A stretch of 36,696 nt of DNA. Origin: an uncultured Anaerolineaceae bacterium. Lineage in GTDB: Bacteria; Chloroflexota; Anaerolineae; JAAYZQ01. The notes under the pieces were generated by a model, which was given only the letters and a program-made list of their open reading frames with translations, did not search any database and was not told the DNA's origin. Below are positions 1 through 36,696 of the stretch, in pieces. Where the stretch lies: positions 1 through 36,696 of the forward strand of contig CAZQKE010000132.1 of assembly GCA_964593865.1 (NCBI GenBank), written 5' to 3'. Numbering within the stretch: position 1 is the stretch's first letter; each line of letters opens with the position of its first letter. A program made the translations under genes and the position numbers.

Positions 1-24
1 CAACTACCTGTTCCCATCCAGGCT

Positions 25-207
25 ATGGCATTGCAAGATTGTGTTGATTTGGCTGTCTTCTTTCTTAGAACCACTATTTGGGCTCAAAACCTTACTATAG
101 GTGTCCGAGGAGTTGGGGGCGCGGTTGATGTGGCAATTATCACAAGGAGAGAAGGATTTCGCTTTATTCAGCAAAAGCAAATCGTTGCGGAACAGGAGGT
201 GAAATGA
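25..207 (+). CDS. Small hypothetical protein (60 aa); the first gene of a possible overlapping pair.
   Basis: The ATG lies at 25 and the stop overlaps the next ATG (ATGA at 204-207). The segment is low-GC and the product has no recognisable motif. The true start could lie upstream of the window. Confidence 0.25.
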   Translation: MALQDCVDLAVFFLRTTIWAQNLTIGVRGVGGAVDVAIITRREGFRFIQQKQIVAEQEVK

Positions 208-443
208 TGACGGCTGATTCGGCTGTATCTCATCAATCTTTTGGCGATATTCGAAGCCAGAGTGAAACAGGGATTTATACTGCTGCATCGGATTGGCAAC
301 GAATTAACACCTTCTGGCGGATCAAAATGTATCCTGTTCATCCAATCAGTGGAGAACCGCTAGAGAAGCCCAGTGTTGGTAGGGACGAGCGAGATCTTTT
401 GCCGCCGAGTTGGGAGACCTTTACCATAACTGTGGCAGGCTAA
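204..443 (+). CDS. Small hypothetical protein (79 aa); the second gene of an ATGA-overlapping pair, possibly a toxin-antitoxin-like module.
   Basis: A perfect RBS, AGGAGGTG, lies 5 nt upstream of the ATG at 204. The 4-nt ATGA overlap with ORF 25..207 points to translational coupling. The region is AT-rich and the product has no recognisable family motif. Confidence 0.35.
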   Translation: MMTADSAVSHQSFGDIRSQSETGIYTAASDWQRINTFWRIKMYPVHPISGEPLEKPSVGRDERDLLPPSWETFTITVAG

Positions 444-444
444 C

Positions 445-845
445 AATGGCTTGCACCCGACCGCGCTCCGCGAGCGCAAATCGGCAGCCTTACGCGCTTT
501 CAGGAGAATTTGTAGCGAGGGTGGCTTCCCGCACCCGCGCGGCGGGTGAAGCCTGGTCGTTCCAGCGGACGCTTCGCTCGCTACGCTCACTTGCGCCCGC
601 TGGAACGGGCGGCGGCTGGCTTCCGCCATCCGCAGTTCGGCTGCTCGCTGCGCTCGCGTCCGCCGAACATGCGGATGGAACGGACCTCCGCCTAAATACG
701 CTCGCTGACGCTCGCGATTTAGGCGGAAGCCGCTCATCCGCCGCCCGTTATGCGGCGAAGCGGAGCGAAGCCGCGATAACAAGCAGATGGCCGGAGCGCA
801 GCGGAGGCATCCGCCACGCCGTTAGCGCGGGCGCGCAGCAGAGCC
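445..845. other. GC-rich, highly base-paired non-coding segment; a candidate structured RNA or a composite palindromic element.
   Basis: The segment lies between convergent genes. Its GC content is far above that of both flanks. It carries several perfect or near-perfect nested stems. Examples are CGTTCCAGCGG...CCGCTGGAACG (11 bp), GGCTTCCGCC...GGCGGAAGCC (10 bp, long-range), CCGCCTAAAT...ATTTAGGCGG (10 bp), ATCCGCAGTTCGGC...GCCGAACATGCGGAT (14 bp with one bulge) and GCGCTCCGCGAGCGC. The ORFs drawn across it are low-complexity Ala/Arg-rich artefacts. Confidence 0.3.
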
Positions 846-846
846 G

Positions 847-1341
847 TCAAGTGCATCCTGATGTTGTGTCTTGTCTGAGTCCGTTACTTACAGCATCAAG
901 CAGGATGTCCAGAACCAATTCGCCGCCTAGGATTAGACGGTTGTTATCGCTGTCAACCTTGATTCCTCGGGGCAACGCCTCCCAGTCAATCTGAACAGCA
1001 TACCCATTAGGATGATCAAGCGCCAACTGCGCTCCTTCGTGGACGATCGGGTTTCTCAGGTATTTGTACAAAATTCGCTCAAATGTGAGTAACTTACCCC
1101 GCGAAGGGATCTCTATGTTGTGAACCTGCGGTCTTCCCTCCCGGCGCATCTGTTCCTTCAGAAACTCCTCAAAGCGCTCCCCCACGCCCTTGTTTGGAAA
1201 GCGTCTTCGAGCGAGGGCATCGACAGCACAGAGCAGAAGCAGCAAAGCACTGTACTTGCGCTGGAAATTGAGGAGACCAACGGCATCCTGAAACATCCAC
1301 CAAAGATCGTGCTGATCTTGTTCCTGTTCAACTTCGGGCAT
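847..1341 (-). CDS. Hypothetical protein (164 aa) in a low-GC island.
   Basis: The start is the ATG (rc) at 1339-1341 with a GGAG spaced upstream. The longer track ORF has no RBS. About 50 % GC against about 65 % genome-wide. No family motif recognised. Confidence 0.5.
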   Translation of the reverse strand: MPEVEQEQDQHDLWWMFQDAVGLLNFQRKYSALLLLLCAVDALARRRFPNKGVGERFEEFLKEQMRREGRPQVHNIEIPSRGKLLTFERILYKYLRNPIVHEGAQLALDHPNGYAVQIDWEALPRGIKVDSDNNRLILGGELVLDILLDAVSNGLRQDTTSGCT

Positions 1342-1364
1342 GACTTCTCCGAGGACACAACTAT

Positions 1365-1420
1365 TGATTATACGGAATCCGCCTTCCCCCCCCTCCTGGG
1401 GTTTTATACGGAATCCATCC
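1365..1420 (-). promoter_or_regulatory. Putative promoter and operator for the 847..1341 gene.
   Basis: In minus-strand sense there is a TATAAT -10 box (plus-strand coordinates 1368-1373) about 27 nt upstream of the ATG. A 13-nt direct repeat GGATTCCGTATAA occurs twice, 36 nt apart (rc of 1369-1381 and 1405-1417). The proximal copy contains the -10 box. Confidence 0.35.
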
Positions 1421-1767
1421 AACCTGCTCCCTGAGTTGCAATTACAGAAACTTCATAATCAGCCTGTCATGGATACATTACGGAAATACGAAGCACAGAG
1501 TGCGGAGTACAGGAACAACAAACCAAAAGTATGCCGACACCCTGTCGGGGAACTCGTCTCTCGAACGCGCCGGGCACCGCCCGGCAATCTCATCATAACA
1601 TGAACCGTTGAAAAAGTCAAACCCCGTCAACCTACCCCTGTGTAGGCCAAACGCACCGACCGCCGCCAACCCCGGCGCACCGCAGGGCCGCCGAAAACCC
1701 GCTGCTTCTCGGCGGCCTCTGCGGTGCGAATACAGGCGTCGGCGCAGCCCCCGTTCGCGGACGGCCC

Positions 1768-4191
1768 CTACTGCGCCGGGAGGACATAGACGTTGACGCT
1801 CAGGGGTGGGACCGGCAGCCCGGCGGTCGGGTCCTCCACCGTGTCCTGCCGGATGCGCACCTGGGGCGGTTGGCCCGGCTCGTTGTAGGCCCACGGCGGC
1901 GCGGAAACGTACCACCACTGCCCCCCGCCTCCCCAGGCGGCGTTTTGCAGGCTCAGGTCCAGGCGGTAGGACTGTTCCGTGGGGTTGACGACGGCCACCG
2001 TCAGGGCCGTTTGGTCCTCCGTCCAGGCGGCGGCGACATCCAACGGGTCGGTCGCGCCGTTCACCGTCAGGGGCAGCGTGCCAAAGTGACGGCGGTACAG
2101 CTCCCAGGCCAGCCCCGTGGCTTCGATGGCCGCCGCCGTCTGCGTCGTCTTGACCTGGCCGTGGGTGTTGACGGCGTGGAAATTGACCATCTCGATCAGG
2201 TCGCTGTTGTCAAAAATGGCGTGCAAGCCCCGGGCAATGCCCAGCGCATCACGAAAGTAGTAGCGCGGCGCCGCCTCGCCATAGATTTCGGGCCGGTTGG
2301 CCCACACATAGTTCCACTCGTCCAGGGCCAGGCGGATGTCCTTGCCCTGCAATTCGGGCATCTCGGCCCGGTATTGGCGATGGGGCCGCACAAAGTTTTC
2401 CGTCTCCAGGGCGACGCTACGGCTGTGGTCCGCCACCTCCAGGGCGGAACCGGCGTAGACATGCTCGCTGATCAACGTCATGTAATCCCCGGCCTTGCGC
2501 AGCATCTCCTGGGACCAGGTTTCATCGGCCTCCGTGCCCGGTTCCTGAGCCGCGCCGACGGCGATCAAGCGCAGGCTGGGGTCCACGGCCCACATGGCCT
2601 GGGCGACCTTGTTTTGGAGGGGGATATATTCGGCCAGGTTGATAAAGAACCAGGCTTCGTTGCCCACACCCCAAAAGCGGACGCCGTAAGGTTCGGGGTG
2701 GCCGTTGGCCGCCCGCCGCTGGCCCATGGGCGTGTCGGCCCCGCCGTTGACATACTCGACCTCCTGGGCGGCCAGGGGCACATCGTTCTCATCCATGACG
2801 CTGACGGCAATGTACGCCTCTGCGCCGGTCAGTTGGCACAGGGTCAGAAACTCGTCCAGGCCGAAATCGTTGGATTCCACCTCCTCCGACCAGTAAGCGT
2901 TGTTGAGGATGGGCGGGCGTTTGTCCCGGTCGCCGATGGCCTGCCGCCAGTCATAGTGGTTCACAAAGGTTCCGCCCGGCCAGCGGTAGACGGTAAAGCC
3001 CAGTTCCTTGAGCAGGGCCAGCGTATCGGCGCGGATGCCTTGCACATTGTCGGCGGGCATCAGGGAGGGCGGGCCGATGAACAGGTTTCCCTGGCCGCGC
3101 CCCGCAATCTCCAACGCGCCGTTTTCCGTGTCCCCTCCGGCGGTCAGGCTGATGGGGATTTTGGCATATTCCTCGCCGATCTGCCCCAGGTCCAGAGTCT
3201 GGCGGTCGTCCGCGCCCGGCCCCCACACCAGGCTGACCTCGGCCTGCACCTTGCCCGTGGCGGCCAGGATGACATAACCGCTGTAAGACTGCCCGGCCCG
3301 CAGTCCCAGACGGCGCTGGACGATGCCCCGGGGCCGGACGCCGTCCACAAAGACGCGGGGGCTGTGTTGGCCCACGTAGGCGTGTTCCTCGTCCATCGTC
3401 ACCACCGTATCGGGCGCGTTGGCGAACCAGGGCGAAAGGAATTTTTCCAGGCCCCAGGGGAAATAGTAGTTGACCGGGTGGTAGAACTTGCGGTCGCGGA
3501 GCATCTCGGCCCAGATGCCGCCATAGATGCAGCGGCCCTGGTGCTCGATGAACGTGCCGTACACATAGGGCGAGATGGGCGAGCCGGTTTGGGCGGCGTC
3601 CACGCTGACCGAAACCGCCTGGGCCTGCGCCGCGTCCCAGGGCGGGACGGTCGCGCCCAGGGCGGAAGGGGGCGGCAGGATCAACGCGCCGCCTTCCTCC
3701 GGGATCAAAGCCGGTTCTTCGCCGGGCGGCGGACCCCCCGGCGGCGGCGCGCCCTCTTCGGGCAGGGGCTGTTCGCCTACCTGAATGCCGACGGTGCGCT
3801 CCTCCAGGCGGTCGCCCAGGTCCACCCACAGGCGGTAAAAGGTGGATTCCGCAGGGCAGACCTGCTTCTGGCCCTCGGCGTCCACCCTTTCGTCCCCCAG
3901 CCCCACCTCAAAGAACTGGCCGGAGACGCGCCAGCGCAGGGTGACGCATTCGCCCGGCTGGATGCGGCTGCTGCTGGCCTCAAAACGGACCTGCACGCCG
4001 CCTTCCTCCTCCCCGGCGGGGGGAGCAGGGGCTGCCGTCGCCTCGGCGGGGGGAGCGGTGGGGGGCGGGGCCGCCGTCGTCGGGGCGGGGGCCGCCGCCT
4101 GGGGCGGCTCGGTCGGCGGCGGGGCCGCCGTGGGCGCCGCCGGAGCGCAAGCGGCCAGCAACAAAATTAGCAGTAGCGCGAGACGTTTCAT
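1768..4191 (-). CDS. GH51-family alpha-L-arabinofuranosidase. It is a lipoprotein with an N-terminal small domain and a Pro/Ala-rich linker.
   Basis: The ATG at 4189-4191 (rc) is preceded by AAAGGAGGAGG. The signal peptide carries the lipobox L-A-A-C. GH51 hallmarks are FIEHQGRCIYGGIW, GGTFVNHYDWRQAIG and the catalytic GNE motif (WGVGNEAWFF). The track ORF extends 11 codons further upstream. Confidence 0.85.
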   Translation of the reverse strand: MKRLALLLILLLAACAPAAPTAAPPPTEPPQAAAPAPTTAAPPPTAPPAEATAAPAPPAGEEEGGVQVRFEASSSRIQPGECVTLRWRVSGQFFEVGLGDERVDAEGQKQVCPAESTFYRLWVDLGDRLEERTVGIQVGEQPLPEEGAPPPGGPPPGEEPALIPEEGGALILPPPSALGATVPPWDAAQAQAVSVSVDAAQTGSPISPYVYGTFIEHQGRCIYGGIWAEMLRDRKFYHPVNYYFPWGLEKFLSPWFANAPDTVVTMDEEHAYVGQHSPRVFVDGVRPRGIVQRRLGLRAGQSYSGYVILAATGKVQAEVSLVWGPGADDRQTLDLGQIGEEYAKIPISLTAGGDTENGALEIAGRGQGNLFIGPPSLMPADNVQGIRADTLALLKELGFTVYRWPGGTFVNHYDWRQAIGDRDKRPPILNNAYWSEEVESNDFGLDEFLTLCQLTGAEAYIAVSVMDENDVPLAAQEVEYVNGGADTPMGQRRAANGHPEPYGVRFWGVGNEAWFFINLAEYIPLQNKVAQAMWAVDPSLRLIAVGAAQEPGTEADETWSQEMLRKAGDYMTLISEHVYAGSALEVADHSRSVALETENFVRPHRQYRAEMPELQGKDIRLALDEWNYVWANRPEIYGEAAPRYYFRDALGIARGLHAIFDNSDLIEMVNFHAVNTHGQVKTTQTAAAIEATGLAWELYRRHFGTLPLTVNGATDPLDVAAAWTEDQTALTVAVVNPTEQSYRLDLSLQNAAWGGGGQWWYVSAPPWAYNEPGQPPQVRIRQDTVEDPTAGLPVPPLSVNVYVLPAQ

Positions 4192-4227
4192 TTGACACCT
4201 CCTCCTTTTTCGTGTATCATTCAAGAC

Positions 4228-5475
4228 GTGAATAACTTTTATTCAGAGCCGGAAATCTATTACCCGCGCTGGCTGACGCCCCTCTTGCAAACCGCCTGGC
4301 AGGACCATCCCATCGTCGTCCTGACCGGCGCCCGGCAGGTGGGCAAAAGCACCTTGCTCCTGAACGCCGCGCCTTTCCGGGAGTGGCGGTTCCATACCCT
4401 GGATGACTTTACCGTGTTGCGCCAGGCCCAGGAGGACCCGGCGGAGCTGTGGGCCGGTGTGGATCGGATCGTGTTGGACGAAGTACAGCGCGCGCCGGAA
4501 CTTTTGCCGGCCATCAAGCAGGCGGTGGACCGCGACCACCGTCTGCACTTTGTCCTATCCGGCTCGGCCAACCTGTTGCTGATGCGGCGCATCGGTGAGA
4601 GCCTGGCCGGGCGGGCCGTTTACTTTGTCCTCCACCCCATGACCCTGGGCGAAATGCGCCGGTCGCCGCCCCCGGACCTGCTGTCCCGCCTGTTGCGGGC
4701 CGAATGGCCGGAGGAAACCACCCTCGCGGAGGCTCCGCCCGACCCGACACCGCTCTTGCAGCGTGGCTTTTTGCCCGCCTTGCTGCGTCTTCCTTCACCG
4801 GAAGCGTGGGTACGCTGGTGGAACGGCTATGTCGCCACCTACCTGGAACGGGACCTGCGTCAGTTTTCGCAGATTGACCGGCTGTTGGACTTCCGACGCT
4901 TGATGGAAATGCTGGCCCTCCGCAGCGGGCAGCTCCTCAACCAATCGGAGCTGGGCCGTGACGCCGGGTTGTCTCAATCCACCGTCCATCGTTACCTGAA
5001 CCTGTTGGAAACAACGCAGCTCTTTGAGCGGCTGCCGGCTTACACAGCCGGTCGCACCGCCCGCCTGATGAAATCGCCCAAAGCCTTCTGGACCGATCCC
5101 GGTCTGGCCGTCTTTTTGTCCGGCTACTTTGAGGAGGAAGCGTTGCGCTCGGCCCGCGAACGGGGGGCCTTTTTCGAGACCCTGATCTTTCACCACCTGC
5201 GGGTGCTGGCCGGGTTGTTGACCCCGCCTGCCCGCCTCTACTTCTGGCGCACCCGCCGGGGCCGGGAGGTGGATTTTGTGGTCGAGCATGGCCGCCGTCT
5301 GCTGGCCTTTGAGGTCAAGCGGGCGCGGCGTGTCCACCATGGCGATACGGCCTCCCTGCGCCTCTTTCTCCAAGAGTACCCCCAGGCCGTCGGCGGCGTC
5401 CTGCTGTACGGTGGGCAGGAGATCCGCCGCCTGGGGGCCAAGATCGTCGCCCTTCCCTGGACCATGATCACATGA
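4228..5475 (+). CDS. AAA-family ATPase with a C-terminal DUF4143-like domain.
   Basis: The Walker A motif is LTGARQVGKSTLL and the Walker B motif is IVLDEVQ. The overall length and layout are typical of DUF4143 ATPases. The start is uncertain. The track uses TTG at 4192, which abuts the divergent gene. The in-frame GTG at 4228 is proposed instead. Confidence 0.7.
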   Translation: MNNFYSEPEIYYPRWLTPLLQTAWQDHPIVVLTGARQVGKSTLLLNAAPFREWRFHTLDDFTVLRQAQEDPAELWAGVDRIVLDEVQRAPELLPAIKQAVDRDHRLHFVLSGSANLLLMRRIGESLAGRAVYFVLHPMTLGEMRRSPPPDLLSRLLRAEWPEETTLAEAPPDPTPLLQRGFLPALLRLPSPEAWVRWWNGYVATYLERDLRQFSQIDRLLDFRRLMEMLALRSGQLLNQSELGRDAGLSQSTVHRYLNLLETTQLFERLPAYTAGRTARLMKSPKAFWTDPGLAVFLSGYFEEEALRSARERGAFFETLIFHHLRVLAGLLTPPARLYFWRTRRGREVDFVVEHGRRLLAFEVKRARRVHHGDTASLRLFLQEYPQAVGGVLLYGGQEIRRLGAKIVALPWTMIT

Positions 5476-5604
5476 TGTTCGGCGCGAACAGGTCTCCGAT
5501 TCGGGGCAGCCCGACCGTCCCATCACGCGGAGGCACGGAGAGCAGGACCGACGCCGATTCGGCCTACAACGCCCTGTGCCCTCCGTGTCTCCGTGGTTCG
5601 GACC

Positions 5605-8061
5605 TCAGTCAACCGGCTCCGACCTCCGACGCCGGATCAATGCGGCCAGGGCCAACGGCAGGGCCGCCGCGCCGCCGCAGAGTCCACCCTTTGACGGCTC
5701 TGCCGGGGGCGTGGGAGCCGCCGGTTCGCCGGTCGGCGCGGCCGGCCGGGTTGGGGCAGGGGCTTCCGGTTGGCCCGGCGGTTCCCCCAGGCGAAAGGCC
5801 CCGCCCCCCTCGGAGGCCATGTAGAGCACCCGGCCATCGGTGGAAAGGGCCAGGTCGCGCACGTTGCGGGTGAGCAGGCCGTCGTTCAGCTCCTGCCAGG
5901 TCGCCCCTCCGTCGGTGGAAAAGTAGATGCCGCTCTCCGCAGCCCCGGCATAGAGCACCTGGGGGTCGGTGGGGTCCACGACGATGGCCTTGACCGAGAC
6001 CTCCGGCGGCATCCCCGACGAAGCAGGCCGCCAGGTCCGCCCGCCGTCGTCGCTGATGGCCGCGCCGCCCCGCACGAAACCGATGTAGAGCCGCTCCCGG
6101 TTCGTCGGGTCCACGGCCAGGGCCAGGGGGGCCGTGCGCGGCATATCCGGGTCGGGGGGCGGCGGCATTCCCTGGGTGGCGTCGTCGTTGACCATCTCCC
6201 ACGTTTCCCCGCCGTCGTCGGAGCGGTAGACGCGGGCGGGGGCCACCGTGGCATAGACGCGCCGACCGTCGGCGGCAAAGGCCAGGTTCAGCACCTGTTG
6301 CCCGTCCAGGCCGGAGGGCGTCCAGGTCTGGCCGCCGTCGCGGGAAAGGATGATGCCGCCGCCCGGTTCCTCGCAGCCTTCGCCTTTGGTCTGGCAAGCG
6401 CCGTTCCCCACACCGGCCAGGACCAGGCCCCGTTCGGTGGGGGAGAAGCGGAAGCGGGTGGCCATGCCCTGCAGTCCCTTGTCCATCAGCTCATGGCCCA
6501 CGTCGCGCCAGGTGTGGCCGCCGTCGGTGCTCAGCTTGGGCAGCGGTCCCGCGTCGCCCACGCTGGCCAGGATATGTTGTGCGTCCCACGGGTCCACGGC
6601 GATGGCCAACCCTTCCAGGGCGCGGGCCGGGCCGTAGCTCAACCCCTCCCAGGTTTGGCCGCCGTCGCTGCTGGCAAAGAGGCCGCTGCGGGCGGTGGCA
6701 TAGACGCGGGCCGGATCGTCCCGCGCCACGGCGATCTGGAACATCAACGCGCCGGAATAGCCCCGGCTGGCCACCTGCCAGGTGCGGCCCCCATCCTCGC
6801 TGAGAAAGTTGCCGCCGCCGTAGGCGTTGACGAACACCCGATCGGCGTTGCGGGGATCGCATTGCAGGTCAATGGGGAACCCGGCCACCACCCCCGGCGG
6901 CCCCCACATCTCCTCCCCCACCTGGACAACCTGGCCTTCGCCGACGCCGGCCTGCAACCGCCAGGTTTGGCCCGCGTCGTCGCTGCGGTAGAAGCTATAC
7001 AAAGAGGCGGCGTAGGCCACATTCGGGTCCCCCTCGCAGATTTCAACCGCGCTGCCGTTGGGCAGATCAAGCACCCGCTGCCAGGTATCGCCGCCGTCCT
7101 CGGTGCGGTAGACGGCGCCGAGGGGATGGCCCAGGACGTACATGTAGGGATCGTTGCCCGCGGCGGCCAGGAGAATGTTCGGGTTGGTGGGGTGCATGTA
7201 GAGGCTGCCGAAGTAGAGCTCATCGGGGCGGAAGCCGTTTTCCACCCCCAGCACCTCCCAGGTCTGGCCGCCGTCATGGCTGCGGAGGATGCCCACGCCG
7301 CCCGGATCGGGGGCCTCGGGATCGCCGTTGGCCGCCACCCGGTCAAAAATGCCGGTGGAGACGTAGAGCAGGTTGTGATCCTGGGGGTGAATCCAGATGT
7401 AGCGGGCCAGATTGTCGCCGTACCAGATGCGCTCCCAGTGTTGGCCGCCGTCGGTCGTCTTGTAGACGATGCCCTTGACCGTGTCCACCCCCTGAAGGCT
7501 GGGCAAGGGTGAGCCGTTCCACTCCCAGCTGGATACCTCCCCGGCCAGGTAGACCACGTCCGAGTTGCCCGGTTCGACGGTCAGGCCCCGGATGGTAGGG
7601 CCGCGTTCCCGGATGCCGTTGTCCATCCGCACCCAGGTCGCGCCGCCGTCGTCGCTGCGATAGACGCTGCGCGAATACTGGGTTCCGATCCACACCCGGT
7701 CGGGGTTGTTGGGGTCAATGGTTAGGCTAAAGACGGGGATGCCGTCGCCGGAAGGGCCGATGCGGGTGATGATGCCGGAGTTGCTGAGGAACCAGCTCTG
7801 CCCGCCGTCGGTGGATTTGAACACCCCGGCCCAGGCGTCGGTGACGAACATCACATCGGGGTTGTCGGGCCGCATACGGACATCATAGCCCAGCCCGCCC
7901 AGCGGCCCGCCCAGGTACACCCAGGGGGAGGATTGATAGGCCGGAGGTGGTTCGCCTGCTTCCCGCAGGCCGCTACCTTGCGCTCCTACGCCCCCCAAGG
8001 ACAACAAGACCGATGCCAACGTGACGATGCCGACCAGTGAGATGATTCTTTTACCGTCCAT
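5605..8061 (-). CDS. Secreted BNR/Asp-box repeat protein with about 13 SxDxGxTW motifs, consistent with two beta-propellers of the GH74/sortilin-like type. It ends in a GlyGly-CTERM-like tail.
   Basis: The ATG at 8059-8061 (rc) has an AGGAGC RBS. The signal peptide is MDGKRIISLVGIVTLASVLLSL. Repeated Asp-boxes include STDGGQSW, SDDGGATW, TTDGGQHW and SHDGGQTW. The C-terminus is KGGLCGGAAALPLALAALIRRRRSEPVD. The track ORF runs 85 codons further upstream into the repeat array and is not believed. Confidence 0.8.
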   Translation of the reverse strand: MDGKRIISLVGIVTLASVLLSLGGVGAQGSGLREAGEPPPAYQSSPWVYLGGPLGGLGYDVRMRPDNPDVMFVTDAWAGVFKSTDGGQSWFLSNSGIITRIGPSGDGIPVFSLTIDPNNPDRVWIGTQYSRSVYRSDDGGATWVRMDNGIRERGPTIRGLTVEPGNSDVVYLAGEVSSWEWNGSPLPSLQGVDTVKGIVYKTTDGGQHWERIWYGDNLARYIWIHPQDHNLLYVSTGIFDRVAANGDPEAPDPGGVGILRSHDGGQTWEVLGVENGFRPDELYFGSLYMHPTNPNILLAAAGNDPYMYVLGHPLGAVYRTEDGGDTWQRVLDLPNGSAVEICEGDPNVAYAASLYSFYRSDDAGQTWRLQAGVGEGQVVQVGEEMWGPPGVVAGFPIDLQCDPRNADRVFVNAYGGGNFLSEDGGRTWQVASRGYSGALMFQIAVARDDPARVYATARSGLFASSDGGQTWEGLSYGPARALEGLAIAVDPWDAQHILASVGDAGPLPKLSTDGGHTWRDVGHELMDKGLQGMATRFRFSPTERGLVLAGVGNGACQTKGEGCEEPGGGIILSRDGGQTWTPSGLDGQQVLNLAFAADGRRVYATVAPARVYRSDDGGETWEMVNDDATQGMPPPPDPDMPRTAPLALAVDPTNRERLYIGFVRGGAAISDDGGRTWRPASSGMPPEVSVKAIVVDPTDPQVLYAGAAESGIYFSTDGGATWQELNDGLLTRNVRDLALSTDGRVLYMASEGGGAFRLGEPPGQPEAPAPTRPAAPTGEPAAPTPPAEPSKGGLCGGAAALPLALAALIRRRRSEPVD

Positions 8062-8100
8062 ATTTGCTCCTAACATTCCCGGTCCCACCGCCGGGCCGTG

Positions 8101-8749
8101 CAGCGGGATTTTCATCCCCGCTGGTGAACCGAGAATACGCGGTTGAGACCGCCCCTGGCGGGCCGTTGGCCGACCGCCCGCCTGTGCGTGCGCGCCTGCC
8201 ATGCAGGCGGAAGCGTCCGCGTAGGCGGACGCCCGGCCGCAGGCCCGAAAGGAGCGACTTGAGTCGCCACTCGCACCCTCCCGCAGGCTGGGCGGCGGAT
8301 GCCCACAGCAGCGCATGGCAACGGCAAGCGGGACCTGTCCGGGCCACGGCTTACAAGCCTGCGGGAGGGTTCCCGCGCGGGATTTTCATCCCCGCTGGTG
8401 AGCCGAGAATACGCGGTTGAAACCGCCCCTGGCGGGCCGTTGGCCGACCGCCCGCCTGTGCGTGCGCGCCTGCCATGCAGGCGGAAGCGTCCGCGTAGGC
8501 GGACGCCCGGCCGCAGGCCCAAAAGGAGCGACTTGAGTCGCCACTCGCACCCTCCCGCAGGCCGGGCGGCGGATGCCCACAGCGGCGCATGGCAACGGCA
8601 AGCGGGACCTGTCCGGGCCACGGCTCACAAGCCTGCGGGAGGGTTCCCGCGCGGGATTTTCATCCCCGGTGGTGGGCCGAGAATACGCGGTTGAAACCGC
8701 CCCTGGTGGGCCGTTGGCCGACCGCCCGCACAGGCGGGCGGTCGGCCCA
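8101..8749. repeat. Tandem array of a ~277-nt structured element, about 2.3 copies: a 3' fragment, then two full units, then a diverged partial.
   Basis: The unit runs from GGTTGAAACCGCCCCTGGCGGG to GGGATTTTCATCCCCGCTGGTGAGCCGAGAATACGC. The two full units start at 8139 and 8416 and differ at about 6 positions, roughly 98 % identity. Internal hairpins include GCGTCCGC-GTAG-GCGGACGC, GCGACT-TGA-GTCGC, GCCTGC-CATG-CAGGC, and the 13-bp inverted repeat CCCTCCCGCAGGC-N55-GCCTGCGGGAGGG. Confidence 0.85.
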
Positions 8750-8775
8750 GGAGTCACGGCTTTCGCTGTCGCGCC

Positions 8776-8830
8776 GGTAGCGCAAGTTTCCAACTTGCGA
8801 GACCGCAAGCCGGAGGCTTGCGCAACGGCG
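8776..8830 (-). terminator. Tandem hairpins downstream of the small secreted-protein gene; a possible terminator, although no U-tract follows.
   Basis: The stems are CGCAAGTT-TCC-AACTTGCG (8 bp) and GCAAGCC-GGA-GGCTTGC (7 bp). They lie immediately 3' of the stop at 8874 in minus-strand sense. No uridine run follows either stem. Confidence 0.25.
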
Positions 8831-8873
8831 CAGGAAAACGCCCGCCCCCGGTCCAGGAGTCGCCGCCTCCGGG

Positions 8874-9158
8874 CTAGTGACTGCGCAGCACCAGGGGCAA
8901 ATAGACCCGCCACATCGGAGTCACGCCGCTGCCGCACCAAAAACCGCCGCACAGGCTGTGCCCGCTGCTAACGGTCTCGCCGGTCAACGGTTGACCGATG
9001 CTCCCCATCAGCAGGTGGTTCGCGTCGGCCGCCGAGCCACCGCCCCCGGCCACCACATGCCAGGAAAGGTCATAGTTGGCCGAAACTTGGGCCAGCACCG
9101 GCGCGACCACCGCCAGGAGCAGGCAGAGGGACAGGGCCGGAATGAGTTTGTCCTTCAT
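8874..9158 (-). CDS. Small secreted Gly/Cys-rich protein (94 aa) with the conserved C-terminal motif YLPLVLRSH; the B1 member of the duplicated cassette.
   Basis: The ATG at 9158 is preceded by GAGGAGGG. It lies 12 nt downstream of the upstream gene's stop. The signal peptide is MKDKLIPALSLCLLLAVVAPVLA. A CGGFWCG motif is present. The protein is paralogous to the one at 12431..12709. Confidence 0.6.
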   Translation of the reverse strand: MKDKLIPALSLCLLLAVVAPVLAQVSANYDLSWHVVAGGGGSAADANHLLMGSIGQPLTGETVSSGHSLCGGFWCGSGVTPMWRVYLPLVLRSH

Positions 9159-9170
9159 GTCATCCCTCCT

Positions 9171-11177
9171 CTACCGCTTGCTGACGGTGTTATCGTTGTT
9201 GTTGCTGATCCACATGTTGGCCCCGTCGAAGGCGATGTACAAGGGCCGGTCACCGACGGATACGGTGGCGACCGGTCCAAAGTCTGCGACGCGGACGATG
9301 CTCACCGTATCGTCATACTCGTTCACCACCCACATATTGGCTCCGTCAAAAGCCAGGGCCGTCGGCCCACTGCCGATGACGGGCGGCTGGAGCGTTTTGA
9401 CCAGTGCGCCGTCGCTGGCCCGGAAGACGCTGACCGTACCGCCGTCCAGGTTGGCAACCCACATGTTGGCGCCGTCAAAGGCGATGGCCGTCGGCCCGAC
9501 ACCGGCGGTGAGCGTCATCACGTGTGTCCCGTCGTTGGCGCGGATGACGCTGACCGTGCCGACCGAGTAATTCGTGATCCACATGTTGACCCCGTCAAAG
9601 GCGATGCCGCGCGGCCCTACGTCAAGGGTGGGCGTCATCACATGTGTCCCGTCGCTGGCGCGGATGACGCTTACATTTTTGCTGCCGTTGTTTACCACCC
9701 ACATATTGGCTCCGTCGAAGGCGAGGCGGAAGGGGATCGTGCCGACGGTGGGTGTCATCACATGGCTGCAATCGCTGGCCCGCAACACGCTGACAGTATT
9801 GTTGTCCCTGTTTGTGACCCACATGTTAACTCCGTCGAAGGCGATGGTATCGGGGTTGAGGCCGACGGTGCAGGTCATCACCCGCTCGCCGGTGCTGGCC
9901 CGCAGCACGGTGACGGAATCGGGGCCATAGTTTGCCACCCATATATTGGCTCCATCAAAGGCAATGCCGCTTGGCTGCTGGCCGGTGGGGAAACTCAGGT
10001 CGGTGGCGATGGCCGGATACCACTTGAGCAGGGCGATCTGTTGCAGATTCGGCCCCTGGATGAGGGAGGGACCGAGCGTTGCCAGGGCAAACCCATCCCC
10101 ACTGGAAGCTCCCAAGCCGACGCCGTGGGTGCTGGTGAAGTAGCCTCCCACACCGTTCCCCCGGTTTTCACCGATGACGGCGGCGTAGCTCTCCCGAGAG
10201 TTGGCGTGGACCCCTGCGCCGTGGGTGCTGGTAAAGTAACCGGCCGTGCTGCTGATGCTCATGCCGTGGACGCCGACGTCGTTGGTGCTGAAACCCAGGA
10301 CGCCAAAGCCATCTGCGCTTTCGCCCAGCACTCCAACGACCGGGCCGTGCCCCTTGACACCGATCTCGCTACCGCTGCTCCCGATGATGCCGATGTCTTG
10401 GGTGCTTGTAAAGAAACCGGCCACACCTTTGCTCAAGCCGTAAACGCCGTAGCCTGTATCGCTGGCTCCTTGCAGGCCCGGTCCTGCTGCATAGTTCTCG
10501 CCCCAGATGGCCGCCGAGGTATCGGAACCGGTGCCGCCGTAGACCGCCGAGGAGGTGTTGCTGCCGAATTCACCGCCGAACCCGTCCTGGCTCGTCGCCA
10601 GGATGCCGGCTCCGCCCGTGCTCCAGGCGTGGACCGCTGCCCGGTCGCCGTTGGCGTACAGACCGACGGCACCGCTGCCTTTGTTGATGGCATACAGTAC
10701 GGCGGTGTTCTCGTTGCCGGCAAGCCCGCCGCTGATGACCGCTCCCGGCCGCAGCGAGAGAGCGTAGGGAACGGGGAACAGCGGCTGGCGGGGTGTCATC
10801 TCTGCCTCTCCCTGGAGCTGCACCCCCAGCCACAACGCCCGCCCGTCAACCAGGCCGGGGTCCACGCCGTCCAGATAGGCGGTGAAAAAGCCTTCCTCTA
10901 CGGATACGCTGATCGCCTGCGACCACACCGCCGCGCCGCCGGGCGAATCGTACAGACGGAAGGTGATCGTCCGGACGCCGTTGACCGGGTCGCCGTTGCT
11001 ATCCAACAAGCGGCCCTGGTAGGAAATGGTCCCGGAAACGACGTTGCCAACCGCCGCCGATGAGGCCGTCGGGCCGGTCACACCCGGCCCGGCCTGAACG
11101 CCGCCGACGATCAGCAACAGGACGGCCAATGCCAGGGCAAATACGATGCCGACAGAGATTGCTTGCTTTTTGTCCAT
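9171..11177 (-). CDS. N-terminally anchored surface protein (668 aa); the A1 member of the duplicated cassette. It carries a shared N-terminal module, a Gly-rich repeat region and a C-terminal beta-propeller of about 8 blades of the YVTN type.
   Basis: The ATG at 11177 is preceded by AAGGAGG. The track ORF extends 72 codons into the repeat element and is not believed. The N-terminal transmembrane anchor is ISVGIVFALALAVLLLIVGGV. The shared module runs from YQGRLLDSNGDPVNG to PRQPL. Repeats of GVxGxS and GYFTS types follow. There are 8 repeats of about 42 aa of the form AFDGANMWVxN..TVSVxRASDG.HVMT. Confidence 0.8.
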   Translation of the reverse strand: MDKKQAISVGIVFALALAVLLLIVGGVQAGPGVTGPTASSAAVGNVVSGTISYQGRLLDSNGDPVNGVRTITFRLYDSPGGAAVWSQAISVSVEEGFFTAYLDGVDPGLVDGRALWLGVQLQGEAEMTPRQPLFPVPYALSLRPGAVISGGLAGNENTAVLYAINKGSGAVGLYANGDRAAVHAWSTGGAGILATSQDGFGGEFGSNTSSAVYGGTGSDTSAAIWGENYAAGPGLQGASDTGYGVYGLSKGVAGFFTSTQDIGIIGSSGSEIGVKGHGPVVGVLGESADGFGVLGFSTNDVGVHGMSISSTAGYFTSTHGAGVHANSRESYAAVIGENRGNGVGGYFTSTHGVGLGASSGDGFALATLGPSLIQGPNLQQIALLKWYPAIATDLSFPTGQQPSGIAFDGANIWVANYGPDSVTVLRASTGERVMTCTVGLNPDTIAFDGVNMWVTNRDNNTVSVLRASDCSHVMTPTVGTIPFRLAFDGANMWVVNNGSKNVSVIRASDGTHVMTPTLDVGPRGIAFDGVNMWITNYSVGTVSVIRANDGTHVMTLTAGVGPTAIAFDGANMWVANLDGGTVSVFRASDGALVKTLQPPVIGSGPTALAFDGANMWVVNEYDDTVSIVRVADFGPVATVSVGDRPLYIAFDGANMWISNNNDNTVSKR
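9190..9990. repeat. Intragenic tandem DNA repeats with a period of about 126 nt, encoding the YVTN blades.
   Basis: Eight recurring copies of CACATGTTGGC(N)CCGTC(A/G)AAGGCGATG are seen, roughly 126 nt apart. They correspond to the AFDGANMWV blade motif read on the minus strand. Confidence 0.7.
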
Positions 11178-11217
11178 TTTCTTCCTCCTTTTCACACTTT
11201 TTGCTTCTTTGAAAACA

Positions 11218-11385
11218 GCGGTTGAAACCGCCCCTGGCGGGCCGTTGGCCGACCGCCCGCCTACGCGGGCGGAAGCGGGAGCGTCCGCGTAGGCGGACGC
11301 CCGGCCACAGGCCCAAAAGGAGCGACTTGAGTCGCCACCGTCTCCGGCGCGAGCAGCCGGGATTTTCATCCCCGGTGGTGAGCCG
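11218..11385. repeat. Shortened modular copy of the ~277-nt structured element.
   Basis: It shares GCGGTTGAAACCGCCCCTGGCGGGCCGTTGGCCGACCGCCCGC, GCGTCCGCGTAGGCGGACGCCCGGCC, CAGGCCCAAAAGGAGCGACTTGAGTCGCCAC and the terminal GGGATTTTCATCCCCGGTGGTGAGCCG with the array at 8101-8749. It lacks the ~125-nt module containing the 13-bp inverted repeat. It fills the spacer between the hydrolase stop at 11390 and the surface-protein start at 11177. Confidence 0.8.
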
Positions 11386-11389
11386 GGGG

Positions 11390-12271
11390 TCACCTGGACT
11401 TTAGAAATTCGATGAGGAGCGGGTTGACCCGGTCCGCCCGCTCATAGTGGGGCACATGCCCCGCTTCCTCGATGGCCCGGAACTCAAGGTTGGGGATCAG
11501 CCGCCGGACCTCCCGGCTGAGGGCAAAGGGGATCACCCTATCCCGGCGGCCCCAGATCAGCAGCACGGGGCGATCCTGCCGCCCCACGCTTTCATACTCG
11601 GCCCGGACGCCGGTCAGCAGCCCGCTCCGCAGGGTGGAAAGCAAAGCCTTTTTGAACCCGCGATAGGGCATCTGGCGACGGTATTTTTCCACATAAGCCG
11701 GATCGGGGAACCGGTCGGTGTCGTAAAAGTCGTCCCGCAGCCCGGCAACGAGCACCCGGTCCCCCAGCAAGCCCATCATCCATTCGCCCAGCCGGGGGAG
11801 CGTGACCAGCCGGGCCATCAGGGAAGGCTTTTGCGGCAGGCCCGCCGGATCGATCAGGACCAGCCGCCGCACCCGGTCGGGGTGGCGGCTGGTAAAGACG
11901 ACGGCAATGGCCCCGCCCATGGATAGGCCGATCAGGTCCACAGGGCCGGATATGTCCAGAGCGGAGAGGAGTCCCAGCAACTGCCGGTCGAACAGGTCGG
12001 CGTCATAGGTCGTGTCGGGCCGGTCGGAATAACCCCGGCCGTAGAGGTCGTAGCGCAGCACACGGAACCCGGCCCGGACCAAGGCGGCAAAGGTGGGGTC
12101 CCAGATGTGGTAGGGGACCGAAAAGCCGTGTACCAGGACCACGACCTGTCCCTCCGGCGGCCCGGCCATCTCATAGTGGACCATCCCTTCCGGCAGGGCG
12201 ACGAATTGACCGGGTGCGGCAGCGCGGGCTGCCGCATCCAGGTCACGCGATTCTCCAAACTTTGCAGGCAT
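11390..12271 (-). CDS. Alpha/beta-fold hydrolase.
   Basis: The ATG at 12271 is preceded by GGGAGGGG. A GxSxG nucleophile elbow is present (GLSMGG). The VLVHGF oxyanion region is present, as are a C-terminal Asp and His (AGHVPHY). The substrate is unknown. Confidence 0.8.
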   Translation of the reverse strand: MPAKFGESRDLDAAARAAAPGQFVALPEGMVHYEMAGPPEGQVVVLVHGFSVPYHIWDPTFAALVRAGFRVLRYDLYGRGYSDRPDTTYDADLFDRQLLGLLSALDISGPVDLIGLSMGGAIAVVFTSRHPDRVRRLVLIDPAGLPQKPSLMARLVTLPRLGEWMMGLLGDRVLVAGLRDDFYDTDRFPDPAYVEKYRRQMPYRGFKKALLSTLRSGLLTGVRAEYESVGRQDRPVLLIWGRRDRVIPFALSREVRRLIPNLEFRAIEEAGHVPHYERADRVNPLLIEFLKSR

Positions 12272-12430
12272 TTCCCCTCCCGATCCGGCTTCAGGGCAAA
12301 GGCATTTATCGTCTCCCCGGCCCACCGCAGAGGTGCGGAGAGGACCTACGTAGAACTCGCCGTCTCCCGGCAATTCCGGGCGAACCCTGCAAGTGCGCTT
12401 GCCCGAATCCGACCCCTTGCCGGTCTTGGT

Positions 12431-12709
12431 CTAATGGTTGCGCAGTATGCAAGGTAGGTAGAGACAGCAGCAGCCGCTGCCCCGCAATGCCGGGGCGGCA
12501 GGGCTGAGCAGATACCCCGGTCCGCCGACGACGCCGCCCACACGCCAGGCCAGGACGGTCAGGTGATAGGTCCCGCCGGAGGTAACTCCCGCCTCGACGG
12601 TGTACGGCGCGGCGGTGGGCCGCCCGCCGGACCGGGCGGAGACGACTCCGGTCAGCAACAGCGTGCAGACCAGGATGGCCGGGATGATCCAGAGCGCATA
12701 TCTTTTCAT
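12431..12709 (-). CDS. Small secreted Gly/Cys-rich protein (92 aa) ending in YLPCILRNH; the B2 member of the duplicated cassette.
   Basis: Its ATG overlaps the upstream gene's stop as ATGA at 12706-12709. The signal peptide is MKRYALWIIPAILVCTLLLTGVVSA. A GSGCCC cluster is present. The C-terminus is paralogous to that of the 8874..9158 product. Confidence 0.6.
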   Translation of the reverse strand: MKRYALWIIPAILVCTLLLTGVVSARSGGRPTAAPYTVEAGVTSGGTYHLTVLAWRVGGVVGGPGYLLSPAAPALRGSGCCCLYLPCILRNH

Positions 12710-13896
12710 CGTTCACCCTCCGGTTTTTCCAGCCGCCGGTCCTCGTAGCCCAGCCGCTTGGCAACGATGCGGTAATCAAAAGAACAGGACGAGGGTTGCC
12801 CGTCGAGGGTCACACCGCGTACGGTAAAGCCGGTGGTTCCCTTGTCGGTGACGAACAGCAGCACCGGCTCCCGGCACAGCGGGGTTACAAAAACGTGATA
12901 CTCGGTTTTCAAGTTGACCGTCTGGGCAAAGATGGGATCAAAGACAACGGTGGCCTCACCGTCCGACAGGGATGCGCTGCCCAGGTCCTCAAACCAAACT
13001 TCGGGACTCTCAACGGCATACAGCAGGCGGCGGCCATGGTCGGCCGTTTTGACCAGGGCCGATTTGCTGCCGGTGCAGTTCAGGTTCCCGCTTTCGTCAA
13101 TGGTGCATACGTCGGTGCCCCCCGAATTTTTGACCCGCAAGGTATGGTCCTCGCCGCCGTCGTTGTCCAGCTTCAGGACAATGTCGGCATTGCTGGAAAG
13201 CCACAGTTGGCTGTCTCCGCTGTCGGCGGCGTTGATCCGGCCGATATCCCCGCCCAGGCCCAGGTCAAGGTGGTCGTTGCTGCTGGAAAAATAGCCGCCG
13301 TAGTCGGTTTCGCTTACGCCGTACACGCCCGGACCGCTCTTGCTGCTGGCCAGGATGCCTTTGGTATCCGCCAAGCCGGAGATGTTAAAGAGGGCCAGGC
13401 CCCAAAAATCTTCCCCCGTCCACGATTCGCCAAAGTGGTCGTGGGGACAGGAAGAGCCGGCGGTGGGAGCGGACGGGGCGGACGGGGCCAGTCGCTGGCG
13501 CGGGTTCAGTAGGGTGAACTCGGTTTCCCCCGGCCCGCGCACCCCCACCTCCAACCAGAGGTTGTCTTCCTCCAGCACCGCCGGGGGGATTCCCTCCTTG
13601 CTTCCAAGAGAAGTGAAGAATGTGCCGTTCTTGACCGCCACCCCCGCCTGTGTCTCCGTCCACAACGGTTGCCCGCCGGTTGCGACATTGTACAGGGCAA
13701 AGGTGAAATCATAGCGCCCGTCGGCCACCGCTTGCCCCGCCTCTTTGCTCAGGCGACCGGGGTAGGGGATGGTCACGCCGGGGGAAGCGGTCTCTTGCTC
13801 CGGCGACAGGGCACGCACCGTGTCGGCCAAACGAGGGATAAGCCCCACGGCCAACACCAAAACACCGACGATCAGCAAAGTTTTCTTCGCAGACAT
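12706..13896 (-). CDS. N-terminally anchored surface protein (396 aa); the A2 member of the duplicated cassette. It has the shared N-terminal module and an unrelated C-terminal beta-rich domain.
   Basis: The ATG at 13896 is preceded by AAAGGAGG. The transmembrane anchor is KKTLLIVGVLVLAVGLI. The shared module (YPGRLSKEAGQAVADGRYDFTFALYN...PLWTETQ...FFTSLG...LWLEV...PRQRL) aligns with residues 40-150 of the 9171..11177 product. The C-terminal domain contains GVYGVSETDYGGYF. Confidence 0.75.
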   Translation of the reverse strand: MSAKKTLLIVGVLVLAVGLIPRLADTVRALSPEQETASPGVTIPYPGRLSKEAGQAVADGRYDFTFALYNVATGGQPLWTETQAGVAVKNGTFFTSLGSKEGIPPAVLEEDNLWLEVGVRGPGETEFTLLNPRQRLAPSAPSAPTAGSSCPHDHFGESWTGEDFWGLALFNISGLADTKGILASSKSGPGVYGVSETDYGGYFSSSNDHLDLGLGGDIGRINAADSGDSQLWLSSNADIVLKLDNDGGEDHTLRVKNSGGTDVCTIDESGNLNCTGSKSALVKTADHGRRLLYAVESPEVWFEDLGSASLSDGEATVVFDPIFAQTVNLKTEYHVFVTPLCREPVLLFVTDKGTTGFTVRGVTLDGQPSSCSFDYRIVAKRLGYEDRRLEKPEGER

Positions 13897-13921
13897 GTTT
13901 TTTCCTCCTTTCTAATTTCGG

Positions 13922-15613
13922 TCAGGATCGGTGCTCCTTCCGCAGTTCGCGGCGCAGGACTTTGCCCACCGTACTCTTGGGCAGATCGGCACGGAATTCA
14001 ACGTAGCGGGGAACCTTGTAGGCGGCGAGTTGGTCTTTGCACCAGGCCCGCAATTCCTCTTCGGTCAGGCTCCGGCCCGGCCGCAGCACCACGAAAGCCT
14101 TGACCGCCTCGCCCTGATAGTCATCGGGCACGCCGACCACGCCGACTTCGGCTACGGCGGGGTGGGCGGCGATGACCTCTTCCACCTCTCGCGGCCAGAC
14201 CTGAAAGCCGCCGGGCTTGATGACATCCTTTTTGCGATCCACGATGTGCAGGTAGCCTTCCTCGTCTAGGTAGCCGATGTCGCCGGTGTGGAGCCAGCGT
14301 TTGCCGTCCACCTCACGGACCGCCTGGGCGGTTTCTTCAGGGCGTTGCCAATAGCCGGTCATGATCTGGGGCGCGTGCATGAGGATCTCGCCCATCTCGC
14401 CCAAGGGCAGCGTGCGCTCACCCGTTTCCACGTCCACGATGCGCAGTTCCACATCGGGGAAGGGCAGCCCCACGGCGCCCGGCTTGTACTTGCCCTGCAC
14501 GGGCGTCATGGCGCCGGTGCAGGTGGATTCGGTGAGGGCATAGGCCTCCACCATGCGCCCGCCGGTCAGCTCCTCGAAACGCTGCTTGATCTCGGCGAGC
14601 AGGGGCGCAGCCCCGGAAATGTGGAGTTTGAGGCTGCGGAGATCGGCCTTGCCCGCCTGCACGTCGGGGTGCTTCATCATGGCGATAAAGAGGGTGGGCA
14701 CGCCGGGCAGGAAGGCAGGCCGAACCTTGCGGATGGTGGCCAGCACGTCGTCCATGTCGCGCGGGTTGGGGACGAGGGCCAGGGGCTGATGGCCCACAAA
14801 GCCGGTGGCGCACACGCCCGCCAGGCCGTAAATGTGGAAGGTAGGCATGAGGGCCAGGACGATGTCCTCCCAGTCCACCAATACCTCCCCGAACCAGGCG
14901 TTGATCTGCATCCCCGTCATCACCAGGCCCTGGTGGGTGATGACGGCGGCTTTGGGCAAGCCCGTCGTGCCGCCGGTGAACATGAGCAGAGCAGGGTCAT
15001 CGGGTTTGACGGGGACATCGGGCCGGGGGGCGTCCAGGCCCTCCCGGATCATCTCTTGCAACCAGGCGTCGCCCGGCTGCAAGGTGATGCGATGCCCCTC
15101 CTTTTTCTCTTTGAGCAGGGTAAAGAGGAGACGCAACAGGCCGGGCAGGTATTCCTTGATGTTGGTGGCGATGACCTGTCGAACGGCGGTCTCGCCTTGC
15201 AGGGCCTTGATTTTGGCGTAAAAGGGGGTGAGCACAACGGCGGCGACGGCCCCGGTGTAGCGCAGCGCGTGTTTGAGCTCCCGCTCGGTGTAGAGGGGGT
15301 TGATGGGGGTGACGATGGCGCCTGCCTTCCACGCGCCGAACAGGGCGATAAAGAACTGGGGCGAATTGGGGATGAGCAGGGCCACCCGGTCGCCCGGCTG
15401 CACGCCCTGGGCAACCAGGGCGGCGGCAAAGGCGTCGCTTTCCCGTTGAAAGCGGGCGTAGTCGACGGTCGCGCCCTTGAAGAGGAAGGCGGGGTGATCG
15501 GGCCGCCGGCGGGTGGTGCCGTGCACCACGTCTATCAGGGTTTGTTGGGGGTAGGGCCGTAAGGTATGGGGCACACCTTTATCGTAGCTTTTGAACCAGG
15601 GATGTTCGTTCAT
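13922..15613 (-). CDS. AMP-dependent acyl-CoA synthetase/ligase of the long-chain fatty-acid CoA ligase type.
   Basis: The ATG at 15613 has a GGAGGGAAAGG RBS. The AMP-binding motif is FTGGTTGLPKAAVITH. The TGDIGYLDEEGYLHIVDRKKDVIK region is present, as is the C-terminal PKSTVGKVLRREL. Confidence 0.9.
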   Translation of the reverse strand: MNEHPWFKSYDKGVPHTLRPYPQQTLIDVVHGTTRRRPDHPAFLFKGATVDYARFQRESDAFAAALVAQGVQPGDRVALLIPNSPQFFIALFGAWKAGAIVTPINPLYTERELKHALRYTGAVAAVVLTPFYAKIKALQGETAVRQVIATNIKEYLPGLLRLLFTLLKEKKEGHRITLQPGDAWLQEMIREGLDAPRPDVPVKPDDPALLMFTGGTTGLPKAAVITHQGLVMTGMQINAWFGEVLVDWEDIVLALMPTFHIYGLAGVCATGFVGHQPLALVPNPRDMDDVLATIRKVRPAFLPGVPTLFIAMMKHPDVQAGKADLRSLKLHISGAAPLLAEIKQRFEELTGGRMVEAYALTESTCTGAMTPVQGKYKPGAVGLPFPDVELRIVDVETGERTLPLGEMGEILMHAPQIMTGYWQRPEETAQAVREVDGKRWLHTGDIGYLDEEGYLHIVDRKKDVIKPGGFQVWPREVEEVIAAHPAVAEVGVVGVPDDYQGEAVKAFVVLRPGRSLTEEELRAWCKDQLAAYKVPRYVEFRADLPKSTVGKVLRRELRKEHRS

Positions 15614-15776
15614 TTTCCTTTCCCTCCTTCACCCCCCGCCGGTTCAACCGGACCGGAGGCCCGGCAACCTGCGGGAGGGTACGCCTGCCTTTGCCCCGCC
15701 GGCGTTCGATCTCGGCTTCCCGCCCCCGGTGGGTGCGGTTGATGTCGTACGAACCGGCAGACATGCGCATCTCCTC

Positions 15777-16163
15777 TCATGGTGATTCATGCTCTTTCCG
15801 GCAAATCCCACGGATGGCCCGGACGATCTCTTCCGGATCGGTGTCTTTGGGGAGAAAGGCAGCGGCTCCTATTCTCTTTGCCCAGGTGCGAAACGCTTGG
15901 CTACTGTGGAGGGTCAGGATAACGATCCGCACGGAAGGCCACCGCTCTCGGATGACTTGGGTCGCCCACAGGCCCTCTCGGTCCGGCATGTCAATGTCCA
16001 TCAAAATCACATTGGGGCGGAGCCGTTCAACCGCCTCGACCGCCGCACGGCCACTCCCGACGGCGGCGAGCACTTGGATCCCTCCCTCCTCCTGAAACAT
16101 CTGCGAGAGACTCTGCCCGTAGGCTGTATTGCCCTCCGCAATGAGTACCGTGACCGTCTTCAC
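15777..16163 (-). CDS. Stand-alone CheY-like receiver-domain response regulator with no output domain.
   Basis: A GTG start at 16163 is proposed, preceded by GAGAGG. The phospho-acceptor region is VILMDIDMPDREGL. The receiver fold extends through ILTLHSS and KRIGAAAFLPKD. The track ORF adds 59 non-conserved codons upstream. Confidence 0.7.
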   Translation of the reverse strand: MKTVTVLIAEGNTAYGQSLSQMFQEEGGIQVLAAVGSGRAAVEAVERLRPNVILMDIDMPDREGLWATQVIRERWPSVRIVILTLHSSQAFRTWAKRIGAAAFLPKDTDPEEIVRAIRGICRKEHESP

Positions 16164-16248
16164 TTTTGCCTCTCGTGATCCAGGCCGACCCGGCGCACCC
16201 CGAGAATCCGGCGGGCTTTGGCGATGTTCTCCGGTTCCATCTCTCCAC

Positions 16249-16278
16249 AGTATACCGAGGGGGAGTTGTGCTGTCACG
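16249..16278 (-). promoter_or_regulatory. Putative sigma70-type promoter for the orphan receiver gene.
   Basis: In minus-strand sense the sequence reads GTGACA-17 nt-TATACT. The -10 box (rc) sits at 16249-16254. The gene start lies about 85 nt downstream. Confidence 0.3.
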
Positions 16279-16477
16279 GGACCGAGGCCCCGGTCGGACC
16301 GGGAAAAGGGGCCTAGTGGACAATAGGTCCACGGTCCCACAAAGGGGGACCGCTGCAGGCGGTCCGGGTGGAGGGGAGGGGGTGTGGCCTGTGCCGAACC
16401 ACGGAGGACAAGCCCGGAGTTTGCGCGAAAAGCGGCGGGCGAGGCTGCCTCTGCCGTACCTATGGCCCGGCGTTTGC

Positions 16478-17179
16478 CTAAAGGGGAGACTGTGTCTCAT
16501 CTACCCGCACCAAGCCCTTGCGGATGGCATAGAGCATGGCTTGGGTACGGTCGTAGAGGTGTAGCTTGGAGAAGATGTTATTGATATGGTTCTTGACCGT
16601 TTTTTCACTGATGCCCAGCTCACGGGCGATCTCTTTGTTGGGCCGACCGGCGGCGATGAGCTTGAGCACTTCTATCTCGCGGGGGGTGAGATCATCTACC
16701 AAAGGGGGATGCGGAGGGCGAGCGGTGAATTGATGCAGCACTTTTTGGGCGATGGTGGCTCCCAGGAGCGATTCGCCGTGGGCAATGGCGCGAATGGCCC
16801 GCAGCATGGTCTCCGGATCGGCGTTTTTGAGGATGTACCCTTGTCCACCGGCCTGCAAGCCGCGAAAGATGGTTTCATCGTCTTCAAACATGGTCACAAA
16901 GACGACGCCGATGTGGGGCATTTCCCGATGGATGATACGGGTGGCCTCTATGCCGTCCAGGGGCGAATTTGCCTTCCCCGCGCCCCGGCGGTCTACGGGC
17001 ATACGTATATCCATGAGGATAACGTCGGGCATCAGGGCGCGGGCTTTTTCCAGGGCCTCCCGCCCTGTGGCGGCTTCCCCCACTACTTCAATGTCGTCCT
17101 CCGCCTCCAACATTTTGCGCACGCCCTTGCGAAAGAGGGTATGATCGTCGGCAACGAGAACGCGAATCCTTTCCACCAT
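16478..17179 (-). CDS. NarL/LuxR-family response regulator with an insertion in the receiver domain.
   Basis: The second in-frame ATG, at 17179, has a GGAGAT RBS. The receiver begins IRVLVADDH and continues [10 protein letters not shown] roughly 15-aa insert, [15 protein letters not shown], follows. The C-terminal LuxR HTH is [43 protein letters not shown]. Confidence 0.85.
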
Positions 17180-17225
17180 CGTTGATCTCCAGGTCATCGT
17201 CTTACACTATGCTGCGCGATACGGA

Positions 17226-19676
17226 TTAGGTCCGATGTGGATCGGGTCTTTCGGCATCTTGCAGGGGAATGACGACCTGCACCTCCGTTCCGGCTCCCGG
17301 TGCGCTTGTGACCTCAAGCCGCCCGCCCAGCTGCTCTGCCCGCTCCTTTATGCTCCACAGCCCCAGGTGCGATCCGGAGCGGGGAGCTTGGGGATCAAAT
17401 CCCCGTCCGTTGTCGGCAATGCGCAGGGTCACCCGATTCTCATCCTGTTCCAGTGTCACATCCACCCGCCGTGCTTTGGCATGACGCACCACGTTGTTCA
17501 GCGATTCTTGGGTGATGCGAAAGAGGGCCATCTCTACCGCCGCCGGGAGCCGTTCGCCCTCCTGAACGGTGAAACGGATGTCCAGGCCGTGCTCCCGTCG
17601 GCAATAGGCCAGGTATTCGCGCAGGGCCGGGACCAGCCCCAACTCGTCCAAAGCCGCAGGTCGTAGGTCGTAGATCAAGCGGCGGATGTCCTGGATGTTG
17701 GCTTGGGCCAGTTCGGCCAGTTCCGCGATCTCTTCCGCAACGGGGTGGCGATCCCGCAGCAGACGTTTGCGGGCGGTATGGAGGCGGATGTTCATGCTGG
17801 CCAGGGCGGGGCCGAGGCCATCGTGCAGTTCCTGGGCAATGCGCCGTCGCTCCTCCTCCTGGGCCGCCGTTACCTGGGCCAACTGGCGGCGCAGGATGTT
17901 CACCCGTTCTTCGTGCAACCGGGCGTTTTCCAGGGCCAGGGCGGTGGTTCTCCCCATGGTGACCAGAATCTCTACGTCGTCTCCCGAATAAGGCATTTGG
18001 GAACGTTTTTCCCCCAAGTTGATGAGGCCGACCACCTTTTCATCCGCCAGGAGGGGGATGCAGAGTACGGCATTCAAGGAGCGCAGTTCTTCTTCGGCCC
18101 CCGGCGGGACCGAAGCGGCGGATCTCTCTTCTCCGGCGGAGTGGAGGAGAAGGGGCTTTCCTTCCCGTTCTACCCATCCGGCTGCGCCTGTCCCCTGCCG
18201 GAACCGGATGTGCCGGGCCTGGTGGTTTAGGTTGTGGGAAGCGACAACTCGGTACTCCTCCCCGGCCGGTACCATCACCGATGCGGTTTCCGCACCCATG
18301 GCCGTAGCCACGGCATCCAACACCAGGTTGAGCACTTCCTGGGTAGTGTGCAGGCCGGATAGGGAGCGGGTGAAGGAAACGAGCACCTGCCTGGCCCGGT
18401 ATTTGTGCCGGAAAAAGAGACGGTCCACCAGGAGCTGCAGTTGCGCCCGGATCGGCTGGAGGAGAAGGGCAATGACCAGGGTAGAAAGGGCCAGGGCCAA
18501 GTTGGAGGTCTGTCCGGTGAGGGCTTGGGACACACCCTGCAGCACCGTGACCAGGGCGACGTAGAGGCCGGTCAGCAGCAAGGTGAGCGTGCCGTAGACC
18601 AGGCTGCGGCGGATGATGATGTCAATATCCCACAGGTGATAGCGGATGATGGAAAAGGCCACGGCGAGCGGGATCAGCAGGAGCAGCAACAAGGCCAGCG
18701 CATCGGGCAACAACCGCCGGGTTCCCAAAATGGCGGGTAGGCTATAGAGGGTGAGGACGGGCAAAAGGGCGACGCCTGCGGCCCAAGCCAGCCAACGCAA
18801 CTGGGCCTTTGCCAACGGCTGGCGGATGGTCCGGAAACTGTGGAGAAAGACGCCCAACGCTCCGAGGCCGCCGACCAGGGCCAGGAAATGGTCGGTGCGG
18901 TAGAGACGGTTCAGCCCTTGCGAGGCGGTCGAGCCGGTCAACGAAGCACCGATGGCCAGAAGGGGAAATATGCCGTAGATCGCCGCGGGAACCAGGACCG
19001 GGTGGCGGGTGATGACGCCTTTTCTCAAGGGGAAGAGGAGGGAAAAGTGCAATCCGGCGGCCAGCAAAAGCCACCATGAGACCTGATCCACCGCCAGGTG
19101 GAGCCAAAAGGGCCATCCCTGCACGATGAGGCTGGGTTGGATCTCAAAGATTTCGCCGCTGCGTTGGACGGCTACGGCCAAGCAGATGACCAGGAACAGA
19201 CGGGCAGCCGGGTCTCCCGGTCTGCGCCGGAAGACAAAGCAACCGAATAGTAGGAAGACCAGGCTGAACAAAAAGTGCAACAGGTTCCATTGCAGAACCG
19301 TTCCCAGGGGAAGGAGGTGGAGGGTGACGCCCACCGTTTGCTCGATCCCTTGCCGCACGATGACATAGGGGACCGTCATCCCTGCCGACCAACGGGGCCG
19401 GGGCACCCGGACCTGCAGCCATTCCTCCAATGGGCGACCGTCTATGCGGGAGACCCAATCGTTCAGTTGCAGGCCGTTCGGATACGCCAGCAGGCGGTCT
19501 ACGCACTGGATTCCATCCGACCGAATGTGGTTGATCCCGGTCCGGCATCCATCACTGGGGAGGTGGGTTTGCAAGGTAAAGTCCAGGAGGATGTAACCTA
19601 TGGCGACGACAACCAGGCTCCAAAAGAATGCTCTGACTTTGCCACCCCTTATGAAACGGGAGAATCGGTCCTCCAC
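17226..19676 (-). CDS. Membrane sensor histidine kinase. Its domains are an N-terminal PDZ-like domain, a polytopic transmembrane region, a GAF domain, a HisKA_3 domain and a HATPase_c domain.
   Basis: A GTG start at 19676 is proposed, preceded by GGGAGGGAGGAG. The H-box is ELHDGLGPALASM, as in NarX/LiaS-type kinases. The G-box region reads DNGRGFD...GLWSIKERAEQLGGRLEVTSAPGAGTEV. Multiple hydrophobic helices span residues 120-380. It forms an operon with the LuxR regulator 46 nt downstream. Confidence 0.85.
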   Translation of the reverse strand: MEDRFSRFIRGGKVRAFFWSLVVVAIGYILLDFTLQTHLPSDGCRTGINHIRSDGIQCVDRLLAYPNGLQLNDWVSRIDGRPLEEWLQVRVPRPRWSAGMTVPYVIVRQGIEQTVGVTLHLLPLGTVLQWNLLHFLFSLVFLLFGCFVFRRRPGDPAARLFLVICLAVAVQRSGEIFEIQPSLIVQGWPFWLHLAVDQVSWWLLLAAGLHFSLLFPLRKGVITRHPVLVPAAIYGIFPLLAIGASLTGSTASQGLNRLYRTDHFLALVGGLGALGVFLHSFRTIRQPLAKAQLRWLAWAAGVALLPVLTLYSLPAILGTRRLLPDALALLLLLLIPLAVAFSIIRYHLWDIDIIIRRSLVYGTLTLLLTGLYVALVTVLQGVSQALTGQTSNLALALSTLVIALLLQPIRAQLQLLVDRLFFRHKYRARQVLVSFTRSLSGLHTTQEVLNLVLDAVATAMGAETASVMVPAGEEYRVVASHNLNHQARHIRFRQGTGAAGWVEREGKPLLLHSAGEERSAASVPPGAEEELRSLNAVLCIPLLADEKVVGLINLGEKRSQMPYSGDDVEILVTMGRTTALALENARLHEERVNILRRQLAQVTAAQEEERRRIAQELHDGLGPALASMNIRLHTARKRLLRDRHPVAEEIAELAELAQANIQDIRRLIYDLRPAALDELGLVPALREYLAYCRREHGLDIRFTVQEGERLPAAVEMALFRITQESLNNVVRHAKARRVDVTLEQDENRVTLRIADNGRGFDPQAPRSGSHLGLWSIKERAEQLGGRLEVTSAPGAGTEVQVVIPLQDAERPDPHRT

Positions 19677-19877
19677 CGGTCACACTCCTCCCTCCCCAAA
19701 GCAAACCCGTCCGCTCCGAGCGGCTTGCCAGGGCATTATAACACATCCGGCAAGGCAGTGCAACCCCGATCCGGCCAGGTCGGCGGTCCGGCGGTCGGGC
19801 AGTCGACATGGCCGGGCCTCCTTCATTTGCCAGGATCTGCTTTTTGTGGCAAAGTAAGGGAGATAAGGAGGTGCACA

Positions 19878-21428
19878 ATGCGGGCTATCATCAGCGTATC
19901 CGATAAAAGGGGCCTGGCGGAGTTGGGCCGAGGGCTGGAAGGGTTGGGTTTTGAGATCTATGCCAGCAGCGGGACCCGACGGGCTTTGGAGGAGACCGGC
20001 GTCGCCGCCCGACCGGTGGGCGATTTGACCGGGTTTCCCGAGATCTTGGGAGGACGGGTCAAGACTCTACACCCCGCCGTTTACGGTGGCATCTTGGCCC
20101 GCCGCGACCGCGCCGCCGATCTGGAGGAGCTGGCCCGTTACGGTCTGCGTCCCGTCGACCTGGTCGCCGTCAATCTCTATCCCTTTGCCCAGACGGTAGC
20201 CCGGCCCGATGTCGGTCTGAATGCAGCCCTGGAACAGATTGACATCGGCGGACCGACCCTGCTACGGGCGGCTGCCAAGAATTTTCCGGCGGTGTTGCCC
20301 TTGTGCGATCCGGCCGACTATGAGGATGCGCTGGCGGCATTAGCCCGCCCCGGCGGTCCCGATCCGGCGTTTCGGCGACGGATGGCGGCCAAAGCGTTCC
20401 GCCATGTCGCCGTTTACGATGCTTTGATCGCCGACTTTTTGGGGGGCGAAGAGGAGTGGCCCGCGGAGCTGCCTTTGGGCCTCCACAAACTCCAGGAGAT
20501 GCGCTACGGCGAAAACCCACAGCAAAGGGCCGCTTTTTATGCCCTACCCAAGCCGGGCCGTCCTCTTACCGGCCTGGCCGCTGCCCGACAGCTGCAGGGC
20601 AAACCCCTATCCTACAACAACATCCTGGATGCCGACGCCGCCTGGGCCGTCGTTGCCGACTTTGCGCCGGCGACGGTCGCCATCATCAAGCATACCAATC
20701 CCTGCGGCCTGGCACACGCCGACGATCCCATCACGGCCTACGAACTGGCCCTTTCCGGCGATCCCCTGGCCGCCTTTGGCGGCATCGTTGCCCTCAACGT
20801 CCCCCTGGGCGAGCGGCTGGCCCGACGCCTGGTCGAGCGTTTTTATGAGATCGTCCTGGCTCCCCAGGTGAGCAAATCCGCCTTGTCCGTGCTGGCGGCA
20901 CGGCCCAACTTGCGGGTTCTGGCCCTGCCCCTCGCTCCGCGGCGAGATCGGACATGGCGCAGCGTGATGGGGGGCGTTTTGGTCCAGGAGGCAGACCGGA
21001 TGGCCGAAGGGGAGGTCCGCCGAGGGCAGGTCGTCACCCGCCGCCGTCCGACGGAGTCGGAATGGGAGACGTTGGCCTTTGCCTGGCGGGCCGTCCGCTT
21101 TGTCAAGTCAAATGCCGTTGTGTTGGCCCAAGGCGAGGAAAGGTTGGGCGCAGGGCGGTGGGCGGTGGTAGGCATGGGGGCCGGACAGCCCTCACGGGTG
21201 GCGGCGGTGGAAATTGCCACCCGAAGGGCGGGAGGGCGCGCGGCAGGAGCGGCCCTCGCCTCCGATGCCTTTTTCCCCAAAGCCGACGGGGTGGAAGCGG
21301 CGGCCCGCGCCGGGGTACGGGCCATCGTTCAGCCGGGAGGCTCGCGGGGTGATGCGGAGGTCATCGCCGCTGCCGATGCCGCCGGGCTGACCATGGTCTT
21401 TACCGGGAGACGACACTTTCTCCACTAG
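19878..21428 (+). CDS. purH: Bifunctional AICAR transformylase / IMP cyclohydrolase.
   Basis: The ATG at 19878 is preceded by AAGGAGG. The N-terminus is [13 protein letters not shown], the MGS-like domain. The [14 protein letters not shown] and C-terminal AICARFT-like regions match PurH throughout. The track ORF adds 201 spurious N-terminal codons. Confidence 0.95.
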
Positions 21429-21437
21429 AAGACCGCC

Positions 21438-21878
21438 TTAGTAAGGCGAGCCGGTGATATAGTTTTCCAACTGCTCAATGATGAATTCCTGCTCCGAGAT
21501 GATGGCTTTGACTACATCGCCGATGGATACCAGGCCGATGACGCGATCATCCTCTACGACGGGCAGGTGACGCACCCGCTTATCGGTCATCAAGGCCATG
21601 CATTCCTCGATGGTCTCATCGGGGCGTGCACAAATGACCCGCTTGGTCATTATCTCCGTCACGGGCACGTCGCCCGCCTTTTTGCCCAGGAGGTCCACCT
21701 TGCGGGCGTAATCCCGTTCGGAAAGGATGCCCAGTAGCTTCTCTCCGTCCATGATAAGGACGGCACCGATGTTCTTGTCCGCCATCAGCCGCAGAGCATC
21801 GTAGACCGTCGCTTCCGGCGGCAAGGACCAGACTTGGTTCCCTTTGTTCCGCAGAATGTCCTTTGCCGTTTTTGCCAT
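21438..21878 (-). CDS. CBS-pair domain protein.
   Basis: The ATG at 21878 is preceded by GAGGAGGGAGGAG. Two CBS motifs are present. One spans GAVLIMDGEKLLGILSERD. The other spans RHLPVVEDDRVIGLVSIGD. Confidence 0.85.
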   Translation of the reverse strand: MAKTAKDILRNKGNQVWSLPPEATVYDALRLMADKNIGAVLIMDGEKLLGILSERDYARKVDLLGKKAGDVPVTEIMTKRVICARPDETIEECMALMTDKRVRHLPVVEDDRVIGLVSIGDVVKAIISEQEFIIEQLENYITGSPY

Positions 21879-21944
21879 CTCCTCCCTCCTCGGTTTTCGC
21901 CGCTGCACCTTTTGGGTAGCGTTGACTACCCGGTCGCCCGTTCC

Positions 21945-21973
21945 ATTATACCCCGAATTGATGATAGAAGCAA
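21945..21973 (-). promoter_or_regulatory. Sigma70-like promoter for the CBS gene.
   Basis: In minus-strand sense the sequence reads TTGCTT-17 nt-TATAAT. A roughly 65-nt leader follows. It contains the hairpin GGGTAG-tcaac-GCTACCC. Confidence 0.45.
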
Positions 21974-22040
21974 GTGCAGCCCGAATCGCAAGTTGCCGTC
22001 GCCGAATCGGGACGGAGAGGACCGAGTTCTGAGGGCGTTG

Positions 22041-23780
22041 CTAACGACGGCGCCAGGCCGAAGGGGGCAGCCTCGGTCGGATCGGCGGCAGGCGGCGTAG
22101 CGGCTCCGACCGGGCGAGGATGGGGCCATAGAGCCGGGTACCACCGTACACGTCCACCGCTTCGAGCCAATAACGATAGGTGACGCCGGGAATCGCCGTG
22201 GTATCCGCAAAGTGATAGCGGGCGCCAATAGGGCTGCCTGGGTTTTGAGCAGCGATCAGCCGGTCATTGAGCCGGACCCGGTCCTCCAGGGCGGAACGGT
22301 AAAGGTTGAACCCCAGGTTGTCCGTCTCGGCTGCAGTCTCCCACCGGAGCAGAATCCCGCCGCCATCCGCGGCCGACGATGCGTCAAAAGAGGCCAAAAC
22401 GACCGCCGTCGGGAGGTTGCAGCCGTTGGTCTGCCAATTGGCAAAGTCTACATAGTCCGATACTTCGTTCCCCTGACCGGTGGGATTGGCGGTGGGGTGA
22501 TACGGACCGCTGCTGTGACCCCACCACAGGCCGGTCGCACGAATGACGCCACCGGCATTGGCTGCATAAGCCCCCCGGTCGTTATCGTAGACGCAGCTGG
22601 CCGTCACGGTAATGGGCGATGTCGTCATGTTGACGATCCCCCCATAGCCAACGCTGTTGGAGTAGACATGCCGATTATCGTAGATAAGGCATCTGCTGAT
22701 GAAAACGCGGGTCGGTGTAGCGTTGTTGCGATATGGCTCGCCAAAGCGGATGCCCCGTTCATTGCCGGAGATGGTACAGTTGGTCACGGTTACGTTGTCC
22801 AGCGTTGCAGGAAAGGAGCTGTAGTTGCCGTCATCGCGGGCTTTGATCATGATCCCCACGCCTTCTTGCAGTCCCAAGGCGTTGGCCGTGATGGTTATCC
22901 GATCAAAGGTCAGGTTGTGGTAGTCTCCGGCCTTGAGATTGATGTCAAAACCGGCGTTCCAACGCTTGTTCCAGAATACCTGATCAATGCCGTTGTTGTG
23001 GACGGTCACGCGGCGGAAGGTAGCGTTGGACAATTTCTCAACATAGATGCCTTTGGCTCCGTTGTAGCTGAAGCTGGTGTCGGTCACGGTGATGTATTCG
23101 ACGACGCTGGTATCGGCCGAGACCTCTTTGAAAAAGTACCATCCATCGGTCAGGTGATCAAAGGCCGAGTTGCTCACCTCCAGGTGGGTCAGGCTGGCCG
23201 TCGGCTGCACGTTCAACCCCCGCTCGTTCTCTCGGCCCGTTTCCTCATTGGTCCCGATCACCCGCAGGTCGTCCATTTTGATAAAGGAGACGGTCCCCGC
23301 GGGTATGTCAATGCCTATCATCTGCACCGGCTCGACGCGCAGGCTTTGCAACAGGATGGGATCGGCAGCCGATGCCCCCGAAGCACGCAACGTGATTACC
23401 GCGCTCCCGGTAGATGACCGCAATATTGTGTTGCCGGTCGGATCGCTGCCGCTCCCCGCCCCCCGCAGCGAAAGGTGCTTGTCAATCTGGATGGTCTCTG
23501 TGTAGACCCCGGCGGCGATCTGCACCGTGCCACCGACATCCACCAGATCTATGCCGCGTTGCACGGTCTGAACGGCACAGGACTGCCCCGGCCCGCCACC
23601 GGGATAGGGAATGTTGACCGTGCCGTCACAGTTGACATCATCCCCATCCGGACGAACATAGATAGGCGTCGCAGCCCACGCGGTGGAGACGCCCCCCATG
23701 ATGCCCAAGAGCAGACCGAAAAGCAGAACCGATCCCAGGATCACGAGAATTTCTCTAGACAACCGCCTACTTGCAAACAT
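22041..23780 (-). CDS. Secreted right-handed parallel beta-helix (PbH1) repeat protein with a C-terminal beta-sandwich-like domain.
   Basis: The ATG at 23780 has a GAGGAG RBS. The signal/anchor sequence is ILVILGSVLLFGLLLGIMGG. Repeated turns of the NxTxxxN/GxxI type occur, for example TNCTISGNERGIRFGE and ITITANALG. The C-terminus reads GFNLYRS...PGVTYRYWLEAVDVYG. Confidence 0.8.
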   Translation of the reverse strand: MFASRRLSREILVILGSVLLFGLLLGIMGGVSTAWAATPIYVRPDGDDVNCDGTVNIPYPGGGPGQSCAVQTVQRGIDLVDVGGTVQIAAGVYTETIQIDKHLSLRGAGSGSDPTGNTILRSSTGSAVITLRASGASAADPILLQSLRVEPVQMIGIDIPAGTVSFIKMDDLRVIGTNEETGRENERGLNVQPTASLTHLEVSNSAFDHLTDGWYFFKEVSADTSVVEYITVTDTSFSYNGAKGIYVEKLSNATFRRVTVHNNGIDQVFWNKRWNAGFDINLKAGDYHNLTFDRITITANALGLQEGVGIMIKARDDGNYSSFPATLDNVTVTNCTISGNERGIRFGEPYRNNATPTRVFISRCLIYDNRHVYSNSVGYGGIVNMTTSPITVTASCVYDNDRGAYAANAGGVIRATGLWWGHSSGPYHPTANPTGQGNEVSDYVDFANWQTNGCNLPTAVVLASFDASSAADGGGILLRWETAAETDNLGFNLYRSALEDRVRLNDRLIAAQNPGSPIGARYHFADTTAIPGVTYRYWLEAVDVYGGTRLYGPILARSEPLRRLPPIRPRLPPSAWRRR

Positions 23781-23816
23781 CTTGATACAACACTCCTCAA
23801 AGTGATGTTAAGGGCA

Positions 23817-23845
23817 ACGATAGCAGGTTTCTTTCCCCCTGTCAA
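23817..23845 (-). promoter_or_regulatory. Sigma70-like promoter for the beta-helix gene.
   Basis: In minus-strand sense the sequence reads TTGACA (rc of 23840-23845)-17 nt-TATCGT (rc of 23817-23822). The ATG at 23780 lies about 30 nt downstream. Confidence 0.45.
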
Positions 23846-23865
23846 TAGGCTGCTTGTCTTAATCC

Positions 23866-23909
23866 GAACGGGGGAAAACAAGACCTCCGAAGCCGCAAGC
23901 TTCGGAGGT
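23866..23909 (-). terminator. Rho-independent terminator of the cNMP-like/AckA/PduL gene.
   Basis: A 12-bp stem GACCTCCGAAGC/GCTTCGGAGGTC with a 5-nt loop sits at 23881-23909. In minus-strand sense it is followed by TTGTTTTCCCCC. It lies 37 nt past the stop at 23946. Confidence 0.6.
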
Positions 23910-23945
23910 CCGCTCCTTCTTCGGTGGGTTCGGTGACGGTACGAT

Positions 23946-26264
23946 CTAGCCTCTGTTCCCTCGCTTCTGGATGCCGTCCAGGTAGGCTACGTCGCCGGTG
24001 TTCAACTGGGCGGCATTGGCCTCGTCGGTGTCCAGATGGAACTCAAGCCGGTACTTGGGCGAGACACGGACGACGACATCACCAAAGATCAGCTCTCGGT
24101 CGCCTTCCACCCGCAGCCGCACAATGTCTCCATCGCGCAGCCCCAAGCGACGGGCATCGTCGGGCGTCATATGGATATGACGGTGGGCGATGATCACACC
24201 TTTGTCCAACTCAACCTGCCCGGCAGGCCCTTCCAAGATGAGGCCCGGCGTGCCGTCCAGGTCGCCCGACATACGGACGGGTGCATTGATCCCCAAGCGG
24301 AACCCTTCGGTGCGGGAGATCTCAACCTGGGTCTCGCTTCGCGCCGGGCCGAGCACCCGCACCCGGTCCACAATCCCCTTAGGGCCGATCAGTTTGACCC
24401 GTTCCTCACAGGCGAATTGCCCCGGTTGGCTCAGGGGGATGCTCGGCGTCAGTTCGTGACCGGGGCCAAAGAGTCGCTCCACATCGGCTTGGCTGAGGTG
24501 GACGTGGTGGGCCGAGACACCGATGGGGATGGGAATCTTGTTGGCTTCGATCCGCCGCTGGAGCGATTCGTAGCTCAAAATGCGGATCGTCTCGCGGGCG
24601 ATCATGCGCGAGGCATCCGAATGGATGACCAGGACCTTGACTTTGGACCGAGGGTGGGAGATGTCCACAACCCCCTCGGAAGCATCGTGGGTCGCCCGGT
24701 TCTTGACGGCGTCGATCAGGATGCCCAACCCCCACAGGTCCTGGCAGGCCATTGAACGCACGCCGGCGGCATTCTCACCGATGCCGCCGGTAAACACCAG
24801 CACATCCAAGCCGCCCAGGGCAGCATAGTAGGCGCCGATGTATTTGCGAATGCGGTAGGTGAACACTTCGGCAGCCAGCATCGCTTTGGGATCGCCGGCA
24901 TTGGCCGCATCGGGAATCTCGCGGGTGTCGCCCGAAAGGCCGGAAAGGCCCTTCATGCCGCTTTCCCGGTAGAGCAGGTGATCTATTTCATCGGCAGACA
25001 TCCCCTTGCGCATCAGGTAGGTGAGGATGGAAGGGTCCAGGTCGCCGGAACGGGTGACCATCACCAGCCCTTCCAAGGGGGTAAGGCCCATGCTGGTATC
25101 AATGGAACGCCCATGATCAATGGCGCAGACCGAGGCTCCCTCTCCCAAATGGCAGGTGATGATTTTGAGGCGGGAAAACCGCTTCTTTAGGTAGGTTGCA
25201 GCCATCAGCCCCACGTACTGGTGGGAAGGGCCGTGAAAGCCGTACCGTCGGATGCCATCTTCGGTGTATAGCTTCTCCGGCAGCGCATAGCGGTAAGCGT
25301 AGCGGGGCATCGTCTGGTGGAAAGCGGTATCAAAGACGGCCACTTGGGGGACATCGGGCAGGATTTCGCGCATCCATTCGATGCCCAAGGCGTGCATGGG
25401 GTTGTGGAGGGGGGCCAGCGGCGCGAAACGACGGATGTCGGCCAGCACCTGGTCGTCAATGATCACGGGGTCGGAATATTTATCGCCGCCGTGAACTACC
25501 CGGTGGCCCACGGCCGTAATCTCTTCCAAGCTGCCGAGCACACCGGTTTGAGGGTCCACCAGGCGGTCCAGGGCTGCTTGCAACGCCTGACGATGGTCGA
25601 TTTGCCCCAGATGGAAGATAAATTCGCCGCCGGCCGTGATGTGAGTCTGGGTTGCCCGCGGTTCGCCGATCCATTCCACCTGCCCCTCAACGTTTTTGCT
25701 CTCGTCCTCCGTGTCAAAAAAGCGGTACTTGAGGGAACCGGTGCGCAGGTTGAGGACCAGGATCTTGTGCGGCTCGTCGGGTGTCAGATTCAGCCCGTAA
25801 GGGTCTTCCTCTGCCTGGGCTTGGGCTTCTTTGAGGATCTGACGCCCATGCTCGACGCGCGCGCTACGCCGAACGATGGACTGGGAAAAGTGCTGCAGGG
25901 CCGCCGGATCGGTTTGTACCCAACGGTGAAAGAGGTTGACCGGGATCAAGAGCACACGGCAAGGCGTCGCGGCGATCAGGTCCACCGGCGAGGAGGAGTC
26001 GGTCAGCAGCGACATCTCGCCGATGGTGCTACCGGGCTGCATAACCTCCACCCGGATCGGTTCCTCCCCTTCTTGCTCCGGGAGATAGGCATGGGCTTCC
26101 CCCTCCAGCAGCAGGCCGAAAAAGGTAAAGGGTTGCCCGGCCGGAACGATCACTTCTCCGGGGGCATAGGGGGCAATGGCTGCCTGTTCCAAGATCGCCT
26201 GTCGGATCTTGTCGGGCAGGTTGTTAAAGATTTCGTATCGGTCCAACAGATCGTTTGGGATCAT
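23946..26264 (-). CDS. Tri-domain fusion protein: an N-terminal CAP/cNMP-binding-like domain, an acetate (or propionate) kinase domain, and a PduL-type phosphotransacylase domain.
   Basis: The ATG is at 26264. The cNMP-like beta-barrel spans residues 20-120 and contains GSTIGEMSLL, but the phosphate-binding Arg appears to be missing. The acetate-kinase motifs are ILVLNLRTGSLKYRFFD, VGHRVVHGG, YGFHGPSHQYV, IITCHLGEGASVCAIDHGRSIDTSMGLTPLEGLVMVTRSGDLDP and VFTGGIGEN. The C-terminal PduL motifs are two repeats: IGVSAHHVHLSQADVERLFG...PLSQPGQFA and IIAHRHIHMTPDDARRLGL...HLDTDEANA. Confidence 0.85.
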   Translation of the reverse strand: MIPNDLLDRYEIFNNLPDKIRQAILEQAAIAPYAPGEVIVPAGQPFTFFGLLLEGEAHAYLPEQEGEEPIRVEVMQPGSTIGEMSLLTDSSSPVDLIAATPCRVLLIPVNLFHRWVQTDPAALQHFSQSIVRRSARVEHGRQILKEAQAQAEEDPYGLNLTPDEPHKILVLNLRTGSLKYRFFDTEDESKNVEGQVEWIGEPRATQTHITAGGEFIFHLGQIDHRQALQAALDRLVDPQTGVLGSLEEITAVGHRVVHGGDKYSDPVIIDDQVLADIRRFAPLAPLHNPMHALGIEWMREILPDVPQVAVFDTAFHQTMPRYAYRYALPEKLYTEDGIRRYGFHGPSHQYVGLMAATYLKKRFSRLKIITCHLGEGASVCAIDHGRSIDTSMGLTPLEGLVMVTRSGDLDPSILTYLMRKGMSADEIDHLLYRESGMKGLSGLSGDTREIPDAANAGDPKAMLAAEVFTYRIRKYIGAYYAALGGLDVLVFTGGIGENAAGVRSMACQDLWGLGILIDAVKNRATHDASEGVVDISHPRSKVKVLVIHSDASRMIARETIRILSYESLQRRIEANKIPIPIGVSAHHVHLSQADVERLFGPGHELTPSIPLSQPGQFACEERVKLIGPKGIVDRVRVLGPARSETQVEISRTEGFRLGINAPVRMSGDLDGTPGLILEGPAGQVELDKGVIIAHRHIHMTPDDARRLGLRDGDIVRLRVEGDRELIFGDVVVRVSPKYRLEFHLDTDEANAAQLNTGDVAYLDGIQKRGNRG

Positions 26265-26453
26265 CTGACATCTCCGGCAATGGCTGGATGCCGACGGGCG
26301 AGTCCCCCCGCTCCATCAGGTCGGCACAGAAGCGGGCGCATTATAGCATACTTTGGCAGCAAGGGGAAAATCCGCCTCCGGAGGAGCAAAGGCGGGTGGC
26401 AAGCCCACGCAGGCACAGGGCACGGCCGCCGGGTGGCCGGACTTTGGCAAGGA

Positions 26454-27389
26454 TTAGATTACCAGTTGGTCGTAGAGCCGCTCCAAGCTCAGGTCCGGGC
26501 AGACGGTCTCGCGGCTCTGCAGGGTCAGGGCAGCGGCGGCGATACCCAAGCGCACCGCTTCATCCACCGGGAATTCGTTGAGAAGGCCAAAGACGACGGC
26601 AGCGGTCAGCGCATCTCCCGCGCCGGTCAAATCCACAACCTCGCACTCAATGGCCGGGATGTGACCGCTTTCCTGGGGAGTGGCATAGACCAGACCGATG
26701 GCCCCTAAGGTCACGATGGCGATCTGCACGCCCAAACTCACCAAGCGGCGGGCGGCGAGCAACGCGCTCTCCCGGTCGGAGACGGGGATGCCACACAGGG
26801 CCTCGGCCTCGGCGGCGTTGGGGGTGATCAGGGTCAGTTGCGGAAGGTACGGACAAAGGCGCGGGGCCAGGGTCGTGGTCGTCGGGTCGGCGCAAACCGG
26901 CAGGCGGTAGCGATGGGCCAGGCGGAAGATGGTGCGCAAGGCGGCAGGCGAGAGGTTGGCGTCAAGGATGACCATCCGGGCATCACGGAAAAGGGCACGA
27001 CGACGGTACAACCAGGTAGGGGTAAGCAATTCGCGGTTGATGCCCATGTCGTCAATGGACATCAACGGACTACCGTTTTCCCCCAAGACGACCAGGTAGG
27101 CGGCGGTATGGTGCTCGGCGGCGTCGGCGATGAGGACGTGGCTAACGTCTATGCCGCACTCGCGGGCTTGGTTCAAGATGCGCCGCCCGGAGCCGTCATT
27201 GCCCACGGCGGAAAGGAGGACGACCCGCTCACCCAGACGGGCCAGGTTCTCGGCAATGTTGCGCCCCACTCCGCCGACGCTGACACGAATGGTCCCCGGT
27301 GTGGAAGTGCCGGGTTGTGGTTCTCGCCCGGCACGCCCTTTGGTGTCTATGGAAGCTGCACCGATGATAAGAAGATGGCATTGTTGCAT
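26454..27389 (-). CDS. PfkB-family carbohydrate or nucleoside kinase (ribokinase-like).
   Basis: The internal ATG (MQQCHLLIIGAASID) is proposed as the start, 14 codons into the TTG-initiated track ORF. The N-terminal motif is GGVGRNIA. The C-terminal motif is DLTGAGDALTAAV. The substrate is unknown. Confidence 0.8.
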   Translation of the reverse strand: MQQCHLLIIGAASIDTKGRAGREPQPGTSTPGTIRVSVGGVGRNIAENLARLGERVVLLSAVGNDGSGRRILNQARECGIDVSHVLIADAAEHHTAAYLVVLGENGSPLMSIDDMGINRELLTPTWLYRRRALFRDARMVILDANLSPAALRTIFRLAHRYRLPVCADPTTTTLAPRLCPYLPQLTLITPNAAEAEALCGIPVSDRESALLAARRLVSLGVQIAIVTLGAIGLVYATPQESGHIPAIECEVVDLTGAGDALTAAVVFGLLNEFPVDEAVRLGIAAAALTLQSRETVCPDLSLERLYDQLVI

Positions 27390-27390
27390 T

Positions 27391-29016
27391 TTACCGACTC
27401 CCGGCTGGTAGGGTGGAAAGGGTCGATTCAAGAGTCAAGTTACCCAAAGCAATCGCTGTGGGGGCACCACTGAGGGCGATCTTCTCCAAAGCATCTATGT
27501 AGAGTTGCGCCGTCAGAGTGTCACTGAGCAGGTTACGGGAGATCTGTTCCACGAGCTGGGCGAATCGCTGGACGATGGTCGGATCAATCTGTCCATCACT
27601 GGCACCTTGCATTCCTTTGAGCAACTGTTCGATTAGATCCTCAACGGAGCGGACTTTGACCTCCGTCACCCGCGCTAAAGCGTCTGCTTGTCCCTTCCCT
27701 CTGGCTTCCATTGCCTTCTGCTCCGCAGTCGCTTCCAAGATCGTTGACCGATATACCCCTTCCGACCGAATAATCATCACTTCTTTGTCTGCCTTGGCTT
27801 CCATCACTTTGCCCTTTTCTTTGTAGCGCGCAGCCCATAGCTCCATGAGCCTTTCTTTCATCTCCTCCGGGGCTTCGAAATGGGAGATTTTGAATCCCGT
27901 GATCGTTACTCCCCAGCTGGGCGAGATCTTTTGCGCCAAAGACATGGTTTCCGCCGTGATCGCATTGAGGATTGACTCATCGGCGACGAGGTCGCCGTCT
28001 CCAAAATTGTAGAAATCCTCCAGGGAGTACCTGCGCACAACACTTTGCAATTGGGTTTCCGTCGCCGCTTGGCTGGTGAGCTTCCAACCGGCGGCAGTGG
28101 TTCCATAGACGGCACGGTACAGGGTATGCTGATAGACTTTGTAATCACCGGCGATGATGCCTGTAAAGTTCCCTCCCTGATCGGGAGGCAAAGCACCCTT
28201 TACCCATTTCGCGGTGTCTTTGGCAGCCTCAATGCGAAACCCGACGCCGCAATGGAAACGCAAAGGGACATGATCTTTAGTTAACACATTCTCGGCCGTC
28301 CAGCTGATCCATTGCTTGCGGAGATCAAGCACGGCTTTGGCAAATTCCATAAATTTGGGGTAAACTCTACCAGGACCTTCGATCCGAGTTACGTTTCCTC
28401 CTCTTTCAAAGACCACAGCATTGTAAGGTTTGATTATCACCAGGCCCGGACCGCCTATTTTGGGTAACAAGCCTTTGGGCCTTGTTTGGGTGATCTCGCC
28501 GTTTTCCACAATGTAGTAAGGACGACCCGTGCGAAAGATCATGCTCAGAAAAAGGCGCACAACGTCAAGGCGAGAAATATCCATCACGCCGGGCATTTGG
28601 AGCACAAATTCGCTGCTGATGAATACCACAGTCAGTATCGGCAGAAGGACGATCACCGTTCCGAGGATGAGGGAGACCACGATGGACACAATGACTTTGG
28701 CCGTCACACCTCCTAAAAAGAAGCTAAGGATTTTGCTTTGCTCAATGGCCCGCACCTGTTCAGGAGCGTTGAGGAACAGAATCAAGATTGTTGACAGGAA
28801 CAACGCGAACGCCGTAATAAACCAAACCGTCCAAGTGAGACGGCGCGCTTTGGCCGACACAAACCCCACCGGGATAACGGCCAGAAGGCCCAGGGCGACG
28901 CAATGCCCAACCCAAACAGATGCAAGGCGGTATGCCACAAGGGACACCAGCGCAACGAACAGGATGTAACCGGCTACCAAGCCGCGAGGTATACCCAATT
29001 TTCCTTTTTCTTGCAT
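27391..29016 (-). CDS. Membrane protein with an SPFH / band-7 domain (flotillin or stomatin-like). It has 4 N-terminal transmembrane helices and a long coiled-coil-like C-terminus.
   Basis: The ATG is at 29016. The transmembrane helices lie within residues 10-140. The SPFH core is GLVIIKPYNAVVFERGGNVTRIEGPGRVYPKFMEFAKAVLDLRKQ...RFHCGVGFRIE. The C-terminus is rich in E, K and A. This gene is visibly lower in GC than its neighbours. Confidence 0.8.
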   Translation of the reverse strand: MQEKGKLGIPRGLVAGYILFVALVSLVAYRLASVWVGHCVALGLLAVIPVGFVSAKARRLTWTVWFITAFALFLSTILILFLNAPEQVRAIEQSKILSFFLGGVTAKVIVSIVVSLILGTVIVLLPILTVVFISSEFVLQMPGVMDISRLDVVRLFLSMIFRTGRPYYIVENGEITQTRPKGLLPKIGGPGLVIIKPYNAVVFERGGNVTRIEGPGRVYPKFMEFAKAVLDLRKQWISWTAENVLTKDHVPLRFHCGVGFRIEAAKDTAKWVKGALPPDQGGNFTGIIAGDYKVYQHTLYRAVYGTTAAGWKLTSQAATETQLQSVVRRYSLEDFYNFGDGDLVADESILNAITAETMSLAQKISPSWGVTITGFKISHFEAPEEMKERLMELWAARYKEKGKVMEAKADKEVMIIRSEGVYRSTILEATAEQKAMEARGKGQADALARVTEVKVRSVEDLIEQLLKGMQGASDGQIDPTIVQRFAQLVEQISRNLLSDTLTAQLYIDALEKIALSGAPTAIALGNLTLESTLSTLPAGSR

Positions 29017-29547
29017 AACGCCGTCACCTCACATCCCTTGCACTACTGCTCCGAACCAAAGAAGCCGCTTTTTGGGGAGAACGTCGGTTAGTAAAATTTG
29101 AGGCATCACCGTGGAAAGCCGGATTGGGGTGGCACTGTGAGGGAAGGATTCAGGTATTCGTTACAGGAGATTTGGCCTATAATCTCTACTCCATTTTCAA
29201 CAAGATGAGAACAAAACGGCACCCTGCTGCAGCAACGAATCGTCGGGAGCAATATTGCCGACCAACATCGCCGACGTTTCCAGCGACCAACGTTGCCTCC
29301 CTTCAGGGGGGTCGACAATGATCAAGGGCCTGCAAAGTATGACGACGGAACTCCGAAGCATCAACACTCTACCATAAGAGTAGGAATTTGTCAAATCAGG
29401 GATTATGGGGAAACTTGGGATTGAACCCATACGCCGACGGACGGAGTACGGCGGCTTCCGAAAGGACACGATGGACTGCAGACTTGCTAATCAACCGGGA
29501 GCACCGGCTGCATATCTATCTTGCTTTCAATGGCTCCGGCAGGTCGG

Positions 29548-29576
29548 TTGCACAAAATCCGATTTTGCGTTATACT
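29548..29576 (+). promoter_or_regulatory. Sigma70-like promoter upstream of rel.
   Basis: The sequence reads TTGCAC-17 nt (AAAATCCGATTTTGCGT)-TATACT. It lies about 55 nt upstream of the proposed GTG start. Confidence 0.4.
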
Positions 29577-29629
29577 TTTGGTTGACGCACACCTATTTGA
29601 GGCTGGTGCGTGCAGGAGCGAAACCGGCT

Positions 29630-31846
29630 GTGACAGATAAGCTCTCAATAGAATGGGCCAATCAAAGATTCAGCGGGGTGGAGCTAGAGTTTGTCCGCCG
29701 CGCCTATGAGCAGGCGGTCGCCGCCCACGCGGGGCAAAAACGGGATTCAGGGGAACCTTACGTCGTCCACTGCATAGAGGTTGCACGGATACTGACCGAC
29801 ATGGGCCTGGATTACAGGGCCGTGGCCGCCGGCCTTCTCCACGACATCGTAGAAGACACCGAGTGGACGGTAGAAGACGTGCGTCGCCGCTTTGACGACC
29901 AGGTCGCCAAACTGGTTGACGGCGTGACCAAATTGGCCTACATTGACACCATCAGCCAGAAAGACAACCGCAACATCCAGGACCGAGAGGCCGAAAACCT
30001 ACGCAAAATGTTTTTGGCCATGGTGGACGATGTGCGGGTCGTCCTCATCAAGTTGGCCGACCGCTTGCACAACATGCGCACCCTGGATTCCCTTTCCCCG
30101 GAACGGCAAAAACGCATTGCCCGCGAGACCCTGGAGATCTTTGCCCCCTTGGCCAGTCGCCTGGGAATATGGCAAATCAAAGGGGAACTGGAAGACCTGG
30201 GCTTCCGCTACTACGACCCCCAGACCTATTACCGAATCGCTACCCTGGTCGCAGAACAGCAAGAAGCCCGCGAGGCTTACATCCGCCAAGTCTCTGCGGA
30301 ACTGAAGGCCCGTTTGCGCCTGGAGGGGATCAAAGCGAGGGTGATAGGTCGTCCCAAACACATCTACAGCATCTACCGCAAAATGCAGCGCAAAGGCATA
30401 GAATTTGACCAGGTGTTTGACATCCGAGGGATACGGGTCATCGTGGACGAGGTCTCGGAGTGCTACACCGTGTTGGGCATCGTCCACGCCATGTGGACGC
30501 CCATCCCCGGTGAGTTTGACGACTATATCGCCAGGCCCAAAGAAAACCTCTACCAATCGCTGCATACGGCGGTCATCGGACCGGAGGGAAAAACCCTAGA
30601 AGTCCAAATCCGTACCCACGAAATGCATCAACAGGCCGAATTCGGGATCGCCGCCCATTGGCGATACAAGGAAGGAGCCAAGCGGGACCCGGCCTATGAG
30701 AACAAAGTTGCCTGGCTCCGTTCCCTGATGGAATGGCGGGACGACGTCAAAGATGCCCGCGAGTTCGTAGACAGCCTCAAGACCGATGTCTTGGAAGACC
30801 GAGTGTATGTCTTTACCCCCAAGGGCGAGGTCCGAGACCTGCCTGCCGGTTCCACCCCCATTGACTTTGCCTACTACATCCACACCGAAGTCGGTCACCG
30901 TTGCCGAGGAGCCAGAGTCAACGGCAAATTGGTCCCCCTAACCTACCGGCTGCAAAACGGCGACCAAGTAGAGATCATCACCGCCAAACACGGCGGTCCA
31001 AGCCGCGACTGGCTACGACCGGACCTGGGTTACGTGCGCTCCGCCCGTAGTCGCCAGAAGATCCGACGCTGGTTCCGCCAACAGGACCGCGAGGAAAACA
31101 TCCATTTCGGCAGGGAGCAGCTCAAGCGGGAGCTCAAACGGCTGAACCTGAGCGACAGCGTGAGCCACCGGGAGATCGCCGACCTGCTCGGTTATGATAA
31201 CTTGGACGACCTATACGCTGCCATCGGGTTCGGCGATCTGAACACCCAGCGCATCGCCGCCCGTGTCCTCCAGGTCCTCAGCCACGACGAAGTCTTTGTT
31301 GAAGAGAAAAAGGCAACGGTCGCCACCACACCGGACGGCATCCGCATCAAAGGCGTAGGCGATCTACCCACCCGCTTGGCCGAATGTTGCCACCCCAAAC
31401 CGGAAGACCGCGATCCGATCATCGGCTATGTGACGCGCGGCCAGGGCGTAACTATCCATAAATGGGATTGCCCCAACATCCTGGCCCGCACCAACCGAGG
31501 CGAAATGGAACGGCTGATTGAAGTGGATTGGGGCACGGCGGAGGAATGGGTCTACCCTGTCGTCATCCAAGTTCGTGCCTGGGACCGAGACGGCCTGTTA
31601 CGGGACATCGCCACCGTCATCGCCGAAGAACGGATCAACATGCGAGAAGTCACCTCTACCCTCCCCCAAAAGCCAAATCTGATCACCCTGACCGCCACAT
31701 TGGAGATCAATCACGTAGAACAACTGATCAACGTGTTGGAGCGGATTGACCGTTTGCGCAACGTCGTTGAAGTCACACGTCTTCCCAACCCCGATGGGCG
31801 CAAGCGCAAAGAACGCTACCCCGATAAATCTATGAGATTGGATTGA
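29630..31846 (+). CDS. rel: Bifunctional (p)ppGpp synthetase/hydrolase of the RelA/SpoT homologue family.
   Basis: The hydrolase HD motifs are YVVHCIEVARIL...LLHDIVEDT. The synthetase region reads RPKHIYSIYRKMQRKGIEFDQVFDIRGIRVIV...FDDYIARPKENLYQSLHT. TGS and ACT-like C-terminal domains follow. The start is uncertain. The GTG at 29630 is chosen from the promoter position and the typical Rel N-terminal length. The track ORF begins at 29405. Confidence 0.88.
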   Translation: MTDKLSIEWANQRFSGVELEFVRRAYEQAVAAHAGQKRDSGEPYVVHCIEVARILTDMGLDYRAVAAGLLHDIVEDTEWTVEDVRRRFDDQVAKLVDGVTKLAYIDTISQKDNRNIQDREAENLRKMFLAMVDDVRVVLIKLADRLHNMRTLDSLSPERQKRIARETLEIFAPLASRLGIWQIKGELEDLGFRYYDPQTYYRIATLVAEQQEAREAYIRQVSAELKARLRLEGIKARVIGRPKHIYSIYRKMQRKGIEFDQVFDIRGIRVIVDEVSECYTVLGIVHAMWTPIPGEFDDYIARPKENLYQSLHTAVIGPEGKTLEVQIRTHEMHQQAEFGIAAHWRYKEGAKRDPAYENKVAWLRSLMEWRDDVKDAREFVDSLKTDVLEDRVYVFTPKGEVRDLPAGSTPIDFAYYIHTEVGHRCRGARVNGKLVPLTYRLQNGDQVEIITAKHGGPSRDWLRPDLGYVRSARSRQKIRRWFRQQDREENIHFGREQLKRELKRLNLSDSVSHREIADLLGYDNLDDLYAAIGFGDLNTQRIAARVLQVLSHDEVFVEEKKATVATTPDGIRIKGVGDLPTRLAECCHPKPEDRDPIIGYVTRGQGVTIHKWDCPNILARTNRGEMERLIEVDWGTAEEWVYPVVIQVRAWDRDGLLRDIATVIAEERINMREVTSTLPQKPNLITLTATLEINHVEQLINVLERIDRLRNVVEVTRLPNPDGRKRKERYPDKSMRLD

Positions 31847-31860
31847 CGCACCGAGCGGCC

Positions 31861-32556
31861 ATGAGCAGCACAGACCGATTTCTAACCTGCGATTGCGGAC
31901 GACCGTTGGTGACGGTAGATGTCGTCATCTTTACCCTGCGACACGGAGACCTCCAGGTACTTTTGATCCGGCGCCAACACCCACCATTCGTAGGCATGTG
32001 GGCCATCCCCGGCGGCTTCATCCGGCTTGAAGAAACCCTGGAAGAAGCGGCCATCCGCAAGCTAGAGGAGAAAACCGGCCTGCGCGATGTCTATTTGGAA
32101 CAGCTCTTCACCTTTGGGCACCCCCGGCGGGACCCTCGTGACCGGGTGATCACCGTCGCCTATATGGCCGTCATTCCGGCGACCGGCGTCGTATCCCGTG
32201 CCACCGACGACGCCGAGAACGTCCGCTGGTGGTCTATTTACGACCTTCCCCCTCTGGCCTTTGACCACGGCGACATCCTGCACTACGCCCTCACCCGGTT
32301 ACGCTACAAATTGGAATACACGGCGGTCGGGTTTGAGCTACTGCCCGAACAGTTTACCCTGACCGAGCTCCAGACCGCTTACGAAATCGTCCTGGGCGAA
32401 TCGCTGGACAAACGCAACTTCCGACGCAAGATTCTGAGCGCAGGGATCATTGAACCGACGGGTAGGTATCGCACCGGCGAAGGCCGCCCGGCCAAGCTCT
32501 ACCGCTACCGAGAAGACGCCGTGGCCGAAGTCAAGGCCCGGAGGCTCTTCCCTTAG
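31861..32556 (+). CDS. Nudix hydrolase fused to a C-terminal winged-helix domain, an NrtR-like architecture.
   Basis: The ATG at 31861 lies 15 nt after the rel stop. The Nudix box is GGFIRLEETLEEAAIRKLEEKTGL. The C-terminal roughly 80 aa (LTELQTAYEIVLGESLDKRNFRRKIL) resemble a wHTH DNA-binding domain. Confidence 0.7.
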   Translation: MSSTDRFLTCDCGRPLVTVDVVIFTLRHGDLQVLLIRRQHPPFVGMWAIPGGFIRLEETLEEAAIRKLEEKTGLRDVYLEQLFTFGHPRRDPRDRVITVAYMAVIPATGVVSRATDDAENVRWWSIYDLPPLAFDHGDILHYALTRLRYKLEYTAVGFELLPEQFTLTELQTAYEIVLGESLDKRNFRRKILSAGIIEPTGRYRTGEGRPAKLYRYREDAVAEVKARRLFP

Positions 32557-32712
32557 CATAAGCGCATCCATCGTTCCCCGCAGCGGTTCCGCCGACGATG
32601 CCGAGGGCGTGGTGGGAAATCGCGCCGAACCAACCTTCCCCCCGTGAGATCTGCACCTCCGCGGTGAGAAACCTTGTCAATGCGCCCGCCTTGTTGAACG
32701 GCGACCTGTTCC

Positions 32713-32741
32713 TAGACAAAATCTGTCAGATGGGGTACAAT
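32713..32741 (+). promoter_or_regulatory. Putative promoter with a roughly 100-nt structured leader for the uracil-DNA glycosylase gene.
   Basis: The sequence reads TAGACA-17 nt-TACAAT, with a TG at -15/-14. The leader downstream contains nested stems in GGCGGCCCACAGGGTGGGGTTCCCACCGCC. Confidence 0.35.
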
Positions 32742-32850
32742 TCGGGTCGCCTCTTTTGGGCCTGCGGTCAACCTACCGCGCAGGTGAACGGTTGGCGGCC
32801 CACAGGGTGGGGTTCCCACCGCCATTTCGGATAGGAAGGGGGAGAAAGAA

Positions 32851-33456
32851 TTGTCTGAACTGACGGACCTTTACCAGGAGATTCGGCAATGCCAAAAATG
32901 TATCCTCGGCCAGGGGCGTACCAACGCCGTGCCCGGTGAAGGGCCGGAGGATGCCGACATTATGTTTATCGGCGAGGCTCCGGGCTTCCATGAGGATCGC
33001 TTGGGGCGGCCTTTTGTCGGTGCAGCGGGCAAATACTTGGACGAGTTGCTGGCAAAGATCGGAATCCGGCGTGAGGAGGTCTACATCGCCAACGTGGTCA
33101 AGTGCCGACCACCCGGCAACCGCGACCCCCGCCCGGAGGAGATTGAAGCCTGCCGTCCGTATCTTGACAAGCAGATAGAGATCATCCGCCCCCGCATCAT
33201 CGTCACCCTGGGGCGATTCTCCATGCAGCGGTACTTTCCCGGCGCGTCCATCTCGCGCATCCACGGCCGGCCCAAGCGGGTGGGCGGCGTGATCTACTAT
33301 CCCATGTTCCACCCGGCGGCGGCTTTGCACCAACCCCGCTGGCGGAGCTTGGTTGAAGAAGACATCATGCGCATCCCCGAACTGCTATCCAAGCTGGACG
33401 AGATCGAAGAGGAGGAGCCGGAGATCCCCCAAGCCCGGCAACTGAGCCTGTTCTGA
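32851..33456 (+). CDS. Family-4 (thermostable-type) uracil-DNA glycosylase.
   Basis: A TTG start at 32851 is preceded by AAGGGGGAG. A Cys-x2-Cys motif for an Fe-S cluster is present (QCQKC). The family signatures are FIGEAPG (motif A) and HPAAALH (motif B). Confidence 0.85.
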   Translation: MSELTDLYQEIRQCQKCILGQGRTNAVPGEGPEDADIMFIGEAPGFHEDRLGRPFVGAAGKYLDELLAKIGIRREEVYIANVVKCRPPGNRDPRPEEIEACRPYLDKQIEIIRPRIIVTLGRFSMQRYFPGASISRIHGRPKRVGGVIYYPMFHPAAALHQPRWRSLVEEDIMRIPELLSKLDEIEEEEPEIPQARQLSLF

Positions 33457-33626
33457 GGGGGCGAGGGAGAGATAGGCAGCTGGGTGTTTGCCTTCTGCCC
33501 GTCCTGCCTGGGCTTTGTGGCGGCGATGCGCGTCGGCATCATCATACTCCTGCGCCTTGTGTGACGGTGGATGCGGGGCGAGGACCTTTTGGGGGATTAG
33601 TAGGAAATCGGAGACAGGAGGGGAAC

Positions 33627-33884
33627 ATGTGTTTGGCGGTTCCGGCCCAGATCAAATCAATCAACGGCTTTGAAGCGGAGGTGGACATCGGCGGCGTAGG
33701 GCGCACCGTCAACCTGATGCTGACGCCCGATGCCAAAGTAGGTGATTATGTCTATGTCCACACCGGCTTTGCCATCAGCGTCGTAGACGAGGCCGAAGCG
33801 TTGGAGAGCCTGCGCTTGCTGCAAGAGCTGGCCGAAACCTACCCTGTGGAGGAACTTTTTTACACCACAGGTGAACCGACTTAG
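33627..33884 (+). CDS. hypC: HypC/HupF-family [NiFe]-hydrogenase maturation chaperone (85 aa).
   Basis: The ATG at 33627 is preceded by AGGAGGGG. The N-terminus reads MCLAVPAQI with the essential Cys2. The KVGDYVYVHTGFAI region is present. Confidence 0.78.
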   Translation: MCLAVPAQIKSINGFEAEVDIGGVGRTVNLMLTPDAKVGDYVYVHTGFAISVVDEAEALESLRLLQELAETYPVEELFYTTGEPT

Positions 33885-33907
33885 TGTGAAAACGCCTTCG
33901 GCGGCCC

Positions 33908-33935
33908 GGTCCCCACACCGTGGGGACCTTTTTTT
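33908..33935 (+). terminator. Rho-independent terminator after hypC.
   Basis: The stem-loop is GGTCCCCAC-ACCG-GTGGGGACC. It is followed by TTTTTTT. Confidence 0.8.
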
Positions 33936-34052
33936 CGGTTGGATAGAAGAGCTCCGGTGCAATCGCGGCGCGTCCCTTTCACCTTTCCACAGCGGAACCT
34001 TTGACCCTGGAGAGGCGTCTTGGATCCGAGATCTTGTGAGGAGGGGAAAAAC

Positions 34053-36344
34053 ATGGACGGCAAAGGTGTGCGCATTCTGACGAGGGGGCTGCTGCTCTTG
34101 GCCCTGTTGGCGATCCAAGTGGCCCCGGCTCTGGCCGACGGCATCATCATCCCCGAACCACCGCACGATGTGCCCATCACCGAAGTTCCGTACCTGACCG
34201 TCAAATACCACCGCGTCACCGTGACCATTGAGGACCAAGTGGCGACGACCCACGTGGATCAGGTGTTCGTCAATGAAGGCCGTTGGGAGATAGAGGGAAC
34301 CTACATCTTTCCCCTGCCGGAAGAAGCGGCCATCAGCGAATTCTCCATGTGGGTAGACGGCGAAAAGATCGCAGGCCAGGTCCTGGAGCGGGATGAAGCC
34401 CGCCGCATCTACGAAGACATCGTCCGGCGGCAGCGGGACCCGGCTCTGCTGGAATATGTGGGCCGTGATGCCTTCCAGGCCAGCATCTACCCCATTCCCC
34501 CCGGCGGCGAGCGGCGCGTCGAGATTGAATACAGCCAAGTCCTGCCGATGGACAACGGCCTGGTCGAATATGTCTACCCCTTGAACACGGAAAAATTTTC
34601 GCCCCGCCCCCTGGAGGAGGTGGTCGTCAACGTCACCATCCGCAGCAAGGAGCCGCTCAAGGCCATCTACTCACCCAGCCACCGGGTAGACGTGGTGCGC
34701 GACGGCGACCACAAGGCCACCATCGGCTACGAAGAGTACGATGTCAAACCCGACCGCGATTTCGTCCTCTACTACACCGTCTCGCCGGAGGAGGTGGGGC
34801 TGAACCTGCTCAGCTACAAGCCCGATGCCCAAAGCGACGGCTTCTTCCTGCTCCTGGCCGCGCCCAACGTGGAGGTGGAGCAAGAAAAAGTCATCGCCAA
34901 GGATGTGATCCTGGTCCTGGACGTTTCCGGCTCCATGCGCGGCGTCAAGATTGAGCAGGCCAAAGAGGCGTTGAACTTTGTGCTGGACAACCTGAACGAG
35001 GAAGACCGCTTCAACATCATCGCCTTCAGCACATCCACGCGCCATTATGCCCGCGGCCTGGTCCCCGCCGATGAGCGGGGGGAGGCCCGCGATTTCGTCT
35101 CCCGCCTGAAAGCGGGCGGCTCGACCGACATCAACCGCGCCCTGTTGGAAGCGGTGGCCCAGGTGGAAAGGGCCGCCGCCCGCCCGGCGATCATCATCTT
35201 TCTGACCGACGGGCTGCCCACCACCGGCGAGGTCGTCGTTGAGCGGATCATTGACAACGTCAAGAATGCTGCGCCGGACAACGTGCGCATCTTTCCCTTT
35301 GGCGTAGGGTACGACGTGAACACCGTGCTGTTGGACACCATCGCCGAAAACCACCGGGGGGCCAGCGGCTACGTCCGCCCGGAGGAGGCCATTGATGAAA
35401 AGGTTTCCGCCTTTTACGCCAGGGTGAGCACCCCCCTCCTGGCCGACCTGGAACTGGATTTCGGCGACGTGGAGGTCTCCGATGTCTACCCCTATCCTCT
35501 GCCCGACCTGTTCGCCGGGACGCAGTTGATCGTCGTGGGCCGCTACGAGGACGGCGGGGAAACGGACATCACCCTGCAAGGCGTGGTTCAAAATCGGCCC
35601 CAAACCTTCCGCTACGACAATGTGCGCTTCCGGGAAGAAGGCGGTCCTGAATTCATCGCCCGGCTGTGGGCTACCCGCAAGATCGGCTACCTGTTGCAGC
35701 AGATCCGCCTTCACGGAGAGGATCAAGAGATGGTGGACGAAATCGTTGAGCTTTCCGTCCGCTACGGCATCATCACCCCCTACACCTCCTTCCTGGTGGA
35801 AGAAACCGAAAAAGCCCTGAGTGAGGAGGGTCGCTCCGATCTGGCCTACGAGGTGATGCCCGCGACGGCTCCCGCCGTCGGTCAGGAGGCGGTGGAACGC
35901 AGCGCGGGGGAACAAAAACTGTTCGCCGCTGAAGCCCCCATCGCCCCCGCGGCGCCGGTGGAGGGCGAACACGAAGATGCCGCCGACATGGTCAAATATG
36001 TGGGCGACAAGACCTTCATCCTGCACAAAGGGGTGTGGACCGACACCACCTTTGACGCCGACCGGATGGAAACGACGCCGGTGGAATTCGGCAGCGACGA
36101 CTATTTCGCCCTCATTGCCGCCCGGCCCGAATGGGGCCGCTACTTTGCCCTGGGCGACCACGTCATCGTCGTCTTGGAAGGCACGGCCTACGAAATCCGC
36201 GAGGGCGACGCACCGTCGGTAGAGATTCCCGCCGCAGAGCCGACGGTCGGCCCGGAATCGGACGCTTCCCTTGACCCGTGGACGGTAGTGATGCAAGCCA
36301 TCGCCGACCTGGTACGGAAATTCCGGGACATCCTGGGCCGCTGA
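34053..36344 (+). CDS. Secreted protein with an N-terminal VIT domain and a von Willebrand factor type A (vWA) domain.
   Basis: The ATG at 34053 is preceded by GAGGAGGGG. The signal peptide is LLLLALLAIQVAPALA. The VIT domain spans residues 40-170 and includes FQASIYPIPPGGERRVEIEY. The vWA MIDAS motif is LVLDVSGSM. GGSTDIN and IIFLTDGLPT follow. Confidence 0.85.
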   Translation: MDGKGVRILTRGLLLLALLAIQVAPALADGIIIPEPPHDVPITEVPYLTVKYHRVTVTIEDQVATTHVDQVFVNEGRWEIEGTYIFPLPEEAAISEFSMWVDGEKIAGQVLERDEARRIYEDIVRRQRDPALLEYVGRDAFQASIYPIPPGGERRVEIEYSQVLPMDNGLVEYVYPLNTEKFSPRPLEEVVVNVTIRSKEPLKAIYSPSHRVDVVRDGDHKATIGYEEYDVKPDRDFVLYYTVSPEEVGLNLLSYKPDAQSDGFFLLLAAPNVEVEQEKVIAKDVILVLDVSGSMRGVKIEQAKEALNFVLDNLNEEDRFNIIAFSTSTRHYARGLVPADERGEARDFVSRLKAGGSTDINRALLEAVAQVERAAARPAIIIFLTDGLPTTGEVVVERIIDNVKNAAPDNVRIFPFGVGYDVNTVLLDTIAENHRGASGYVRPEEAIDEKVSAFYARVSTPLLADLELDFGDVEVSDVYPYPLPDLFAGTQLIVVGRYEDGGETDITLQGVVQNRPQTFRYDNVRFREEGGPEFIARLWATRKIGYLLQQIRLHGEDQEMVDEIVELSVRYGIITPYTSFLVEETEKALSEEGRSDLAYEVMPATAPAVGQEAVERSAGEQKLFAAEAPIAPAAPVEGEHEDAADMVKYVGDKTFILHKGVWTDTTFDADRMETTPVEFGSDDYFALIAARPEWGRYFALGDHVIVVLEGTAYEIREGDAPSVEIPAAEPTVGPESDASLDPWTVVMQAIADLVRKFRDILGR

Positions 36345-36505
36345 GGGAGCAAAGACATTCGCCGCTCCCGGTATCGGCCCTATCACAGAGGCGCCGAGGG
36401 CGCACGGGAAGGCCGCGTGAAACCCGGCGATTCCCGACGCACTCGGCGCTTCTGCCGTGTAAAACCTTGAAAGTGCGCTCCGGCCTGGATCGCCAACTTT
36501 TCCTT

Positions 36506-36534
36506 TTGCATCCCTCCCGCCCCTGTGGTATACT
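36506..36534 (+). promoter_or_regulatory. Promoter for the 3'-edge gene; the spacing implies a leaderless mRNA.
   Basis: The sequence reads TTGCAT-17 nt-TATACT. It ends 6 nt before the ATG at 36541. Confidence 0.35.
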
Positions 36535-36540
36535 TGCGCC

Positions 36541-36696
36541 ATGAGCGACGAAACACTTTCTCCGCAACAGGCTGCCGACCGGCTGGAAGCAGCCCTGGCC
36601 GACCTTCTCGACGTGCAGAGCGCGACGCTGGGCCTGCCCGAATTGCGGACGGCGGTCATCCTGCGCGGGCAGCTCCGCCAACCGGCAGAACAGGCC
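36541..36696 (+). CDS. Partial 5' end of a hypothetical protein gene that runs off the window.
   Basis: An ATG sits at 36541. The open frame continues to the window end as MSDETLSPQQAADRLEAALADLLDVQSATLGLPELRTAVILRGQ...  There is no SD sequence. Confidence 0.35.
   Translation, partial: MSDETLSPQQAADRLEAALADLLDVQSATLGLPELRTAVILRGQLRQPAEQA

Follow-up and report, generated by a model that had tools for sequence, protein, structure and literature searches.

REPINs consist of two repetitive extragenic palindromes (REPs) in inverted orientation, and REPIN/RAYT systems have been studied mostly in Proteobacteria. An attenuating or stabilising effect on transcripts is a known property of REP-class repeats. 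The BIME-2 elements of E. coli are reportedly mosaics of alternating inverted REPs and linker modules, which are amplified in tandem to variable number and transcribed within operons, where they are said to stabilise the upstream mRNA and attenuate read-through. The mycobacterial MIRU-VNTR loci are said to be intergenic tandem repeats inside operons, co-oriented with the genes, with strain-variable copy number and with repeat ends that interact with flanking translation signals; MIRUs reportedly measure 46-101 bp and act through small overlapping ORFs. Pseudomonas fluorescens SBW25 carries REPINs, ordered REPIN clusters and RAYT transposases (Bertels and Rainey, 2011, PMC3116915), and its ordered tandem clusters include flanking sequence and exceed 700 bp (PMC3116915). 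The superfamily of GTAG-tagged REPs includes GTAG-23 of Thermomicrobium roseum, a member of the Chloroflexi (Di Nocera et al., 2013, PMC3733652), and the GTAG-REPs of the Chloroflexi are clustered and tandemly reiterated together with flanking DNA (PMC3733652). Both ordered tandem REPIN clusters and GTAG-REPs in the Chloroflexi have been described previously.

The locus analysed here lies in a stretch of 36,696 nucleotides (the window) from an uncultured Anaerolineaceae bacterium, in which an array of hairpin-rich repeats occurs upstream of a gene for a secreted BNR-repeat protein. The array is very probably an ordered tandem cluster of a dispersed REPIN-type family in uncultured Anaerolineae (Chloroflexota). 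The features concerned are as follows.

5605-8061, minus strand: secreted BNR/sortilin-Vps10 repeat protein of 818 aa, the gene downstream of the array.
8062-8102, minus strand: gap between the array and the BNR start, with the Shine-Dalgarno sequence AGGAG 6 nt 5' of the ATG.
8103-8376, minus strand: tandem unit 1 of 274 nt, with the REPIN core at 8133-8270, the CCCTCCC/GGGAGGG hairpin at 8270-8376 and the GGGAT-TTTC-ATCCC hairpin at 8105-8118.
8377-8650, minus strand: tandem unit 2 of 274 nt, 98 % identical to unit 1 and missing from contig L001.
8651 to about 8740-8750, minus strand: partial unit 3, equal to one REP half, from the repeat search.
8742-8873, minus strand: remaining part of the 812-nt intergenic region, whose modules also occur at other places.
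8874-9158, minus strand: small ORF of 94 aa with a signal peptide, the last gene ahead of the array, also called as a gene in contigs L001 and L002.
9171-11177, minus strand: beta-propeller-like secreted protein of 668 aa with 40-aa repeats, preceded by a single REPIN copy.
11211-11385, minus strand: this single long-form REPIN copy, from repeat search, folding and hairpin positions.
About 32733-32840, plus strand: degenerate relic of the element, sense-oriented and directly upstream of the gene for uracil-DNA glycosylase (UDG; TTG at 32851).

The original prediction had described tandem units of about 277 nt; the tandem array was recovered by Tandem Repeats Finder at 8103-8729 with a period of 274, 2.3 copies, 97 % matches, no indels and a score of 1191. 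A repeat search aligned 8103-8376 with 8377-8650 at 98 % identity and about 6 mismatches, the same figures as those predicted, and the partial third copy at 89-91 %. This identity of 97-98 % between units agrees with the view of a recent, modular, hairpin-built repeat, and every hairpin previously listed was found in its place. The GCGTCCGC-GTAG-GCGGACGC hairpin occurs at 8213, 8487, and 11281, that of GCGACTTGAGTCGC at 8254, 8528, and 11322, that of GCCTGCCATGCAGGC at 8194 and 8468, and that of GGGATTTTCATCCC at 8105, 8379, 8653, and 11359. The 13-nt arms, CCCTCCCGCAGGC at 8276 and 8550 and GCCTGCGGGAGGG at 8357 and 8631, are separated by 68 nt and not by the 55 nt first given. Partial unit 3 terminates in a perfect 14-bp hairpin, GGCCGACCGCCCGC-ACAG-GCGGGCGGTCGGCC, and the hairpin modules of 8742-8873 (for example, GCAAGTT-GGA-AACTTGC) recur beside REPINs in contigs L045, L046, L018, and L093. 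The 274-nt unit folds better than dinucleotide shuffles whichever strand is taken, with z = -4.4 for the minus strand, which is sense for the gene, and z = -2.9 for the plus strand; this good folding of both strands follows from the palindromic nature of the units. A CRISPR-like array was rejected, since the period is 274 nt and spacers are lacking, and a search of the window found no tRNA or tmRNA.

The single copy at 11211-11385 occupies the entire gap from the stop codon of a hydrolase gene (11390) to the start of the beta-propeller gene (11177). At 11218-11335 it reads CCGCCCGC-CTAC-GCGGGCGG, an 8-nt spacer and GCGTCCGC-GTAG-GCGGACGC, head to head and with mirrored outer hairpins, and its minimum-free-energy fold is one long hairpin or cruciform, so that two inverted REPs form one long hairpin, as in a REPIN. 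This copy had been placed at 11218-11385 and described as lacking one module of about 125 nt; it is indeed shorter than the tandem units, its extent being 11211-11385, and it lacks the CCCTCCC...GGGAGGG hairpin module of about 100 nt and the GCCTGC-CATG-GCAGGC insert. The relic at 32733-32840, overlooked in the original prediction, retains GTCGC-CTCTTTTGGGCCTGCGG and a compensated terminal hairpin, GGTGGG-GTTC-CCACC, followed by ATTTCGG..GGAAG. The window thus holds three element sites in 36.7 kb, all in sense orientation.

The basic REP unit measures about 60 nt and consists of three hairpins: one of 8 bp, G+C-rich and with GYAG as its loop, the mini-hairpin GGCC-NNN-GGCC, and one of 5-7 bp whose loop is TTCA or TTGA. 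Two such units placed head to head, 8-30 nt apart, make up a REPIN core of about 125 nt, to which accessory hairpin modules can be attached. Among the matches listed, 75 distinct units were recognized in which stems co-vary and loops are conserved. The co-varying long stems are GCGTCCGC/GCGGACGC, GCGTCGGC/GCCGACGC, CCGCCCGC/GCGGGCGG, and GCGTCCCT/AGGGACGC, and the short ones GCGAC/GTCGC, GCGGT/ACCGC, and CCGAA/TTCGG. GYAG, in the loop of the 8-bp hairpin, was kept in 75 of the 75 distinct units despite stem variation, in a search whose pattern demanded GTAG in one REP and left partner REPs and RAYT-flanking REPs unconstrained. The search placed no constraint on the terminal small hairpin; it was present in 38 of 76 true matches and in 3 of 42 chance matches among those listed.

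This architecture shares with the SBW25 REPINs the inverted REP pair that forms a hairpin and the flanking of a Y1 transposase gene by the same REPs (PMC3116915), although the REP is longer here (about 60 nt and three hairpins) and the host belongs to the Anaerolineae. With the GTAG-REPs the family shares G+C-rich GTAG/GYAG stem-loops, frequent tail-to-tail dimers, an association with GGSSCGG-type mini-palindromes and the phylum Chloroflexi (PMC3733652); GTAG-23 is likened by description, as its consensus appears only in a figure (PMC3733652). GYAG is located in the hairpin loop, at the junction of REP body and spacer in the tail-to-tail dimer, whereas classical REPs carry it unpaired, as a tag at the base of the stem. 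The E. coli BIME-2 elements are unrelated sequence families with much shorter units than the 195-274 nt found here, and MIRUs, unlike the present element, are not palindromic REP doublets and have no link to a Y1 transposase.

A degenerate 25-nt REP pattern matched more than 118 stretches in metagenomes, a lower bound, and at least 83 of the re-scanned matches carry the complementary 5' hairpin arm, which is absent from the pattern. Among the matches listed, about 30 contigs of one sample (Ga0256914) bear copies of the window type, at more than 30 unrelated sites, all of them intergenic, and many of these contigs terminate within the element, as is typical of a genome-wide repeat; related subfamilies are present in many other metagenomes. 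The element precedes genes for pyruvate kinase, thymidylate kinase, and UDG, among many others. A scan of representative genomes with a 21-mer of the REP detected a diverged real copy in an Oscillochloris MAG, upstream of CIRCE-groES, and one further match, a chance one in coding sequence. The REPs are therefore extragenic and multi-copy, with a count per genome extrapolated from metagenome contigs of related populations, just as SBW25 carries hundreds of extragenic copies (PMC3116915) and many are found here, counted from metagenome contigs. The original prediction had noted that dispersal over many unrelated loci in random orientation would make the element a generic REP or MITE; dozens of unrelated intergenic loci were found, and the orientation is not random, as copies are biased toward the sense strand directly upstream of start codons.

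Tandem arrays with a 195-nt unit were found in contigs L044, L046, L057, and L083, reaching 4-5 units in L044, L046, and L083, and L086 holds a less regular array of partial repeats. Contig L001 is 99.8-99.9 % identical to the window and differs from it by exactly one 274-nt unit (2.3 units in the window and 1.3 in L001). Tandem reiteration with linkers and in variable number is the pattern of ordered REPIN clusters and BIMEs; the one-unit difference could also result from collapse of the repeat in a short-read assembly. No orthologous empty site was found through the BNR homologues P0003, P0005, and P0008, because their loci are not syntenic.

The connection with a transposase comes from related metagenome and MAG loci, including Anaerolineales MAGs. 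In contig L119, positions 272-739 encode a 155-aa Y1_Tnp protein (Pfam, 90 bits), and this Y1 gene is bracketed by inverted REPs that have a 30-mer, GTCCGC-GYAG-GCGGACGCCCGGCCGCAGGCC, in common with the window. JGI gives homologues of this transposase the name RayT; NCBI lists them, in Anaerolineales MAGs, as IS200/IS605 family transposase. REPs or REPINs of the same architecture flank a Y1 gene at five loci (L119, L125, L126, L127/L128, and L129). No Y1 transposase gene occurs in the 36.7-kb window, and a cognate single-copy RAYT in the host genome may be extrapolated from the metagenome contigs of related populations. The Y1 genes of contigs L073 and L109 were rejected as partners, since they belong to ordinary IS605 tnpA-tnpB elements without REP flanks. 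In NCBIfam the transposase scores 77.9 bits with the IS200 model (cut-off 55) and 30.4 bits with REP_Tyr_transpos (cut-off 80), and differs from the SBW25 RAYTs in scoring as IS200-like and below the cut-off of NCBIfam's RAYT model.

These scores are one ground for an alternative, judged unlikely, in which the repeats are miniature derivatives (PATE- or MITE-like) of multi-copy IS200/IS605 elements, or MITEs of a DDE transposon with target-site duplication. Two such transposase genes stand in tandem in L125, GAGGAAG is present at both ends of the long 195-nt units and could be a target duplication, and one copy adjoins an IS-type integrase gene (L120). Against this, the Y1 genes have on their two sides inverted or quasi-palindromic copies of a single REP instead of distinct left and right ends; these Y1 genes lack TnpB, whereas the true tnpA-tnpB pairs lack REPs; and around the short copies neither terminal inverted repeats nor target duplications recur consistently. 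Contigs carrying transposase homologues are mostly short, as is expected when a transposase gene is bracketed by a high-copy repeat. A DDE transposase whose ends match the repeats was not found. Least credible is an assembly artefact, with a dispersed repeat mis-joined or over-expanded into a tandem arrangement. L001, a short-read assembly, is one unit shorter, the Logan contig L002 breaks within the repeat, and contigs often end in the element, but about 6 positions distinguish the units, two independent assemblies agree in having unique, collinear flanks and at least 1.3 units, and comparable arrays of up to 4-5 units exist in the independent contigs cited above.

The original prediction put the array forward as a candidate cis-regulatory leader RNA of the BNR gene and recognised in it no known ncRNA and no REP or MITE family. 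A dedicated structured 5' leader of this kind, riboswitch-like or attenuator-like and specific to the BNR gene, now appears very improbable. The array is indeed sense-oriented and immediately upstream, ending 41 nt from the ATG at 8061 on the minus strand (about 40 nt had been reported), and its sense strand folds strongly. No sigma-70-like promoter was detected by a promoter scan in this gap, as had been claimed, nor in the window array or the L044 array, which counts against the promoter borne by the repeat that had been offered as another possibility. Since no promoter could be detected in those 41 nt, transcription of the BNR gene probably passes through the array. The same element, however, stands at dozens of unrelated genes, its REPs flank Y1 genes, the number of units varies between contigs that are 99.9 % identical, and both strands fold well, as palindromes do. 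The nearest BNR homologues (85, 79, and 73 % identity) show no such hairpin in about 50 kb; since their loci are not syntenic, they indicate only that a leader is not conserved with the gene. The element is thus neither conserved upstream of the BNR homologues nor confined to that position, and its dispersal largely refutes a dedicated leader. Rfam gave no match at gathering thresholds in the whole window, in agreement with the earlier statement on known ncRNAs, and at E <= 10 both repeat regions yielded only sub-threshold chance matches, such as Moco-II (21 bits, cut-off 35), CRISPR-DR, and miRNA models. Dispersal and the Y1-gene flanks assign the element to the known REP/REPIN kind, contrary to what had been stated on repeat families.

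The terminal hairpin GGCGGU-UUCA-ACCGCU (-8.6 kcal/mol, followed by AUUUUC with a run of 4 U) does not fold above shuffles and is weakly terminator-like; a terminator scan marked it only where more T follow, and the units of the window array carry GUAUUCUC in its place. A coding role of the repeat was considered and rejected. The BNR reading frame is open up to an ATG at 8316. The length of the 195-nt repeat is divisible by 3, and that repeat contains AAGGATGAAAATC; the length of the 274-nt unit is not divisible by 3. The signal peptide and the Shine-Dalgarno sequence fit the ATG at 8061, which is also the start called in L001.

It is proposed that the REPIN family spreads as single-stranded DNA hairpins by means of a Y1 transposase acting in trans. 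The 274-nt unit, made of a REPIN and flanking modules, would have been amplified locally through unequal recombination or replication slippage, and such amplification would explain both why the units are 97-98 % identical and why near-identical strains differ by one unit. The array may be co-transcribed with the flanking genes, since it takes up the space between them and is followed by no detectable promoter. In the mRNA the hairpins would act generically, as do those of REPs and BIMEs, by serving as 3'-exonuclease barriers and partial terminators, and may uncouple expression of the upstream propeller and 94-aa genes from that of the BNR gene; they would not constitute a ligand- or signal-specific switch.

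The position of the copies relative to genes is a separate matter. A co-oriented ORF starts within 100 nt past 16-17 of about 24 assessable 3' ends, and within 30 nt past 11 of them, where GAGGAAG or GGAGG of the element takes the Shine-Dalgarno position. The conserved 3' tail (small hairpin-TATTTTC-GAGGAAG) is often found 5-15 nt ahead of the start codon, suggesting that it frequently supplies the ribosome-binding site of the next gene in this lineage. On the sense strand, derived G.U pairs outnumber A.C pairs by 22 to 10 (32 non-independent changes). The sense bias immediately upstream of start codons distinguishes these copies from SBW25 REPINs, and the ribosome-binding tail is not a feature of E. 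coli BIME-2. For the most part GTAG-REPs follow genes, in the space between ORFs that converge or run in one direction (PMC3733652), whereas many copies here abut the start of the next gene. It is conceivable, though rather doubtful, that the family acquired a conserved asymmetric 3' tail and occurs preferentially in sense before starts, as a portable intercistronic stabiliser or attenuator combined with a ribosome-binding cassette. A mobile repeat would then supply the ribosome-binding sites of unrelated genes by the dozen, homologues of pyruvate kinase and thymidylate kinase among them, and transcription of these genes would have to pass through the repeat. The tail might stand before starts because the transposase targets a Shine-Dalgarno-like sequence, and its position would be the opposite of the 3'-of-gene bias described for classical REPs.

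Recognition of the array as a REPIN cluster removes a false riboswitch or leader candidate from annotation. It also provides a signature for intergenic repeats in Anaerolineae MAGs, in which an 8-bp hairpin whose loop is GYAG is combined with a GGCC-NNN-GGCC mini-hairpin and a hairpin whose loop is TTCA; such repeats cause breaks in assemblies from short reads and lead to overcounting of "structured RNA". The variable-number tandem locus could serve for strain typing. REPIN/RAYT-type systems are hereby extended to an uncultured class of the Chloroflexota. The only aspect that may matter beyond annotation and this extension is the orientation bias together with the Shine-Dalgarno tail, which, if real, would mean that a selfish repeat is used as, or targets, translation-initiation regions.

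The repeat 5' of the BNR gene is a multi-copy intergenic palindromic doublet that is associated with Y1-type transposase genes in related genomes and that differs in tandem copy number. In the window (G+C content 62 %), Tandem Repeats Finder detected a single long-period array at 8103-8729, made up of 2.3 indel-free copies at a period of 274 with 97 % matches. Its two complete units, 8103-8376 and 8377-8650, share 98 % identity, and a partial third copy reaches about 8750, where it terminates in a perfect 14-bp hairpin. The original prediction of a tandem array is thus borne out, with the period corrected from about 277 to 274 nt; its quoted hairpins were all found, including the 13-nt arms CCCTCCCGCAGGC and GCCTGCGGGAGGG, which lie 68 nt apart rather than 55. 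The shorter second copy was also recovered (11211-11385), and a degenerate further copy, previously overlooked, occurs on the plus strand at about 32733-32840. On either strand the unit folds better than its shuffles (z = -4.4 and -2.9), as expected from its being composed of palindromes.

Genes around the array and the shorter copy
12373-11390, minus strand, alpha/beta hydrolase
11177-9171, minus strand, beta-propeller-like secreted protein, 668 aa
9158-8874, minus strand, secreted protein, 94 aa
8061-5605, minus strand, BNR/sortilin protein, 818 aa

The array is located in the 812-nt gap 5' of the BNR gene, and the hydrolase-propeller gap is occupied entirely by the single copy. A promoter scan found no sigma-70-like promoter in the 812-nt gap or the array, and the BNR gene is probably transcribed through the array, judging from this arrangement. 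Its reading frame continues without a stop as far as an ATG at 8316, so that an automatic gene caller could wrongly add 85 codons of array; long ORFs cross the repeat units (8112-8621 and 5605-8316, minus strand). The BNR C-terminus (5605-5700) consists of a Pro/Ala-rich linker followed by ...KGGLCGGAAALPLALAALIRRRRSEPVD, which looks like a sorting/anchor signal (Cys-Gly-Gly, hydrophobic helix, Arg cluster); the closest homologues carry instead an extra 3-keto-disaccharide hydrolase/GH16-type domain. The propeller-like product matches Pfam Lactonase weakly, and in its gene at least six 120-nt (40-aa) coding repeats of 60-80 % identity follow one another in tandem (9180-9986). The 94-aa protein, with no Pfam family, starts 12 nt after it. 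A G-rich repeat of period 39 nt (GGGGCNGCCGTCGCC...) at 4002-4135 lies near the 5' end of an arabinofuranosidase-like ORF (818 aa, 1768-4224, minus strand) and overlaps the start of a divergent AAA_14/DUF4143 ATPase gene.

In the core of the window element, two units face each other head to head across an 8-nt spacer and can fold as one long hairpin or cruciform, which corresponds to the definition of a REPIN, that is, two repetitive extragenic palindromes (REPs) in inverted orientation. The REP architecture was constant across 75 distinct units among the matches listed.

Architecture of the REP
Hairpin 1: 8 bp, G+C-rich, GYAG (GTAG or GCAG) loop
Mini-hairpin: 4-5 bp, GGCC-NNN-GGCC, GGCGC-GCA-GCGCC or AGCC-GGA-GGCT
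Linker: about 8 nt, between mini-hairpin and last hairpin
Last hairpin: 5-7 bp, TTCA, TTGA or CTCG loop

Subfamilies differ by compensated stem changes with unchanged loops. The last hairpin, not constrained by the search, was present in 38 of 76 true matches versus 3 of 42 chance matches among those listed.

The degenerate 25-nt REP pattern GTAGGCGGRCGNNCGGCCNNNGGCC matched more than 118 metagenome stretches, a lower bound. When the fetched loci were re-scanned, 83 of the matches listed carried the complementary 5' arm, which the pattern does not demand, and the other 45 were chance matches, mostly in coding sequence. Window-type copies occur on at least about 30 contigs of the single sample Ga0256914, all intergenic and many at contig ends, and the repeat is also where a Logan contig breaks off. 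Between the window and a near-identical syntenic contig (L001; 99.8-99.9 % identity over 18 kb), the difference amounts to precisely one 274-nt unit. Loci L044 (4-5 units), L046, L057 and L083 carry a 195-nt unit in tandem, and partial repeats form a less regular array at L086; removing 19 nt at the junction from this 195-nt unit and adding a hairpin module of about 100 nt gives the 274-nt unit of the window. Accessory modules (the CCCTCCC...GGGAGGG hairpin and the 8742-8873 hairpins) recur elsewhere. A search with a core 21-mer yielded one copy that is genuine though diverged; it lies in an Oscillochloris MAG and has the compensated hairpin GCGTCGGC-GTAG-GCCGACGC.

Several copies have distinctive neighbours. 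A second repeat family, a (GCAAAGG)n-rich stretch followed by ...CTTGGCGTCTTGGCGGTTCCAAGTTTCAAGATTTGAACCGCAAAGG, is common 5' of REPINs (L080, L055, L053, L025, L031, L012, L089, L044, L077, L018 and L035), so these intergenic mosaics hold at least two unrelated families. In the Oscillochloris MAG contig CAIRDL010000109 (L004, 1990-2420), a diverged REPIN adjoins a 22-nt repeat present in three tandem copies (GGGGCGTCATTGGCATGGTGAG) and precedes two CIRCE operators (TTAGCACTC-N9-GAGTGCTAA) and groES. At L120 (7986-8152), an IS-type integrase gene whose product ends in ...RLIRTIKEEE is directly followed by the start of a copy, and low-G+C sequence truncates the 3' side of this copy, which suggests insertion of another mobile element into the repeat.

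The proposal that the array is a dedicated structured leader of the BNR gene is not supported, in view of this dispersal and of the absence of the element from related loci. Homologues of the BNR protein are named as Anaerolineae, Anaerolineales or Chloroflexota MAG proteins, which places the host among the uncultured Anaerolineae. Across the roughly 50 kb covered by the loci of the three closest (85, 79 and 73 % identity), neither a GYAG-loop hairpin nor a BLAST match to the unit was found, and one of these genes is preceded by a short promoter-like region of its own. As these loci are non-syntenic, they constitute evidence for non-conservation, not for an empty insertion site. Rfam gave no match at gathering thresholds and chance-level matches only at E <= 10, which also argues against the leader, and no tRNA or tmRNA was found.

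The link to transposition comes from metagenome and MAG loci, no Y1 gene having been seen in the window. At L119, a 155-aa ORF (Pfam Y1_Tnp, 90 bits) lies between inverted window-type REPs sharing an identical 30-mer with the window. Its homologues, several from Anaerolineales MAGs, bear the JGI name 'REP element-mobilizing transposase RayT', and NCBIfam places the protein above the IS200 cut-off and below that of RAYT, the REP-associated Y1 transposases. REPs of the same architecture, or whole REPINs, bracket Y1 genes at four more loci (L125, L126, L127/L128 and L129); L073 and L109 are ordinary IS605 tnpA-tnpB pairs without these REPs. At L125 (2037-3247), two tandem Y1 genes (145 and 155 aa) each have REPs on both sides, with the distinct stem variant GCGTCCCT-GYAG-AGGGACGC. 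At L126 (319-2572; Anaerolineales MAG GCA_046753805.1), the REPIN-flanked Y1 gene is immediately 5' of cas6 and cas1, at a CRISPR-Cas locus edge.

Ordered REPIN clusters, the largest exceeding 700 bp, have been described adjoining RAYT genes (PMC3116915). Di Nocera et al. listed GTAG-REPs in Chloroflexi (Thermomicrobium roseum GTAG-23), reporting clustering, tandem reiteration including flanking DNA and associated GGSSCGG-type mini-palindromes (PMC3733652). The array therefore belongs to a known kind. Dispersal may proceed as single-stranded hairpin DNA with the transposase acting in trans, and the 274-nt unit would be amplified locally by unequal recombination or slippage.

Classical REPs show a reported bias to the 3' side of genes (PMC3733652), whereas copies of the Anaerolineae family tend to lie in sense orientation 5' of starts. 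All three window copies are sense-oriented, with both DNA strands represented. In gene-sense orientation the family ends in GGCGGTTTCAACCGC-TATTTTC-GAGGAAG. A co-oriented high-GC3 ORF starts within 100 nt beyond 16-17 of about 24 assessable outer ends, and within 30 nt in 11 cases, where GAGGAAG or GGAGG of the element occupies the Shine-Dalgarno (SD) position; pyruvate kinase and thymidylate kinase homologues are examples. G.T pairs in GTAG-REPs were taken by Di Nocera et al. to suggest RNA-level function (PMC3733652); here derived pairs on the sense strand were G.U in 22 cases versus A.C in 10, weak evidence given that these changes lack independence. The resemblance of the terminal hairpin to a terminator is only weak. 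The array would be co-transcribed with the flanking genes, its hairpins putatively exerting a generic influence on mRNA stability and read-through, and the element tail may provide a predicted ribosome-binding site at many loci. The sense-orientation bias and SD-bearing tail are possibly new, the sole such feature of the family.

Follow-up and report, generated by a model that had tools for sequence, protein, structure and literature searches.

Conserved pairing of fibre-like surface proteins with small secreted proteins in an uncultured Anaerolineaceae bacterium and other Chloroflexota

Two pairs of minus-strand genes

The window (the whole 36,696 bp stretch of DNA analysed, from an uncultured Anaerolineaceae bacterium) contains two pairs of minus-strand genes, each composed of a large gene (A) and a small gene (B) directly downstream, and the ORF list confirms all four reading frames at the coordinates originally predicted. 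A1 (9171..11177) encodes a 668-aa predicted secreted fibre protein resembling the 'mosaic adhesive trimer' (MAT) fibres, with a signal-peptide-like N-terminus, an N-terminal module (N-module), Gly-rich repeats and a YVTN propeller of seven blades with TVSKR at its end. The ATG at 11177 is taken as its true start because the upstream extension of the reading frame falls inside a repeat element. B1 (8874..9158) encodes a 94-aa small secreted protein with a YLP-box. A2 (12706..13896) encodes a 396-aa predicted secreted protein of the same MAT-like kind, in which the signal-peptide-like N-terminus and N-module are followed by short Gly-rich repeats and a phage-tail-like C-terminal domain, and B2 (12431..12709) encodes a 92-aa small secreted protein from a small family.

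Each B gene is translationally coupled to the A gene that precedes it. The A1 stop codon (TAG, 9173-9171) is followed directly by the B1 Shine-Dalgarno sequence AGGAGG (9165..9170, minus strand, as read in the sequence) and then by the B1 ATG at 9158, with a spacer of 12 nt; the start of B2 overlaps the A2 stop (ATGA) and has GGAGGG upstream. Both arrangements agree with the small genes having been placed within 12 nt of the large ones. An identical copy of A2 on an independent contig is followed by the same small gene, and there are orthologues of A2 at loci L004 (48% identity across the entire protein) and L018 (44%). The genes around the pairs are chromosomal housekeeping genes and not prophage genes, and A and B are the only genes common to all of the loci.

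The large proteins and their relatives

The N-modules are at 10758..11030 in A1 (minus strand, residues ~50-140, YQGRL...TPRQ) and 13477..13776 in A2 (minus strand, residues ~41-140, YPGRL...NPRQ type), and alignment of the N-terminal ~140-220 residues of the two proteins gives 29% identity (E=1e-10), bearing out the shared module of the original prediction. The module is modelled confidently by AF2 as a ~100-aa N-terminal beta-sandwich, for which no specific PDB relative was found. In an alignment of 49 rows (A1 and A2 from the window plus 47 relatives), 36 match NF053851 Bdello_MAT_N with a best E value of 7.7e-12, all of them under the model's 60-bit cut-off and spanning only about half of the model; A2 itself matches weakly (16.7 bits, E=0.0047) and A1 does not match. 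These similarities point to a distant homology of the A1 and A2 N-modules with the N-domain of the Bdellovibrio MAT fibres.

The MAT fibres are those of Bdellovibrio bacteriovorus (Caulton et al. 2024, PMC10769870), and in that paper the N-domain is one that 'would presumably tightly bind a surface element', an element still unidentified there. Also shared are a signal peptide with a conserved beta-rich N-domain of ~100-130 aa, itself without a PDB homologue, directly behind it (PMC10769870), exchangeable C-termini of which some end in a Peptidase_S74 chaperone/protease, and a location among chromosomal rather than phage genes. There are departures too, in that the pairs described here are in Chloroflexota and not in a predator, A1 ends in a YVTN propeller, and the passages of PMC10769870 consulted mention no small downstream partner. 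For A, trimers and a surface location are predictions.

The hydrophobic N-termini of the A homologues mostly end in AxA-like sites (AWA/GP, ALA/QG, VQA/GP), and one homologue has a lipobox. Given the AxA-like ends, these are more likely to be cleaved signal peptides than transmembrane anchors, and the earlier designation of the large proteins as N-anchored is thus probably wrong.

Beyond the N-module A1 has a Gly-rich repeat region (10023..10757, minus strand) with G[VIL]xGxS periodicity, presumed to be a fibre shaft by analogy with the beta-helix/prism shafts of MAT fibres (PMC10769870). Short GVYGxS..GYFxS repeats are common to A1 and A2, and the two proteins do not diverge completely after the module as had been proposed. 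The C-terminal region of A1 (9174..9995, minus strand) has a 120-nt DNA periodicity with repeat families D1, D2 and D5, and matches TIGR02276 YVTN (39.3 bits; cut-off 27.85); the predicted YVTN-type beta-propeller is thus upheld, with seven blades of 40 aa and not eight, since there are seven FDGxNMW blade motifs spaced 40 aa apart. The C-terminal domain of A2 (12718..13101, minus strand, residues 266-393) is related to a phage tail protein family, and matches phrog_6616 'tail protein' (E=7.2e-18). Across the A family the C-terminal domains are mosaic and include YVTN propellers, collagen, Peptidase_S74 and phage tail PHROG domains.

The small proteins and the YLP-box

As predicted, B1 and B2 each begin with a hydrophobic stretch resembling a signal peptide, continue with a Gly/Cys-rich body and finish at the C-terminus with YLP(L/C)(V/I)LR(S/N)H. 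In B1 the signal peptide ends in LAQ and is followed by a Gly-rich core of ~55 aa (8928..9086, minus strand, residues 25-77) with the pattern YDLSWHVxAGGGG...GQP...CxGFWC, and then by the C-terminal YLPLVLRSH. The core has no sequence match in Pfam or PDB, and AF2 gives a poor monomer model (pLDDT 57). The two cysteines of the core covary, being both present or both absent, and a disulfide is probable; the signal peptide and the covarying pair place B outside the cytoplasm. The B1 family is very large and uncharacterised; in Chloroflexota ~100 close homologues with lengths of 90-130 aa were found, and a profile search at E<=1e-3 gave 8803 clusters. Positions 1-56 of the profile recur in large surface proteins as single or tandem N-terminal modules. 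The dN/dS ratios are mostly 0.16-0.39 in the B1 family (range 0.07-0.63 over pairs) and 0.34-0.58 in the B2 family, so the small genes are conserved as coding sequence and B is under purifying selection.

B2 has a signal peptide, a Gly-rich body and an invariant CCC followed by YLPCILRNH. Its family has six database members plus one in L004, with CCC, L, P and L as the invariant alignment positions, and at L004 and L018, too, its members lie directly downstream of A2-like genes. BLASTP of B1 against B2 aligns only the last 10 residues, and in a profile-profile comparison of the mature B1 family with the B2 family the alignment is limited to 14 columns around the YLP-box (E=6e-6); a stronger match was discounted as biased because the query alignment contained B2 and signal peptides. 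By these comparisons B1 and B2 appear to share only their architecture and the YLP-box, and the cores are not demonstrably paralogous. The description of the locus as a duplicated cassette goes too far for B1 and B2.

The B1 YLP-box (YLPLVLR, 8883..8903, minus strand) scores above the cut-offs of two NCBIfam models, NF050076 sort_motif_YLP (16.1 bits; cut-off 15) and NF053834 ultrashort_CTERM (13.8 bits; cut-off 10), and NF050076 is matched by 23 of 30 B1-family members. The B2 variant (YLPCILR, 12440..12460, minus strand), the sole region that aligns with the B1 family, is below threshold for these models. The suggestion of a sorting pair thus has some basis, and the sorting role of the YLP-box is putative, a database label (NCBIfam); a literature search found no publication, mechanism, enzyme or acceptor for it. 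In related loci the YLP-box also terminates large unrelated surface proteins, and in some proteins it is internal, upstream of a LamG-like domain. The internal position is unusual for a terminal sorting signal, and a linker or cleavage site fits it as well as a terminal anchor does.

Conservation of the pairing and possible roles of the small proteins

The pairing was surveyed in 16 genome loci, 46 metagenome loci and three more distant look-ups. B directly follows A in ~44 of 46 assessable Chloroflexota loci (those with enough upstream DNA, some of them redundant), whatever the C-terminal domain of A. In the genome loci an N-module gene directly precedes every B wherever upstream DNA exists, and the order is the same in 27 of 29 assessable metagenome loci; in most of the remaining ones, where assessment was impossible, the ORF upstream is truncated and has an A-type tail. 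All three divergent B representatives also sit after an N-module gene. The A-B spacers range from -4 to ~54 nt, the order persists over several Chloroflexota classes, and a degraded pair at L007 is still adjacent. This pairing is far beyond chance, as the original prediction of a conserved pair implied; the small genes are present next to homologues of the module, which did not prove to be a common known domain. There are two exceptions, L071, where B follows a Peptidase_C10 gene, and L038, which has a B-YLP-LamG fusion and no A. MAT_N-type proteins of Omnitrophota and other lineages have no adjacent B, and B is therefore not generally required by the N-module. A search of 2.9 million viral contigs turned up neither B nor the N-module, and B has no PHROG match.

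B1-type partners are independent of the type of A C-terminal domain. At least four or five C-terminal architectures are paired with them, including Peptidase_S74 fibres that have their own chaperone, and the N-modules of these proteins are 50-87% identical. Identity matrices of the N-module and B are correlated (r=0.74, Mantel p ~4e-4), a relationship confounded by phylogeny. B2-type partners are seen with one A type only, so that for B2 a link to the N-module and a link to the C-terminal domain are inseparable.

The explanation we favour, tentatively and at somewhat less than an even chance, is that B attaches to the fibre's constant base and provides an envelope-attachment tag. A1 and A2 would be Sec-exported, tail-fibre-like surface fibres of the MAT kind, perhaps trimeric, each with the constant N-terminal beta-sandwich as its base, a shaft rich in Gly and a C-terminal binding domain that can be exchanged (the YVTN propeller in A1, the phage-tail-like domain in A2). 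B1 and B2 would be small secreted partners that share the transcript of their A gene and are made through translational coupling, each binding the cell-proximal N-module of its own fibre, and the C-terminal YLP-box, a tag common to many other Chloroflexota surface proteins, would fix or sort the fibre base to the cell envelope. B would then be an anchoring adaptor and not a folding chaperone. Against this, the N-module folds confidently alone in AF2 and has no obvious need for a partner strand. In its favour, one example from another phylum is in the metagenome-assembled genome GCA_964630235.1, where a B-core protein carries, instead of a YLP-box, the T9SS sorting domain Por_Secre_tail (28.8 bits; cut-off 27) and adjoins a MAT_N+Collar protein without a sorting domain of its own; in this single example the B core is kept and the anchor exchanged. 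The likeness to T9SS is one of functional analogy, a short C-terminal element directing a secreted protein to the cell surface, although the two cases differ in element, machinery and phylum. The literature searched does not describe the A-B pair itself, and the early view that no described system accounts for it stands to that extent, with the qualification that its parts touch MAT fibres and the YLP-box. The original observation is partly confirmed and its interpretation partly supported. Recurrent across the phylum and undescribed, the pairing may show how such fibres attach to the cell.

Phage fibre genes paired with assembly chaperone genes include lambda stf/tfa and Mu S/U, and the phage Tfa proteins act in the cytoplasm on specific tips. 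The comparison with such pairs, made at the outset, is apt for A, which is fibre-like (Bdello_MAT_N, S74, collagen and PHROG matches), and the small gene directly after the fibre gene, the mosaic C-termini and the tail PHROG match of A2 are all shared; a chaperone role for B is unsupported. Unlike the phage proteins, B is secreted, surface-tagged and indifferent to the tip, occurring also with self-chaperoning S74 fibres, and the pairs have no phage context. With neither a PHROG match nor a copy in the viral contigs searched, B is probably not a tail-fibre chaperone. It is also unlikely that B is an extracytoplasmic assembly factor, aiding trimerisation or folding and absent from the final structure. 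The coupled position just downstream, which mirrors the fibre/Tfa pairs, the conserved pairing, and the poorly ordered monomer model, as for a protein that folds on its client, are consistent with such a factor; the same objections of unrelated tips, S74 fibres and missing phage relatives apply. B also carries a signal peptide, probably contains a disulfide and ends in a sorting-type tag common to large structural surface proteins, for which its core also serves as a building block.

Slightly less probable is that B is a pilin-like subunit or cap acting by beta-strand donation, with the YLP-box strand (VYLPLVLR) entering another B core or acceptor and the fibre protein being the partner of a B filament. 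NF058579 CPR_pilus_PamT is weakly matched by 23 of 30 full-length B1-family members (best E=3e-6) and by 9 of 28 signal-peptide-free members, although the scores, ~16-25 bits, are far below the cut-off of 240 and the matches are confined to the first third of the model. The role of PamT as a donor-strand acceptor tip pilin is itself only predicted; the linker strand of Pam pilins is internal, and the pam operon is reported to lie next to a gene for a 'tail fibre-like protein' (bioRxiv 10.64898/2026.03.03.709456). PamT and B are both small and secreted. Internal YLP-boxes link the B core to a following domain, and the B monomer has no confident fold, which a pilin-like B would accommodate. However, B1 has 94 aa against 241 positions in the PamT model, there are no Pam chaperones or pilins nearby, and no conserved chaperone- or usher-like genes were found around the pairs.

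We give a similarly small chance to B working on its own, as a small protein that is secreted or at the surface and merely shares an operon with fibre genes; it might bind the wall, sheath or S-layer, or act in signalling or as an antimicrobial peptide. The family is extremely numerous, some members lack an A gene (L038, L071) and the core domain is in many unrelated architectures, yet the coupled A-then-B order is near-obligate over several classes and many C-terminal variants, adjacency is retained in L007, a B-core protein adjoins a MAT_N protein in another phylum, and RiPP/bacteriocin machinery is not conserved nearby. Finally, GC-rich DNA such as that of the window gives many spurious ORFs, but the reading of the small genes as spurious and of the pairing as a by-product of GC-rich sequence is effectively refuted by hundreds of protein-level homologues with conserved motifs and cysteines that covary, by dN/dS far under 1, and by the signal peptide and perfect Shine-Dalgarno sequence.

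Gene arrangement and conservation of the pairing

An ORF search places four open reading frames on the minus strand at the positions originally predicted, in two pairs in which a large fibre-like surface protein (A) is followed by a small secreted one (B): A2 (13896..12706, 396 aa) with B2 (12709..12431, 92 aa), and A1 (11177..9171, 668 aa) with B1 (9158..8874, 94 aa). The sequence AGGAGG is directly 3′ of the A1 stop codon, with the B1 ATG 12 nt past the stop, and the B2 start overlaps the A2 stop (ATGA) with GGAGGG upstream; the spacing, the overlap and the Shine-Dalgarno-like sequences indicate that each small gene is translationally coupled to the large gene preceding it. An unrelated alpha/beta hydrolase gene (11390..12373) lies between the pairs. 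A hydrolase gene also follows B2 in another locus (L018), but the two hydrolases are unrelated (E=0.17) and the gene was rejected as a part of the unit. The pairs have a chromosomal housekeeping neighbourhood (purH, relA/spoT, ackA-pta, a histidine kinase and an acyl-CoA synthetase), the gene content of the window reveals no prophage around the pairs, and the closest relatives of all four proteins are in Chloroflexota MAGs, mostly Anaerolineae.

The longer frame reported for A1 by the ORF finder (9171..11393) is an artefact; its first 72 codons fall within a repeat element, and ATG 11177 is therefore a plausible A1 start. This GC-rich element of 274 nt is present in ~2.3 tandem copies just downstream of B1 (8103-8740) and once more, incomplete, shortly before the A1 start (11182-11340), so that the A1-B1 pair is flanked by it. 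It folds strongly (z=-4.4), has a 43-nt core seen 4 times (0 expected), and creates spurious long ORFs (8112..8621 and 8386..8952) as well as false N-terminal extensions of 9171..11393 and 5605..8316. It has no match in Rfam, which gave no matches across the whole window.

When each GTDB species was scanned through one genome, a B1-family gene was identified in 16 loci from Anaerolineae, Thermoflexia, Caldilineaceae and Chloroflexia. Wherever there is enough upstream DNA, a gene encoding the conserved N-terminal module of the A proteins (the N-module) is immediately upstream on the same strand, and in the remaining loci the upstream ORF is truncated or frameshifted and has an A-type tail. A further 46 loci came from metagenomes, and some of them duplicate loci of the genome set; an N-module gene is immediately upstream of B in 27, and 16 or 17 have too little upstream sequence, most of these showing a cut ORF that ends in a TVSKR, VTLQ or S74-type tail. 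Three more divergent B representatives are each preceded by an N-module or S74 protein. The predicted conservation of the pairing is thus borne out across the 16 genome and 46 metagenome loci with two real exceptions, L071 and L038, and A and B are co-translated and co-inherited. When ORFs were compared all-against-all across the loci, only A and B were common to all, and there is no conserved third gene (sortase-like, chaperone or usher) near the pairs.

The two exceptions differ in kind. In L071 (415-2359) a B-family gene follows a Peptidase_C10 (streptopain-like) gene, and L038 (1406-1942) encodes a fusion of B, a YLP-box (the C-terminal tag of B, see below) and a LamG domain with no A gene upstream. 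Locus L018 carries an A2-like and B2-like pair, and L004 mirrors the order in the window, with A2-like and B2-like genes, A1-like and B1-like genes, and a third A gene. This third gene (L004 6335-7285) is followed by no B gene, and its C-terminal region has a weak match to the T4 gp19 tail-tube protein (25.7 bits, below the 28.2 cut-off). In L007 (3519-3950) the start of an A-type N-module (~55 residues) leads via a frameshift or deletion into a B-like ORF that terminates in YLPLVVRGL, and the locus resembles an A-B pair in decay or a product of misassembly; apart from this degraded remnant there are no natural A-B fusions among the proteins from the B search.

The large proteins and their relationship to MAT fibres

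The N-modules of A1 and A2 align with 29% identity (E=1e-10), in agreement with the original prediction. The proteins were also said to diverge completely after the module, but short GVYGxS..GYFxS repeats just past it are common to both. An alignment of 49 rows (A1, A2 and 47 relatives) gives the N-module consensus I-x-YQGRL-x-D-x-x-G-x-P...TF-x-LY...GG...LW...GLF...LWLGV...EMTPRQ...VPYAL. When the rows were scanned singly against NCBIfam, 36 of the 49 matched NF053851 (Bdello_MAT_N; best E=7.7e-12), the N-domain model for the mosaic adhesive trimer (MAT) fibres of Bdellovibrio. A2 scores 16.7 bits and homologues 19-34 bits; the row for A1 has no match of its own, and its tie to the model goes via its relatives. 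All of the matches observed are below the curated cut-off of 60 bits and cover about half of the model, indicating distant homology rather than membership of the Bdellovibrio subfamily. Sequence searches of the PDB, run with the N-module profile and with A2, yielded nothing significant, and an AF2 monomer of the N-module is a beta-sandwich with pLDDT >95 at residues 50-130.

The N-terminal hydrophobic segments of the A homologues, taken at first for transmembrane anchors, nearly all end in AxA-type sites (AWA|GP, ALA|QG, VQA|GP), and this sequence pattern points instead to cleavable signal peptides, as in MAT proteins; a lipobox is found in one A homologue. In L020 (3700-4956) the A homologue has a lipoprotein signal (LFTGC) immediately ahead of the N-module, which suggests that the fibre base of this lineage may be lipid-anchored.

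Beyond the module the proteins are mosaic. In A1 a shaft of Gly-rich repeats leads to a YVTN propeller that belongs to TIGR02276 (39.3 bits, cut-off 27.85), with seven 40-aa blade motifs where eight blades had been predicted, whereas residues 266-393 at the C-terminus of A2 match a phage 'tail protein' PHROG (7e-18). Other N-module proteins end in collagen repeats, Peptidase_S74 (43.8 bits), a recurrent '...GKALE...VLVTLQ' tail or further domains. Pfam searches with A1, A2, B1 and B2 gave propeller matches for A1 only, and S74 is absent from A1 and A2 themselves.

A is thus a secreted protein of tail-fibre-like kind, constant in its N-terminal domain and mosaic beyond it. It has in common with MAT proteins a signal peptide followed by a conserved beta-rich N-domain (in the 49 sequences) and, at the level of the family, mosaic tips of which a subset ends in S74, although it falls below the curated threshold of the Bdellovibrio model. 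A is a distant relative of MAT fibres that presumably works like them, and by analogy with these intertwined trimers, which form beta-helix/prism fibres on the cell surface, a trimeric form is predicted. As presented in PMC10769870, these chimeric fibres were first described in 2024 in one predator, and the means by which the cell holds their constant N-domain are raised there as an explicit open question.

The small proteins and the YLP-box

B1 has ~100 close homologues of 90-130 aa. Their signal peptides end in a near-invariant AQ, in the context (P)VLAQ|VS; such conservation is unusual for a cleavage region and may reflect specific processing or a pyroglutamate at the N-terminus. The core of the family reads VSANYDLSWHVIAGGGG..S.GHTL.GT.GQP..G...S.GH.LCSGFWCG, and the final ..YRVYLPLVLRN is at the C-terminus or <=4 residues from it. 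Almost all members have either both or neither of the cysteines in C-x-G-F-W-C, the pattern that a disulfide in an exported protein would give. Among 1.84 billion cluster representatives (clusters at 50% identity), a profile of the B1 mature region matches 8803 clusters at E<=1e-3 and 1309 at E<=1e-10, most of them small proteins of the same layout. In other settings the B core (~55 aa) directly follows the signal peptide in large multidomain surface proteins, as one copy or in tandem, precedes dockerin repeats, forms the C-terminal part of larger proteins, or has a YLP-box and then a LamG-like or propeller domain after it. The core has no sequence match in Pfam, PHROG or PDB (searched with the B profile), and an AF2 monomer of B1 from a 30-sequence alignment is poor (pLDDT 57). 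Outside the YLP-box B belongs to no described family, and attention is drawn to a very large unannotated group of small proteins with no Pfam model.

The last ten residues of B1 match both NCBIfam models named 'YLP-box putative sorting motif', NF050076 (16.1 bits, cut-off 15) and NF053834 (13.8 bits, cut-off 10), and B1 is a member of each. B2, which ends in YLPCILRNH, matches neither at E<=1, and the literature searched contains no relevant paper on the motif. There are several instances of an internal YLP-box between a B core or beta-helix domain and a subsequent LamG-like (3-keto-disaccharide hydrolase) or propeller domain (L008 2584-3402, L005 2029-4074, and proteins P0165, P0218 and P0188). 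The box is therefore not confined to the C-terminus, and may act as a linker strand or processing site. We note that the BNR/Sortilin-type multi-propeller protein at 5605-8061 (minus strand) ends in PSKGGLCGGAAALPLALAALIRRRRSEPVD, a Pro/Thr-rich linker with a hydrophobic stretch and a basic tail; this sequence resembles a membrane anchor or sorting signal at the C-terminus, but of a kind other than the YLP-box.

The B2 family is small (6 database sequences and one in L004) and has an invariant CCC directly ahead of YLPC(I/M)L. In a clean profile-profile comparison of the B1 and B2 families only the YLP-box aligned (14 columns, E=6e-6). The proposal of a duplicated pair is thus too strong for B1 and B2, which have an architecture in common but no demonstrable common descent of their cores. 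A first hhalign comparison (98.9% probability) was dropped as biased because the query included B2 and signal peptides.

Possible roles of B

A tentative model, which we consider possible though somewhat short of probable, is that B acts as an anchoring adaptor: it would contact the constant, cell-proximal N-module and not the variable tip, and its YLP-box would attach or sort the base of the fibre to the envelope. B1-type partners are seen with at least four or five unrelated A C-terminal architectures, among which the N-modules are 50-87% identical. The identity matrices of the N-module and B are correlated (r=0.74, Mantel p ~4e-4), a correlation that shared phylogeny can also yield. For B2 a link to the N-module is inseparable from one to the A2-type C-terminus, since B2 is seen with one A type only. 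Outside the Chloroflexota (Omnitrophota and other MAGs), N-module proteins have no adjacent B with one exception, MAG GCA_964630235.1 (L024 3404-4798; same in L025). Here a 190-aa protein with a signal peptide and a B-core-like domain (E=3e-7 to the B profile) has a T9SS Por_Secre_tail (28.8 bits vs 27) in place of the YLP-box, and is encoded directly upstream of a MAT_N+Collar protein without a sorting domain. This arrangement fits an adaptor in that the core is kept and the anchor exchanged. A PorV-like gene lies upstream of both genes in L024.

A broader and more doubtful proposal is that B (core and YLP-box) is the missing 'surface element' bound by the MAT-type N-domain in a new two-component fibre-anchoring system of the Chloroflexota envelope, the core being a portable adaptor with lineage-varied anchors (YLP-box, T9SS sorting domain or C-terminal TM helix). 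If true, this would open a first way into the function of the YLP-box and of an unannotated family of several thousand clusters. MAT-related fibres are common in Chloroflexota and almost always accompanied by a dedicated, co-translated small secreted protein bearing a putative sorting tag, a conserved pair that was not found in the literature searched. The pairing is the first biological context for the motif, makes B a concrete candidate, open to testing, for the partner that anchors the MAT-type N-domain, and bears on surface and cell attachment by filamentous, largely uncultured Chloroflexota of sediments, sludge and hot springs.

Alternatively, B could be an extracytoplasmic assembly factor. 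We regard this as unlikely, as B is independent of the fibre tip, is present even beside fibres with their own S74 chaperone, and has a core that is used structurally elsewhere. The narrower analogy to tail-fibre chaperones in the original prediction is not supported. Tfa-type chaperones are small, cytoplasmic and tip-specific proteins encoded after the tail-fibre gene of a phage or prophage. B has the same position downstream of a fibre gene, but it has a signal peptide, lacks a PHROG match, is in a non-phage context and is independent of A tip type; three scans of viral contigs (2.9 million) gave no relatives of B or the N-module. B is not a phage Tfa.

Nor is it a PamT, itself a predicted tip pilin of the CPR pilus (bioRxiv 10.64898/2026.03.03.709456): B1 scores 15.8 bits against NF058579 over model positions 9-77 of 241, far from the 240-bit cut-off. 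Similarity to the first third of PamT is weak but repeated (9 of 28 signal-peptide-free B1-family sequences, best E=3e-6), and together with the strand-like character of the YLP-box and the internal 'linker' boxes it is consistent with B as a pilin-like, strand-donating subunit or cap. However, a PamT would be expected to have an incomplete Ig-like fold open to a donor strand and to share its operon with Pam pilins and chaperones, whereas A is the sole conserved neighbour of B, and we consider a pilin-like role quite improbable. We hold to a similarly low degree that B is an independent small surface or secreted protein that has no more than an operon in common with A. That the small ORFs are non-coding is excluded: dN/dS is mostly 0.16-0.39 for the B1 mature region (range 0.07-0.63) and 0.34-0.58 for the B2 family, and the ORFs are conserved as coding sequence, as predicted. 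B is a real, secreted and constrained small protein with a putative sorting tag, which we tentatively favor as an anchoring adaptor. A RiPP or bacteriocin identity was rejected because B has a Sec signal peptide and a radical SAM gene is near B in one lineage only; in L020, a B12-binding radical SAM gene adjoins the B gene on the opposite strand.

Follow-up and report, generated by a model that had tools for sequence, protein, structure and literature searches.

The intergenic element located between an alpha/beta-hydrolase gene and A1, a gene for a beta-propeller protein, in a contig of an uncultured Anaerolineaceae bacterium is very probably one copy of a dispersed, modular and hairpin-forming intergenic repeat family of uncultured Anaerolineae, derived from a miniature non-autonomous transposable element and resembling the BIME or BOX mosaics. 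No description of this Anaerolineae repeat family was found in the literature searched. It should be added that the elements do not mark the neighbouring A1-B1 cassette as mobile or specially regulated, which removes a tempting inference from their position. The analysis started from the whole stretch of 36,696 nucleotides, referred to below as the window, which matches the ENA metagenome contig ERZ27262694 (k141_424747) except for one repeat unit.

Named homologs of A1, of the hydrolase and of a pyruvate kinase were from Anaerolineae or Chloroflexota genome bins. The relevant genes of the window are all located on the minus strand and follow each other, in the order of transcription, as AMP-binding enzyme, A2, B2, hydrolase, A1, B1 and BNR/sortilin-like protein. 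The repeated block was delimited by cross-locus BLAST to 11203-11391, up to the hydrolase stop codon, and the covariance model R1, built from 14 diverse cores, matched 11218-11338 with 123 bits. The features are as follows, from the upstream to the downstream side.

12706-13896, minus strand: A2.
12431-12709, minus strand: B2.
11390-12271, minus strand: alpha/beta hydrolase.
11390-11392, minus strand: hydrolase stop codon TGA, at the element junction.
11203-11391, minus strand: whole repeat unit, between the hydrolase stop codon and the A1 ribosome-binding site, from cross-locus BLAST, model R1 and alignment to copy L089.
11339-11389, minus strand: 5' module, a GGGA-TTTTCA-TCCC hairpin with GGTGGTGAGCCG; lineage-specific.
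11319-11338, minus strand: hairpin GGAGCGAC-TTGA-GTCGCCAC, the stem of which covaries between lineages.
11236-11320, minus strand: inverted doublet of two arms of about 33 nt, mutual reverse complements.
11281-11300, minus strand: hairpin C, on the plus strand GCGTCCGC-GTAG-GCGGACGC.
11253-11272, minus strand: hairpin B, on the plus strand CCGCCCGC-CTAC-GCGGGCGG, with a loop one base off the family norm.
11218-11237, minus strand: module 1, on the plus strand GCGGTTGAAACCGCCCCTGG, a small hairpin GCGGT-TGAA-ACCGC present in several Chloroflexota lineages.
11204-11217, minus strand: degenerate 3'-terminal module TGTTTTCAAAGAAG; family consensus TATTTTCGAGGAAG with Shine-Dalgarno-like GAGGAAG.
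11175-11190, minus strand: A1 start codon (11175-11177) and its own Shine-Dalgarno AAGGAGGAAG (11181-11190), outside the repeat.
9171-11177, minus strand: A1, beta-propeller protein with hydrophobic N-terminus.
8874-9158, minus strand: B1.
8063-8760, minus strand: companion array upstream of the BNR/sortilin-like gene, with 274-nt units at 8103-8376 and 8377-8650 and a partial unit.
5605-8061, minus strand: BNR/sortilin-like protein, start codon 8059-8061.

The interval 11218-11385 and the 274-nt array (8103-8729) have three modules in common. The motif GGGATTTTCATCCCCGGTGGTGAGCCG at 11359-11385 has three more copies in the array with two mismatches at most and 0 expected by chance; the 43-nt module GCGGTTGAAACC...CCGCCCGC at 11218-11260 has three, and GCGTCCGCGTAGGCGGACGC at 11281-11300 and GGAGCGACTTGAGTCGCCAC at 11319-11338 have two each. 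The initial annotation had held that a 168-nt copy at 11218-11385 keeps the terminal motif and hairpins of the array, and this was confirmed: all the motifs quoted there are present at their positions and recur in the array with 0-2 mismatches, none being expected by chance. It had also described the copy as filling the hydrolase-A1 spacer. That is correct as only the Shine-Dalgarno region is left over, whereas the extent has to be corrected to the slightly longer 11203-11391. The outer end of the 5' module is truncated or diverged in comparison with the family consensus GAGGAAGCGGACCGATCC... Both junctions of the copy were confirmed in a separate Logan assembly of another run, in which contigs break inside the element, as expected of a multi-copy repeat. 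Searches against Rfam returned no family at gathering thresholds and, in permissive mode, chance-level matches only (up to E = 5). Furthermore, the element had no match in phage contigs and plasmids, and promoter and terminator scans of the element gave counts at chance level and nothing convincing.

In the companion array, Tandem Repeats Finder detected 2.3 copies of the 274-nt unit at 8103-8729. Each unit is composed of a canonical core, a 106-nt palindromic insert (8271-8376 and 8545-8650), which is also found at locus L054, and a longer variant of hairpin B. The gap between B1 and the BNR gene measures 538 nt in the ENA contig (L001, 12304-12846) vs 812 nt in the window, i.e. exactly one 274-nt unit fewer, with array flanks and short copy identical. 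This one-unit difference is either real copy-number variation or assembler collapse, and the copy number of the array is therefore uncertain. As a side observation, the stretch 8750-8873 (GCAAGCCTCCGGCTTGCGGTCTCGCAAGTTGGAAACTTGCG...), which separates the array from the B1 stop, is similar to the sequence upstream of a copy at L049 (5425-5545) and may be a third repeat module; in Rfam it had a sub-threshold match only (CC1840, 24.7 bits vs a cut-off of 50).

Exact scanning with the module-1 20-mer GCGGTTGARACCGCCCCTGG revealed 24 loci in representative genome bins, almost all of Chloroflexota (14 from a single Chloroflexi bin and 7 from a single Anaerolineales bin), in addition to 63 loci in metagenomes, of which Ga0256914 contributed about 30; the loci having been chosen by an exact 20-mer, this census is biased. 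The approximately 30 Ga0256914 copies are near-identical to the window copy over the whole unit and may belong to the same population as the window or to a very close one. No exact match to the 5'-module 23-mer CGGGATTTTCATCCCCGSTGGTG was returned, either from representative genomes or from JGI metagenomes.

The unit is about 185 nt long with a core of 121 nt, which is the commonest core length and architecture among 45 distinct cores; the other cores span 62-141 nt, with central hairpins lost, fused or gained. Since the window core has this commonest length and architecture, what had been taken for a shortened copy is in fact the canonical form, of which the 274-nt unit of the array represents an expansion. 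Within the window, model R1 identified the two known sites only; elsewhere it detected additional ones, among them four units arrayed in L048 with a period of 195 nt. It is common in this family for copies to lie a few kb from each other, such as the pair 2.3 kb apart around one gene in L049 or the three on one 49.5-kb contig. It was also observed that the spacers are shared with a second repeat type, unrelated to the first and interleaved with it (L029 1602-1800, L032 6909-7700, L035 8400-8872 and many other Ga0256914 loci). It reads ...GGCCGGGCGTATTCGTGCATTCG...GGACGGCCCGCTTTGGCGGTTCCGGAGATTTGAACCGCAAAGG..., includes a tRNA T-loop-like GGTTCGAATC and can end in TATTTTCGrGGAAG.

The mobility of the family is indicated by the sister lineage CAKZOY01/Ga0209721, where an element of 160 bp is built on the same core, has terminal inverted repeats of 14 bp (GTAACTGTTCAGCC at one end, its imperfect complement at the other) and is flanked by locus-specific 8-bp direct repeats that are perfect or have one mismatch. 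This 160-bp element is a miniature transposon. Its 8-bp duplications and ends beginning with GTAA give a tentative lead to the IS66 family, which they resemble. The 160-bp element was seen at L004, L005, L009, L011, L016, L019 and L037, with ends that begin GTAACTGTTCAG, and CTGTTCA-type ends similar to those of the sister lineage occur in two other lineages. No terminal inverted repeats were detectable in the window lineage or in the window copy. Neither was a locus-specific target duplication seen in the window lineage, where the flanking repeat is always GAGGAAG-like, in three cases with matching rare variants at both ends; the window copy itself has no flanking duplication. Among the fetched loci there was no transposase partner, no insertion sequence bounded by the sister-lineage inverted repeats and no paired ends at insertion-sequence distance.

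Filled and empty sites were found between relatives. The hydrolase was used to locate the empty counterpart of the window site, because the next-best A1 homolog is just 55% identical. In two loci from two samples (L092 and L093, hydrolase 86% identical), the hydrolase stop is followed by 17 nt and an ATG, the element being absent, and the open reading frame after the gap has a hydrophobic, signal-peptide-like N-terminus. The site between hydrolase and next gene is thus empty in the closest relative found, so the window copy is a lineage-specific insertion. The hydrolase ends with ...EFLKSR and stop here (window 11390-11410) vs ...EFLMGYTK and stop in the 86% ortholog (L092 5480-5508), with the divergence after ...EFL; as the stop codon falls on the junction with the element, the final codons appear to have been reshaped by the insertion. 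A second such site is that of the pyruvate kinase gene. In the filled allele (L039 6520-6550) the unit reaches right up to the start codon TTG, directly after the GAGGAAGAAA of the element, whereas in the element-free 89% ortholog (L096 200-220) the spacer is 5 nt long and an ATG follows the upstream stop at this distance. The two alleles differ up to and including the start codon (filled TGAGGAAGAAATTG vs empty GAATAGTCGCTATG), and the ribosome-binding site of the pyruvate kinase, perhaps together with the start codon, came with or after the insertion. It should also be mentioned that the 86% relative has, upstream of its hydrolase (L092 4500-4530), a diverged module-1-like sequence CGGTTGAAACCGACGCCTGGG in opposite orientation with a weak model score (E about 0.1), which suggests an older, decayed copy of the family.

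The orientation of the units relative to genes was surveyed with repeat blocks masked and a simple in-house GC3-based ORF picker at 35 window-lineage sites, both neighbours being called at 27. Sixteen sites were sense and two antisense between co-directional genes, seven lay between divergent genes and two between convergent ones. The orientation bias of 16 vs 2 is significant (binomial p = 0.0013), and so is the difference in context from repeat-free gene pairs (107 co-directional, 22 convergent and 17 divergent; chi-square p = 0.0012). At 15 sites the distance from the end of the repeated sequence to the next start codon downstream is within 20 nt. No orientation bias is seen for the sister-lineage transposon (roughly 7 vs 6). 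Pfam matches were obtained for 9 of 10 tested downstream ORFs, several running from near the predicted N-terminus. The genes downstream of units code for ThyX, a solute-binding protein, pyruvate kinase, a phosphate acyltransferase (phosphotransacetylase-type), a permease, S1-domain, LysM and Lon-domain proteins and a histidine kinase, i.e. for mutually unrelated families, and the modules abutting the A1 and BNR starts differ from each other.

Units of the window lineage are preceded by GAGGAAG and end with TATTTTC and GAGGAAG; away from repeats, TATTTTC-GAGGAAG never occurs in about 270 kb. A pure target-site model was considered and found no support, since no stand-alone ATTTTCGAGGAAG, as the empty target, exists outside repeats in the same approximately 270 kb; the motif therefore travels with the repeats. 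Hiding of the ribosome-binding site as a general mechanism was likewise rejected: at 7 of 9 sites, the real element and its shuffled versions left the -16 to -4 region no different in accessibility. The terminal heptamer of the window copy has degenerated to AAAGAAG, the Shine-Dalgarno of A1 being the gene's own AAGGAGGAAG, located 17 nt beyond it.

Concerning the structure, two folds are open to the inverted doublet, namely a closing stem that bears two 8-bp hairpins and a single long rod. The initial annotation had proposed that the two neighbouring hairpins pair through an alternative long helix, on the grounds that their loops, CTAC and GTAG, are complementary. The helix stands, as it is the predicted minimum-energy fold of both strands (z = -3.4 and -4.1), but the weight put on the loops does not: CTAC is a one-base peculiarity of this copy, the hairpin B position of all other window-lineage copies being occupied by GCAG or by a longer variant hairpin. 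That both strands fold equally well is expected of palindromic DNA. Across lineages, 95.7% of the cells of the consensus structure are paired vs 35-58% with partners slid, compensatory changes are found in 12 of 35 pairs, and none of 500 shuffles reached the observed values; these data indicate that hairpin formation in single-stranded DNA or RNA is under constraint. This constraint fits a transposition substrate and an RNA role alike, and DNA-level hairpins give the same covariation signal. Stems gather fewer substitutions than loops, and on the gene-sense strand G-U mismatches outnumber A-C ones, with 21 vs 6 counted across lineages and 9 vs 2 among copies of the window lineage; as these counts are not independent, they are suggestive only. 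Together with the sense bias, the G-U excess and the sparser stem substitutions hint at selection on the sense-strand RNA, so that some copies may be more than passive passengers.

To explain these observations, we propose that a mobile, non-autonomous repeat entered the hydrolase-A1 junction once this lineage had separated from the 86% relative. The unit would then be transcribed together with its minus-strand neighbours, giving intercistronic or 5'-untranslated RNA, and insertions would survive mainly where their 3' end leaves or supplies a Shine-Dalgarno (consensus TATTTTC-GAGGAAG) beside a start codon; survival limited to such positions would produce the orientation bias. The hairpins may affect mRNA stability in a generic manner. 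The presence of elements on both sides of A1-B1 would follow from the family-wide habit and from local clustering of copies, with no role in expressing, duplicating or moving the cassette. A further and more speculative step, which we regard as possible though rather unlikely, is that the element of this lineage carries its own Shine-Dalgarno. It might either target and duplicate ribosome-binding sites or survive only with GAGGAAG beside a start codon, and could in this way colonise the 5- to 17-nt junctions of translationally coupled genes, supplying a ribosome-binding site, and possibly a start codon, to dozens of unrelated genes.

Several other explanations were weighed against this one. 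The initial annotation had argued from the two flanking elements, both 5' of minus-strand genes for secreted proteins, for a function tied to the expression of these genes or for a role in duplication or mobilisation of the cassette. The non-random placement itself is upheld by the sense bias and the proximity to start codons, but it is not specific to secreted-protein genes. A cis-regulatory RNA or a recombination/mobilisation site specific to the A1-B1 cassette and the neighbouring secreted BNR protein would agree with the bracketing of the cassette, with the N-termini of both downstream proteins, hydrophobic and signal-peptide-like by eye, and with the stable fold (z = -3.4), the last of these being shared by both strands as in any palindromic DNA. 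It is nevertheless largely refuted, and we consider it very improbable. Dozens of copies lie beside unrelated housekeeping genes, and units upstream of thyX, pyruvate kinase, permease and other unrelated genes speak against a function tied to the expression of the cassette genes. Being an ordinary copy of a repeat scattered beside unrelated genes, the element says little about the cassette that it flanks. Duplication of the cassette is contradicted by the age of the partners: A1 and A2 are 29% identical over about 220 residues of their N-terminal parts, and B1 and B2 share a C-terminal decapeptide only, while 97% identity is found between element copies. The elements are therefore much more recent than the paralogy and did not duplicate the cassette. 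Model R1 found no element at A2-B2 in the window, and, judging by ORF coordinates, the AMP-binding gene upstream lies only about 25 nt from the start of A2. In a more distant neighbourhood, L090, BNR, A-like (55% identical) and B-like genes are present and elements are absent; a cassette without flanking elements in relatives is what the initial annotation itself had named as weakening its reading. The hydrolase junction, finally, is empty in the 86% relative.

A reading that overlaps with the preferred one is that co-option has turned the family into a general RNA-level module, i.e. a mobile intercistronic or 5'-UTR cassette giving a Shine-Dalgarno and protective hairpins to whatever lies downstream, in which case the A1 and BNR copies would aid translation or mRNA stability. 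We regard it as possible though rather unlikely. The sense orientation (16 vs 2), the 15 sites within 20 nt of a start codon, the restriction of TATTTTC-GAGGAAG to repeats in about 270 kb, the pyruvate kinase alleles (TGAGGAAGAAATTG vs GAATAGTCGCTATG) that differ through the start codon, and the sense-strand G-U excess over A-C are in its favour, but the window copy has a degenerate AAAGAAG with A1 relying on AAGGAGGAAG, folding gives no consistent hiding or exposure of the ribosome-binding site in comparison with shuffled elements, and the sister-lineage transposon lacks an orientation bias (roughly 7 vs 6). Considerably less probable is a REP/REPIN-type doublet moved by a RAYT tyrosine transposase via single-stranded DNA hairpins and not descended from an inverted-repeat transposon. 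In its favour, the two arms of the core each contain a palindrome and form an inverted doublet like that of a REPIN, the motif GTAG occurs, single-strand transposition typically gives strand-specific orientation, and GTAG-tagged repeats have been reported in Chloroflexi (PMC3733652). Here, however, GTAG forms the loop of hairpin C instead of an unpaired tag flanking a stem, and is replaced by GCCG, GCAG or GAAG in other lineages; the family prefers gene 5' ends, while REPs occur mainly 3' of genes and between convergent genes (PMC3733652); and the terminal inverted repeats and 8-bp duplications of the sister lineage are not made by single-strand transposition. That the repeat structure is an artefact of short-read metagenome assembly is extremely improbable: the array does differ by exactly one 274-nt unit between two assemblies, but the ENA contig and the Logan contigs of another run agree on the short copy and on its two junctions, and the family recurs in many independent assemblies. 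CRISPR, integron attC and tRNA-derived origins were dropped on anatomy.

The preferred explanation, a dispersed repeat derived from a miniature transposon, was also compared with the known systems. With MITEs such as the Correia elements of Neisseria and Nezha of cyanobacteria, the family shares small size, non-coding and multi-copy nature, mostly intergenic location, a palindromic body folding tightly, filled and empty sites between relatives (the hydrolase junction in L092/L093 and the pyruvate kinase site in L096) and, in the sister lineage, 14-bp terminal inverted repeats with 8-bp target duplications. It differs from them in that window-lineage units are bounded by constant GAGGAAG, without inverted-repeat ends or locus-specific duplication, form head-to-tail arrays and are strongly sense-oriented beside start codons. 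Interchangeable modules, variable internal hairpins, tandem reiteration (periods of 195 and 274 nt), interleaving with second and third repeat types in the same spacers and probable transcription as 5' or 3' operon extensions bring it close to BIMEs of E. coli and BOX of Streptococcus pneumoniae. There is no sequence relationship to these, and the Anaerolineae family favours positions upstream of genes in sense orientation (16 sense, 2 antisense, 7 divergent, 2 convergent), unlike BOX, RUP and SPRITE, which are enriched between convergent genes (PMC3049150).

REPs are defined by a conserved unpaired GTAG (or CGTC) tag beside a palindrome of 20-40 nt (PMC3733652). The short GC-rich palindromes, the inverted doublet foldable into a long hairpin and the frequent G-T pairs in stems are REP/REPIN-like, whereas a conserved unpaired GTAG or CGTC tag is lacking and the placement relative to genes is opposite (2 convergent vs 7 divergent sites). 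Similarly to integron attC sites, the repeats are species-specific imperfect palindromes of about 120 nt, located between genes in one orientation; the Anaerolineae copies are, however, spread over at least 25 contigs beside housekeeping genes and not in one array, and inspection of the sequence showed neither the attC core sites RYYYAAC/GTTRRRY nor an integrase context. With riboswitches and leader RNAs the family has in common a covariation-supported structure, but it has no Rfam match and no single downstream gene family, and the modules next to the A1 and BNR starts are not the same.

The placement, in sense and hard against start codons and not downstream of genes, is unusual for a bacterial interspersed repeat. 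If the element does act as a Shine-Dalgarno donor, it would show how a selfish element can enter tightly packed operons without silencing the downstream gene, and the family would become a tool for studying how translation initiation is signalled in a phylum for which genetics hardly exists. In practical terms, the family breaks short-read assemblies, and the copy number of the array varies between assemblies of the same organism.

Two minor observations concern the cassette proteins. A small ORF of 92-98 amino acids with a hydrophobic N-terminus follows each A gene (B1, 8874-9158; B2, 12431-12709; L090, 7952-8248). These ORFs have no Pfam match, and B1 and B2 share the C-terminal motif YLP-x-(V/I)LR-(S/N)-H only; an A gene with its small B ORF may form a conserved two-gene unit. 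Furthermore, the A1 coding region contains at 9180-9986 five to six tandem repeats of 120 nt (40 amino acids), which are unrelated to the intergenic element and are probably beta-propeller blades.
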